Below, in pieces: positions 1-64,000 of a DNA stretch of 64,000 bases. Below the pieces are notes generated by a model. It was given only the letters and a program-made list of their open reading frames with translations. It was not told the origin of the DNA and did not search any database. Numbering within the stretch: position 1 is the first letter of the stretch; each line of letters starts with the position of its first letter. The DNA lies in NCBI GenBank assembly GCA_030390025.1, contig CM059432.1:10974001-11038000 (forward strand), read 5' to 3'. The position numbers were made by a program, and so were the translations under genes. Source of the stretch: Squalus acanthias. Lineage: Eukaryota.

Positions 1-115
1 TCTTCGACCTGAAACGTTAACTCTGTTTCTCTCTCCACGGATGCTGCCTCGCCTGCTGAGTTTTTCCAGCGTTTTCTGTTATTTCGGATTTCCAGCATCT
101 GCAGTATTTTGCTAT
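1..115 (+). mobile_element. Penelope-like family B pseudo-LTR fragment, cut by the window edge inside the hammerhead
   Basis: Near identical to 51716-51800 and 52462-52575. Confidence 0.8.
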
Positions 116-412
116 CGTATTAGTGTTTATTAGTAGCATTTCCTTGGGCATTCAAGATGTCCTGGCAATTGTGTTTTTTATCGTCCTCTATGGAGAGCAA
201 AAATCAAGAGTTCTTTTGGTTCAAACTGCTCCAGAATCACTCATTGATCTGTCCCACATTTGAGTTTCGCTACCAGCTCTGGTTAACTGTGCCTGGGTGA
301 TTTAATCTCTTTAGGTTTAAGCAGATGAAGTCATACTGATCTCTCTCTGGGTATTGATCTTGACACCAGTGCTTCTGTTTAAGTGTGTTTGCCTCCAGAT
401 ACTGACCTACTA

Positions 413-812
413 CAGGAAACTTTTGTTTATCCGGCACCCAAATATCCGGAATTCTCGCTTAACCGGCAAAAATCATCCTCCGAAAACTCCTCTCAAATAA
501 CCGGCAATGTTGCCGAGTCGCAGTCGAGTCTCCGCGAACGCCGAGTACTCCGAAAACTCCTCTCAAATAACCGGCAATGTTGCCGATCCCGAGTCCGAGT
601 CCGCGAACGCCGATTTAGTCAGTAGGGGTACTTTTCAAAAGTGCCACTACTCGGCCTCCTGGCGCTGTCGGAAGTATACTGCACATTTCTTGATTTATTT
701 ATTTTTCTTTGTTAAAAATAGCCTCGGTAGATATAACTCTCCGTTATTCGGTACTTTCGATAAACCGGCACCACGCCGGTCCCGTCGGTGCCGGTTAATA
801 AAGAGTTTCCTG
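413..812. mobile_element. Tc1/pogo(Tigger)-type MITE with internal ~70-bp tandem duplication
   Basis: TA|CAGGAAACT...AGTTTCCTG|TA; same family as 36537-37176. Confidence 0.85.
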
Positions 813-1037
813 TAGTTGCAGTTGTAGAGTTTGCTGGGCACCTGCAGAGGGCTCAGGTCAGAGGTTCTCAAACTTTTTTTGCTGAGCCATCCTTCAGAGA
901 TTGATGTCCCACGCGCATACCTTCTCAGAAATGAACATCAGAAAAATATTTGAACAGTGACCGTTCTGTTTTCTCTCTTCTTTTCTCTCATCCTCTCTCC
1001 GCTTTCGCCCCTCTCCTCTCACTTACTCTCCTCTGTT

Positions 1038-3813
1038 GGCCCAGATATTCCGATCCCTACGGGTGGGTACTCGCTGTGTACCCACCTGTAGGGACATCAG
1101 AAATGCCGGTTTCAGGCATGCACTGAAAACCGGCATTTCCGATCTGTCAAGAATGGTCTTGACAGATCCTCTGGCTGCACTGGAGAAGGGCCTCTGCGGG
1201 TGGATAGTTCCGCTTTTTGGAGACCCTCCGCCTGCAGAAAACCCTTACAATTCTTACGCCTGGTAAAAGCAGGCATAAGGCCTGCTTTTACCAGGATAAG
1301 AGTTCAAAAAAGTTTTTTTTTTAATTTCACTGATTTATCATTTAAAAGTTTATTTTTAGCCGCGTAAAAAAACTTTAACTTTTTTTCAAAAAATAAATTT
1401 TTGTTTAAAATACTTAATTTATTGTAATTTCAAGTCATTTTGAAAATGTGATTTTTTAAAATTTATTTAAAGTTTTAGAAACATAGAAGATAGGAGTAGG
1501 CCATTCGGCCCATCGAACCTGCTCCACCATTTAATGAGATCATGGCTGATCATCCAAATTCAGTACCCTGTCCCTGCTTTCTTCCCATATCCCTTGATCC
1601 CTTTAGCCTTAAGAAATATATCGAACTCCTTCTTGAATATATTTAATGAATTGGCCTCAACTGCCTTGTGTGGTAGAGAATTCCACAAGTTCACCACTCT
1701 CTGGGTGAAGAAATTCCTCCTCATCTCTGTCCTAAATGGCTTACCCCTTATCCTTAGACTGTGACCCCTGGTTCTGGACTCCCCCGCCATCGGGAACATC
1801 CTTCCTGCATCTAGTCTGTCTAGTCCTGTTAGAATTTTATAAGTTTCAATGAGATCCCCTCTCATTCTTCTAAACTCCAGCGAATATAAGCCCAATCGAC
1901 CCAATCTCTCCTCATATGTCATTCCTGCCATCCCAGGTATCAGTCTGGTGAATCGTCGCTGCACTCCCTCCATGGCAAGAACATCCTTCCTCATATAAGG
2001 CGACCAAAACTGCACACAATACTCGAGGTGTGGTCTCACCAAGGCCCTGTACAACTGCAGCAAGACATCCTTGCTCCTGTACTCGAATCTTCTTGCTATG
2101 AAGGCCAACATGCCATTTGCCTTCTTAACCGCCTGCTGCACCTGCATGCTTACCTTCAGCGACTGGTGCACAAGGACACCCAGGTCTCGTTGCGCTTCCC
2201 CTTCTCCCAGTCTAGTGCCGTTCAGATAATAATCTGCCTTCCTGTTTTTGCCACCAAAGTGGATAACCTCGCATTTATCCACATTGGGCAGATGCAGTAT
2301 AATCACCCAACCTGTCCAAATCATACTGGAGTTTCTCTGCATCCTCCTCACCGTACAAACGCCCACCCAGCTTTGTGTCGTCTGCAAATTTGGAGATATT
2401 ACATCTAGTCCCCTCGTCTAGATCATTAATATATATTGTGAATAGCTGGGGTCCTCGCACCGATCCCTGCAGTACCCCACTAGTCACTGCCTGCCACTCA
2501 GAAAATGACCCGTTTATTCCAACTCTTTGCTTCCTGTCTGCCAACCAGTTCTCTATCCAAGTCAGTACCTTACCCCCAATCCCATGTGCTTTAACTTTGC
2601 ACGCTAATCTCTTATGCGGGACCTTATCGAAAGCCTTCTGAAAGTCCAAATACACCACATCCACTGGTTCTCCCTTATCTATTCTACCAGTTACATCCTC
2701 AAAAAATTCCAGGAGATTAGTCAAGCACGATTTACCTTTTGTAAATCCATGTTGACTTTGTCCGATCCTGTCACTGTTTTTCAAGTGCTCAGCTATTACA
2801 TCCTTTATAATGGAGTCAAGCATTTTCCCCACTACTGATGTCAGGCTTACGGGTCTATAATTCCCCATTTTCTCTCTACCACCTTTTTTAAATAGTGGGG
2901 TTACATTAGCTACCCTCCAATCCATGGGAACTGTGCCAGAGTCTATAGAATTTTGGAAGATGACCAGCAATGCATCTACTGTTTCTAGGGCCACTTCCTT
3001 AAGTACCCTAGGATGTAGATTATCAGGCCCTGGGGATTTATCGGCCTTCAATCCCGTCAATTTCCCAAACACCATTTTCCTACAAATACTGATTTCATTC
3101 AGTTCCGCCCTCTCATTAGACCCTATGTTCCCTGACATCTCTGGGAGGTTATTTGTGTCCTCCTTTGTGAAGACAGAACCAAAATATGTATTTAATTGGT
3201 CAGCCATTTCTTTGTTCCCCATTATAAATTCCCTGATTCTGACTGCAAGGGACCTACGCTTGACTTCACCAATCTTTTTCTCTTCACATATCTATAGAAG
3301 CTTTTACAGTCAGTTTTTATGTTCCCTGCAAGCTTACTCTCATACTCTATTTCCCCCCTCTTAATTAATCCTTTTGTCCTCCTTTGCTGAATCCTAAACT
3401 GCTCCCAATCCTCAGGTTTGCTGCTTTTTCTGGCCAATTTATATGTCCTCTCCTTGGATCTTATGCTATCCTTAATTTCCCTTGTTAGCCACGGTTGCGC
3501 CACCTTTTTTGTTTTATTTTTATGCCAGACAGGGATGTTTTTGGGGTGATCTCCATTCATATATTTGACAGGTCTTCCTGTCAAATGTATGAAGGGAGAT
3601 TCCCTTCTTTGATTGGCTCCCCATGGCCCACGTGATCCCAGGGATGCTGCGAACTACATGCGCCCCTGGGATACGTGGGCCCTGCGCACTTCAAATTTGG
3701 AGAGGCCCAGGAGCGGAAGCCTGTGTGTCCCGGGAGCCCTCGGGTAAGGGCATAGAGTTTTCCAGATCGCAGCCCTCCGCCCGCGGGAGGCCTGCGATTG
3801 GAAAATACAGGCC
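1038..3813. mobile_element. GGCC-ended, palindrome-rich MITE (Harbinger-like), split by a CR1
   Basis: 1038-1476 and 3538-3813 match the reverse complement of the uninterrupted copy at 39220-39946. Confidence 0.75.
1477..3537 (-). mobile_element. CR1 LINE subfamily A, 5'-truncated, frameshifted RT
   Basis: ORFs with [25 protein letters not shown]1 3' hairpin tail. Confidence 0.95.
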
Positions 3814-4479
3814 ATTATCTTATTGATCTTTCCTCTGATGAGAGCAAAGAGCCAATGTCCACCAGCTCTACCTTCTCCAGTAGCTCGCCCCAAATAAGTT
3901 TCCTGTCATCAGTGCTGTGAGCCAGCCCATCCTCACACACCCCCAGTTTGGGAACCTGTCGCTTCGGTAATTTTCATGTGAACTGCTCCTGGTAGCAATC
4001 AGAATGGATCGAACTTTTAGTCAGAGACTTACAGAAGCGCGTAACATAATTACTGGTTTTCACTCACTCCTCCGTCTTGATCTAAGTTATGACCGATGGC
4101 GAGGCCCCGGGGGGGCTGCTACACATCTCTTTTGGAAACCCAAAATTAGATGGGGGTGTCATGTTTGAGGCACTTTTTTTTTAATCCTCTTGGATATCTG
4201 AAGGCTGGCAATGTTAGCCCTTGGTAACCCTAGCCTTGGGGTGCCACATTTGACTCTGATAATGACCTCCTGTTCAAAGCTTTTTTAATTGTTTGGGTCT
4301 CCCACATACCACCAGACCAAGTTTCTTGAGAGTCTTTCATTCTGCTCCAACAGTTTTCTATTCTCTGCTTCTGAAGAGAGTGTTGCTGGGATATGGTTCC
4401 ACAGGTAGTCACAGTCCTCGTGTTGCCATGTGTAAGCCTTGGATGGTGAGTGTGAGCAGTCGATTCAGACTGTGAGGTC

Positions 4480-6242
4480 ATCACTAAGGAAGTGGTACTC
4501 AGTAAAATAATGGGACTCAAGGCGGATAAATCACCTGGACCTGATGGCTTACATCCTAGAGTCTTGAAGGAAGTGGCGGTAGGGATTGTAGATGCATTGG
4601 TAATAATTTTTCAAAACTCCCTGGATTCCGCTAAGGTCCCGGCAGACTGGAAAACTGCTAATGTAACACCCTTATTTAAAAAGGGCAGTAGACAGAAGGC
4701 TGGTAACTATAGACCGGTTAGCCTAACATCTGTGGTAGGTAAAATTTTGGAGTCCATTATTAAGGAAACAGTAACAGGACATTTGGATAATCATAATTTA
4801 ATAGGACAAAGTCAGCATGGTTTTACGAAGGGGAAGTCATGTTTGACAAATTTGCTGGAGTTCTTTGAGGAAGTAACATATAGAGTGGATAAAGGGGAAC
4901 CAGTGGACGTAGTGTATTTAGACTTCCAAAAGGCATTTGACAAGGTGCCACACAAAAGATTATTGCTTAAGGTAAAAAATCACGGGATTGGGGGTAATAT
5001 TCTGGCATGGATAGAGGATTGGCTATCTAACAGAAAGCAAAGAGTTGGGATAAATGGTTCATTCTCAGACTGGCAATCAGTAACTAGTGGTGTTCCACAG
5101 GGGTCAGTGCTGGGTCCCCAACTCTTCACAATCTATATTAACGATTTGGAGGAAGGGACCAAGTGTAACATATCAAAATTTGCAAAGATGGGAGGGAAAG
5201 TAGTGAGTGAGGAGGACATAAAAAACCTGCAAGGAGACATAGACAGGCTAAGTAAGTGGGCAGAGATTTGGCAGATGGAATACAACACTGGAAAGTGTGA
5301 GGTGATGCACTTTGGCAGGAAAAATCCTAGAGCAATTTATTATCTTAATGGCAAGAAACTGGAGAGTACTGAAGTGCAAAGGGATCTGGGGGTCCTGGTG
5401 CACGAAACTCAAAAGGTTAGTATGCAGGTGCAGCAAGTGATTAAGAAGGCAAATGGAATGTTGGCTTTCATTGCTAGGGGGATAGAATATAAAAATAGGG
5501 AAGTATTGCTTCAGTTGTACAAGGTATTGGTGAGACCGCACCTGGAATACTGCATACAGTTTTGGTGTCCTTACTTAAGGAAAGACATCCTTGCTCTTGA
5601 GGCAGTGCAAAAAAGGTTCACTCGGTTAATCCCGGGGATGAGGGGGTGGTCATATGAGGAGAGGTTGTGTAGATTGGGACTCTACTCATTGGAGTTCAGA
5701 AGAATGAGAGGAGATCTTATTGAAACATATAAGATTGTGAAGGGGTTGGATCGGGTGGATGCGGGGAGGATGTTCCCGATGACGGGTGAGACTAGAACTA
5801 GGGGACATAGTCTTAGAATAAGGGGCTGCTCTTTCAAAACTGAGATGAGGAGGAACTACTTCACTCAGAGGGTGGTAGGTCCATGGAATATGCTGCCACA
5901 AAAAGCTGTAGAAGCTACATCATTAAATAAATTTAAAACAGAAATAGACAGTTTCCTAGAAGTAAAGGGCATTAAGGGTTACGGGGAGCGGGCAGGAATT
6001 TGGACATGAGTCTAGGTTCGGATCCGGTCATGGCCCTGTGGGTAGTGGAGCGGGCCCAGGGACCGTGTAGCCTGATTCTGCTCCTATTTCGTGTGTGCAA
6101 TTCTGTTAGATGCAGGAGATGGTTCTGTGATAGATAGTAGATTGGCGGTTAGGATCAGATCAGCCATGATCTTATTGAATGGCGGAGCAGGCTCGAGGGG
6201 CCGATTGGCCTACTCCTGCTCCTATTTCTTATGTTCTTATGT
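4480..6242 (+). mobile_element. CR1 LINE subfamily B, 5'-truncated; 505-aa open RT frame lacking the catalytic DD
   Basis: ORF 4492..6009 reads SKFAKMGG where other copies read [11 protein letters not shown]. Confidence 0.95.
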
Positions 6243-6561
6243 ATCACAGACAAGCCAGATCCTGCCCTCACCCAGTGTCCACATTTATAGCAGGAAAACT
6301 GAATTAATTTTTCTCTCCCTACCGCAGCGGTGCTCTGATGTAGTGCTATAATTCTACCTGTCACAATTTGTGCCTATAAAGATAGCCCTTGGCAAATAAA
6401 CTTGAACTGTTTTAAAATATAAAACTAGAATACTAAGCAGCTTGGACAATAATGACACCGGAGTTATATGACCCGCACTGCGCAGCTTATTTTATATAAA
6501 CTACTGGTGTTTGCATATGAGTTTATACTGCGTGTTAACACAATGTGTATTAATATTACAG

Positions 6562-6857
6562 GTGATGGAGGTGGTGGAGGGGATGGTAGTAGTGGGAATG
6601 AAGAAGATGGAAATGGTGTGTCAACTATTCCTTCTAATTCTACAACCTATGATCGGTGGGGACGTGAAATAGTGGACAGAAATATAGCTGGAGAAGAAGA
6701 TGACAATGATAGTATGGCAACTGTTCCTTCTAATACTGCAGCATATGATAATTTGCGAGGCCTCAGAATAGTGGATAGGAATATAGCTGGACAAGACCAA
6801 GCACGTAGTGCACTTCCATTACAAGGGAACAGGGAGTTTATTCCTGGTCAGATTGAG
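6562..6857 (+). CDS. CEP192: CEP192 exon (phase 1-0), GDGGGG...IPGQIE, with internal tandem repeat
   Basis: tacag acceptor, GAG|gtaaga donor, open frame in ORF 6468..6878. Confidence 0.8.
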
Positions 6858-7040
6858 GTAAGAAAGCAAATAAAATAAGTTTACTGTTTTCCATCTCCTT
6901 TCTCTCTGTAAACCTATTCCTGAACACTCTATCACATTTATAAATTTGAGTTGCAGTGATTAATAAATTTGCATAATTATAACATACATATTTTATTTAC
7001 ATACCGCTTCCTGCACTGTAGTTAACTTCTTTTCTTTTAG

Positions 7041-7151
7041 ACAGAGGGTCGTTTAGGCCCAGTAGGCAATGGAAAAGTGATTTCTACTGTTCCTGGAACA
7101 GCTGTTAACTTATCCTCCAAAAGAAGTTCAACTCATCGCCAGGAAGCTTTA
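7041..7151 (+). CDS. CEP192: CEP192 exon (phase 0-0), TEGRLGPVG...RQEAL
   Basis: Pyrimidine tract + ttag acceptor, gtaagt donor, 111 nt, phase fits both neighbours; weak sequence recognition. Confidence 0.7.
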
Positions 7152-9333
7152 GTAAGTAAAGTCCCTTCAAAGGCAATGACTGCTATAATTTTTAAATCAC
7201 TTTGGAATTCCTGCCTACCTGAGGTGACATCGTGTCTGACATCAAGGATGATAGACCTCTGACCAATCTCGGAGATATAAATTGTGAGATGGAGGTGCTG
7301 CAAGAAGGTGGAAATAGTTGCAGGGAGGGAGGGCTGTGGGCTGCGCTGACCTGTTGATGAGTGTCCTGGCGTGAGAGAGAGCCTCAAGGCAAGTAATATC
7401 TTTTTGTCAAAGCCCCTCATGTGAGGACCTGGATTAAGCAGTTGTTAAGCTTGGTGTTGGTTTTTGGACACCGAGAACGTTGAGGTGGCTCGTATATCAA
7501 AAGCTGCCCTGCCAAGGTCCTTCCTCCATGCGGCCCATTGTACAGCTGATGAGGAAACTCTTGAGCGTGGAACGACAGCTGCTGGAGGGTGTTGCTGCAG
7601 GCCTGGGTTTGAGAACGTGCATTCTTATATTCATGGCTTGGTGCTTGGTTTTTTTTTTATTTTGTTTTCAGAATCTTGGCGATGCTCGTAAAGCCACGTT
7701 TAGTGCCCATCCCGACAATCATTGGGTGGCAGAGAAGCAAACCGATGCTGTTGAAGCTCCACACCTCCAGCTGGTGGAACCACTATTTGATAGAATTTGA
7801 TGTTTGTCCATAATGTGGTTAGGAGAATGGTGGCAATGCACTTGCACATCTTTATGGGGATTTGTGCTGCTCATAATGCTGCTTTTGGAATCTACTCTAT
7901 CTAGTCAGGGTTCAAAACTGCTCTTGCCAGTTGTCTAATGATTAGTGAATATCCTCCGGAGGTGGGGAGAGGGTTAAAGTAGCTCCAAGATGACATGCCT
8001 GCAGTAGAAGTTTGAAATCAAGTCAGCCCCTTTATTGACTTGGCAATTCAGTACTTGAGCCAGGCCCATCTCTATTTTGCAGGGCACTGTTGATGATTAC
8101 CCAGCCAGCCTACTCATGAATGGAACATGGAGTGGGCTGGTAATTCCTCCCACTCTGCTCCAGGTAATCCTGCAAGCTGTTGCCCCAATGGGTAGGGTAG
8201 TCCAGGTTGAACAAGCAGCAGGGAGACTATTAGTGATTTAGGCTGGGTTGTTTTAGTTGGTTGAACTCGAGCTTGTACCCTTGTTCACATTTAAGGGCCC
8301 CTTCGCATTGGTTTTGCCAACTTGTGTTTAAGATCTGTGGACTTGGTTAATGGGGTGTTTCCCTTTTAAGGAGAAGGTGTACGTTTTGTATTGGGCAAAT
8401 TGAATCTCTCGATGTTTTCAGTGGTTGATGCAAAAACAAAAGCTACCTCACATCCCCACATTGTTTCCTGAACAGCCTGCCTCCCTGCATATTGAATTCA
8501 TTCCCATCTTCGTGGTTCCACAATCCTTAAATTGTATTTTTCTTCTAATACACTGCTTTCAGTTTCAGTATTTTATTCCAAATGCTTCTAGCTTTTGGGG
8601 GAAGGCATTCTACTGAATTCCTGACTCTCTTGTCTTGAATTTTTAGCCTTTTTAAATTTACTATGTTTAAATTTATTTCCTGCTTTCTTTTCTCCTTCCC
8701 TAAGACTACCTTCCAAGTTCTGCTTTTCCACAGTTAAAGTCTGACCATTTCAGTTCAGTACAGGCCAGATCCAGTCAGTCTTCCTTTTCCTTTCATGTAC
8801 CAGGACCTCAACCCCTGAAGAGCACCTTCCCTCTCACACACTTGTTATCTTTAGGACTTTTGAATAAGACTGTTAATAAAGTTTCTGAATAATGAGTAGT
8901 AGTTTTGCTGTAGATTTGTGCTAGTTAGAATTGGATTGAGGCTATGCAAAGTAACTTCACCAAAGGATCAGTACAAACATTGGAGAAATGGCACACATCC
9001 CAACAGTCTGGGATGGATTGAACCCAGGTAGGAGAAGCGGTAGTGCAGTGGGCTAAAGAATTGCCACCCAGTTCTGTTAAATGTTCACAGGAAATCAGTA
9101 TAGTAATTTTGTATGGTCTATTTGCTAAATGATCAAAATTGTTACAGAAACCTGCTGGATTCGAAATTAAAAAAATATGGCTCATGTCTAATTAGCTATC
9201 TCATTTAGCTAAAAGCACAGTGCATGTAGTGGCATTACTTTGTTTCAGATATGATTTTTACATCGCTTCTATGTTTTAAAGGTTTGTGCAACTGAGCCCC
9301 AGGTAGCCTAACTTTATTTCTGTTGTTCCACAG

Positions 9334-9751
9334 GATGCTATGGATACTAGTGTGAATGATGAAATGAAGCTGGATTCTGTATATTTTCGCTCTGTGGACG
9401 GCAATACTACCGCAGCCGACCAGTTACTTTCTACTGCCCAAGGCACGCCTTTCCGTCTCTCGCAGATCACCTGCTCACCTAGTGGTGATAATGACTTGGG
9501 TCTTCGAGATGGACCTTGTGGATACACAACAGTAGGCCAGACACCTGTTACAGGAACTGGTGATGAAGATGACCAGACCTCCAATGGAGGCTCAGGCCCA
9601 CCACTTGCTGCTGTCTACTTATCACCCGTGTATCCAGATGAAAATGCAACTGAGCTATGGCAGGACTCCTCAAAAAACTCTCAGTTTCATGAGCAACAGA
9701 AAGCTGACTGGAGCTGTGGCACTGGGTACTCCCAATGGGATACTGGAGAAG
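9334..9751 (+). CDS. CEP192: CEP192 exon (phase 0-1), DAMDTSVNDEMKLDSVYFRS...
   Basis: ccacag acceptor, G|gtacct donor, ORF 9340..9771. Confidence 0.82.
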
Positions 9752-10084
9752 GTACCTCTTGCAGTTGCTAATTCTAAACTACATGGTCATATTGACTGAG
9801 ATTAATCGCAGGTGCTAACAAACTCTATAGCTCGATGTATTTTTAGGTGACTTTTGTTTAACTGATTCCTAAGGGCTTATGTAATGAAAATATAGTTGCA
9901 ATTGGCTTTAATATTACTCTTATGCAGCTTTCATTTTATCATTCAAAAAAAACTCTCACTAATATTTAATCATAGATTCTGGTTAAAAAATGCTGCTGAG
10001 AGCACAGAGGACTCCATCCAGCACTTCTACACACATGAATATCATCAGTTTGCCTAGGTGTCATCTGTAGCATGTACATCAGTA

Positions 10085-10482
10085 GCATCTGAGAAAAACA
10101 CATCTGAATATTTTCTTAATGGTGAGACTAGGAGGAGCAAAGGGATTTGGGTGCCCATGTGCACAAATCACTACAAGCTAGTGCACAGGTACAAAAAGCA
10201 ATCAAAACAGCTAATAGAATGTTTATTATTTTAAAGGGGTTGGAATACAGAAGTGAGGAAGTGTAGAAAACTTTCGTCAGACCCTGTACGGAGAACTGCA
10301 TTCAGTTTTAGGCCACTACACCTCGGTAAAGATGTATTATCCTTGGAGAGGGGTACAGTGCAGATTCACCAGAATTATATCGGGGCTTTAAAGAGTTAAA
10401 TGGAGGACAGGTTACATGAACTTGGTTTGTATTCCCTTGAGTTCAGAAAATTCAGGGCTGATCTAGTCGAGGTGTTTAAAAT
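10085..10482 (+). mobile_element. Degraded CR1 fragment
   Basis: LGLYSLEFR-type remnant. Confidence 0.75.
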
Positions 10483-10489
10483 GCCTCTG

Positions 10490-11883
10490 CTCTGCTGTTA
10501 TATCCCTTCCCCTTGGCCATCAAGCCAAACCTCCTTCCAGGGTTCCCACGGCCCTCGTTCTGACTATGCATATTTTTTCTAGTTCTCTCATGTCCCTTCC
10601 AAACTCATCTTGTCGACAGAACCCACTTCCTGCTCCCTGGACCCTATTCCCACTAAACTGCGAACCACTTATCTTCCATTCCAGGCCCCGAGGCTAGCTG
10701 ACATTGTAATTAATACCCTCTCGTCAGGTACTGTCCCTCTCCCTTTCAAAACACTATCCTCATCCTCTTCTCAAAATTAAAAAAACACCCTGTCCTTGCA
10801 AACTACTGTCCCAGTTCCAGCCTCCCTTTCCTCTCAAGCCCTTGAAAGTTTTGTTGCCTCAAAAATCTGTGCCCAGCTTTCCCACAACTCCATGTTTGAA
10901 TCTCTCCAATCAGGTTTCTGTCCCTGCCACAGTACTGAAACTGCTCCAATCAAAATCACAAATGACATTCTCTGTATGTGAGCTTGTGCACTATCCTTCC
11001 TCGACTTCTCTGCAGCTTTCGACGTGGTCTACCATGGCATCCTCCTCCAACACCTCTCCTCTGTTGTTGAGTTTAGCGGGGCTTACCTTATTTAGTTCCA
11101 CTCTTAACTATAATAGTAACATTTCCAGCAATGATTTCTCTTCTGTTACCTTTGGAGTCCCCCAAGGATCCATCTTCAGCCCCATCCTCTTCCTTTTACA
11201 ATCAAACCGCATGATGACGTCGTCGAGGGGCAACACGCGGTCAGATTGTACACGTACACTGCCGATGCCCTCTGTAACCTCGTCCACCTCTGCTGCTTCA
11301 TCCATGCGTTTGTCACCGCCAGACCTGATTGTTCCAATGCTTTCCTGGCCTGCCTCCCATAATCTGCTCTGTGAATTACAATTCATCTAAATCTCTGCCT
11401 GTATCCTATCCTAAATCAAGTCTAGCTCAACCATGACTCCTGTCCTTGTTGATGAACATTGGTTTCCAGTTCCTCAAAGCTTCCAATTTAAAATTCACAT
11501 CCTCTTGTTTAAATCCCTTCACGGCCATGCCCTTCCCTGCCTCTATAACCTTCTTCTCCAGTTCTACAACCCTCCCCCCCCCCCACCACTGCACACCAGA
11601 ACTCTGCGTTTATCTGACACTGGATTTGTGCATACCCACCTTGCTTTGCCCCACTATATGTGACCATGCTTTCAGCCATTTGAGCCCCATGCCTTGGAAT
11701 TCCCTTCTCAAAGCCCCTCTCCTCCTTTTAAGACCCTTCTTAAAACCCACTTCAGATCAAGCTTTTGATCACCCTTTCTAATATCTCCTCCTTCAGATCA
11801 GCATCCATTGTTGTCTGGTTATGACTGAAGCACCTTGGGACAGCTTTCTACAATAAAGGTGCGAGATAAATGCAAGTTATTGT
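10490..11883 (+). mobile_element. Degraded L2-type LINE 3' part
   Basis: QSGFCPCHSTETA and GVPQGS remnants; tail ataaatgcaagttattg. Confidence 0.75.
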
Positions 11884-12327
11884 ATCTAATAGCAGTCTTG
11901 AAAGACAGCAAAGGTTGTGGGTAGACTGCTACTTTCACCCTAATGTAATAATAGCATAACTTGGCAATTCGGTCCTGATTAGTTCCAAATGTGCAAAGCT
12001 GTGAGATGTGAGGCCCCCTCCATGCAGCCTCCTCATACTTGGGTTTGCAGCAGAGTGCCGTTCTAGTCTGATATGAAGGCGGTTTTAAAAAATGGTCAGG
12101 TGGTTCATTCTATTTGCTAAGCACTTCAAATTTAGTATTGGTTCTTAATGTGGAAAGCAGAGGTTCCCACGTTCGAGCTAACTTTAAAAAAAAAAAGCTG
12201 CACACTGGGACTGGTTGTGGAGGTCTGCGTGCATGTGAATACGTGCTGCGCTCTTTTCAAAGAATGTGGCGGCCAGTAGGTAGTGTCACTCTCGTTTAGC
12301 CAGGTGTCACTCTGGACTGACCATGAA

Positions 12328-14658
12328 TGGGTATTATGTAATGAGAAAGGATTAATTAGCAATCTTGTTGTGCGAGGCCCCTTGGGGAGGAGCGATCATA
12401 ATATGATAGAATTCTTCATTAAGATGGAGAGTGAAGTAGTTGACTCAGAGACTAGGGTCCTGAATTTAAATAAAGGAAACTACGATGGTATGAGGCGCGA
12501 GCTGGCTAGGATGGATTGGGGAGCGTTACTTAAAGGGTTGACGGTGGATAGGCAATGGCAAACATTTAAAGATCGCATGGATGAACTACAGAATTTGTTC
12601 ATCCCTGTTTGGCATAAAAATAAAACAAAAACGGTGACTCAACCGTGGCTAACAAGGGAAATTAGGGATAGCATAAGATCCAAGGAGAGGACATATAAAT
12701 TGGCCAGAAAAAGCAGCAAACCTGAGGATTGGGAGCAGTTTAGGATTCAGCAAAGGAGGACAAAGGGATTAATTAAGAGGGGGAAAATAGAATATGAGAG
12801 TAAGCTTGCAGGGAACATAAAAACTGACTGTAAAAGCTTCTATAGATATGTGAAGAGAAAAAGATTGGAGAAGTCAAGTGTAGGTCCCTTGCAGTCAGAA
12901 TCAGGGGAATTTATAATGGGGAACAAAGAAATGGCAGACCAATTAAATACATACTTTGGTTCTGTCTTCACAAAGGAGGACACAAATAAACTCCCAGAGA
13001 TGTCGGGGAACATAGGGTCTAATGAGAGGGAGGAATTGAATGAAATCAGTATTTGTAGGGAAATGGTGTGAGGGAAATTGACGGGATTGAAGGCCGATAA
13101 CTCCCCAGGGCCTGATAATCTACATCCTAGGGTACTTAAGGAAGTGGCCGTAGAAATAGTAGATACATTGCTGGTCATCTTTCAAAATTCTATAGACTCT
13201 GGAACAGTTCCCATGGACTGGAGGGTAGCTAATGATACCCCACTATTTAAAAAAAAAAGGTGGTAGAGAAAAAAACGGGGAATTATAGTAAGCCTGACAT
13301 CGGTAGTGGGCAAAATGCTATAAAAGATGTAATAGCAGAGCACTTGGAAAACAGTGACAGGATCGGACAAAGTCAACATGGATTTACAAAAGGTAAATCA
13401 TGCCTGACTAATTTACTGGAGTTTTTTGAGGATGTAACTGGTAGAATAGATAAGGGAGAACCAGTGGATGTGGTGTATTTGGACTTTATGAAGGCTTTCG
13501 ATAAGGTCCCGCATAAGAGATTAGCGTGCAAAGTTAAAGCACATGGGATTGGGGGTAAGGTACTGACTTGGATAGAAAACTGGTTGGCAGACAGGAAGCA
13601 AAGAGTTGGAATAAACGGGTCTTTTTCCGAGTGGCAGGCAGTGACTAGGGGGTACCACAGGGATCGGTGCTAGGACCCCAGCTATTCACAATATATATTA
13701 ATGATCTAGACGACGGAACTAGATGTAATATCTCTAAGTTTGCAGACGACACAAAGCTGGGTGGGCGTGTGTGCTGTGAGGAGGATGCAGAGAAACTCCA
13801 GTGTGATTTGGACAGGTTGGGTGATTGGGCAGATGCAGTATCATGTGGATAAATGCGAGGTTATCCACTTCGGTGGCAAAAACAGGAAGACAGATTATTA
13901 TCTGAACGGCAATAGATTAGGAAAAGGGGAAGCGCAACGAGACCTGGGTGTCCTTGTGCACCAGTCGTTGAAGGTAAGCATGCAGGTGCAGCAGGCGGTT
14001 AAGAAGGCAAATGGTATCTTGGCCTTCATAGCAAGAGAATTCGAGTACAGGAGCAAGGATGTCTTGCTGCAGTTGTTCAAGGCCTTGGTGAGACCACACC
14101 TTGAGTATTGTATGTAGTTTTGGTCGCCTTATCTGAGGAAGGATGTTCTTGCCATGGAGGGAGTGCAGCGAAGATTTACCAGACTGATACCTGGGATGGC
14201 AGGAATGACGTATGAAGAGAGATTGGGTCGATTAGGCTTATATTCGCTAGAGTTTCGAAGAATGAGAGGGGATCTCATTGAAACTTATAAAATTCTAACA
14301 GGACTAGACAGACTAGATGCAGGAAGGATGTTCCCAATGGCGGGGGAGTCCAGAACCAGAGGTCACAGTCTAAGGATAAGGGGTAAGCCATTTAGGACTG
14401 AGATGAGGAGGAATTTCTTCACCCAGTGAGTGGTGAACCTGTGGAATTTTCTACCAAGAAGGCAGTTGAGGCCAATTCATTAAATATATTCAAGAAGGAG
14501 ATAGATATATTTCTTAAGGCTAAAGGGATCAAGGGATATGGGAAGAAAGCAGGGACACGGTACTGAATTTGGATGATCAGCCATGATCTCATTAAATGGC
14601 GGATCAGGCTCGAGGGGCCGAATGGCCTACTCCTGCTCCTATCTTCTATGCTTCTATG
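12328..14658 (+). mobile_element. CR1 LINE subfamily A, 5'-truncated, disrupted ORF2
   Basis: SDHN endonuclease end, RT motifs, 3' tail; highly similar to 1477-3537 and 54826-59170. Confidence 0.95.
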
Positions 14659-14719
14659 AATGTTAGGTTCTTGTTTAAACTGCGGAAGCAGCATGCTTTC
14701 GACAGAGCTAAGTGATCAC

Positions 14720-16545
14720 ACAATCAACTGATCAGATCAAAGCTCTGCAATCCTGCCATATCCAGTCGTGAATGGTGGTGGACAATTAAACAACTAACAG
14801 GAGAAGGAGGCTCCAGGAATGTCCCCATCCTCAACGATGACTGAGCCGAGCACGTGAGTGCAAAAGACAAAGCTGAAGCGTTTGCAACCATCTTCAGCCA
14901 GAAGTGCCGAGTGGATGATCCATATTGGCCTCTTCTTGAGGTTCCCACCATCAGAGAAACCAGTCTTCAGCCAATTCGATTCACTCCACATGATATCAAG
15001 AAATGGCTGAGCGCGCTGGATACAGCCAAGGCTATGGGCCCTGACAACATCCCGACTGTCGTGCTTGAAGACTTGTGCTCCAGAACTAACCGCGCCGCTA
15101 GCCAAGCAGTTACAACACTGGCATCTACCCGACAATGTGGAAAATTGCCCAGGACAAATCCAATCCGGCCAATTACCGCCCCATCAGTCTACTCTCAATC
15201 GTCAGCAAAGTGATGGAAGGTGTCGTCGACAGTGCTATCAAGCGGCACTTGCTCACCAATAACCTGCTAACCAATGCTCAGTTTGGGTTCCACCAGGACC
15301 ACTCTGCTCCAGACTTCATTACAGCCTTGGTCCAAACATGGACAAAAGAGCTGAATTCCAGAAGTGAGGTGAGAGTGACTGTCCTTGATATTAAGTCAGC
15401 ATTTGACCTAGTGTGGCATCAAGAAGCTCTAGTAAAATTGAAGTCAATGCGAATCGGGGAAAACTCTCTTCAGGCTGGAGTCATACCTAGCACAAAGGAA
15501 GATGGTTGTGGTTGTTGGAGGTCAATCATCTCAGCCCCAGGACATCGCAGCAGGAGTTCCTCAGGGCAGTGTCCTAGGCCCAGCCATCTTCAGCTGCTTC
15601 ATCAATGACCTTCCGTCCATCATAAGGTCAGAAGTGGGGATGTTCGCTGATGATTGCGGAGTGTTCAGTTCCATTCGCCACACCTCAAATAATGAAGCAG
15701 TCCATGCCCGATTGCAGCAAGACCTGGATGACATTCAGGCTTGGGCTGATAAGTGGCAAGTTAACATTTGCGCCGCACAAGTGCCAGGCACTGACTATCT
15801 CCAACAAGCGAGAGTTAAATCACCGCCCCTTGACATTCAACGGCATTACCATCGCCGAATACCCCATCATCAACATCCTGGGGGGTCACCATTGACCGTA
15901 TACTTTACTGGACAAGCCACATAAATACTGTGGCTACAAGAGCAGGTCAGATGCTGGGTATTCTGCGGCGAGTGTCTCACCTCCTGACTCCCCAAAGTCT
16001 TTCTGCCATCTGCAAGGCACAAGTCAGGAGTGTGATGGAATGCTCTCCACTTGCCAGGATGAGTGCAGCTCCAAGAACACTCAAGAAGCTCGACACCATC
16101 CAAGACAAAGTAGCCTGCTTGATTGGCACCCCATCCCCCACCTTAAACATTCACTCCCTCCACCACCGGCGCACCGTGGCTCCAGTGTGTACCATCTACA
16201 AGATGCACAGCAGCAACTTGCCAAGGCTTCTTCAGCAGCACCTCCCAAACCCGCGACCTCTTCCACCTAGAAGGACAAGGGCAGCAGGCGCATGGGTACA
16301 TCATCACCTGCAAGTTCCCCTCCAAGTTAAACACTATCCTGACTTGGAAATATATCGCTGTTCCTTCAACGTCGCTGGCTCAAAATCCTGGAACTCCCTC
16401 CCTAACAGTACTGTGGGAGTACCTTCACCACGAGAACTGCAGCGGTTCAAGAAGGCGGCTCACCACCACCTTCTCAAGGGCAATTAGGGATGGGCAATAA
16501 ATGCTGGCCTTGCCAGTGACACCCACATCCCAGGAACGAATATAA
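14720..16545 (+). mobile_element. Divergent CR1-group LINE, 5'-truncated, frameshifted
   Basis: [19 protein letters not shown] and MFADD motifs; distinct 3' end. Confidence 0.88.
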
Positions 16546-17169
16546 AAAAATATATAGACCACAAGATCCCAGATTCAGTTGTGGGTCTCTCTGTCAAATG
16601 AACTGATTTCTGCGGGCAGCAGTTATCACAATATAATTGTCTAGGAATTTTCTTGAAGTGAATTTTGAAACTTTACTCAACCTGCTTGCTGAATAGTGTT
16701 TCATCACCTTAAGTCCTCCGCCAGTATTTGAACAAATTTATTCAATGAGCAGCTGAGCAATACAGATTCGCGGAGTATCCATTTTAATTCCTGGTTTGTG
16801 CCAAGATAGCGGATCTCAACCATTATAGCAATAGGTATGCTATAGCTGGCTTCAGCACATTTGAATGTGAAGAGGGAAAATCGGTCAGGGTTCCTGCTCT
16901 GATCAGAATCTAGCCACCGCAACTGTAATGCGTGTGTGTGGATGCCAAGTGAGGGCAGTATCTGGCTCAGCTTTGATATTTGAGAGTCAAAAAAAACTGC
17001 CTTTATTCACTGAGGTTGCACATGTAGAATGGGTACAGTAATGGAGGGTTTCTCGCACCATAGAACTGTACCATACAAAAGTTGGCATCTTCAGGAAAGG
17101 AGGGGGGAGAAAACTGGACATAAAAGCTTCCTGTTAAGTTTTGTACGCAATATTTTTTTCCCTTTGCAG

Positions 17170-17319
17170 GGGAGAAACCTAGTGTGGTTTACCAAAATGA
17201 AGAAGGGAGTTGGGTGACCGATCTGGCTTATTATTATTCACTGGATAAAGAACAGGATCAGTTCAATCTGCCAACTGATCTAGCCAATAGTATTCAAGAA
17301 GAAGAATTCATAACTGGCA
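17170..17319 (+). CDS. CEP192: CEP192 exon (phase 1-1), EKPSVVYQNEEGSWVTDLAYY...
   Basis: tttgcag acceptor, gtaaga donor, conserved motif. Confidence 0.93.
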
Positions 17320-17431
17320 GTAAGATTTTAGCTATTCTAAAACATTTTAAATAAATAGTTTTGAGGAATGCCTTTCTGATTTTTTTTTTCCTAGAAATGT
17401 TTTACTGATTGCTTTTAATGCTTTTTTACAG

Positions 17432-17496
17432 ACAAAGCTGCTGCATTGATTGAAGAAGATCAAGAGGAGTTTGAGGAAGAACACAAGTTTATTCAG
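17432..17496 (+). CDS. CEP192: CEP192 exon (phase 1-0), KAAALIEEDQEEFEEEHKFIQ
   Basis: ttacag acceptor, CAG|gtatga donor, conserved acidic motif. Confidence 0.92.
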
Positions 17497-18501
17497 GTAT
17501 GAGAGACTTGAGCAAAGGTTATTCTGTTCTTCATCCTGGAGCACTTTAATGAAAACTTACCTAGATATCAAGGCTCGTGTAGATGCCTTTGAAGGTCCAG
17601 GGAATTGGGGCTTGCCTTTGAGAACAAACTAAAATACAGAGGCTAGAATTTCTAGAGTAATGAAGGTAGAAAAGGCTGACAGAAAATAACACTTGCAGAG
17701 CATTTATTTCTGGCTACAAATACTGAACCAGATTAATGTGGTTGAGGATTCCTGAAGTAAAACTTAAAACCGGAGCAAAAGTGGAAACTACAGCAGATAA
17801 ATCAGAGGTTCGCTTAACTTGTAAAGAAATTAAGGATTCTTTAGCAATTTTCTACACTATTTTAAAATAATTTGCATTTTTTATGAAACATGAGAGACAA
17901 ATTTACACCTGTACAGCGATGAGAGGATTCACGATCTGGGAAGAGGCGCCAGTATTCGCCTGACAGATCAATGCTCAGAGCCCATCTGACAAGGAGCACC
18001 AGCCTCCGACGCCAGCTGGAACAGACTCCGCCTTTGAATCAGCAATACAAAATGATTACCTCTGTCTCATTCTTGCAGCCTGGGAATCACATTTTTAAAC
18101 ATTTGCATCTATCTGAACAGGGAGAGTGTCAAAGGCTATAGGTATATTTTGGGGTTTCTTTCACCACTTTTTCTGTTGTTATTTTTGCTTTTCAACCTTG
18201 TAGGTGAGCTGTAGCACCCATTGTTTGAGAGTGAATTGACTTGCCCTGATATCTAGGTACGTCTCCGTGTGCCCAGAATAACACGGAACTTTTTTTTACA
18301 CCCCTGTAGCTAATGTTTCTATCCTAAGCATCTACGGGATTCTCTTTTATTCTCCTGGCCAAATAACACTGCACTTGGCTGTAATTGCCAAAAAAAAATT
18401 ATTAACTAGTAGAGGAGCAAGTGAATAATAGCCACATACTTAATGTGTCAACAGGCGTAGTTAAGCTTAAATAGCTGCTCGATGCAATGTAAAATGCAAT
18501 G

Positions 18502-18860
18502 TGTATAAAATTATGAGGGGCCTGGATAGAGTGGATAGGAAGGATCTATTTCCCTTAGCAGAGAGGTCAATAACCAGGGGGCATAGATTTAAAGTAATTG
18601 GTAGAAGGATTAGAGGGGAGTTGAGAATTTTTTTTCACCGAGGGTGGTGGAGGTCTGGAACTTACTGCCTGAAAGGGTGGTAGATGCAGAAACCCTCATC
18701 GCATTTAAAAAGTACTTGGATATGCACTTGAAGTGCCGTAACCTACAAGGCTACGGATCAAGAGCTGGAAAGTGGGATTAGGCTGGATAGCTATTTTTCG
18801 GTCGGCACAGACACGATGAGCTGAATGGCCTCCTTCTGTGCTGTAAATTTCTACAATTCT
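18502..18860 (+). mobile_element. CR1 3' fragment
   Basis: YKIMRGLDRV...RGHRFK; similar to 49283-49700. Confidence 0.85.
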
Positions 18861-19691
18861 CTCTGAAAATAAGTTGATGCTGCAGTGGTCCCCAGTTGAT
18901 CGAAATCATGTATCATGCTATAACACTGCTAATCTTGCTTGCATTGAATGGTACCGTTGCCTCTTAAAATTCCAAGAATGCCTGCTTGCTGTACAGTTGG
19001 CACTGTAACTTCACATCCTATTACAGCAAACTGAGAGTGGCTGATTTTTCTGCTCTAGTGCACGTGGGGAATGCTAAGTTTCCAGGTCTCTGCCACCTTG
19101 GCATCGCTCCAGAGCTTTCTAGGTGTTGGGGGTGGGAGGAGAAGTCGATTGCCTGCACCTACAAAATTAATGGGCCAAGCGTAGCCATGAGATTAGAAAG
19201 GCTAATGATTAGAGCATGGAAATTCAGCAGCTATGGAGGTATATGGCTAGCTTAGCACTATAAACAGTGGTTTGAAAAAAGGAGGCTGATAACTCTGTCA
19301 AACAGTAAGAGCAGCCAAGCAGAATTTAAATAACTGGCTGTTAAATTCAAAAAGCTTCCCATCCGATACATATCTGAACAAATTTTTGTATTTGAAGCAA
19401 GGGGCTTTTTTCCCCCAAGTAATTGGCCAGCGACAAATGAATAATTGTAACAATGTATTGCGTTAATCTGGGATAAAAACAGAAAATGCTGGAAATACTC
19501 AGCAGTTCAGGCAGCATCTGTGAAGAGAGAAACAGAGTTAATGTTTCAGGTTCCTTTCGATGGCCTGGCATCCATGAGCATAACTAAAAATGGTATCTAC
19601 AATTAACCAAGTGAGTGCTAACATATTGAGACATTTTATTCATAGTCACTCGAGGTTCGTAATTTGACGTGTCTGCTCACCTTCCATACAG

Positions 19692-19907
19692 GAGGATAAA
19701 ATGGACGTGGTGTTGACAGATGGGTCACTTGGAAACGATTCATGGAAGCTGCCATCTGATAGCTGCTTGATACTGAGAGCATCACAGGCAGCATCTGACA
19801 TTATGCAAGGCAATCAGAGTTATCTCCGTCTCACTCTGGGAGAGTTCTTTGGTCAAAGATCAGAGGCTCTTGGATGTCTTGGGGAAGAATGCAGTGGCAT
19901 AAAACGG
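19692..19907 (+). CDS. CEP192: CEP192 exon (phase 0-0), Aurora-A-binding region SYLRLTLGEFFGQRSEALGCLG
   Basis: atacag acceptor, gttagt donor, 216 nt, strongly conserved motif. Confidence 0.95.
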
Positions 19908-20163
19908 GTTAGTTCAAGGTTGGAATAGATGTATATAATTGTTTAAAAAAAAATACAACAACTGCATCAGCCTCCAATTGAATTCTAGTTTCATGTTTCT
20001 GTATTAAGTAGAATCTTGATCAATTCGCCTTAGAAACCATAAGAGACGCTCCGAAGAACTTGTTTAAACCTAAAATATACAATTAAACTTCTGTTGTGTA
20101 TGTATTTTTCCTTTAAAAAATTTATGTTGGTAATAATTCATGACTAATTCCCAAATCTGCTAG

Positions 20164-20290
20164 CCTTCATTTGGATATTCCATAACGTCACCAGAACAGA
20201 GAACACCTGTTGCTTTATTTCAACCTACTGATTTGTTGCAAGTCCAGGATGAAACCAGGCAGCTTTGCAACGATGACACACTTTATCCGG
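20164..20290 (+). CDS. CEP192: CEP192 exon (phase 0-1), PSFGYSITSPEQRTPVAL...
   Basis: ctag acceptor, G|gtagag donor; joins KR|PSFGY across the intron. Confidence 0.88.
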
Positions 20291-20349
20291 GTAGAGTAAA
20301 ATCTAAACTTTTCTTTATACAAGTTTAATATTCAGTAGTAAATGTGCAT

Positions 20350-21570
20350 GTGACCAAAATTATGAGAGGTTTTGATAGCATAAATAAGGAGAAACTGTTT
20401 GCACTGGCAGGTGGATCGCAAACCAAGGGACTTTTTACGATAATTGGAAAAAGAGCTGGAGGGAAGTTGAGAATTTTTTTTTTTACCCAGCGAGTTATGA
20501 TCTGGAATGCACTGCCTGAAAGGTGGAATCAGATTCAATAGTAACTTTCAAAAAAGAATTGGATATATACTTGAAAAGGAAAAGTTTGCAGGGATATGGG
20601 AAAAGAGCAGCGGAGTAGGACTAATTAGATAGCTCTTTCAAAGAGTTGGCACAGGCTTGATGGGCCAAATGGTGGTCTCCTATGCTGTAAGATTCTATTA
20701 TTCTAAGAATTGTGCATTAGTTAAGGGATGATCAGTAATTTGTTTCTTTTCCCCTAACTTAGCATAGTCTATAAATGCCTTACTTTTCTATCCCACATCC
20801 CCTTTCCTCCCTTCCTCAAATTTTGGATGCTCACTTTCAGAATATAGTGGCATCTGGTTATAAAGATTGATTTGGTCAGTAGCCCAATGATCACTAAGTT
20901 ATCTTAATAGGCAGCGTTATTGTACATTTTTTTTTAAAAAACGGCTAATGGAATTTTGACCTTTATCTCAAGGGGCCTGGAATACAAAAGGGTGGAAATT
21001 ATGTTAGAACTGTGCAGAGCTCTGGTTAGACCCCATCTGGAGTATTGCATTCAGTTCTGGGCACAACGCCTCAGGAAGGATATATTGGCCTTGGAGTGGG
21101 TGGAGCGCAGATTCACCAGAATGATACAGGGGCTTAGAGTTAAATTATGAGGACAGGACGTGCTGGACTAGGCTTGTAGTCCCTTGAATATAGACAATTA
21201 AGGGGTGATCTAATTGAGGTGTTTAAGATGATGAAAGTATTTGACAGGGTAGATAGAGAGAAACTATATTTCCTCTGGTGGGGGAGTCCAGATCAAGGGG
21301 CCATAGCCTTAAAATTAGATTTAGGCCATTCAGGGAGCACTTCTTCACACAAAGGGTAGTGGAAATGGAGAACTTTCTCCTCCAGAAAGCTGTTGAGGCT
21401 GGGGTCAATTGAAAATTTCAAAACCGAGATTGATAGATTTTTGTGAGGCAAGGGTATTAAGCGTTACAGAACCAAGGTGGGTAGATGGAGTTAAGATACA
21501 GATCAGCCATGATCTAGTTGAATGGCATAACAGGCTCAAGGAGCTGAATGGTCTACCCTCGTTCCTATGA
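20350..21570 (+). mobile_element. Two CR1 3' fragments (about 20350-20705 and 20940-21570)
   Basis: RPHLEYC and FFTQRV remnants, CR1 tails. Confidence 0.8.
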
Positions 21571-21895
21571 AAGAAAAGGACAGGAAATGGGATTAACCAT
21601 TTTTAATTTGTTCTTGGGATGTGGGAGACACTGGCAAGGCAGTATTTATTATCCATGCCTAGTTGCCCTGAGAGCAATGAGAATCAACCACAAAGTAGAT
21701 AACTCTTTCAGTGTACATGTGCAGGTATGATGGGTTGATTAGCCTCCTTGTATACTGTAAAATTCAATCATTTCATGATTCATCAGCTGCTGCAAGAACC
21801 GAATAAAGGTTCGCTTAGAATGATGGTTTAGAAATTCCTCTCCAATCCCAGTGATGATCAGGCAAGCTCCAGGAGACCTGATGACCCAGCTACCT

Positions 21896-22290
21896 TCAAT
21901 TTGTAGATGTTAACCACTCTCGGGAACTCATCCAACTCCCTTTTGAATGCTTGTAGTGAATCCACACTGCACGTGCTGGCAACCTATTCCAGTGATCAAT
22001 GACTCTTTGTGAAAAGAAGTACTTCCTAGCATTTAATTTTGTTCTTTGTTTTTGTAACTTATACTTGTGTGCCCTTAACCTATCCAGTTTGAATAGCCTA
22101 TCCTCTTGGACTGAATCTAATCCATTCATTATTTTAAAAGCCTCAATTAAATCGCCTCAAAGTCCATGCTTTTCTAAAGTAAAGCATCCCAGCTCTTTCA
22201 ACCTATCCTGATAACTGAGGGCCCATAAACTAGGTAACAATCTAGTGGCCCTTCTTTGATTGATTTGCAGGGCTTCTATAGCCCCCAGCA
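21896..22290 (-). mobile_element. Old CR1 3' fragment
   Basis: FFSQRVIDHWNRLP. Confidence 0.7.
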
Positions 22291-22911
22291 TGTGAGGGAA
22301 TCAAAATGGCCCTCCAAGGTTCCATTTCGTGGCTAGGCGAACAATGCAAGGATTACTCTTCAGTTGTAGTTCTTTGTGTAAAGCAGCCATGCTAACCTTC
22401 TAGTACCACATGTAAACTGTCAGTTGGTGTGAGGGTAACACATCTAAACAAACAGGGTGCAATATTCCAGCTATTGTTCCTCATTTGCATTATATACCAA
22501 CTTGAAGCACGTTACCCAGCTTGAGAAGGATTCACGGTACCAGCTGCATTCTACATGTTTCTGGTGGGAAATTCAGCGAACATCGAATATCAGATTATTG
22601 TAAGGTGCCTGTAAAATTACATTTCTCATTTTGTATAAACTTAATTCATACCCATTTGAAATTGTTATTTATTGTCATCTTAAATTCTGTTTTAAAAATG
22701 TTATATAATTCACCATTCACTCAGCTAATTAGATTAGGCAATTTGATATTGCCGTGGTGGATTCTTCTATTGCTGGGTATTCTTGGTTTCGAACAAAAGC
22801 ATAATTCTGTTCACAACATGTGTGCTTGTTCCTGTTGGTTCATTTTTTTCTCTCTCTCTCATTTTTCATAATGTTACATTATGAGACATTAAGGACTTTG
22901 TTTTTATGCAG

Positions 22912-23045
22912 ACGACCTGGAGAACACGCAGCAAGAAACTCCGACAGAATTTTCTACTACACTACTGATTGATAAGCAGACTGAAAATGACACATTTCAA
23001 ACCAACAAGGAACTAAATTCAAACATTCACATGAATGAAAGTGGG
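22912..23045 (+). CDS. CEP192: CEP192 exon (phase 1-0), DLENTQQETP...NESG
   Basis: atgcag acceptor, gttagt donor, open frame, phases fit. Confidence 0.78.
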
Positions 23046-23249
23046 GTTAGTGCCATTTTGTTATTTGATTCTTGCATATTTAAACATTACATTTAGATAT
23101 GCTCTGCTTTAAATGCCGTGAAAAAGTTATATTTGACACTAACTTGCTGAATAAAATGTGTAGCATGCAGAGAACATCATTTGTATATTTGGTTTAAATT
23201 GTACTTCAGATAATAAATGAATGTGGCTAAAAGCTGTTCTCTTTTTTAG

Positions 23250-24471
23250 AATACGGAACTTTTGAGTTCGCATCTGAAAGCTAAACAACCTATATTATTG
23301 AATGGCACAGATTCAGTCTTGAGTATAAGTACAATTGCTTCTGCTATAGCTGATGCCTCTGTGAGTGCCGATCCTGCTCAGCTAGCTGCTATGATTTTGG
23401 AGCTTTCTAATAAAAACAGGAAGAAATATGAACCTGCATCAACTAGCAGAAAACCAAGTGTGCAACTGAAGGACCAGAAAAGCAATGTGATCAACGATAT
23501 AGGTGCTTCTGTGGAGAAAAATCTTGAAAAATCTGAAACCAGTGAAAGTGAAGTTCTGAAATCTGAATTTAAGTCACTGTCAGAATCTATTTCTGCTTAC
23601 AGTTTAGATTCTGTTAAGTCATCTGAAAGTTCCAGGAATCCTCGCAGCACATCAAATTCATTTTCAGGGGAAACTACCTTGACTAGTGCCAGCAAGCAGG
23701 ACAAGAAGAAAATATTACTTTCAAAAGAATGGCAATTTAATGCTATTGAAACAGGAAATGTCGCTCAGTCAGATGAAACTTGTCAGTCAGTCAAATTGGT
23801 TGAGGGCAAGATCAGAGCACATAGTCAGAATGGCCACTCAAGTGAAACTTGTGTACTTGAGACGAACACATATCCTGGTCCCAAACAGGGTGGCAGTAAG
23901 TTTACCGACGTGAAGTTAATGGTAAAAGAAGGATCTTTTGATGACCGAGTTATTTCAAGTGGAGGTAAAGTCAATGAAATGCCAAACATGAATGCTACTA
24001 CCACAGCAGTGGAGAAACAAGGCAAATCTTTTTTAACTGGGCCTTCTGCACAGAAAGTTTGTCTGGTGGAGAATGAATCCAGCTCAGATAAAACCCGATG
24101 TAAAACAAAGACTGAAAGCCGAAAAGAAATGACACAAAAAGCCATTGAGAAAACCTCATCTGATGACCGAATGTTCAGGGCAGAACAGAAAAAGTTTAAG
24201 GTGACTGTTGTTTCTTCACAACCCTCTGCTGTTCAAGGTATGGCAACAAGTTTGCATTGTCCAAAAATACATATTGCTGGACCTGTGGAGCAAAGGTTTA
24301 GGGAATCAATAAGTGAGACAATATACGAAGATGACCGAGAAATGCATGTAACTTCAAAACCACAATTAGGAAGAGATGAGCGAGAAAGCTCAGATCTCCA
24401 TAGCCAGCAAAAGAGAGTCAGCTTTGAACAATCTAATCGTGCCCCTGCTACACCAAAAAACAATGAAACTG
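23250..24471 (+). CDS. CEP192: CEP192 large exon (phase 0-1), 1222 nt, LSISTIASAIADASVSADPAQLAAMI then Ser/Lys/Glu-rich region
   Basis: ttttag acceptor, G|gtaagc donor, ORF 23262..24512. Confidence 0.93.
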
Positions 24472-24580
24472 GTAAGCAATTGTTAAATAATAAGGTACCC
24501 AATGCTTTATAATGATACTGACCACTATAATTAATGGTCATGATGCGGAGATGCCGGTGTTGGACTGGGGTGGACAAAAA

Positions 24581-24866
24581 TGAGAAGTCGCACAACACCA
24601 GGTTATAGTCCAACAGTTTTATTTGAAATCACAAGCTTTCGGAGCTTACACCCCTTCCTCAGGTGAAGTAAAGAAATACAGAATCGACAAAGCATATATA
24701 GATAGAGAACAATGCATGTGTAACTTACAATGGCAGACGACTACATTTAAATCATCCTGACTGTTTATCTGCCGAGGTGTGACAAAAGGCAATCAGGTCA
24801 GCCAGGAAGGTACCACATTAAAGACATAGCAAGATACAACTGAGACAATGAGGTGGAGTCACAGGG
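24581..24866 (-). repeat. Pseudo-LTR, left arm of 286-bp inverted repeat
   Basis: Reverse complement of 27489-27774, about three substitutions by eye. Confidence 0.95.
24629..24666 (-). ncRNA. Minimal type I hammerhead ribozyme motif (element sense)
   Basis: Reverse complement reads UCAC-CUGAGGA-A-GGGGU-GUAA-GCUCC-GAAA-GCUU-GUGA. Confidence 0.8.
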
Positions 24867-27488
24867 GGTCCAATGTGTCAAAAGCCGCAGTCGGTATGGG
24901 AAACGATAAACTTTAAAATTTTTACTTTTTTACTGGGAATCACATCTGTGAACAAGCCAACGACGACTCGAGTTTGGATCACGTCATGTATCGTGACATA
25001 AACCCAAGATCCCGGTTGAGGCCGTCCTCATGAGTGCGGAACTTGGCTATCAGTTTCTGCTCGATGATTTTGCGTTGTCGTGTGTTTCTAAGGCCGCCTT
25101 GGAGAACGCTTACCCGCAGATCCGAGGCTGAATGTCCTTGACTGCTGAAGTGTTCCCCGACTGGGAGGGAACACTCCTGCCTGGTGATTGTTGCGCGGTG
25201 TCCGTTCATATGTTGTCTCAGTGTCTGCATGGTCTCGCCGATGTACCATGCCGCGGTGCATTCTTTCCTGCAACGTATGAGGTAGACAACGTTGGCCGAG
25301 TCACATGAGTATGTACCATGTACCTGGTGGGTAGTGTCCTCACGTGTGATGATGGTATCTGTGTTGATGATCTGGCATGTCTTGCAGAGGTTGCCGTGGC
25401 AGGGTTGTGTGGTGTCGTGGTCGCTGTTATCCTGAAAGCTGGGTAATTTGCTGCGAACGATGGTACTTCTGAGGTTAGGCGGCTGTTTAAAGGCAAGTAG
25501 TGGAGGCGTGGGGATGGCCTTAGCGAGGTGTTCGTCGTCATCGATGACATGTTGGAGGCTGCGAAGAACATGGCGTAGTTTCTCCGCTCCGGGGAAGTAC
25601 TGGACGACGTAGGGTACCCTGTTGGTTGTGTCCCGTGTTTGCCTTCTGAGGAGGTCTATGCGATTTTTCGCTGTGGCCCGTCGGAACTGTCGATCGATGA
25701 GTCGAGCGTCATATCCCGTTCTTACGAGGGCGTTTTTCAGCGTCCATAGGTGTCCATCGCGTTCCTCCTCGTCTGAGCAGATCCTGTGTATTCGCAGGGC
25801 TTGTCCATAGGGGATGGCTTCTTTAACGTGGTTAGGGTGGAAGCTGGAGAAGTGGAGCATCGTGAGGTTGTCCGTGGGCTTGCGGTAGAGTGAAGTGCTG
25901 AGGTGTCCGTCTTTGATGGAGATTCGTGTGTCCAGGAATGAAACCGATTCTGAGGAGTAGTCCATGGTGAGTTTGATGGTGGGATGGAACTTGTTTATGT
26001 TATCGTGTAGTCTTTTCAGTGATCCTTCGCCATGGGTCCAAAGGAAGAAGATGTCGTCAATGTATCTGGTGTACAGCGTTGGCTGGAGGTCCTGTGCAGC
26101 GAAGAAGTCTTGCTCGAACTTGTGCATGAAGATGTTGGCGTATTGGGGTGCGAATTTGGTCCCCATGGCTGTTCCGTGTGTTTGGGTAAAAAAATGGTTG
26201 TCGAAGGTGAAGACATTGTGGTCAAGGATGAAGCGGATGAGTTGTAGGATGGCGTCTGGAGATTGGCTGTTGTTGGTGTTGAGTACTGAGGCTGTCGCAG
26301 CGATGCCGTCATCGTGGGGGATACTGGTGTAGAGTGCCGATACGTCCATCGTGGCGAGGAGTGTTCCTGGTTCAACTGGTCCGTGGGTGCTGAGTTTCTG
26401 TAAGAAGTCTGTGGTGTCACGGCAGAAGCTGGGGGTTCCCTGTACGATGGGTTTCAGGATGCCCTCGACGTATCCAGAGAGGTTCTCACACAGGGTTCCG
26501 TTGCCTGATACGATAGGACGTCCGGGTGTGTTGGCTTTGTGTATCTTTGGGAGGCAGTAGAAGTCTCCCACGCAGGGAGTACGTGGGATGAGAGCACGTA
26601 GGATGCTTTGAAGGTCTGGATCGAAGGTCTTGATCAGTCTATTGAGTTGGCGGGTGTGTTCTTTGGTCGGATCTGCGGGTAACTGTCTGTAGTGTTCCAG
26701 GTTGTCCAGTGGTATGCTTCTTTGCAATAGTCCATTCTGTTCTGTATGACGATGGCTCCTCCTTTGTCCGCTGGTTTGATGACGATGTTGCGGTTGGTCT
26801 TGAGAGCGTGGATGGCGTTGCGTTGTGCTCGGGTGACATTCTGGACTGTCTTGTGAGTGCGGCTGATGAATCTGGCGTTGATGCATCTCCTGACAGCTTG
26901 AGCATACATGTCAAGCTTGGGGCAGCGACCCTCCGGAGGGGTCCAATTTGACTTTTTTTCTTCGGTTGCTGCACTGCGAGTCCCTCTGTCTGCTGATCTG
27001 GATCATTGATTGTCTCATTGGGTTTGTTGCTGACATCTTGGGATTTGTGGAAGTATTCCCGGAGCCTCATTCTCCTGATGAATTCCTCCGTGTCTGCCGC
27101 GAGACCGATGGGGTCCATTTTGGTGGTGGGGCAGAACTTGAGCCCTAGGGCGAGAACTTCGATTTCGTCTGGTTGAAGGGTGTGGTCGGACAAGTTGACG
27201 ATGGACTTCCCTGTGGTTGCAACCGTGGTACCGGGGGAGGCTTGGTTGCTGCTGGTGGTGATGCCGAGTTTCTCAAGCTTCCTGTTCTTGATGCGCATGT
27301 AGGCAGCGTAGTTCCGTTGCCTCGTCTGTTTGGCGGTGTCTCGTAACTGGTCTGCTGTGTCCTGAGCACAGGCTGAGAGCATGGACTCTATCTTGGTTTC
27401 GAGGTTGCGGCGTTTGCTGTAGAGCTGGTGTACGAGATGGTTGAGGAGTGTGCGAGAGGTACGACGGCAGAGTCTCTCAGCGTAGTGA

Positions 27489-27774
27489 CCCTGTGACTCC
27501 ACCTCATTGTCTCAGTTGTATCTTGCTATGTCTTTGATGTGGTACCTTCCTGGCTGACCTGATTGCCTTTTGTCACACCTCGGCAGATAAACAGTCAGGA
27601 TGATTTAAATGTAGTCGTCTGCCATTGTAAGTTACACATGCATTGTTCTCTATCTATATATGCTTTGTCGATTCTGTATTTCTTTACTTCACCTGAGGAA
27701 GGGGTGTAAGCTCCGAAAGCTTGTGATTTCAAATAAAACTGTTGGACTATAACCTGGTGTTGTGCGACTTCTCA
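27489..27774 (+). repeat. Pseudo-LTR, right (inverted) arm
   Basis: Reverse complement of 24581-24866. Confidence 0.95.
27689..27726 (+). ncRNA. Minimal type I hammerhead ribozyme motif (sense to CEP192)
   Basis: tcac CTGAGGA a ggggt gtaa gctcc GAAA gctt gtga. Confidence 0.8.
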
Positions 27775-27959
27775 CTATAATTGAAGAATACATGTCCATT
27801 TTTCTAAGGCTACCTTTTTAGAACTACCCAACACAGTGAAGTCACTTAATGGAATCATTTGGTGAATGTATTAATTTTCAACAGATCAAGTGTGATGATG
27901 CATAACATATGTAGATAATTTTAGTAATTAAGCAATTTACTCACCATGCATGTAATTTA

Positions 27960-28300
27960 GAAACATAGAAAAATAGGAGCAGGAGTAGGCCATTCGGCCC
28001 TTCAAGCCTACTCCGCCATTCAATATGATCATAGCTGATCCTCTATCTCAATACCATATTCCTGCTCTCTCCCCATACCCCTTGATGCCTTTTGTGTCTA
28101 GAAATCTATCTATCTCCTTCTTAAATATATTCAGTGACTTGGCCTCCACAGCTTGCTGTGGTAGAGAATTCCACAGGTTCACCACCCTCTGAGTGAAGAA
28201 AATTCTCCTCATCTCAGCCCTAAATGTCCTACCCTGTGTCCTGAGACTGTGACCCCTCATTCTAGACCCCCCCAGCCAGGGGAAACATCCTCCTGCATCA
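27960..28300 (-). mobile_element. CR1 3' fragment
   Basis: RGHSLR...FFTQRVVNLWNSLP; similar to 61976-62370. Confidence 0.88.
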
Positions 28301-28696
28301 ATTTTTATGCCAAAAATTACACACAGGCCTTTAAAGTAATTTATTTTACCTTTACGTTTGGTGTAACCTATTGATGATCAGACTTAAAATGCATAGGATA
28401 GCTATATAAAACATTTTAGGGTAGAAAATAGCTACTTTGGGAATTCTGGAAAGAAATCATAATGAGCAGCTTCTATAGTAAAATATTTGTTGCTGCTAAA
28501 TTCATTAGATGAAGTGACGCATGAATTCTAAACTCAGTGAGTACACTCATCTTTTGCAACTCTGGTGTTGTGCATTGGTGCTCTCTTGCACTTTACCACA
28601 GCACTGTTTAATACTGAAGTTGAAAAATTATCTTAATGTAGCAAATATGTGCATAATTTTTAACTGATGAAATACATAGTCTTCTTTCATTATAAG

Positions 28697-28796
28697 ATCA
28701 CGATTCTGCACCAGATCAGCTAAATTTGAGGCCATCAACATCTCCATTGACTCATTCTTCACCAAGCCAAGTAACAGAACTACAAATTACCACAAG
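28697..28796 (+). CDS. CEP192: CEP192 exon (phase 1-2), QLNLRPSTSPLTHSSPSQ
   Basis: tataag acceptor, AG|gtaaaa donor, conserved RPSTSPLxHSSP. Confidence 0.88.
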
Positions 28797-29429
28797 GTAA
28801 AAAAGAATCTCTGTTGTATGTCCCTGCTCAATTTTATGAAAATGGTTTTGGTGAATTCACTGCATGTTGTAGTTAAACAAGGTCGGATGCTTGAAACATT
28901 TCAAATCAATCAACCTTCTTATTCAGTAGAATATTATCATTCATTTGCTCGGAAAAAATACCCAGGAACACTTTCCTAAAGTCTCTTGTTCAAGCACAAT
29001 TTCATTCTGTTGTATTCGCCAGAGGTTTTTTGCTGTACCCAGCTATAAGTGAAAATTCTGGGAGGGCCAGCTATGAATTGGCGCCACAGCTCCCCTTATC
29101 AATGAAACCACCCTGGGATGCTTATTGTCCTGTCAGTGCTGTCATGAATGGCCTAGTATGGGGGAGAGATATTGGCCTGTACATTTAATGCCTGTAATGA
29201 CTAAGTATGGAGATGAATGTTTGATATTTTCTTTAAAATATTTATGAATTTTATTTAATTATAATCTGTGTTTTAATGAAAAATGGGGAAGTTCTTTGAA
29301 TAAGAAATACCTCTTCTCCCCCCCCCCCCCCCCCCCCCCCCCCAAACTTTTTGTTTCCTTAACAATATTTCTGTAGAATATCTCTGGTTGATTTGCAAAG
29401 AGCCACTTCAAAATAGGAAGACCTCGTCT

Positions 29430-29810
29430 CTGATGGCTCAGTTGATTAAATTCAACACTCTGCATAAAGCTGAGCCATACACAACAGGAAGGTTCCATAT
29501 TCCATTTTGGTTTAGATGATCTAGACTAGGGTGCCAGTTGGGGCCTGGTTTCTCTGGACTTGGGAGAGGGAAAAGTCCGCTTGTTTGCTATCCAGTAGCC
29601 CATGCTGGGACATGCAGGACTGTGGGCATCGGATGAGGACGGGATCTGGCTCAGCTGTGATCCTTTCCGCCTCCTTCCCCAACAGTTGAATAGCTTGCCA
29701 GTTTGCAACACGTTAGTTCACACATGAATAATAGATACGTGGGCAAGGTACTGAAGCTTAGCCAGCTTCTGTGGAAACGCAAGCTTCAGGAGAGGAGGGG
29801 AGAAATTGGA
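29430..29810 (+). mobile_element. Degraded tRNA-derived SINE-like repeat (related pieces near 16780-17120 and 30035-30380)
   Basis: tggctcagttg A-box-like head, shared agccataca motif; family not assigned. Confidence 0.45.
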
Positions 29811-30483
29811 CAAGGTAACAGAAAAATAGCTTTTTTAATGTTATAGTTCTACCTGGCTCTTCGGGTTGTGTGGACTGCCATGGACCACCATATTTTTTGC
29901 ATCATCAAACTGAGCAGAAAGGTGTGCCATAATCTTAAAAATTATCATTTTTACTTGAAGGTTGTACTATCTGAAAGACTATGTAAACAACAGAATCCCT
30001 ATAAACATATTCTGTAATTAAAGATTAGAATCCTGTGATAGTGTTGTGGATCAAGGCATTGCCTGGTGTAGAATCAAGCCATACAGAGCAGAGCCACAGG
30101 TCATTTTTGATCTTTGTTGAGTTAGCTGAGCTCAGATGGACCAGTAGTCGGAGTGCTACAATTGACCTGCTGGAAAGTGTGCACTTTGTCCAAGGATGAG
30201 GATCAGATTCGGGCCAGTTAAAATGCCCTTGAAGGGTGAGTACCCTGCTGACATTCGCTGTCGAGGTTCTCATGAAGAACATCCACTCGGTTGAGTACTG
30301 AAGTAGTACCAGTGTCCAAGGAACCATAGAGCTTGGGACCTTCAGGAGAGGAGTGCAAACATTGGAGAAGGGGAGGGGAACAAAATGACCAGATTCCTGC
30401 ATTGATGGTTTGTTACCTTAATATGTCTGTGTTAATTGCAGGGCTGATTTTCTATTCCTGAAAATAAATCTTCCCTTTTTCAG

Positions 30484-30598
30484 CAGTTCATCCTCTTTGA
30501 CACACTCCAGCCCAAACCTTAGCAGACTGAGCTATATCTCTGGTATTGAGGCAATACTACAGAACAGCACAGCCATTGGCAGTCCAGTGGATCCTAAG
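30484..30598 (+). CDS. CEP192: CEP192 exon (phase 2-0), HSSPNLSRLSYISG...DPK
   Basis: CAGCAG acceptor, AAG|gtagga donor, SPxLSRLxY motif. Confidence 0.87.
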
Positions 30599-30649
30599 GT
30601 AGGAGAAAGCTCTGGAATCTTTTACTTAACAAACTGTTTTCTGAACTGA

Positions 30650-31185
30650 AACAACAACTTTACATTTATGTAGTGCCTTAAACGTCCCAAGGCACTTCAC
30701 AGGAGCATTATCAAACAAAATTTGACACCAAGCCGCATAAGGAGATATTAGGGCAGGTGACCAAAAGCGGAGAGTTTTAGTGAGGGAATTCCAGAGATTA
30801 GGACCCAGGCAGCTGAAGACACGGCTGCCAATAGTGAAATGATGAAAATCGGGGATGCGCAAGAGGGCCAGAATTGGAGGTGTGCATAGATCTTGGAGGG
30901 TTGTGGGGTGGAGGAGGTTACAGAGATAGGGAGGGGTGAGGCTATGGAAGGTTTTGAAAACAAGGATGAGAATTTTCAAATCAAGGTGTTGCCGGACTAG
31001 GTCAGCGAACACAGGGTGATGGGTGAATGGGGTTTGGTGCGAGTTAGGACACGGGCAGCAGAGGTTTGGATGAGCTCAAGTTTATGGAGGGTGTAAGGTG
31101 GCAGATCGGCCAGTCGAGTCAAGAGGTTAGAAAGGCATGAATGAGGGTTTCAGCAGCAGATGAGCTGAGGCAGGGGCGGAGACGA
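30650..31185 (-). mobile_element. L2-type LINE 3' fragment
   Basis: caacaact tail; GPNLWNSL remnant. Confidence 0.8.
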
Positions 31186-32065
31186 TATCTTAAAGTTGAA
31201 AGTAAGTAGTTGCACTAAGTAGTAATCTCTCAATGTTAGGATATTACACTAATGACTTCTGGAAGGCATTTCAAAAGCAAAAGATTCACAAATCACAATT
31301 TATGACTGCTACACAAGGAAAACTTTCAATTATCACCTTGTTCGAAGAAACAAATGTAGGAAGCGGGTAGCAAAAAAGGTGCTAATTGCTGTTGAAGTAA
31401 AAACAGAAAAAGGTAAAAATATACAGCAGGCCAAATGGCATCTGAAAAGAAAAAACAGATTAACATTTCAATCTTTTAAACTTCTGAGCTCTGATGCAGG
31501 GTTTCTACGTTTCTTTTTCTTTACAGATGCTGATGTACATATTTCCAGCATTTTCTGTTTTATTTTCAGCATTTGCATTGGCTCTATTTTGTATGTGTGT
31601 GCATGTACAAAAATATTTTAACATTGCTTCTAGCTTTCATACAAGTCAGATCATAGGTACAGCTGGGTATGGCTCAAAATGGCTTGTAGTTTGTGTAATC
31701 CACAGTGGATGATTTCCAGGTTGTTTGAATTCAGGGCTCTTGCCAAATCACCTGTAAACAATTAAAAAATCAGCTGGTGAGTCAGAGCCCATTTCAGTGG
31801 GAAAACCTGAATTCCAACTGATTAACGGGTTAATTTGTTTTATTGAGACTACCAAGAAATCCTCAAGCCTAGGTTTCGATAAGGTTTTGCCCACCAAGTT
31901 GGGTGGCACAGTAAATAGCGTAGATGGGAGCAGAAAATTGCAATGGGACATTGATAGATTAAGTGAGTGGACAAAACTGTGGCAGATGGACTTCAATGTG
32001 GGGAAAGTGTGAGGTCATCCACTTTCGACCTAAGGACAGAAATCACTAACTGCTAGTGGCAAGTA

Positions 32066-32618
32066 CAGGTTGAGCGTCCAAAATCCGGAGTTCCGGACTC
32101 CGGGACGATTGGTGGCAGGGTCGTCTGGAATCCGTAAAATGTTCCGTAATCCGGAACTCCGGATTTTGGACGCTCAACCTGTACTTCAAAAAGCCATGAA
32201 CTTTTGTCTTTTTTTGAAAAATCCTATGAAAAATGCGATTGATGCAATAAAACTTTAGTGTTGTGTTTTATTCTCCTTAATCTGCACAGCTCCACTAAGT
32301 GTTTCCACCAGGCTGCGGCCACGGCACCACGCCGCCCTGGTGGCCTAGTGTGGGCCATCGGATGCTCTGCAGAGCTCGCAGCGTCCCTCCCCTTTAACAG
32401 AAGGGGAGGGGTGGAGAAACGCGTCAGCGCTACGCGGAGCGGCCCAGGCATTTCCGGACTAGGAACGTGTTTTTGATGTCCGAAGTCCGAAAACGCCCGA
32501 GCCCAGGTTGCGATATTTCCGGACTTCGGACATCAGAAACACGTTCCGAAGTCCGAAAAAACACGAAAACTGGCTCGACCTCGGTCCCGAGGTTGCCGGA
32601 TTCAGGACGCTCAACCTG
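32066..32618. mobile_element. Tc1/pogo-type composite MITE with one left and two right TIRs
   Basis: TA|CAGGTTGAGCGTCC at 32066; GGACGCTCAACCTG|TA ending at 32181 and 32618; interrupts a CR1 remnant. Confidence 0.85.
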
Positions 32619-32679
32619 TACAAAAATTAATTAAAAAGACTAATAGAATGTTGGCATTTATCTCAAGGAGGCTGGAATG

Positions 32680-33733
32680 CAACAACAACTTGTATTTACA
32701 TAGCGCCTCTAACATAGTAAAACGTCCCAAGGCACTTCACAGGAGTATTGTAAGACAAAAAATTTGACACCGAGCCACAGAAGGAGAAATTAGGGCAGAT
32801 GACCAAAAGCTTGGTCAAAGAGGTAGGTTTTAAGGAGCGTCTGAAAGGAGGAAAGAGAGGCGGAGTGGTTTAGGCAGGGAATTCCAGAGCTTCGGGCCGA
32901 GCCAACAGAAGGCACGGCCACCAATTAGAGAAGCGCAGATATCTCGGGGCGGGGAAGGGTTGTGGGCTGGAGGAGATTACAGAGATAGGGAGGGGGCGAG
33001 GCCATGGAGGGATTTGAAAACAAAGATGAGAATTTTGAAATCGAGGCGTTGCTTAACCGGGAGCCATTGTAGGTCAGCGAGCACAAGGGTGATGGGTGAA
33101 TGGGACTTGGTGCGAGTTAGGACACGGGTTTTGGATGACCTCAAGTTTACATAGGGTAGAACGTGGGAGGCCAGCCAGGAGTGCGTTGGAATAGTCCAGT
33201 CTAGAGGTAATAAAGGCATGGGTGAGGGTTTCAGCAGCGGATGAGCTGAGGCAAGGGCGGAGACGGGCGATGTTGCGGAGGTGGAAATAGGTGATCTTAG
33301 TTATGCCACGGATATGTTGTCGGAAGCTTATTTCGGGGTTAGATATGACCCCAAGGTTGTAAACAGTGTAGTTCAGCCTCAGACAGAGAGAGGGATGGAG
33401 CCAGTGGCTGGGAACAGAGTTTGTGGCGTGGACCAAAAACAATGGCTTTGGTCTTCCCAATATTTAATTGGAGAAAATTTCTGCTCATCCAGAACTGGAT
33501 GTCGGAGAAGCAGTCTGACAATTTAGAGACCGTGGAGGGGTCGAGAAATTGGTGGTGAGGCAGAGCTGGGTGTCGTCAGCATACATGTGGAAACTGATGC
33601 TGTTTTTTCGGATGATGTCGCCATGGGGCAGTACGTAGATGAGAAATAGGGGGCCAAGGATAAATCCTTGGGGGACATCAGAGGTAATTATGCGGGGGCA
33701 CAAAGAGAATCCATTGCAGGTGATTCTCTGGGG
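32680..33733 (-). mobile_element. L2-type LINE 3' part, nested in a CR1 remnant
   Basis: HMYADDTQL, HAFITSRLDYSNALL, LQWLPVKQR. Confidence 0.9.
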
Positions 33734-34268
33734 TGAATCAAAGGGTGAAAGTTATGTTACAGTTGTATAAAGCTCTGGTTAGGCCCCATTTAGAGTACTG
33801 CGTTCAGTTCTGGGCACTGCACCTCAGGAAGGATATATTGGCCTTGGAGGGGGTGCAGTGCAGATTCACCTTAATGATACCAAGGCTAAAAGGGTTAAAT
33901 TATGAGGACTGGTTGCATAGTCTAGGCTTGTATTCCTTTGAGTACTTGAGTATAGAAGATTAAGGTTGAGGTGTTTAAGATGATTAAAGGAATTGATAGG
34001 GTAGATAGAGAAGCTATTTCCTCTGATGGGAGTCCAAAATGAGGCAGCATAACCTTCCACCCCCCCCCCCCCCCAAACAAAAGCTGTTGAGGCTGGGGGG
34101 TCAGTTGAAAATTTCAAAACTGAGATTGATAGATTTTTGTTAGTCAAGTGTATTAAGGGTTACGGAACCAAGACTGGTAGATGGAGTTAAGATACAGACC
34201 AGCCATGATCTAATTGAATGGCCGAACAGGCTCGAGGGGCTGAATGGCCTCCTCCTGTATCCTATGTT
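33734..34268 (+). mobile_element. CR1 3' fragment (continues the remnant at 31890-32680)
   Basis: LVRPHLEYCVQFW and 3' tail. Confidence 0.82.
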
Positions 34269-35569
34269 TCCTCACTAAACCCAGCCACTTGTCACAGATG
34301 ATTAATCTTACTGACGTGCCAATCACCATACCCTCCAAAGATAGCGTTTATTCTCAATTGGGCATATAGGGTTGGCTCACAATGGCGGCAACTTTGAGCC
34401 TCATTCATCTTACTGGATTTATGTACAACTGCCAAATTCCTACCTGGACTTTGTTCTAACGTGTAAAGGACAAGCAACTTAACAGACAAAACTTCAATTG
34501 CAGTACAAGGAAGCATTAATAGGATTTCCCTGTAAGGGCACCTATTGAGCACAGCTTATATGGTGTAATTCAGGGTGGCCCCATAACTACTTCAAGTTTA
34601 TCTTAGCTGTTCACTTTTCTCCTTTCCCCCCCCCCCCCCCCCCCCCAAATAAATCTTGTGGTTTGCAAAAAATTAACTGGCAGTGTGAAGGGGAGCATGC
34701 TAAGAACGTGCATTGGGTTAAAAAAAATTATATTCCTTTTGCCGCTCAAGGAGAGTGATAATTTTCCAAATTTGCCTCCACATTTAGAGGTGATGGATCA
34801 CAGTTTAGCCACTGAATGTAGGGAGACCATTGTCTGGGTATATCGGGCCTTTACTTATCCACTTAAATGAGAGACTCACAAGTATATCTTGGTACGATTA
34901 ACTTGAATCTTTCAGATTTTGACTGATTTCTTTTATAACCTGCATTCCTTCAGTAAATCTGAATAGAATACAGAAAGGATGAGAATTGTTGACTCTGGCC
35001 ATAGATAAACTTCACCAAGACCTCATTTACATACAAACTAAATTTATTGGTCCACTCTGGTGGTATGGTCTTGGGTTGTTGGAACTACCTTAATGCTAGT
35101 TTCAGCTGCTCCAATATCTGGACAAATGGCAAAGGCAGCAATTTTTTTTTGAATGCTAATAGGCCCACCAGTAGATGTAATTTGTGCAGGAGGAATGTAC
35201 AGTAGTTGAAATTATTGGTCCATTGCCTTCTGTTCACTATCGTTCTCTCCTTAAATTATTGCTGCAGGCTCATTTTTTGCTGTTTACTCGTTTCCTCTCT
35301 ATCTGATTCACTTATTCAAGTTTCAGATCTCTGTTAGCTCCTCTGGCTCATTCTATCTGTTTTAGAAGTGATTGAGAGCTCTTTAAGTGTAGAGTTGCAA
35401 GCTCTTGTTCTCAGTTGCAGATTGATTAGCTTAGCTTTCAATTCTTTTATGGCCAGTACCACCACTGGAGACGGTGGCAGAGAGGTGGACACCTCGGACA
35501 ATATGTTCCCCCCTCTTCCTTTTTTTGTTTTGCAGATTTAATGTAGCTCTAGAATATACCTGATGACTT

Positions 35570-35940
35570 GACAGGTTTTTAAAATTATGAAGGTGTTCGA
35601 TAGGGTAGACGTAGAGAAGATGTTTCCACTTGTGGGGGAGACCAAAGCTAGGGGTCATAAATATAAGATAGTCATTAATAAATCCAATAAGGAGTTCAGG
35701 AGAGACTTCTTTACTCAGTGTGGTGATAATGTGGAACTTGCTACCATAAGGAGTAGTTAAGGCGAATAGCATAGATGTATTTAAGGGGAAGCTAGGTAAG
35801 TACACGAGCAAGAAAGGAATAGAAGGATATGTTGATAGGATAAGATGAAGTAAAGTGAGAGGAGGCTCGTGTGAAGCATGAACACTGGCATAGACCTGTT
35901 GGGCTGAATGGCCTGTTTCTATGCTGTTAATTCTATGTAA
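35570..35940 (+). mobile_element. CR1 3' fragment
   Basis: CR1-like end and hairpin tail. Confidence 0.78.
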
Positions 35941-36536
35941 TATACTAATTGTGTAGACATAGATTGGTTTCTGAAAACTAATGTTTTGTATATTTAAATT
36001 GGGGTTATCTGTTTTCTGTTGATTTAAAATGTTATAGCCTGCGCTTCCGAAAGGCCATACTGGAAACATCACATGATGTCCTTACTGTTTATTCCTATTC
36101 TCTTTTCTCTTTTTTTTCCCCCCGCCCAATCTCCTAGGGCATATTTTCTTTTTAAAAAGCATCTGGCATATCCGTATATTCTCAACTCAAATATCTGTAT
36201 ATGGAAGATCTTTATTTCAGAAATAATTGACTGATGTCACACCACAGCTGACCACACAGCAAGTTGTTGTACAATTTGGCCAGAGTTCAATCATGAAAGT
36301 TTTAAGACTGGATAGATATTCTTGAATTCCCAAATCAGGGAAAGATTTGCAAAATCCAGAAGATTGAAAATGCATAAAACTCATAATACAGTTGATTGTA
36401 TGCAGTGTTTAGTAGCCAACAATCTTTATATTGTTCCTTGTTCTATTGTATTTTCATATTGACGAAGCCCTTCATAGTTTCTTTCAAATTTCTGAACAAT
36501 GTTTTACCAATCCCTCTAACAGTTCAATCTACAGTA

Positions 36537-37176
36537 CAGGAAACTCTCGTTTAAACGGCACCTAAATATCCGGAATTCTCTAATAACCGGCAAAATTCAT
36601 ACTCCGAAAACAACACCTCAATAACCGGAAATGTTGCCGAGTCCGAGTCTCCCGCGGTGGCCGAGTTAGTCAGTGGGGGCTAGTGGAGGCCGTCAAACAG
36701 CCTGCAGAGTGCGCAGAATCCCTCCCCTTTAACGGAAGGGGAGGGGTGATGAAACACGTCAGCGCTATGTGGAGCGGCCGCGTAGTGCTACCGCGCTTTG
36801 CGCTCCAGACACCGCCCCAAGAGGAAGTGGATCGCCCGAGATAGCGCTCCGCTTCCTCGCCGGGGCGGTAAGCCCAATTTAGCGGCCGAGGCGGTACTCC
36901 CGCGCTGGACGCTAACTGGCTGGCGCTAATTCGGTTACCGCTCCCAAACGGGGCATAACCCTCAACTGGCAGCACTGTACTTAATCAAGCATCTTCCACC
37001 ATCCATTTAACACAACATTCTGTAGGTGAGTACCCAATTATACTGCACATTTCTTGATTTTTTTATTTTTGTTTGTTAAAAATTGCCTCGGTAGATATAC
37101 CTCTCCGTTATCCGGAATTTTTAATCAACCGGCACCATCCCGCTCCCGTCGGTGCCGGATACGAAAGAGTTTCCTG
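36537..37176. mobile_element. Tc1/pogo-type MITE with GC-rich internal cargo
   Basis: TA|CAGGAAACTCT...AGAGTTTCCTG|TA. Confidence 0.87.
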
Positions 37177-37213
37177 TATATACTGTTCCTAAAAGTGTCA
37201 TTTTTCTCGACAG

Positions 37214-38111
37214 AATGACAAAACCATCGAGCTAAGTACTACAATTATTCGATCGAGTCCCACTACAACGCCAGATCAAACTATCGTTAATCCAAGTGAA
37301 TTGACATTTCCTAACTCGCTGGAAGAATGTACAGATGTTTCTTTCAATCCTAGCTCAGAACCAAGAAGCCATGAATGCAGAAGTCCTGTGGGTAAACATG
37401 AAGATGGATGTGGTGTACAAAATGTTAACAAGATATCTTCTCCACAATCTGAGAAAGCAAAAATGCTAAGATCAAGCATGCAGCAGTTGGATGCTTTTCC
37501 TTCTTCCATATCAGGCAAGCCAACAGTGTACAAAGAATCATGTGCACTACCAAAAGCTGATCATGTTAGTGCACCTCGGCAGGACAAGATGAACCGAATG
37601 CATTGTGTAGAATCCTTGAATGTTACCTCTATGACTAATAATGGATTGGGTGTTTTCCCACCATTAAATACTGATGGCAAATATATGCCTATTTCAAGCT
37701 TTAAACCTCATGGAGCTTCTTCAGATGTGCCTTCAGCAGGTCCAACATTACTTACTGGACATTCATTGTTAACCACTCCACTGGCCCAGCAGTATCTGGG
37801 AACTCTGACTTCTTCTACCAATTGCATAAATGTGCCTTTGACTTCATGCTACTTGGGCAACACTTTGTCGTCTAATATGTACAGTCTTGCAGCTGGTTTG
37901 CCTGGTGCTAATATGCTCATGGGGAATATTCAAGCATTTGGGACTCACCTTGATCCTAAATTAGGGACAAGGATGCTAGACCCGGCTCAGTTCTACAGTG
38001 CACACTCCGTTCCTTTGGACTCCAATTTTAAAACACAGCCTGTTAGCTACCAGCCTTCCAGAATAGGCATGTTTGATCAGTGGTCAGGTGGACTTCAATT
38101 GAGAGATGCTG
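37214..38111 (+). CDS. CEP192: CEP192 exon (phase 0-1), ELSTTIIRSSP...PTLLTGHSLLTTPLAQQYLG...
   Basis: gacag acceptor, G|gtaagt donor, ORF 37301..38206. Confidence 0.93.
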
Positions 38112-38446
38112 GTAAGTATTTTTGTTTGGATAACATTTTGGAGATGAAGTTGCTGCTGGAATTGGATATTCTTCATTCACATCTTCGATACACTACAGGA
38201 GTATAGCCTCGTTCACTCTTCCACGTGCCATAGGAGTATAGCCTCTGGGGAACCATGTGCTGAGTACCGGCAGGAAAATGTCATGTCATTGCACATACAA
38301 CAATGCCGCACACAAGATCTGCACCATTGAGTCAGTTCATTTTTCTGCAACTAAATTTTTTGGCTCACCCCTGACCTCCTGTTGCCAAACTGGAGTCAAT
38401 ATCCCATGCCTCTACATGAGTAGATTATATTTGACTGGGTGTCGAG

Positions 38447-38631
38447 CAATGTTCCCTTTAAGCTGCGCGGCCGCGCTGCACTCCATAGCTCCCGCGCAGC
38501 CGGCTCACCGGCTTTTAAATAGGAAAAACCGAACATGCACGTATTTTGAGTGGGCCACGCAGTCCCTTAAAGGGGTTGTGTACTCAAAAAAATAAAAAAA
38601 AAAAAATAAAAAAAAATTGAAGGGAACATTT
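38447..38631. mobile_element. hAT-type MITE
   Basis: caatgttccct / agggaacattt TIRs; flanks gtgtcgag / gtgtcagg; same family as 45887-46026. Confidence 0.78.
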
Positions 38632-39219
38632 GTGTCAGGTATATTTATATCTAAACGGGACAATGCAGATTTTTGTTTATTTCGGTTTTCCAGAAGCCCA
38701 ACTTGGTGGTAAAAAGAAATGTTATGATCAATACAAGTAATGCAAACAACCTACACTGTGCTCTGTAGATAGCCCTGTAAAAAGCAAATGAAGCAGAAAA
38801 AAGAAATGAGCATTAACATTCAGCAGTTAAAGCAGAAAATTTAATATTGCATTTGGTACACTGAGGTTGCCCCAGCTGGGCTTTGGCCATGTGGTATGAT
38901 CTATGTAATATATTACCTGGATCAAAAAGTAACTAAATGCCTCCATATTTGGTTCAGCATGTCTGCACCAACATATGGCAAAGGCTTTAAGCATTTGACA
39001 AAATGCAATGGTCATCTCACAATCATCGATGCTCTTAAATACTGTGATTTTCCAGATTTGGCTCAGGTTCACAAAATGCACTGGTAAGGAACAGCAGCGC
39101 AAGATAGATAAGCATGGTAAGCCTAAAAAATGCCCAACCCAACTCTGTTAGGGAGGGTTTTCATTGGACACACACTTGCTGTGCCATTTGGTGCTGAGGA
39201 ATCAATGATTTAAATTAAT

Positions 39220-39946
39220 GGCCCAGAAATTCCATTCGCAGCCCTCCCGCGGGCGGAGGGCTGCAATTCGGAAAAATCTCCGCTTGGACCAGAGGGCTCC
39301 CGGGACGCGCACACTTCCGTTGCTGTGCCTCTTCAATCTGCCGGTGTGCAGGGCACGCGTATCCCAGGGGCTCAGCTAGTTCGCAGCGTCCCTGGGATCA
39401 CGTGGGCCATGGGGAGCCAATCAGAGCAGGGAATCTCCATTCATAGATTTGACAGGAAGACCTGTCAAATCTATGAATAGAGATGAGCCCCAAAACTTCA
39501 AATAATTTTTTTTTTTTAAATGACTATAAATTACATAAATTAACTATTTTAAACAAAAATTTAAATTTTTGAAAAAAATAATTGAAGTTTTTAACAGGGC
39601 TAAAAATGAACTTTAAAGTATTTTAAAATGATAAATCAGTGGAAACATTTTTTTTTTACTTTATTAAACTATTAGCCTGCTAAAAGCAGGCCTTGCGCCT
39701 GCTTTTCTAGGCACAGCTGTTTCCAACTTACCTGGACTCAAGCCAGTGTGGGGAAAAAAACAGAAGTTTTTAACGTAAGGGCTGCCTATCTGGCGCAGGT
39801 ATTTGTCCAGTCAAGCCCTTTCTGCAGAGAACGGAAGTGCCGGTTTCCAGCGCATGTGCAGTGCATGCGTAAAACCGGCACTTCCGTTGGCCCTACGGGT
39901 GAGTACACAGCGCGTACCCACCCGTAGGGAACGGAATTTCTAGGCC
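39220..39946. mobile_element. GGCC-ended palindrome-rich MITE (Harbinger-like)
   Basis: aat|GGCCCAGAAATTCC...GGAATTTCTAGGCC|aat, 3-bp TSD, subterminal hairpins. Confidence 0.8.
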
Positions 39947-40952
39947 AATGTTGGGAAATCACCAGAATAGGATGATAATGAAATGGCATTGGCACGCAGA
40001 AGTGCCAAGGAACATTTTTGAAGCCCCTTGATACTGAAAGATCACTGGCACTGAGGAGCGCTGGTACTGAGAAAATGCTTAGCACCAAGACATCTTCAGC
40101 ACTGATTGGTGCTGCCTCATATACAAACAAAAGGCAAATTGCATCTGATCTCTCCAAGAAGGTATTTATCAGTCTAGTAGCACAGGACTTCTCTCTAAAG
40201 AGCTCCCAGCTTGCAGATTGCAGCATCACCAGGGAAATTATTGCTGAAACATTGCAGTGCCACATGGCACCAGCCATTCTTCAGTTTATGTTCCACCAGA
40301 GTTAGTCAAACCAACCTGTAAATATGTCCCTGAGGGGCATTGGGAGAGCTATCAAGCTATAACCCAAGAAAGCTGTGTACTTTTAGTCCCCACCACGGAA
40401 GATTGGTAACCTATGGTCTCCTGAGTTAAGGGATCCAGTAGTGGATCTGGAATCCTTAGCTAGATAATTTGCTAGGAAACCACAGAGCTCATTGTATGAT
40501 CTACTGACTCAACAATGCAGTCCATGATTTGACTGGATTGATTAGAGACATTACCTTCATGAGTTAGATTAGACACTCACAAACAGTGAATACCCAAAAG
40601 CCAATTTTAGAGTTCCCCCTGTACCTACAGTTAATTGAGAGTGGGGAGAAGGGGTAACAAAATAATGGTGAATTGTCCAAGGGTACATTGTTCAGTCAAA
40701 GTCCAAATACACTGAGTATTTATTTTCTCTTTTTAAAGTTAGCTGTTTGATGAAAATTAAGAGGTATTGGCGGAGGTGTGGGGGCAAGCGGACCACCAGC
40801 TGACTGATTCAGAGAGTGCTATGTGATATTTTAAGCCCTAAAAGAAGGATGTGGTTTAATAATTTTGTAAACTTTGGTGCAATTTGTGGGTTTTTTTCTT
40901 ACTCCCAAATTATTCCCCCCCCCCCCACCTAAAAAACAAACTTTTCTTTTAG

Positions 40953-41101
40953 GTCATGTGCTGGTCCCAGAGGAATTGAAGTTTCCAAATTCGTGTTGTG
41001 TTGGAATAGCATCGCAAACATCACTCAGCATGTTCAATCCAACTGAACGGTGGATGCAAGTCTCTATTGGAGTTGTTAATGTTGCACTGAATGGAGAGAA
41101 G
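40953..41101 (+). CDS. CEP192: CEP192 exon (phase 1-0), start of first ASH/PapD-like domain, HVLVPEELKFPNSCCVGIASQT
   Basis: ttttag acceptor, AAG|gtttgt donor. Confidence 0.95.
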
Positions 41102-43249
41102 GTTTGTATTACTGGAACATTGTGCGTATATTTTTCTCATCAAATAGGCTTTCAGCGGAGTATAAAGATAATTACAGCCCTAGTATTGTTCAAATTTACA
41201 TCTTACAATATCTAAGGAGACTTTTATCTTGCTCTTTTTGCCAGCTTTCAGCCATTCCTGATCTTCAAAATGGTTGCTTTAAATCTGGGGAAGGTTTGTG
41301 TAGTACTAGCTGTTCTTAGACACTAGTTGTGTTAATACTAAGTGTGCTTGAGATCTATAGTGACTGTAAAAGCTATATTAGCATTGGCCATTTGGGACTG
41401 CGGAACTAATTTTTAATAGTCTTTGTGATTTAAGCACCTGCCTTAAGCAGTTACACCATGGAATAAGCAAATTCCTCGGCAGAAAGGTCTCCTGCCTGTC
41501 CTCTTCCTTTTCTATAATTTTTTTTAAAAAGGGCCCACCAAGCTGAATTTATTCTCGTCTGAACAACAATCTGGGTTATGCTTCTCCCCACCCCATTTCC
41601 TGTCCCTTTCTCCCAGTTTCTGTCTGTTTCATGGTTACATGGATGCCCCTTGTTCTCACCTTTCACTTCACCAGCCTCTGAATTGGCTGCAGAATTTTCT
41701 GCCGTCTACAACATGATTCCACAACCAAGCACATCTTTTCCTTATAGAGGGACCATTCTTCAAGAATACCCTTGTTCATTCTTCCGTACCCCAAATTCTC
41801 GGTGCCTTTCCCCGGCACTCCAAGTCAGTGCTAACACATCAGCTCTGGATCTATGTAAGGGAATAGAGCTGCTTTGGCAGATGTACAGGAATCACACAGC
41901 AATTCCAGTTCTATTTGCGAGACCCAAATGACTGTTTCCATCAGTGAAAACTTGTTACAAAATTGTTAACTTTAAAAAAAAAAGGACAGATTAGAAGTTA
42001 GTTTAATAGAAAAAAACTCCAATAGTTTTTAAAAATTTTTTTTTACTGCCCAGACTAACTATCTAGCATGGAATTCTGCTGTAAGAATTTAGAAACATTG
42101 TGCATGTACTCACTCTCCTTCATCTCTCTCCCATGGTGTTACACACAGAGTCAGGACCAAGTGGAGTTAGAGGGTACAGTAATATTTGGAATGGGTAGGG
42201 CAGCAATCTGTCTCAGCGGGGTTGGGGAAATGTAGAACTGTACCAATATTGCCGCTCAGTCATGGGTCAGATTGCATTCATACTGCTCAGCTGGGGGGGG
42301 TGTGGCGAGAGGACGAGATTACTGGATATTTCCATTCCTGAAGCTTCACTGGAACAGCAGTTGCTTCGGGTTGTCTAGAGTGGGTTCATTGTACCACTGC
42401 AGCAAATGTGAACGAGACAAGGCTTCGTGGAAGAAGTGGAGTACTGCGTGTCCGGTGCTGTTTTTGTGGTGATCATTACGCTGGGAAAAAATGATCACTA
42501 AATTGGTTCCTCCAAAAAGATACCCCAAGGGGGGTGCGGAGAAGGAGGATTTAGGCCAGCTAAACTTTTATTAGCTTTCAGAAAGCTGCAGCAGACGAGA
42601 GTGTGGAAGACATTAAAAAACTTGCGATGATGCATATCCCTCTCTGAGAGGGGTGGTCATTGGGGCATGAGCCTGGAAGAGGAGTACTACAGGATTTGCA
42701 TCTCTTGTAGCGCTAATCTGAGTTCCACAAAACTGATTTCACAGATGTCTAACACTGATTTTAGTTTCAGGCAAAAGTACTACCTTCAGTTTAAAAAAAA
42801 AAAAAAAAAATTACTTTTAAGCTTTCTTTCTGACCAAATTTTCAGTTCAAGAAACACTTATCTTTCGTCCACAAATTGCGATCCAGTGAGAGCTGTCCGT
42901 ACATTCATGCACTGCCGCCCAGTGTCTTTGTACTGGAACTGCATGCTATCTCTCAGCCAAAACACGTAATTGATGGGCTGTGCACCTAACATTACCGTGA
43001 CAGTCATTTAACATTAAATGCCAATTGCGGTGCCACTTATTAGGTACTGTAGGTAAAGGTTAACACTTTTAAAGTGGATGTTGCCGTAGGTAGAACCTGA
43101 CGTCGAAGCTTCCAACACATTTTGAAATGGAATGTTCAGACCCACTCAGCACTTTTAATGTATTTAGATGAATGGGGGCACAATATAAATTTGCAAGCAA
43201 AACAAAAGTCAGGGGCGAGTGTGAAGCGCACTGCAAGTGACTTCAGGAG

Positions 43250-44022
43250 GACATGATTCGACCAATATGTCAGATGAAATTTAATGTGGAGAATGTGAGG
43301 TGATAGATTTTGGGAGGAAGAATGAGAGGAAATATACCCTAAATGGTTAATCTTAAAAAGCGTAGAGAAACTTGGGGGTTCCGTTACATAAATCTTTGAA
43401 AGTGGGAGGACAGTTAATCAAGCTGTAAGAAGGCTTATAGGATCCTAGTTTTATAAATAGGTGCATAGAGTACAAAAGCAAAGGGATAGTACTAAACCTA
43501 TATAAATCATGGGTGAGGCTGCACTTAGAATATTGTGGCCAGTTTCATGCACCCTAGTTTAAGAAGATCATTGAGACGGTAAAGAGATTTGCTTACAAGA
43601 GATGAGAGACTTTAGTTATGAAGAAAGATTGAAAAAACTGACACTATTAGTGCAGAGAAGGTTAAGAAGAGAATTGACAGAAGTGTCAAAGTGAAGAAGG
43701 GTTTTGATAAGGTAAACAGGGAAAAACTATTTCCACTGGTCACTGTATCTAACTAGAGGGCATATGTTTAAGATCGTCGATAGTAAAGATAGAGGTTAGG
43801 AGATTTTTTTTATTGCAGAGAGTTGTTAGAACATGGAATATCTTAACCAGAAACGGTGGTGAAAACAGAATCCATAATCACTTTTAAAAGGGAACTAGAT
43901 ACAAGTTTGACAAATTCAAAAGGGTGGAAGATCATGTAAATGGAACAAAGTAGATAACTCTTCCAGAGAGCCAGAGCAGGTATGTTGGCTGAATGGCCAT
44001 CTTCTGTGCCACAAAATTCTAT
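43250..44022 (+). mobile_element. Old degraded CR1 3' part
   Basis: Nucleotide resemblance to the other CR1 3' ends. Confidence 0.7.
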
Positions 44023-44119
44023 GAAATTACAATTTCAGGATTATAACACATGACAGTCCAGCCAAGTTACAATTACTTATTCAATTCACAGTACTTGCTT
44101 AATCATTTGTATTTTCCAG

Positions 44120-44350
44120 ATGGATACATTTGCTCACCAGTGTTGGATATTCAAGAACAAAACCATCATTGGCCCTCATGTTACTGAAGATTTAAAACTG
44201 ATGTTCCTTCCACGTCACCCTGGGATTTTTCAGTGTGTTCTGTGTGTCTCCTCATGTCCAGTCTCGGCAGATGCCAATACAATTACCAGAGCAGAAGCAC
44301 TTGCAGTCAGAGTGATTATTACAGCTGTGGCAGAAGATCCATTGATTGAG
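44120..44350 (+). CDS. CEP192: CEP192 exon (phase 0-0), CWIFKNKTIIG...AEDPLIE
   Basis: ttccag acceptor, GAG|gtgaag donor, 231 nt. Confidence 0.93.
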
Positions 44351-45304
44351 GTGAAGAACAGTTTAATATATAATTTATGTTTAGCGCATGTGCACCACGA
44401 CAGCCCTATTGGTCATGTGTGGGTAAATTAATCCAATCCAGTGTTTCAACCACTACTTATTACATTTGCTTCGAGGGTTTACAGAAACTGACCACCTTTT
44501 AGCGTAATGTTTTGCATGTTGTTATTTTTGACTGTCTGAAGAGCTTTTCAGCTTGAGAAAATAGGCACCAGCAATGCACCAGAGTGAGCGAGGGTTAATA
44601 CACCGACTAATCGCATTGTCACTTCTTTACTAGTACTATAGATCCCACTTGCTTTTGCTCAGGGCGAGGATTCACTATTTTATAACAATGAAGTGTTTAT
44701 ACCGTGTAAGAGATAATCTCCGGTTCACTGACAGACAAAGTCGAACTCCATTTTTAATAAATGGTATGCTGGGATTTTTTGTGGTGCTTTGTGGAGTGAA
44801 TTCCACCGCTCTGTCCATTATTCTGTAAATTGGAGTCCTTTATTTTATATTTATATAATAATAAAGGAGACTAATGTATAGCTACTTCATCAGTGGTAGC
44901 ATATATTTCATTATCGGCGCGGACACGATGGGCCGAAATGGCCTCCTTCCATGCTGTACCTTTCTATGATCTTATGCAAAGCTACCAGATGGACAGCAGT
45001 GTGTTGTAAGAGTGTAAAGTAGCTGAAGCCTTCAGGTGGCCACCTAACCTTTGACGGAAGGCCTCCCTGCTTTAAATTTTAAATGGGTTCCTAGAACTCA
45101 CCAGCTTCTCTGGTTAATCTTCAACAACATGTGATTTTTTTTTAAAATCGGGTAAGCAGTCACCGCTAGATTTTAATACACAGTAGCAGCACCACTGCCA
45201 AGTTATTTTTTAATCGTAATCGTTTGCCCATTTAATTGTGAAGTAATCACTGAGCAGGATTGACTGGGTCATGAACAAGTGCTAATTATAGTTTTTAGAT
45301 ATTA

Positions 45305-46560
45305 CAGCAACTTGCATTGTATAGCACCTTTCAACATAGCACAATGTTCAGCATTTCGCACCCTGAGCATGAATAAAGGGTGGGTGGGTGGGTGCGGGGG
45401 GGGAGGGCAAAGAGGTGACATGTAGAAGTGCTGCAGACGAGCTAGGTTTTAATGAGGATTTTAAAGGTGGGGAATGATGCAGCAAGAGAGTTTATGGAGG
45501 GAGTGGGGTGGCAAGCTGGCTGAAGGTAGTGCCACCAATAGAGCAATCAGGAAGGGGGGTGCAGAAGGTGCACCAAACTACTTGGAGTTCGAGGAAGTTA
45601 AAGAAGCAAGAGTGGAACAAGGCCGCAAAGGGACTTGAAGACAGGATCGAGGATTTCAAAGGTGATCAGCTGGGAGTGGGGAGCCAAGTGGAAGTCAGCA
45701 ATGTTTGGGGTGATATTTGAACAAGATTTTGAGCAAGATAGGTTGCGGGCAGTCTGGATGATTTTGGAGTTTATGTAGGGATGAGCTCTGGAAACCAAGG
45801 AAGAGGTCATTGCAGAAGTTGAATCCAGAGATGACTGAAGGTGTGGTTGAGATATTCTTTGGCATTGGGTGAGGTAGGGATGATGCCAACATTCCCTTTA
45901 AGCGCGGCCGCGCAGCGCTCTTGAGGTCCCACGTAGCCGGTGAGCCGGCTTTTAAATAGAAAAATCGCACATGCGTGGAATTTTGAATGGCCCGCGTGGG
46001 CCAAAAAAAATTTAGAGGGAACATTGGATGACGCACAGTGATGTTTTGCTGATGAGGTGTTTGCAGATCATCTTCGGGTTGAGCAAGTTGCATGCTATCT
46101 GAGCTTGGGCAGGCATCTAATGGAAGGGAATAGGATCAAGAGTTAGGCTGTGGAGTTTCTGTTGGAACCAAACAGGTTGATTTCGGTGTTGCAGAAGTTG
46201 AGCCGCAAAAAATAAATAAATAAATTCTGGCTCATCTACTACTTGATCAGACAAGCATTTTGGCAACACTATGATGATTATGGATTCAAGGGTGGAAGTT
46301 GGAGGTATCATCTGCATACAAATGAAAGCTCATGGAAAATTTTGCCAAGGAGCAAAACATAGATGGGGAATTGGAGGGGGCCAAGGATGGAAACTTGGGG
46401 CACACTGGAGGTGACCATGTGTGTACAGGGAGGGGAAGCCATGGTAAGAGATATGCTGACCATATTGGGGCGGGTAAGAATAGACCCATGACAGAGCAGT
46501 CTCGGAGGTGGTCTGCAGAGGAATTGAAGAGGATGATGTCAACTGCCAAGGCCGCTGAGA
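45305..46560 (-). mobile_element. Degraded L2-type LINE
   Basis: FHLYADDT remnant; caacttgcat tail. Confidence 0.7.
45887..46026. mobile_element. hAT-type MITE inserted in L2
   Basis: caacattccct / agggaacattg TIRs; 8-bp TSD gatgatgc / gatgacgc. Confidence 0.85.
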
Positions 46561-46661
46561 GGTCACAACCCAGTTTTCTACTCTAACAACTAACTTTTAA
46601 AAAATAAAAATGTTACTATGTGCTCAGGAGATCAATCAGATTTATAGGAAAATTAATAGCA

Positions 46662-46980
46662 TCATAGGAATTTACAGCACAGAAGGAGGCCATTCGGCCC
46701 ATCTTGTCTGCGCCTGTTGATAAAGCTATCGAGCCTAATCCCACTTTCCAACTCTTGGTCCGTAGCCGTGTAGGTTATGGCACTTCACGTGCATATCCAA
46801 GTATTTTTTAAATGCAATGAGGGTTTCTGCCTCTACCACCTTTCAGGCAGTGAGTTCCAGACACCCACCACCCTCAACTCCCCTCATCCTGACAATGACA
46901 TTAAATCTATGCCCCCTGGTTATTGACCTCTGCTAAGGGAAATGGGTCCTTCCTATCCACGCTATCTAGGCCCCTCATAA
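46662..46980 (-). mobile_element. CR1 3' fragment
   Basis: Similar to 49283-49640. Confidence 0.8.
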
Positions 46981-47098
46981 TAGATCAGAATTGGTAACCC
47001 ATTCGCATAGAATTCTCTACAATTCCAAAACACAATATTTTGCACAAGTATAAAGAAATTAAGATCAATTCAGTTAATAGCTTTAATCCTAATTCTAG

Positions 47099-47224
47099 GT
47101 TTTGGCTGGGAAAAGCGACTGCTTGGAATTTGGTGACTTGGTATCTGGTGGTGGTAAAGCACTCTCTCTCAGACTAATCAACAGGACTCATGCCACCGTT
47201 CCCATTCGGCTTGTCATCAGTGCA
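47099..47224 (+). CDS. CEP192: CEP192 exon (phase 0-0), LEFGDL...LINRTHATVPIRLVISA
   Basis: ttctag acceptor, gtaaga donor, 126 nt. Confidence 0.93.
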
Positions 47225-47331
47225 GTAAGATTTTTTTTCTCTAAAAAGTGACTAATTGAATAAATGAATTTATTTTACCAATCCCTTTTGATCAGTTCTA
47301 TTGCATTCTTTGTCATTTGGATTAAGACTTC

Positions 47332-47952
47332 GGGGGAAAAATTGAGTTGTGCCCCCTTCGCTACTTTTAGCACCCCGAAAAAATTAGCGCCCCCGCGGCC
47401 GAAATTCACCGGTAGCGCCTCGAGGGAAGTGGGGTGCTACTGGAAGCGCCCTGCCTCCCTCTTGGGGCGCTGCGAGTGAATATCGCGGTGCTACATGCCG
47501 CAGCGCCACGCTCTGCAGCATGTGCTGCAGCCCTTCCTCCCCTTAAAGGGGAGGGGCCTAGCACAGCGCGACCCGGGGCCCAGCTGGGCCACCAGGGATC
47601 GGAGTGCCGGCAAAAGAGCCCAGCACTCGAAGTGGCAGGCGGCCAGCAACATAAATGGCCGCCCGGCACCTCCCCTTTAATTTGCGCCACCCCAGCCGTA
47701 GGTAGGCCCCCCTGACCCCGTCAGACCTAGCCTCCAGCAGTAAGTCAAGGGGCGCTCCCATAGATTGCGAGCGGGGCGCTGCGCACGGCGATGACATCAT
47801 CGCCGGCGGCACGGGGCGCTAACAGTTACCGCCATCGCTAACCTCCCGCTGAATTTCACGGGAGGCGTTGGTGGGGCCGCGCCCGGGCGCTAGTTGCTTT
47901 GCGCCCTCTTAGGGCGCTAATGGGAGGCACAAAACAACCGAATTTTTAGGCC
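47332..47952. mobile_element. GC-rich non-autonomous element with degenerate inverted ends
   Basis: aaaaattgagttgtgcc / ggcacaaaacaaccgaattttt ends; abrupt GC shift. Confidence 0.6.
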
Positions 47953-48761
47953 TTAGTCTCATTGTCCTGATGCCAGAATGTTGACTCGGCAGCAAAGTTC
48001 CTCCTTATACTGTACAATATGCGCACCCTAACCCTCCTGGCTCTGCTATTTCTTTGCTCAGACCCCACTTCAGCTTCAGTCAGTGAAAATTAAATTTAAG
48101 TAGACTTAAAAGTTATTTTGAAAAACCTTTTTCTTCAGGTAAAAGCAATGAAATTGAAAAAGTGAGATGATGACTGGCTTCAAACACTGCACTAAATCTT
48201 GATGGGCTTTCTCTGCTCTCCGTGGACATTCCAAGTGTTTGTCCTGGCTAAATCAAAGCGTGTAATATGCAGTGCCTACTTCCTTCTTTTACTACAAGCC
48301 TAGGATTACTGTTGACTTGTGAAGTACGAAGCCATCCTGAGAAAATGGATGTCACTTGGCATAAATTCATAGAATCTTAAGCTAACCCTGTGGGTTTCAC
48401 ACATTTGTAACTTCCCCAGCCTGAGTATCTGATATCCCATTGCAATGTTACTGAGAGATTATTCTGTTGCAGCAAAGCAAGTACTATATCAGCAAAAATA
48501 TTTTGGCATGGGCCAATCCATTTCTTCAGTGTTCAATACCTAGATTATAGTTTAATAACCTTTTTGAAGTGTGAAACTCATTCCAAGCTATCTCGTTACT
48601 TAAAACCTTGAAAAACGTTGCGTCTTCTGCCATGAGCGCTATTCTAACCCAGTGTGATATCTACTCCTCTCTCGGTATGCATTCGACAGGAAAACTTAAT
48701 TTACTTCAGCCATCTCATTTTGGTTTGCAGTAATTCTAAATATCTTTTTTGTGCTGTACAG

Positions 48762-48898
48762 AATGCTGCTGCGTGGAGATGTTTTACATTCTCCAAGTCT
48801 GACATGTTGACCGAAACGACACTGCAGGCTGAAAGAATCTCTCATTGGTGGCCCCATCTGTCATGAATCATGTGATGCAAGCCAGCTACGATGGAGAG
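48762..48898 (+). CDS. CEP192: CEP192 exon NAAAWRCFTFSK...(frameshift)...APSVMNHVMQASYDGE, 137 nt, apparent 1-nt deletion
   Basis: gtacag acceptor, GAG|gtaatg donor; two conserved halves in different frames. Confidence 0.88.
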
Positions 48899-49891
48899 GT
48901 AATGAGAAATTCCGAGCCTCAGCTCAATGTGTTCATTTTCAACCTTCACATTCTTTCAACAGAGTAAAAGTGTTTCTTGTGCTCAGATAGTTATTTCTGT
49001 CATAGGGGAATAGTGATTTGTACCTTTGGGAAGACTGCACAATATCAGTCAGTATGAGAAATCAAATGGATTTCAAACTTGCTGAATTGTTCAGTGGCTT
49101 GGGAAAATCATTTTTGGAAAGATTTATTTAGTTCTGTCCCTGAATGTTTTGAAATTTTGCTTTTCAGTTTCTTAACTTCAAAGGAAAGGTAAGCTTAGCA
49201 AAGTGTTTTTTATTCAAAGTGGTCTAATTTTAAGTTGAGTGGCACAGAAGATTGCATATCCCTTCCTGCTAGATGACCCCATTCATAGAATCAAAGAAAT
49301 TTACAGCGCAGAAGGAGTCCATTCGGCCCATCTTGTCCGTACCAGCCGACAAAGAACAATCCACCCGAATCCCACTTTCCAGCACTCGATCCATAGCCTT
49401 GTAGGTTACGGCACTTCAAGTGCATATCCAAGTACTTTTTAAATGTGATGAGGGTCTCTGCCTCTACCACCCTTTCAGGCAGTGAGTTCCAGACCCCCAC
49501 CACGCTATAGGTGAAAACATTTCTCCTCAAATCCCCTCTAAACCTCCAACCAATTACTTTAAATCTATGCCCCCTGGTTATTGACCCTCCTGCTAAGGGA
49601 AATAGGTCCTTCCTATCCACTCTATCTAGGTCCCTCATAATTTTATACACCTCAATTAGGTCTCCCCTCAGCCTCCTCTGTTCCAAAGAAAACAACCCCA
49701 GCCTATCCAATCTTTCCTCCTAGCTAAAATCCCCCAGCCCAGGCAACATCCTCATAAATCTCCTCTGCACCCCCTCGAGTGCAATCATATCCTTCCTGTA
49801 ATGTGGTGACCAGAACTGCACGCAGTATTCTAGCTGTGGCCTAACTAGTGTTTTATACAGTTCAAGCATAACCTCCCTGCTCTCGTATTCT

Positions 49892-50357
49892 ATGCCTCGG
49901 CTAGTAAAGGCAAGTATCCCGTATCCCTTCTTAACCACCTTATCTACCTGTCCTGCCACCTTCAGGGATAGAGTCAGAGTGTTATACAGCACAGAAAGAG
50001 GCCCTTCGGCCCATCGTGTCCGCGCCGGCCATCAAGCCCTGTCTATTCTAATCCCATTTTCCAGCACTTGGTCCGTAGCCTTGTATGCTATGGCGTTTCA
50101 AGTGCTCATCTAAATGCTTCTTGAATGCCTCGGCTAGTAAAGGCAAGTATCCCGTATCCCTTCTTAACCACCTTATCTACCTGTCCTGCCACCTTCAGGG
50201 ATAGAGTCAGAGTGTTATACAGCACAGAAAGAGGCCCTTCGGCCCATCGTGTCCGCGCCGGCCATCAAGCCCTGTCTATTCTAATCCCATTTTCCAGCAC
50301 TTGGTCCGTAGCCTTGTATGCTATGGCGTTTCAAGTGCTCATCTAAATGCTTCTTGA
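49892..50357. repeat. 233-bp tandem duplication
   Basis: ORFs 49892..50113 and 50125..50346 are identical. Confidence 0.95.
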
Positions 50358-51059
50358 ATGTTGTGAGGGTTCCTGCCTCTACCACCCTTTCAGGCAGTGA
50401 GTTCCAGATTCCAACCACCCTCTGGGTGAAAAAGTTTTTCCTCAAATCCCCTCTAATCTGTGGACATGCACGCCAAGGTCCCTCTGATCTTTTGCATTTC
50501 TCCGTGCCCTACCATTTATAGTGTATTCCCTTGCCTTGTTAGCCCTCCCCAAATGCATTACCTCACACTTCTCCAGATTGAATTCCATTTGCCACTGTTC
50601 TGCCCACCTGACTAGTCCATTGATATCTTCCTGCAGTCTGCAGCTTTCTTCTTCATTATCAACCACACGGCCAATTTTTGTATCATCTGCAAACTTCTTA
50701 ATCATACTTCCTACATTCAAGTGCAAATCATTGATATATACCACAAAAAGCAAAGGACCCAGTACTGAGCCCTGCAGAACCCCACTGGAAACCGCTTTCC
50801 AGTCATAAAAATACCCTTCGACCATTACCCTTTGTTTCCTGCCTCTGAGCCAATTTTGGATCCAACTTGCTACTTTGCCTTGGATCCCATGGGCTTTTAC
50901 TTTTGTGATCAGTCTGCCATGCGGGACCTTATCAAAAGCCTTGCTAAAATCCATATAGACTACATCAAACGCACTCATCGATCATCCTTGTTACCACCTC
51001 AAAAAGTTCAATCAAGTTAGTCAGACACGACCTTCACTTAACAAATCCATGCTGACTGT

Positions 51060-51802
51060 GAACCACTCTCCAGGGCCCCAAACACCCCTTCCAGGTGAAA
51101 CAGCGATTTACTTGTACTACTTGCAATCTAGTATACTGTATTCGCTGCTCACGATGTGGTCTCCTCTACATTGGGGAGACCAAACGCAGATTGGGTGACC
51201 GCTTTGCGGAACACCTCCGTTCAGTCCGTAAGGGTGACCCCGAGTTTCAGGTCGCCTGTCATTTTAACTCACCGCTCCACGCCCACTCAGACCTCACCGT
51301 CCTCGGCCTCTTGCGTTGTTCCGCGGAAGCTCAGCGTAAGCTCGAGGAACAGCACCTCATCTTCCGATTAGGCACTTTACAGCCTTCCGCACTCCATATC
51401 GAGTTCAACAATTTCAGATCATAACCTCGGCCCCTACCATTTTTATCCCCCCCTTTTGGTTTGTGCCTTTTCCCCTTTTTTTTCTCTCTCTCCCACATGG
51501 CAGCTGTCTTTCATCCTGCCAGCGCATTTCACACTTCTGAGCCATCTTTTGTTTCTTAACCTGTCCTATTACCATCTCGTCTCGCCTTGTGTATCTCTTG
51601 ATGTCTCGACGTCTCACAGACCTTCCCTTTTGTTCTATCATTCCCTCCCCCAGCCTCCAAACTTGCTTTTTCATCTGTTTCATTCCCTGCTTTTTTCTCA
51701 GTTCTGATGAAGGGTCTTCGACCTGAAACGTTAACTCTGTTTCTCTCTCCACGGATGTTGCCTGGCCTGCTGAGTTTTTCCAGCGCTTTCCGTTGTTATT
51801 CT
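51060..51802 (+). mobile_element. Penelope-like family B, 5'-truncated (GIY-YIG + pseudo-LTR)
   Basis: NLVYCIRC...LLYIGETKRRLGDRFAEH; TSD atgctgactgt at 51049-51059 and 51803-51813. Confidence 0.93.
51700..51736 (+). ncRNA. Minimal type I hammerhead ribozyme motif (family B)
   Basis: agtt CTGATGA a gggtc ttc gacct GAAA cgtt aact. Confidence 0.8.
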
Positions 51803-52461
51803 ATGCTGACTGTCCCTGATTGATCCGTGTCTTTCTAAATGAAGATTTATCCTGTCCCTCAGAATTTTTTCCAATAATTTTCTCACCACCGAGATTAGGC
51901 TGACTGGCCTATAATTACTCGGTCTATCCCTTTCTCCCTTTTTAAACAATGACCGAGAGTGTTCCCATGCACCCCAGAGTGGCCTCATAGAAAATGATAG
52001 GCCAGTCCAAAGCCATGGCCCCTGAGTGTTGATCCAGAACAGCAGGACTTGGAACCCATATTAACTGCTGTATACTCTGCATTCTCAGAAGACAGCATGG
52101 TTTCCCAGTATCCTGCAGCTGCAGATCAGCTCTCAGTTTGGTTTGAAGCCATGTTTGGAGCCATTTTAGGATGCATCCAATTGGTGTCCTCACTGAGTGT
52201 TGATGTATCTATCAACATTAAAAACCCACACATGGTGAACCACCGAGCAAAGCTGTGATATTGTGGGTAGATACTGTAGACCAGTCACTTCCACCTGAAG
52301 GAGAGGAAGTTGTGAGCCCTTTACCCCAAGCTGACCGTGTGTATTTTCACAACCATTGAATGGTATTGGTGGCATTTCACTCAGAACTGGAAGGATCATA
52401 GTTTGGGGGAACTACAAAAATAAGTAATTTTCTTTTTTTTTTAAAAAGTCACTAATAATTT

Positions 52462-52575
52462 GACCTGAAACGTTAACTCTGTTTCTCTCTCCATGGATGT
52501 TGCCTGACCTGCTGAGTTTTTCCAGCGTTTTTGTTGTTATTTCGGATTTCCAGCATCCGCAGTATTTTGCTATTG
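52462..52575 (+). mobile_element. Penelope family B pseudo-LTR fragment
   Basis: Matches 1-115; lacks the CUGAUGA half. Confidence 0.8.
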
Positions 52576-53049
52576 TACTAATAATTTGATGTTCATTGCT
52601 AAAAATACATTCAATTTAATTTCCTGTTTTTTATTAAATACTGTGATGCCTACTATTAACTTCTCCAATTCCAGTTTTGACTGGACCAAATTGTACACTG
52701 CAGATTAACTGCAACCGGTGATCACAGCAGCAACTGCTTCTACAATTTCCTCAGTAGCATAGATAGACTTTTTCATCCTTCGTTCTGGGTATCTACCACA
52801 TGGGATGTCCTGTCTACCCATGCCTGATACCCACAGCCAGCAAGAAACACAAGCTTAATAAAACTGCTCCCCAGTATTTTAAAAATATGCTTATGAAGCA
52901 GATGACGGTTAGGAACCACTCAAACTGCAGTCTCTTGTCAGCTGAAACTCTCAGACTACTATATTCACTGAGTATCATTATTTCTCTGGAAAAGATTAGA
53001 ATGATTTTTTTTTAAACATCAGCAAATCTCAATTATGTATGTTATATAA

Positions 53050-53442
53050 AATAAAAACAAAATGCTGGAAATACTCAGCAGGTCAGGCAGCATCTGTGGA
53101 GAGAAAAACAGAGTTAACGTTTCAGGTTGATGACCCTTTGTCAGAACTGGAAAAAGCTGGAGATGGAACAGGTTTTTAAGCAAGTGTAGGGGCAGGGAAA
53201 GGGGGGAGGGAAGGAAAGAATAAAGGGGAAGGTCTGTGATAGGATGGAAGGCAGGAGAGATTAAGAGACAAAAGGGATGATGGTGCAAGGCAAAAGGAGA
53301 TGGTAATAGGACAAGTTAAGAAACAAAAGATGGCTCTAGTTGAAGTTTAAATGGCAATGGCAGAGTGGTCGACAGCTGCCATGTGAGAGAGAGAAAAAAT
53401 GGGGGGGGAAAAAGATAGGGGCAGAGGTTATGGTCTGAAATT
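53050..53442 (-). mobile_element. Penelope family B pseudo-LTR with decayed hammerhead (CUGACAA)
   Basis: Reverse complement resembles 51410-51800. Confidence 0.8.
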
Positions 53443-53515
53443 ATGTATGTTCTTCATTTTTCTTCCTCTCAGTGGACCTGCGACAGTATTTTAAGTTTCT
53501 GTTTCTTCTTTACAG

Positions 53516-53579
53516 GATCCTGAAAGTTTTGTTGTGTGGGTTCATTTTCGTGCACCACAAAAATACATCAGTAGTACAG
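53516..53579 (+). CDS. CEP192: CEP192 exon (phase 0-1), DPESFVVWVHFRAPQK
   Basis: ttacag acceptor, G|gtattt donor. Confidence 0.9.
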
Positions 53580-54825
53580 GTATTTATTTCTTTTTATTTT
53601 CAGTTGGAAATGTTTTGAACAGGTGCCCTGGCTATACCCCAGGTTGTCTCCCTGAAAAAAGGGGCAGGTTTGTTTGGGCAAAAAAATGGCCTTTTCCTAA
53701 AACTTGTGTTCATCTTCTGAAGATGGTGACTTATGCTGGAGCACCTTCCCACAGGCGCTGGAAGTCCTCTGGTATATTCTTTAAGCAGCCATTGTACATG
53801 TGCAAGCCTAGATGAACAGCTGCAGGCTGTTTGACCAGCATTATACCAAAACGTACTTGTGCAGCAGGAGTTGCTGGATAACCATAAGGGAACAGGTACT
53901 TTTTCCCTCCCTGTCCCCAGCCTAAGGCTGATTGTGAAGCCCCCCCTATTGCCCTGACACAGAAGGCTTAGCAGCACGCAATGTGTTTACCCCTGGCCGT
54001 TTTCTACATGTTAAAATGGAGTTTGGGGAAGAAGCTAAGGTATCTAACAATTTAACTTGTATCAAATAGGCACACCCTTCTCACTTGTTTAATGACCAAC
54101 TGGTGACTGTCATCCTTTGGGGAAAGGTAATCCGTGTATCTTTGAGGTCGAGTTAAAGTAGAGTTGACAAGCCTGCCATGGATGATTGAATGTGGGTCAA
54201 TCCTTAATAGACTTCGTAATCTAAAACCTGAGCCAGACAGGTTCATAGTTGATTAGCCTCCTTTGTTTATGATGGGTCAGGGTGGTGCGGCAGGCTAGGA
54301 TTCTTCCCTTTTGCCTCCAGAAAATCCTGAAAGCCTCTGCCCTAATGAGATAAAGCAGTGCTATTTGGGTTGGCAGTGGAAAGCTTAAAAAAAGTGCTTT
54401 GCTGTGGAGCTGCCCAGTTTTAGGCAGTCAAACTCCACCACTTTTTCCTGTCTGTGGGCAATGGAGGTCACCACAGGAAGAAAGAACCCACCATATTGGG
54501 CAAGTACAATCGACTTGAGTGGCTTTCACAGTAGTTTGATTTGGACACTGTTAAGCATGTTCACGTGTTTCTTTGCATGACAAACACCTGGCTGAACAAA
54601 TAAAAACAAAATTATTATATAGGCTGAACAAATATGATCGGCACCATTATCTTTCACAGTTTTACAGCTTTAGTCAATAAACTGGAGACCAGGTTGATTT
54701 TTTTTAAGTAGAGCATATGTGTTCCTAGGTTTTATAAATGGGGCAGAAAGTATAAAAGCAAAGAGGTAATACTAAACCTATACAAATCTTTGATTTAACA
54801 TTGTTCGAATATTGTGCCCTACTTA

Positions 54826-57800
54826 ACATAGGAGCAGGAGTAGGCCATTCGGCCCCTCGAGCCTGCTCCGCCATTCGATGAGATCATGGCTGATCATCCA
54901 AATTCAGAACCCTGTCCCTGCTTTCTCCCCATATCCCTTGATCCCTTTAGCCTTAAGAAATATATCTAACTCCTTCTTGAATATATTTAATGAATTGGCC
55001 TCAACTGCCTTCTGTGGTAGAGAATTCCACAGGTTCACCACTCTCTGGGTGAAGAAATTCCTCCTCATCTCAGTCCTAAATAGCTTACCCCTTATCCTTA
55101 GATTGTGACCCCTGGTTCTGGACTTCCCCCGCCATCGGGAACATCCTTCCTGCATCTAGTCTGTCTAGTCCTGTTAGAATTTTATAAGTTTCAATGAGAT
55201 CCCCCCCTCATTCTTCTAAACTCTAGCGAATATAAGCCTAATTGACCCAATCTCTCTCCAAATGGTCATTCCTGCCATCCCAGGTATCAGTCTGGTGAAT
55301 CTTCGCTGCACTCCCTCCATGGCAAGAACATCCTTCCTCAGATAAGGTGACCAAAACTGCACACAGTACTCAAGGTGTGGTCTCACCAAGGCCCTGTACA
55401 ACTGCAGCAAGACATCCTTGCTCCTGTACTCGAATCCTCTTGCTATGAAGACCAACATACCATTTGCCTTCTTAACCGCCTGTTGCACCTGCATGCTTAC
55501 CTTCAGCGACTGGTGCACAAGGACACCCAGGTCTCGTTGCACTTCCCCTTTTTCCAATCTATTGCCGTTCAGATAATCTGTCTTCCTGTTTTTGCCACCA
55601 AAGTGGATAACCTCGCATTTATCCACATTATACTGCATCTGCCCAATCACCCAACCTGTCCAAATAATACTGGAGTTTCTCTGCATCCTCCTCACAGCAC
55701 ACACTCCCACCCAGCTTTGTGTCGTCTGCAAACTTGGAGATATTACATCTAGTTCCCTCGTCTAGATCATTTATATATATTGTGAATAGCTGGGGTCCTA
55801 GCACCGATCCCTGCGGTACCCCACTGGTCACTGCCTGCCACTCGGAAAAAGACCCGTTTATTCCAACTCTTTGCTTCCTGTCTGCCAACCAGTTCTCTAT
55901 CCAAGTCAGTACCTTACCCCTAATCCCATGTGCTTTAACTTTGCACGCTAATCTCTTCTGCGGGACCTTATCGAAAGCCTTCTGAAAGTCCAAATACACC
56001 ACATCCACTGGTTCTCCGTTATCTATTCTACCAGTTACATCCCCAAAAAATTCCAGTAGATTAGTCAAGCGTGATTTACCTTTTGTAAATCCATGTTGAC
56101 TTTGTCCGATCCTGTCACTGTTTTCCAAGTGCTCTGCTATTACATCTTTTATAATGGACTCGAGCATTTTCCCCACTACCGATGTCAGGCTTACTGGTCT
56201 ATAATTCCCCGTTTTTTCTCTACCACCTTTTTTAAATAGTGGGGTTACATTAGCTACCCTCCAATCCATGGGAACTGTTCCAGAGTCTATAGAATTTTGG
56301 AAGATGACCAGCAATGCATCTACTGTTTCTAGGGCCACTTCCTTAAGTACCCTAGGATGTAGATTATCAGGCCCTGGGGATTTATCAGCCTTCAATCCCG
56401 TCAATTTCCCTAACATCATTTCCCTACAAATACTGATTTCATTCAATGCCTGCCTCTCATTAGACCCAATGTTCCCTGACATCTATGGGAGGTTATTTGT
56501 GTCCTCCTTTGTGAAGACAGAACCAAAGTATGTATTTAATTGGTCTGCCATTTCATTGTTCCCCATTATAAATTCCTCTGATTCTGACTGCAAGGGCCCT
56601 ACGCTTGAATTCACCAATCTTTTTCTCTTCACATATCTATAGAAGCTTTTACAGTCAGTTTTTATGTTCCCTGCAAGCTTACTCTCATACTCTATTTTCC
56701 CCCTCTTAATTAATCCCTTTGTCCTCCTTTGCTGAATCCTAAACTGCTTCCAATCCTCAAGGTTGCTGCTTTTTCTGGCCAATTTATATGTCCCCTCCTT
56801 GGATCTTATGCTATCCCTAATTTCCCTTGTTAGCCACGGTTGAGTCACCTTTTTTTGTTTTATTTTTATGCCAAACCGGGATGAACAAATTCTGTAGCTC
56901 ATCCATGCGATCTTTAAATGTTTGCCATTGCCTATCCACCGTCAACCCTTTAAGTAACGTTCCCCAATCCATGCTAGCCAACTCGCACCTCATACCATCG
57001 TAGTTTGCTTTATTTAAATTCAGGACCCTAGTCTCTGAGTCAACTACTTCAGTCTCCATCTTAATGAAGAATTCTATCATATTATGATCGCTCCTCCCCA
57101 AGGGGCCTCGCACAACAAGATTGCTAATTAATCCTTTCTCATTACATAATACCCAGTCTAAGATGGCCTGATCTCTAGCTGGTTCCTCGACATATTGGTC
57201 CAGGAAACCATCCCGTATACACTCTAGGAATTCCTCCTCCACAGTATTGTTACTAATTTGGTTAGCCCAATCTATATGTAGATTAAAGTCACACATGATA
57301 ACTGCTGTGCCCTTATTGCACGCGTCTCTAATTTCCCATTTAATGCCATCCCCAACCTCAGCATTACTGTTTGGGGGTCTGTATACAACTCCCACTAACA
57401 TTTTCTGCCCCTTGGTATTTCTTAGCTCTACCCATACAGATTCCACATCATCAGAGCTAATAACCTTCCTTACTATTGTGTTAATCTCCTCTTTAACCAG
57501 CAATGCTATCCCACCTCCTTTTCCTTTTTGCCTGTCCTTCCTGAATATTGAATACCCCTGGATGTTGAATTCCCAGCCTTGGTCACCCTGGAGCCATGTC
57601 TCCGTAATCCCAATTATATCATATCCGTTTACATCTATTTGCGCAGCTAATTCATCCACCTTATTACGAATGCTCCTCGCATTAAGACACAAAGCCTTCA
57701 GGCTTGTTTTTTTTAACACTCTTAGACCTTTTAGAATTATTATTTACTGTAGCCCTGTTTGATTTACACCCTTGATTTCTCTGCCTTCCACTTTTGCTTT

Positions 57801-59170
57801 TCTCCTTCCTGTCTTTTGTTTCTATCTATGCTTCCCTTTCCTCTGTCTCCCTGCACAGGTTCCCAACCCCCTGCCATTTTAGTTTAAAACCTCCCCAACA
57901 GCACTAGCAAACACTTCCCCGAGGACATCGGTCCCGGTCCTGCCCAGGTGCAAACCATCCAGTTTGTACTGGTCCCACCTCCCCCAGAACCGGTTCCAAT
58001 GTCCCAGGAATTTGAATCCCTCCCTCTTGCACCATTCCTCTAGCCATGTATTCATCTGAAATATCCTTCTATTTCTACTCTGACTAGCACGTGGCACTGG
58101 TAGCAATCCCCTGAGATTACTACCTTTTGAGGTCCTATTTTTTTAATTTACCTCCTAACTCCCTATATTCAGCTTTTAGGACCTCATCCCATTTTTTACC
58201 TATATCGTTGGTACCTATATGCACCACGACAACTGGCTGTTCACCCTCCCCCTCCAGAATGCCCTGCAGCCGCCCCGAGACATCCTTGACCCTTGCACCA
58301 GGGAGGCAACATACCATCCTGGAGTCTCGTTTGCGGCCGCAGAAACGCCTATCTATTCCCCTTACAATAGAATCCCCTATCACTATTAGCTCTCCCGCTC
58401 TTTTTCCTCCCGTCCTGTGCAGCAGAACCACCCATGGTGCCAGGAAGTTGGCTGCTGCTGCCTTCCCCCGATAAGCCATCTCCCCCAACAATATCCAAAG
58501 CGGTATATCTGTTTGAGAGGGGGATGGCCACAGGGGACCCCTGCACCACCTGCCTGCGCCTACTACTCTGCCTGGCGGTCACCCATTCCCTTCCTGCCTG
58601 TGCAGCCTTTACCTGCGGTGTGACCAACTCATCAAACGTGCTATCCACGACGTCCTCAGCATGGCAAATGCTCCAGTATGTATCCAGTCGCAGCTCCAGC
58701 GCCGCAATGCGGTCTGCCAGTAGCTGTAGCTGGATACACTTCCCGCACACGTGGTCGTCAGGGACACAGGAAGTGTCCCTGATGTCCCACATAGTGCAGG
58801 AGGAGCATGCCACGGGGCCGAGCTGTGCTGCCATGACTTACCCTTTAATTAATTTAAATTAAATCAAATCAATACTACTAATTACACTACAATTAAATGA
58901 TATACTCAAGGGCCCTTGTTTACTCCCCGCGACACAACAGACACCTTAGAAACTATAACCACAAAAATTAAGACCTTCTAAACTTTATAATCTATTAACC
59001 TTAACTGACAAACTATAGAGTAGTATAAGTACTCACCCAATCAGCTGCTTCCTCTTGCCCGGTCTGCGAGATTGGTAAGCTTCTGAGGAAAAAAGCCCGC
59101 GAAAGTGAGTTTAAATACTGTATTGCCGCTCTCCTGCTGCTCCCGACACCGGCCTCTGAGGAAAAAAGCC
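54826..59170 (-). mobile_element. Near full-length CR1 subfamily A: 5' UTR, ORF1 (Zn-finger + SGNH esterase), ORF2 (APE + RT), all frameshifted
   Basis: CSSC..CGKC; VIGDSIVR, CLPGARV, HIGTNDI; LNARSI, ITETW, YRPP, DFN, SDHN; KFADDTK; inserted into an older + strand CR1 (about 54720-54825 and 59171-59630). Confidence 0.95.
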
Positions 59171-59717
59171 TTTGGGAAGGATGTCAAAGCCATGGAGAAG
59201 GTGCAGAAGAAATTTACTAAAATTATACCAGGGTGAAAGGTTTTAGTTACGAGGAGAAACTGAGGCTCTTTTCACTGCACCAGAGAAGGTTAAGAGGCAA
59301 TCTAATAGAGATGCTCAAAATAATGAATGATTTTGTTCAGGAAAATCAGGGGTAACTCATTCTCCTGGTCCGTGAGTTCATAACTACAGGGCATATGTTT
59401 AGAGGGCATAGAAAGTATAAAGGAAGGCGTTATTTTTAATGTAGAGGATTGTTAGGACATGGAGTGCTCTACCAGAACAGTGTTGGATACAGAATCCATG
59501 TTTGCTTTTAGAAGGTCAGCACCTAAATAATTAAATGGTTATGGGGAAAGGGGACGAAATTAATCTCTGTTTCAGATAGCTTGCACACACATGATAAGCC
59601 AAATGGCTTTCTTCTATGCTTTAATCTTCTATCGAATCATAATGGCCTCTGCTTAACTACAGAAACCATGAACTTCAAACTGTATTATAAACTTAAATAC
59701 TGTGACCTTTATTTCAG

Positions 59718-59857
59718 ATCCTTTAGGTCCAGCAGAGGACTACTCAGCAAGAGTTGATATAGAGGTCGACAGTCCTGGTCCCAGCAACGTTATCAACAGC
59801 ATACCACTCCGTGCCAGGGTTGGAATTGCCAGAATACACGCTCCCAAAGACCTGCAG
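59718..59857 (+). CDS. CEP192: CEP192 exon (phase 1-0), ARVDIEVDSPG...GIARIHAPKDLQ
   Basis: tttcag acceptor, CAG|gtatgc donor. Confidence 0.94.
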
Positions 59858-59869
59858 GTATGCTGACAT

Positions 59870-60230
59870 AAGATTCTGAGGGGGATTGACAGGGTAGCTG
59901 CTGAGAGGTTGTTTTCCCCTGGCTGGAGAGTCTAGAACTAGGGAGCATAGTCTCAGCATAAGGGGTCGGCCATTTAAGTCTGAGATGAGGAGGAGGGTTG
60001 TGAATCTTTGAAATTCTCTGCCCCAAAGGGCTGTAGATGCTGAGTCGTTGAGTATATTCAAGGCTGAGATAGATAGATTTTTGGACTCAAGGGGAATCAA
60101 GGGATTATGGGCATCGGGAAAATGGAATTGAGGTCAAAGATCAGCCATGATCTTATTGAATGGTGGAGCAGGCTCGAGGGGCCGTCTGGCCTACTCCTGC
60201 TCCTAATTCTTATGTTCTTGTGTTCTTATG
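59870..60230 (+). mobile_element. CR1 3' fragment starting just after an exon donor
   Basis: CR1 end and tcttatgt tail. Confidence 0.85.
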
Positions 60231-60360
60231 TAGTACTTGAAGACATCAAAGAATTTGTTGTTGGGTTTCCTGATAGCCTTGTGGGCAGAGGTAATGCCTG
60301 GTGTAACCTCTTTGTACACAAGCATAAATTGTTGGCATGGGGGAGGAAAGCGAGAATCTG

Positions 60361-60826
60361 GAGATGAGGGGGTTGACTTATGAGGAAAGGTTGAGTAGGT
60401 TGGGCCTCTACTCATTGGAATACAGAAGAATGAGAGGCGATCTTATCGAAACATATAAGGTTGTGAGAGGGCTTGATCGGGTGGATGCGGGGAGGATGTT
60501 TCCACTGATGGGTGAGACTAGAACTAGGGGGCATAATCTTAGAATAAGGGGCTGCCGTTTCAAAACTGAGATGAGGAGAAACTTCTTCACTCAGAGGGTA
60601 GTAAATCTATGGAATTTGCTACCTCAGAGAGCTGTGGAAGCTGCGACATTAAATAAATTTAAAACGGAGATAGACAGTTTCCTAGCTGATAAGGGAATTA
60701 AGGGTTATGGGGAGCGGGCAGGGAAGTGGGCGTGAGTCTAGGTTCGGATCAGCCATGATCCTATTGAATGGCGGAGCAGGCCCGAAGGGTCGTATGGCCT
60801 ACTCCTGCTCCTACCTCTTATGTTCT
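60361..60826 (+). mobile_element. CR1 subfamily B 3' fragment
   Basis: ORF 60337..60735; similar to 5637-6020. Confidence 0.9.
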
Positions 60827-61461
60827 GGGATGCTGTGAAATATACAATTTATTTGTTACACACCAGATGTGTGGATAATGGGAAAGACCAGAAGGTCTTT
60901 ACCTGTCCGTCATTGTTCGTATGTTTATACTGAAGTAATTCTGTATTAGCAAATGGATCAACTGAGAGATGTTGTAAAGGCGCCTTGGCAATACCAGCGT
61001 GAGATGAGGATCAAACAGTTGCTAAGCATATAGGCCAGGTAGCTAAATTACAGTTGGCCTAAGACGGCTTGATCTTACCACTGCATCAGTTGCACAAGCC
61101 CTGGCTTTCCATCTGAGCTATGAAAGTCAAGGTGGTGAGGTACAGTGGTTGTTTAACTGAATGAATTTTTCAAGGTATATCTATAAACCTATGGGAGGAA
61201 GAGCCCATGTCAATGTGTCATTCTGAATGGAGGTTATCAGCATCTGCTGTATAAAAAGTCATATGTACGATGAAAAGGTTTTGAAGAACAGACACTTTTT
61301 TTGTGATTGCCTCTGCTAGATTGTCAAACTTATCCATACTAACCTTTTTTCAAAAATACTGAAACTGAAGACAAGTGCCTTCTGTTAATGAAATCTGTGT
61401 TGAGGGAAGTCTTTCTGTGTTGCATGTGCTCTGAGGTTTTCATTATTGCTTTTATATTTAG

Positions 61462-61554
61462 ACTCTCGTAATGTGTGCTAAGCCTGGTATGACAGCTAAA
61501 CAAATCCTACCTCTCAAAAATGCAGGAAATATTATTGCACAGCTCAAGATTCAG
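61462..61554 (+). CDS. CEP192: CEP192 exon (phase 0-0), KQILPLKNAGNI
   Basis: atttag acceptor, CAG|gtgagt donor, 93 nt. Confidence 0.92.
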
Positions 61555-61829
61555 GTGAGTTTGCAGTTACCTTCCAAAACAACTTTGAGTCCCTTTAAGG
61601 ATATGATACATACATCTTTTCTTTTTAAGTTTTGTTTTATATAACCTTATGTGGTGCTCTGTGAAGTCCTCTACAATCATTTCAGCAGTAAATAAGGTGT
61701 CAAAAAGTAAAAGGGGAGCCTCCTGTAATTTTGGTTTACAACTATCATGCTGACCTCACTTTTATTTTAAAAAAATGAATGCGCTGCATGAGTGGCATTA
61801 AGCTTGCATTGTGTTTAGTTTGTTCTCTG

Positions 61830-62700
61830 GATGTGGGCAACCTGGGGCATGGTGTATTTATTGCCCAACCCTAGTTACATTGAGACGGTGGTGGTGGGCC
61901 TTCTTGAACCCCTGCAGTCCTTGTAGTGCGAAATGTCCCATTATGGTCTCCGGTAGGAAATTCCAGGTTGTTGACATAGAAAAATAGGAGCAGGAGGAGG
62001 CCATTCGGCCCTTTGAGCATGCTCCACCATTCAATATGATCATGGCTGATCCTCTATCTCAATACCATATTCCCGTTCTCTCCCCATACCCCTTGATGCC
62101 TTTTGTGTCTAGAAATCTATCTATCTCCTTAAATATATTCAGTGACTTGGCCTCCACAGCTTTCTGTGGTAGAGAATTCCACAGGTTCATCACCCTCTGA
62201 GCGAAGAAATTTCTCCTCATCTCAGTCCTAAATGTCCGACCCCGTATCCTGAGACTGTGACCCCTCGTTCTAGACCCCCCAGCCAGGGGAAACATCGTCC
62301 CTGCATCCAGTCTGTCAAGCCCTGTCAGAATTTTATACGTTTCAATGAGATCCCCTCTCATTCTCCTAAACCCAGCCAGGATGAAGGAACAACAATATAT
62401 GCTCAAATCAGAATGGTGTGTGACTTGCCGAAGAAATTGGAGATGATGGTCTCTTTGCAGCATTACTGCTCTTGCCTTTCTCGATGGTAAAGGTTGCTTG
62501 GGTAGGGAGATGCTGCTGCTGGAAACTTGGAGAGTTGCTGCAGTGCATCCTACAGCAGCCAGCGTACACCAGTGATGGTGGGGGTTAGATGTGGAGTCTA
62601 GTGGTAGGCCGATACCAATCAAGCAAACTGCTCTGTCCTGGATGGTGTTGAGCTTATTGAGTGTTGTTGCATCTGCACCCATCCAAGCATAGTGAGTATT
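61830..62700 (-). mobile_element. Degraded divergent CR1-group LINE with a nested CR1 3' fragment (61976-62370)
   Basis: KLNTIQDRA and FKKAHHH match the 14720-16545 family; the chimeric ORF 62059..62682 switches family. Confidence 0.8.
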
Positions 62701-63301
62701 CCGTCAGACTTCAGATTTAAGCTGGCTCTTCCCAGCGCTCCCACATAATTCAGTTGTTCAGGTGAATGCTCTATGCCATTTTTTTCAGCTAGGAGATGAT
62801 TTTCCTGGTGTTCTGTTTGGTTGTCTGGCCAGTCCGAATTCACAACTCCATTGTAGCCAATGGGGGAAGTATAGTGATGTCACTAGCACAGCCATGACAC
62901 GAGGGGAATTGCCATTGCCAAACTTGATTGAGATGAAAAGTTGATGCTTTTGTTTAAAAGAAAACACTTTTTATAAATATATATTTTTATGAATAAACAA
63001 ATAGAGTACTTTGAGGAAAATTACCTCCCATACTTTCCCCTGCAACTATTTCTGTCTGAATTCTTTGTGGAACTCATTTGAGCAGTTTCGCTCCCGTTCC
63101 TAATGGATCCAAGCCCATAGAATAAACTTTCTGCTATTACACAGAATTAAATTTGACACCATCATCACTTTGCAGCTTTAATGTCATATAACAGTAATAT
63201 ATGCTGTGATGAGGTTGATGTTTTGGAATATGAATGCATGTAGTATTTTCTGTGCACAAGTATCCTTTTTAGCTTGCCACTCCCTTCCAAAAAAAAGTAA
63301 A

Positions 63302-64000
63302 GGGCCTGGATTTTGCAGTCAGCGGCGAAGGGACGGCGTTCGCCGGTCACCTTGATGACAGCTGCTCTTTAGAGTGCAGACCGGCTCTCATCCGGCATCT
63401 ATTTCAGCACAGCACCCTCTATAGGCGTCTGAGCAGAACAAGAAACAGCGAGGCTCTTCAACCAATCAGATTGAAGAATTCTCACTGAGACACGCAGAGT
63501 CTAAACCAGGAAGTACTAAGCAGGAAATATAAATTAGATTTAAATGATGTACAGAAAGAAAAATAAAGATTGGGAAATACAGATGGGATTAAGGGAGAGA
63601 GATAAGAGATGGACAGAATTTTTTTTTTATTAAATCTAATTTTCTTCTGAGGGAATGAGACTCCACACTTACAAAACTAAATTTTAAGGGCCAGAGAGCA
63701 GTAATTATCACTTATCATGGCATTAAAAACTCATTTACTCCTGAATGCACCAGCCCTAACTTTTTCAGCCATTTTTAGTGCAGAACAAGTGGCCAAGTAC
63801 CTGAAGTTCACACCGTTGCATTCATTTCAGTGTGGAGTCTATCGACGACGTCTGCAACAGCGCACTCTGAAGGAGCGAGGTATCTCTGACAGAAACGTCT
63901 AGATTTCCGCGTTTAACTGCGCATGTGCATACTCCAAAAGTTGCAGTCAGATTTTCTCCATTTTTAATGGTGAGCGCTGTTGGCCTCACCGTTATTCTTA
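63302..64000. mobile_element. Probable GGGCC-ended non-autonomous element, cut by the window edge
   Basis: gggcctggatttt start with GC-rich hairpin ggcgaa..ttcgcc; right end not visible. Confidence 0.45.

Follow-up and report, generated by a model that had tools for sequence, protein, structure and literature searches.

The CEP192 intron and its insertion

The window, 64,000 nucleotides of Squalus acanthias DNA, carries CEP192 on its plus strand. A frame at 23250-24512(+) matches CEP192 proteins (best match whale shark, 53% identity, E 3.6e-100), colinear plus-strand exons flank the inserted element and continue through the window, and Cep192_D4 lies just downstream on the same strand; the CEP192 exon itself was unrecognised by Pfam. 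The intron considered here spans 24473-28696 (4,224 nt, GT..AG, phase-consistent). An insertion that begins 60 nt past the splice donor accounts for 3,240 nt of it, having enlarged the intron from about 1.0 to 4.2 kb. This insertion is a broken, young Neptune-like Penelope-like element (PLE), comprising a body, a pseudo-LTR (pLTR) region that forms the left arm, and an inverted right arm. The closest protein relatives of gene and element alike are from sharks. The features are as follows.

23295..24472 (+): large CEP192 exon, start approximate; protein match; the insertion lies 60 nt from its donor
24523..24532 (+): target-site duplication, left copy, 10 nt
24533..24580 (-): PLE tail, at this end only; the full-length copy L121 has it extend as far as the start codon of the ORF
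24581..24866 (-): left arm, which is the 3' pLTR region proper to the element and the complement of the right arm
24629..24666 (-): twin of the hammerhead motif, reading sense with respect to the element and antisense with respect to CEP192
24979..27486 (-): broken PLE ORF with reverse transcriptase (RT), CX4CXXC linker and GIY-YIG-type endonuclease
27489..27774 (+): inverted right arm, 286 nt of the element 3' end, stopping at the short end, the one that has no tail
27655..27661 (+): TATA-like box, 31-25 nt upstream of the inferred element start; its promoter role is putative
27684..27690 (+): initiator-like site; A at 27686, at which arm 5' ends accumulate, is the inferred element RNA start
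27689..27726 (+): minimal type I hammerhead motif (stem I, CUGAGGA, extra A, stem II, GAAA, AGCU, U17)
27732..27737 (+): AATAAA with GU-rich sequence downstream, the only one on the plus strand of the intron
27773..27782 (+): target-site duplication, right copy, its first 2 nt common with the arm end
28697..28796 (+): next CEP192 exon; protein match, and the only unique part covered by RNA-like runs

The element lies antisense to the gene, as the preliminary description of this DNA had it: its ORF is on the minus strand, where Pfam finds an RT domain (RVT_1, E 8.7e-9). On the window copy Pfam gave no GIY-YIG match and left the N-terminal piece of the ORF unrecognised; the endonuclease motifs were found by pattern (DKG, VVY..YIGET, H..EHF), and PF01541 is matched in some homologues. 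About 56 codons are missing from the N-terminal part of the window ORF, whose reading frame is shifted near 26950. A natural tandem copy of the same subfamily, L121 (G000:C7:9544100-9553100), shows the order pLTR-ORF-pLTR with an unbroken 893-aa frame, a 3' pLTR that is cut short, and a tail that terminates at the start codon. A single ORF with RT followed by a GIY-YIG-type endonuclease, a pLTR, an optional tail, an inverted 5'-truncated copy and a target-site duplication together give the layout of an endonuclease-bearing (EN+) PLE. The CX4CXXC linker, at aa 754 of L121 and also present in the window ORF, is of the Neptune type and is common to Nematis; CX2-5CXXC linkers are assigned to Neptune and Nematis in the available text of PMC8557442. 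Judged by its linker sequence, the element is of Neptune/Nematis type and hence not Penelope/Poseidon in the strict sense. The proposed origin in a Penelope pseudo-LTR is thus right as to a PLE and an inverted pLTR, and is to be amended as to clade. Named reference PLE proteins were absent among the protein matches of the element ORF.

A single one of 286 positions distinguishes the inverted arms (24581-24866 and 27489-27774; 285/286 identical), and among the 41 genome matches listed 10 were identical to the right arm, one being the arm itself. The insertion is therefore young. The arms bear one motif per strand, so that it is indeed the inverted pLTR arm that places a motif on the host strand. 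The same arm supplies the only plus-strand AATAAA of the intron. The single arm mismatch (27536) was considered as a mark of two templates and rejected, the left-arm letter being private (1 of 82 arms); a poly(A) site at the short end was considered as well and set aside, since that end lies about 40 nt from AATAAA and past the GU-rich tract. Elsewhere in the window, 27958-28300 is a high-copy LINE-like 3' fragment in the same intron, with very high depth in the sequencing-run comparison described below, and short inverted repeats with 46-bp and 43-bp arms cluster at 32061-32621, possibly a miniature DNA transposon.

A minimal hammerhead motif

The motif at 27689-27726(+) follows the layout of the minimal type I hammerheads known from PLEs, and every component named in the preliminary description (CUGAGGA and GAAA cores, stem II with a GNRA loop, 4-bp stem I, AGCU palindrome) is present as claimed. 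Read from the sequence, stem I is UCAC/GUGA (4 bp), the CUGAGGA core occupies 27693-27699 and is followed by one extra A, and stem II is GGGGU/GCUCC (5 pairs, 2 of them G-U) closed by the loop GUAA. GAAA, the palindrome AGCU and U17 follow 3' of stem II, and the cut site is predicted at 27722|27723. In the terms used for minimal hammerhead ribozymes (min-HHRs), there is a conserved CUGANGA and GAAA core with U16.1/H17, an extra nucleotide between 9 and 10.1, a G10.1-C11.1 pair and a palindromic 15.2-16.2, and the site is a PLE pLTR, as the L121 copy makes plain. The pattern CTGANGA-N5-25-GAAAGCT has two matches in the window, one per strand (27693 + and 24634 -), against a shuffle mean of 0.10 and at least 2 matches in 0 of 100 shuffles.

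The motif is not a canonical type I hammerhead: it is without helix III, and an Rfam search gave no hammerhead family at E<=5 in 22000-34000, only six weak unrelated matches. This outcome is expected, because helix III is absent.

Conservation among copies

Conservation was examined in 100 arms picked solely on downstream sequence (first 5.3 Mb of C1), of which 84 have a full motif. Both cores are kept in 75 of the 84; U4 is changed to C in 7 and other changes occur in 2. At residue 17, 70 motifs have U, as does the window copy, and 14 have C. The seven motifs with C for U4 of the catalytic core include the subfamilies of L159, L208, L215, L219, L230 and L231, which are apparently still copied.

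The covariation alignment comprised 30 of 40 distinct variants and the three CEP192 copies (33 sequences). Its paired cells amount to 97.3%, as compared with 95.6 +/- 0.4 in shuffles and 17-51% in slid controls, a figure favoured by the omission of six variants with an altered or cut 5' strand of stem I along with four near-duplicates. Changes on both sides were seen at 2 pairs, a number reached by 63 of 500 shuffles. In stem I a C-G to U-A change occurs in 6 of 33 variants, and G10.1-C11.1 is G-C in 32 of 33 and G-U in the other. These alignments lend modest support to the keeping of helices I and II by covariation, related sequences being apt to inflate such scores. Conservation of core and stems among genomic copies, whose absence would have told against the preliminary description, is thus borne out. 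Because the structure is maintained across subfamilies and the core is intact in 75 of 84, it was concluded that the motif does something for the element.

Copy number and genomic setting

The stem-I-plus-core pattern has 44,187 matches in the genome, and its backwards-pattern control has 0. The exact 38-mer has 199 matches, and the 37 nt directly 3' of it have 44,436. The first 100 exact copies listed include 23 inverted pairs (46 copies) and one tandem of 2; they represent 76 insertions, 42 of which have an inverted partner arm of at least 30 nt. Insertions with two inverted arms are thus common in this family. Any two-armed insertion in any intron yields one sense motif with its complement upstream. 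The notion of a special placement, one that could cut the intron of an essential gene, finds no support here.

The 164 kb around CEP192 hold three sense and three antisense motifs, so that the gene carries two further sense copies in addition to the one at 27689. The window has a single plus-strand motif, with no same-strand partner within 30 kb or in this intron; the next sense copy lies 30.8 kb upstream, several exons away. Insertions of PLEs of other subfamilies with minimal hammerheads also occur in the CEP192 span (L240, L239 and L232, at G000:C8:10962164(+), 10968912(-)/10970860(+) and 11041613(-), respectively), two of them with a sense motif. Among eight other loci (L154, L156, L160, L168, L182, L205, L214, L228) several insertions have nearly the same target flanks within other repeats, which suggests a preference for certain sites in LINE-like elements that are abundant.

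Putative start of the element RNA and possible traces of cutting

Arm 5' ends pile up at 27686-27687 (18 of 76 anchor arms, which were chosen so as to contain the whole motif, and 8 of 42 partner arms). In the set chosen on downstream sequence, sorted by regular expression, arms start near stem I in 30 of 100 and at the cut site in 0 of 100; one of the 15 rows in the class "inside" (L181) turns out to be a full motif with mutations. Of the 53 arms with a TATATA, 51 have it 37-41 nt before C3, a spacing kept across subfamilies, and 27684-27690 is initiator-like. The pile-up and the TATATA spacing point to transcription start at 27686 and to templates that are mostly uncut. Element RNA would thus begin 3 nt before stem I, from a putative TATA/initiator promoter, with the hammerhead at its 5' end; cutting there would be weak, and would probably take place only as a dimer or with element protein. 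U17 makes for a weaker cut site.

Genome-wide counts of arm boundaries, made with two-base mismatch patterns, give 190 starts at the cut site versus 72 (-4 nt), 176 (+2) and 44 (+4). When normalised these become 525 versus 138, 313 and 122, a 2-4-fold excess over neighbours, and cut-site starts make up about 1% of arms. Among 30 cut-site junctions that were read, 2 are not 5' ends and about 10 are explicable by microhomology to the partner-arm stem I. A weak residual excess may remain, and hints at occasional cutting of element RNA, not host RNA.

Fate of the motif in the CEP192 pre-mRNA

The orientation of the motif is not in question: gene (23250-24512 frame, flanking exons, Cep192_D4) and motif are both on the plus strand, and the motif is sense to CEP192 as originally described. 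The preliminary description went on to suggest that it might cut the host intron unless masked by the left arm. By simple geometry, a head-to-head insertion has the complement transcribed ahead of the sense motif in either direction of the host gene. In the CEP192 pre-mRNA the polymerase would make the complementary arm about 3 kb earlier, and a 286-bp arm duplex would then take up the motif; no dimer partner would be near, and the intron would be spliced out.

Folding predictions, all of them equilibrium values that ignore kinetics and RNA-binding proteins, agree with this scheme. Both stems form in the isolated 38-mer (P about 0.7), and the pairing probability of stem I is at most 0.07 in contexts of 135 nt or more. 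The arm-arm duplex is predicted at -559 kcal/mol versus -62.5 for the right arm alone, and in the minimum-energy fold of 24560-27800 every arm base (286 of 286) is paired, and every motif base (38 of 38) is paired with the left arm. Masking by the left arm is thus likely. An AGCU:AGCU duplex is worth merely -2.5 kcal/mol, and the minimum-energy fold of the homodimer is a structure other than a hammerhead dimer. The dimer requirement given for such motifs in the preliminary description accords with the available text on Schistosoma (PMC4209133), where a min-HHR monomer did not cleave, dimers and trimers cleaved little, and opposite-strand pairs are described. Because the motif is without a tandem partner and its complementary copy is transcribed first, it is likely to remain uncut in the pre-mRNA, and the idea of host-intron cleavage is unsupported.

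Four sequencing runs, some of which are RNA by guess, were compared with 24867-29300 as contigs only, and other element copies dominate their signal. Within these limits exon bins were covered by the RNA-like runs and unique intron was uncovered, and neither the splice joint nor the unique insertion junction was among the matches listed. The family sequence of the element does occur in RNA-like contigs, which carry neither strand nor level.

Taken jointly, these data are best explained by a standard PLE-pLTR minimal hammerhead that was put sense in CEP192 by the usual head-to-head insertion, and that is likely silent there and likely useless to the host (probability about 0.85). Counting against silence, the right arm carries the putative promoter, RNA from which (27686) would be without the masking arm, and an element protein could act on the motif in trans. 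The contrary proposal, that part of the nascent CEP192 transcripts is cut at the motif while the arm duplex has yet to form, with help from element protein or from a trans partner supplied by the abundant element RNAs, and that CEP192 output is thereby lowered, draws on the intact core and stems, the folding of the isolated 38-mer, the family sequence in RNA-like contigs and the modest excess of arm starts at the cut site, as well as on the protein-assisted cleavage reported for an Anolis PLE in the available text of PMC11167929. We nevertheless consider it improbable. Transcription reaches the complementary arm first, and full pairing with it is predicted, a cis partner is wanting and AGCU:AGCU pairing is feeble, two further sense copies persist in CEP192, and the cut-site excess shrinks once microhomology and junctions that are not 5' ends are taken into account. 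Splicing need not be blocked by a cut intron.

Somewhat less unlikely, if still doubtful, is an effect of the insertion on CEP192 that does not involve cleavage, through outward pLTR promoters (one in sense at 27686, one in antisense at about 24669 that would read over the large exon), the AATAAA on the sense strand at 27732, or the 286-bp duplex 60-110 nt from the donor. The promoter-like spacing kept across subfamilies, the 5' ends at 27686, the sole plus-strand AATAAA and the roughly fourfold growth of the intron all speak for such an effect, as do the TATA plus initiator described for the rotifer pLTR in what is available of PMC3846280; the same features are, however, common to tens of thousands of copies, and the AATAAA too would be inside the duplex. 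Finally, the motif is intronic, sense and in an essential gene, and domesticated intronic hammerheads exist (PMC6155905, available portion). Host domestication of the kind seen in amniote RECK or CTCL is nonetheless extremely improbable for a copy that is very young, is identical to 198 others, is without helix III and still sits inside its own insertion with a target-site duplication. A regulatory role of the motif in CEP192 is unsupported.

For CEP192, then, the motif probably does not matter. The geometry by which a sense motif always follows its own complement would explain how tens of thousands of ribozyme-like motifs are tolerated in introns. If the motif did cut, the PLE load would be a genome-wide drain on pre-mRNA, and solo intronic copies ought to show a bias in orientation.

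Two-armed insertions and integration

A total of 78 inverted pairs was assembled, 7 of which were dropped as being without detectable duplication. In 70 of the 71 kept, which have a target-site duplication, one end is tailed and the other tail-less (binomial p 3e-20 at 0.5). The one pair that departs from this, L207, has a duplication call of 7 nt that is doubtful, and another reading of it gives tailed plus tail-less. Duplications are 12-13 nt long in 49 of 71, microhomology counted in. That the tail is often at one end only was already known (PMC8557442 and PMC3846280, in their available text).

Both motifs are readable in 54 pairs: 37 are identical, 12 have one difference and 5 have two or more. 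Three of the 54 (L074, L085, L217) join arms of different subfamilies within one duplication, the haplotypes differing at 3-7 places and recurring elsewhere; the two arms of L085 match further copies of their respective subfamilies at 100% identity, with no duplication between the arms. L185 and L211 were not counted as clear chimeras, their arms differing by one inserted base in the motif, and L126 and L218 were set aside since their differences are private. The mixed-subfamily arms suggest that each of the two target strands was primed, on two RNAs; such arms may alternatively stem from gene conversion or nested insertion.

In the available text of PMC3846280, head-to-head repeats are attributed to self-priming on an antisense template, by which both arms would come from one molecule. 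In the reading favoured above, reverse transcription would start at either of two sites about 40 nt apart, giving tailed and tail-less ends, and both target strands would be primed. A further scheme, to which we would give even odds, has a dimeric RT-endonuclease cutting with a stagger of about 12 bp and priming always at the tail site on one target strand and at the short site on the other; the cDNAs, possibly from different RNAs, would be joined head to head. If true, it would supersede antisense self-priming as a model. The end statistics are relevant to how PLEs integrate, a mechanism as yet unsolved, and make two-RNA priming testable. No two-template or twin-priming model for PLEs was found in the literature searched, which was thin on subscription papers, and a search on sharks and Neptune gave nothing relevant.

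Relationship to known systems

Non-LTR retrozymes and domesticated intronic hammerheads (PMC7229834, PMC6155905 and bioRxiv 10.64898/2026.07.22.740005, in the portions available) share with the present motif a type I hammerhead in animal repetitive DNA, in some cases intronic. They differ in that this locus has no tandem array (150-450-bp hammerhead repeats are absent here) and no helix III, and orthologous-site conservation is not in evidence. Retrozymes are modestly depleted from Xenopus introns (bioRxiv 10.64898/2026.07.22.740005), which, as far as the available text goes, favours selection against active intronic hammerheads.

The PLE min-HHRs are far closer, with the same CUGANGA and GAAA core, extra nucleotide between 9 and 10.1, G10.1-C11.1 pair, palindromic 15.2-16.2, 4-bp helix I, lack of helix III and pLTR site, and with thousands of dispersed copies and opposite-strand pairs. 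The 44,187 pattern matches here compare with about 4,000 in coelacanth and about 9,000 in Xenopus, numbers obtained by different search methods, and helix II has 5 pairs as against 7-8 in the Schistosoma families. With the Neptune/Nematis EN+ PLE unit, as given in the available text of Craig et al. 2021 (PMC8557442) and Arkhipova et al. 2013 (PMC3846280), the element shares an RT with C-terminal GIY-YIG-type endonuclease, the CX2-5CXXC linker, the pLTR with TATA plus initiator, an adjacent inverted 5'-truncated copy, a 30-40-bp tail that is often one-ended, and the target-site duplication. It differs in that the one-sided tail is near-invariant here and that some arm pairs derive from two subfamilies.

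The Anolis Poseidon element PAc (Frangieh et al. 2024, PMC11167929, available text) likewise starts reverse transcription at two sites flanking the tail and cuts and extends each target strand; it too has a hammerhead near the ORF start and uses uncut RNA as its main template. Its hammerhead cleaved solely in the presence of protein, insertion persisted in core mutants, and RNA-seq reads ending at the site are reported there to be absent. PAc belongs to another clade, and its ORF begins inside the hammerhead, whereas here the ATG is at the tail end, about 125 nt downstream of stem I. For PAc the same text describes no in vitro strand difference in start site, whereas here the two ends almost always differ.
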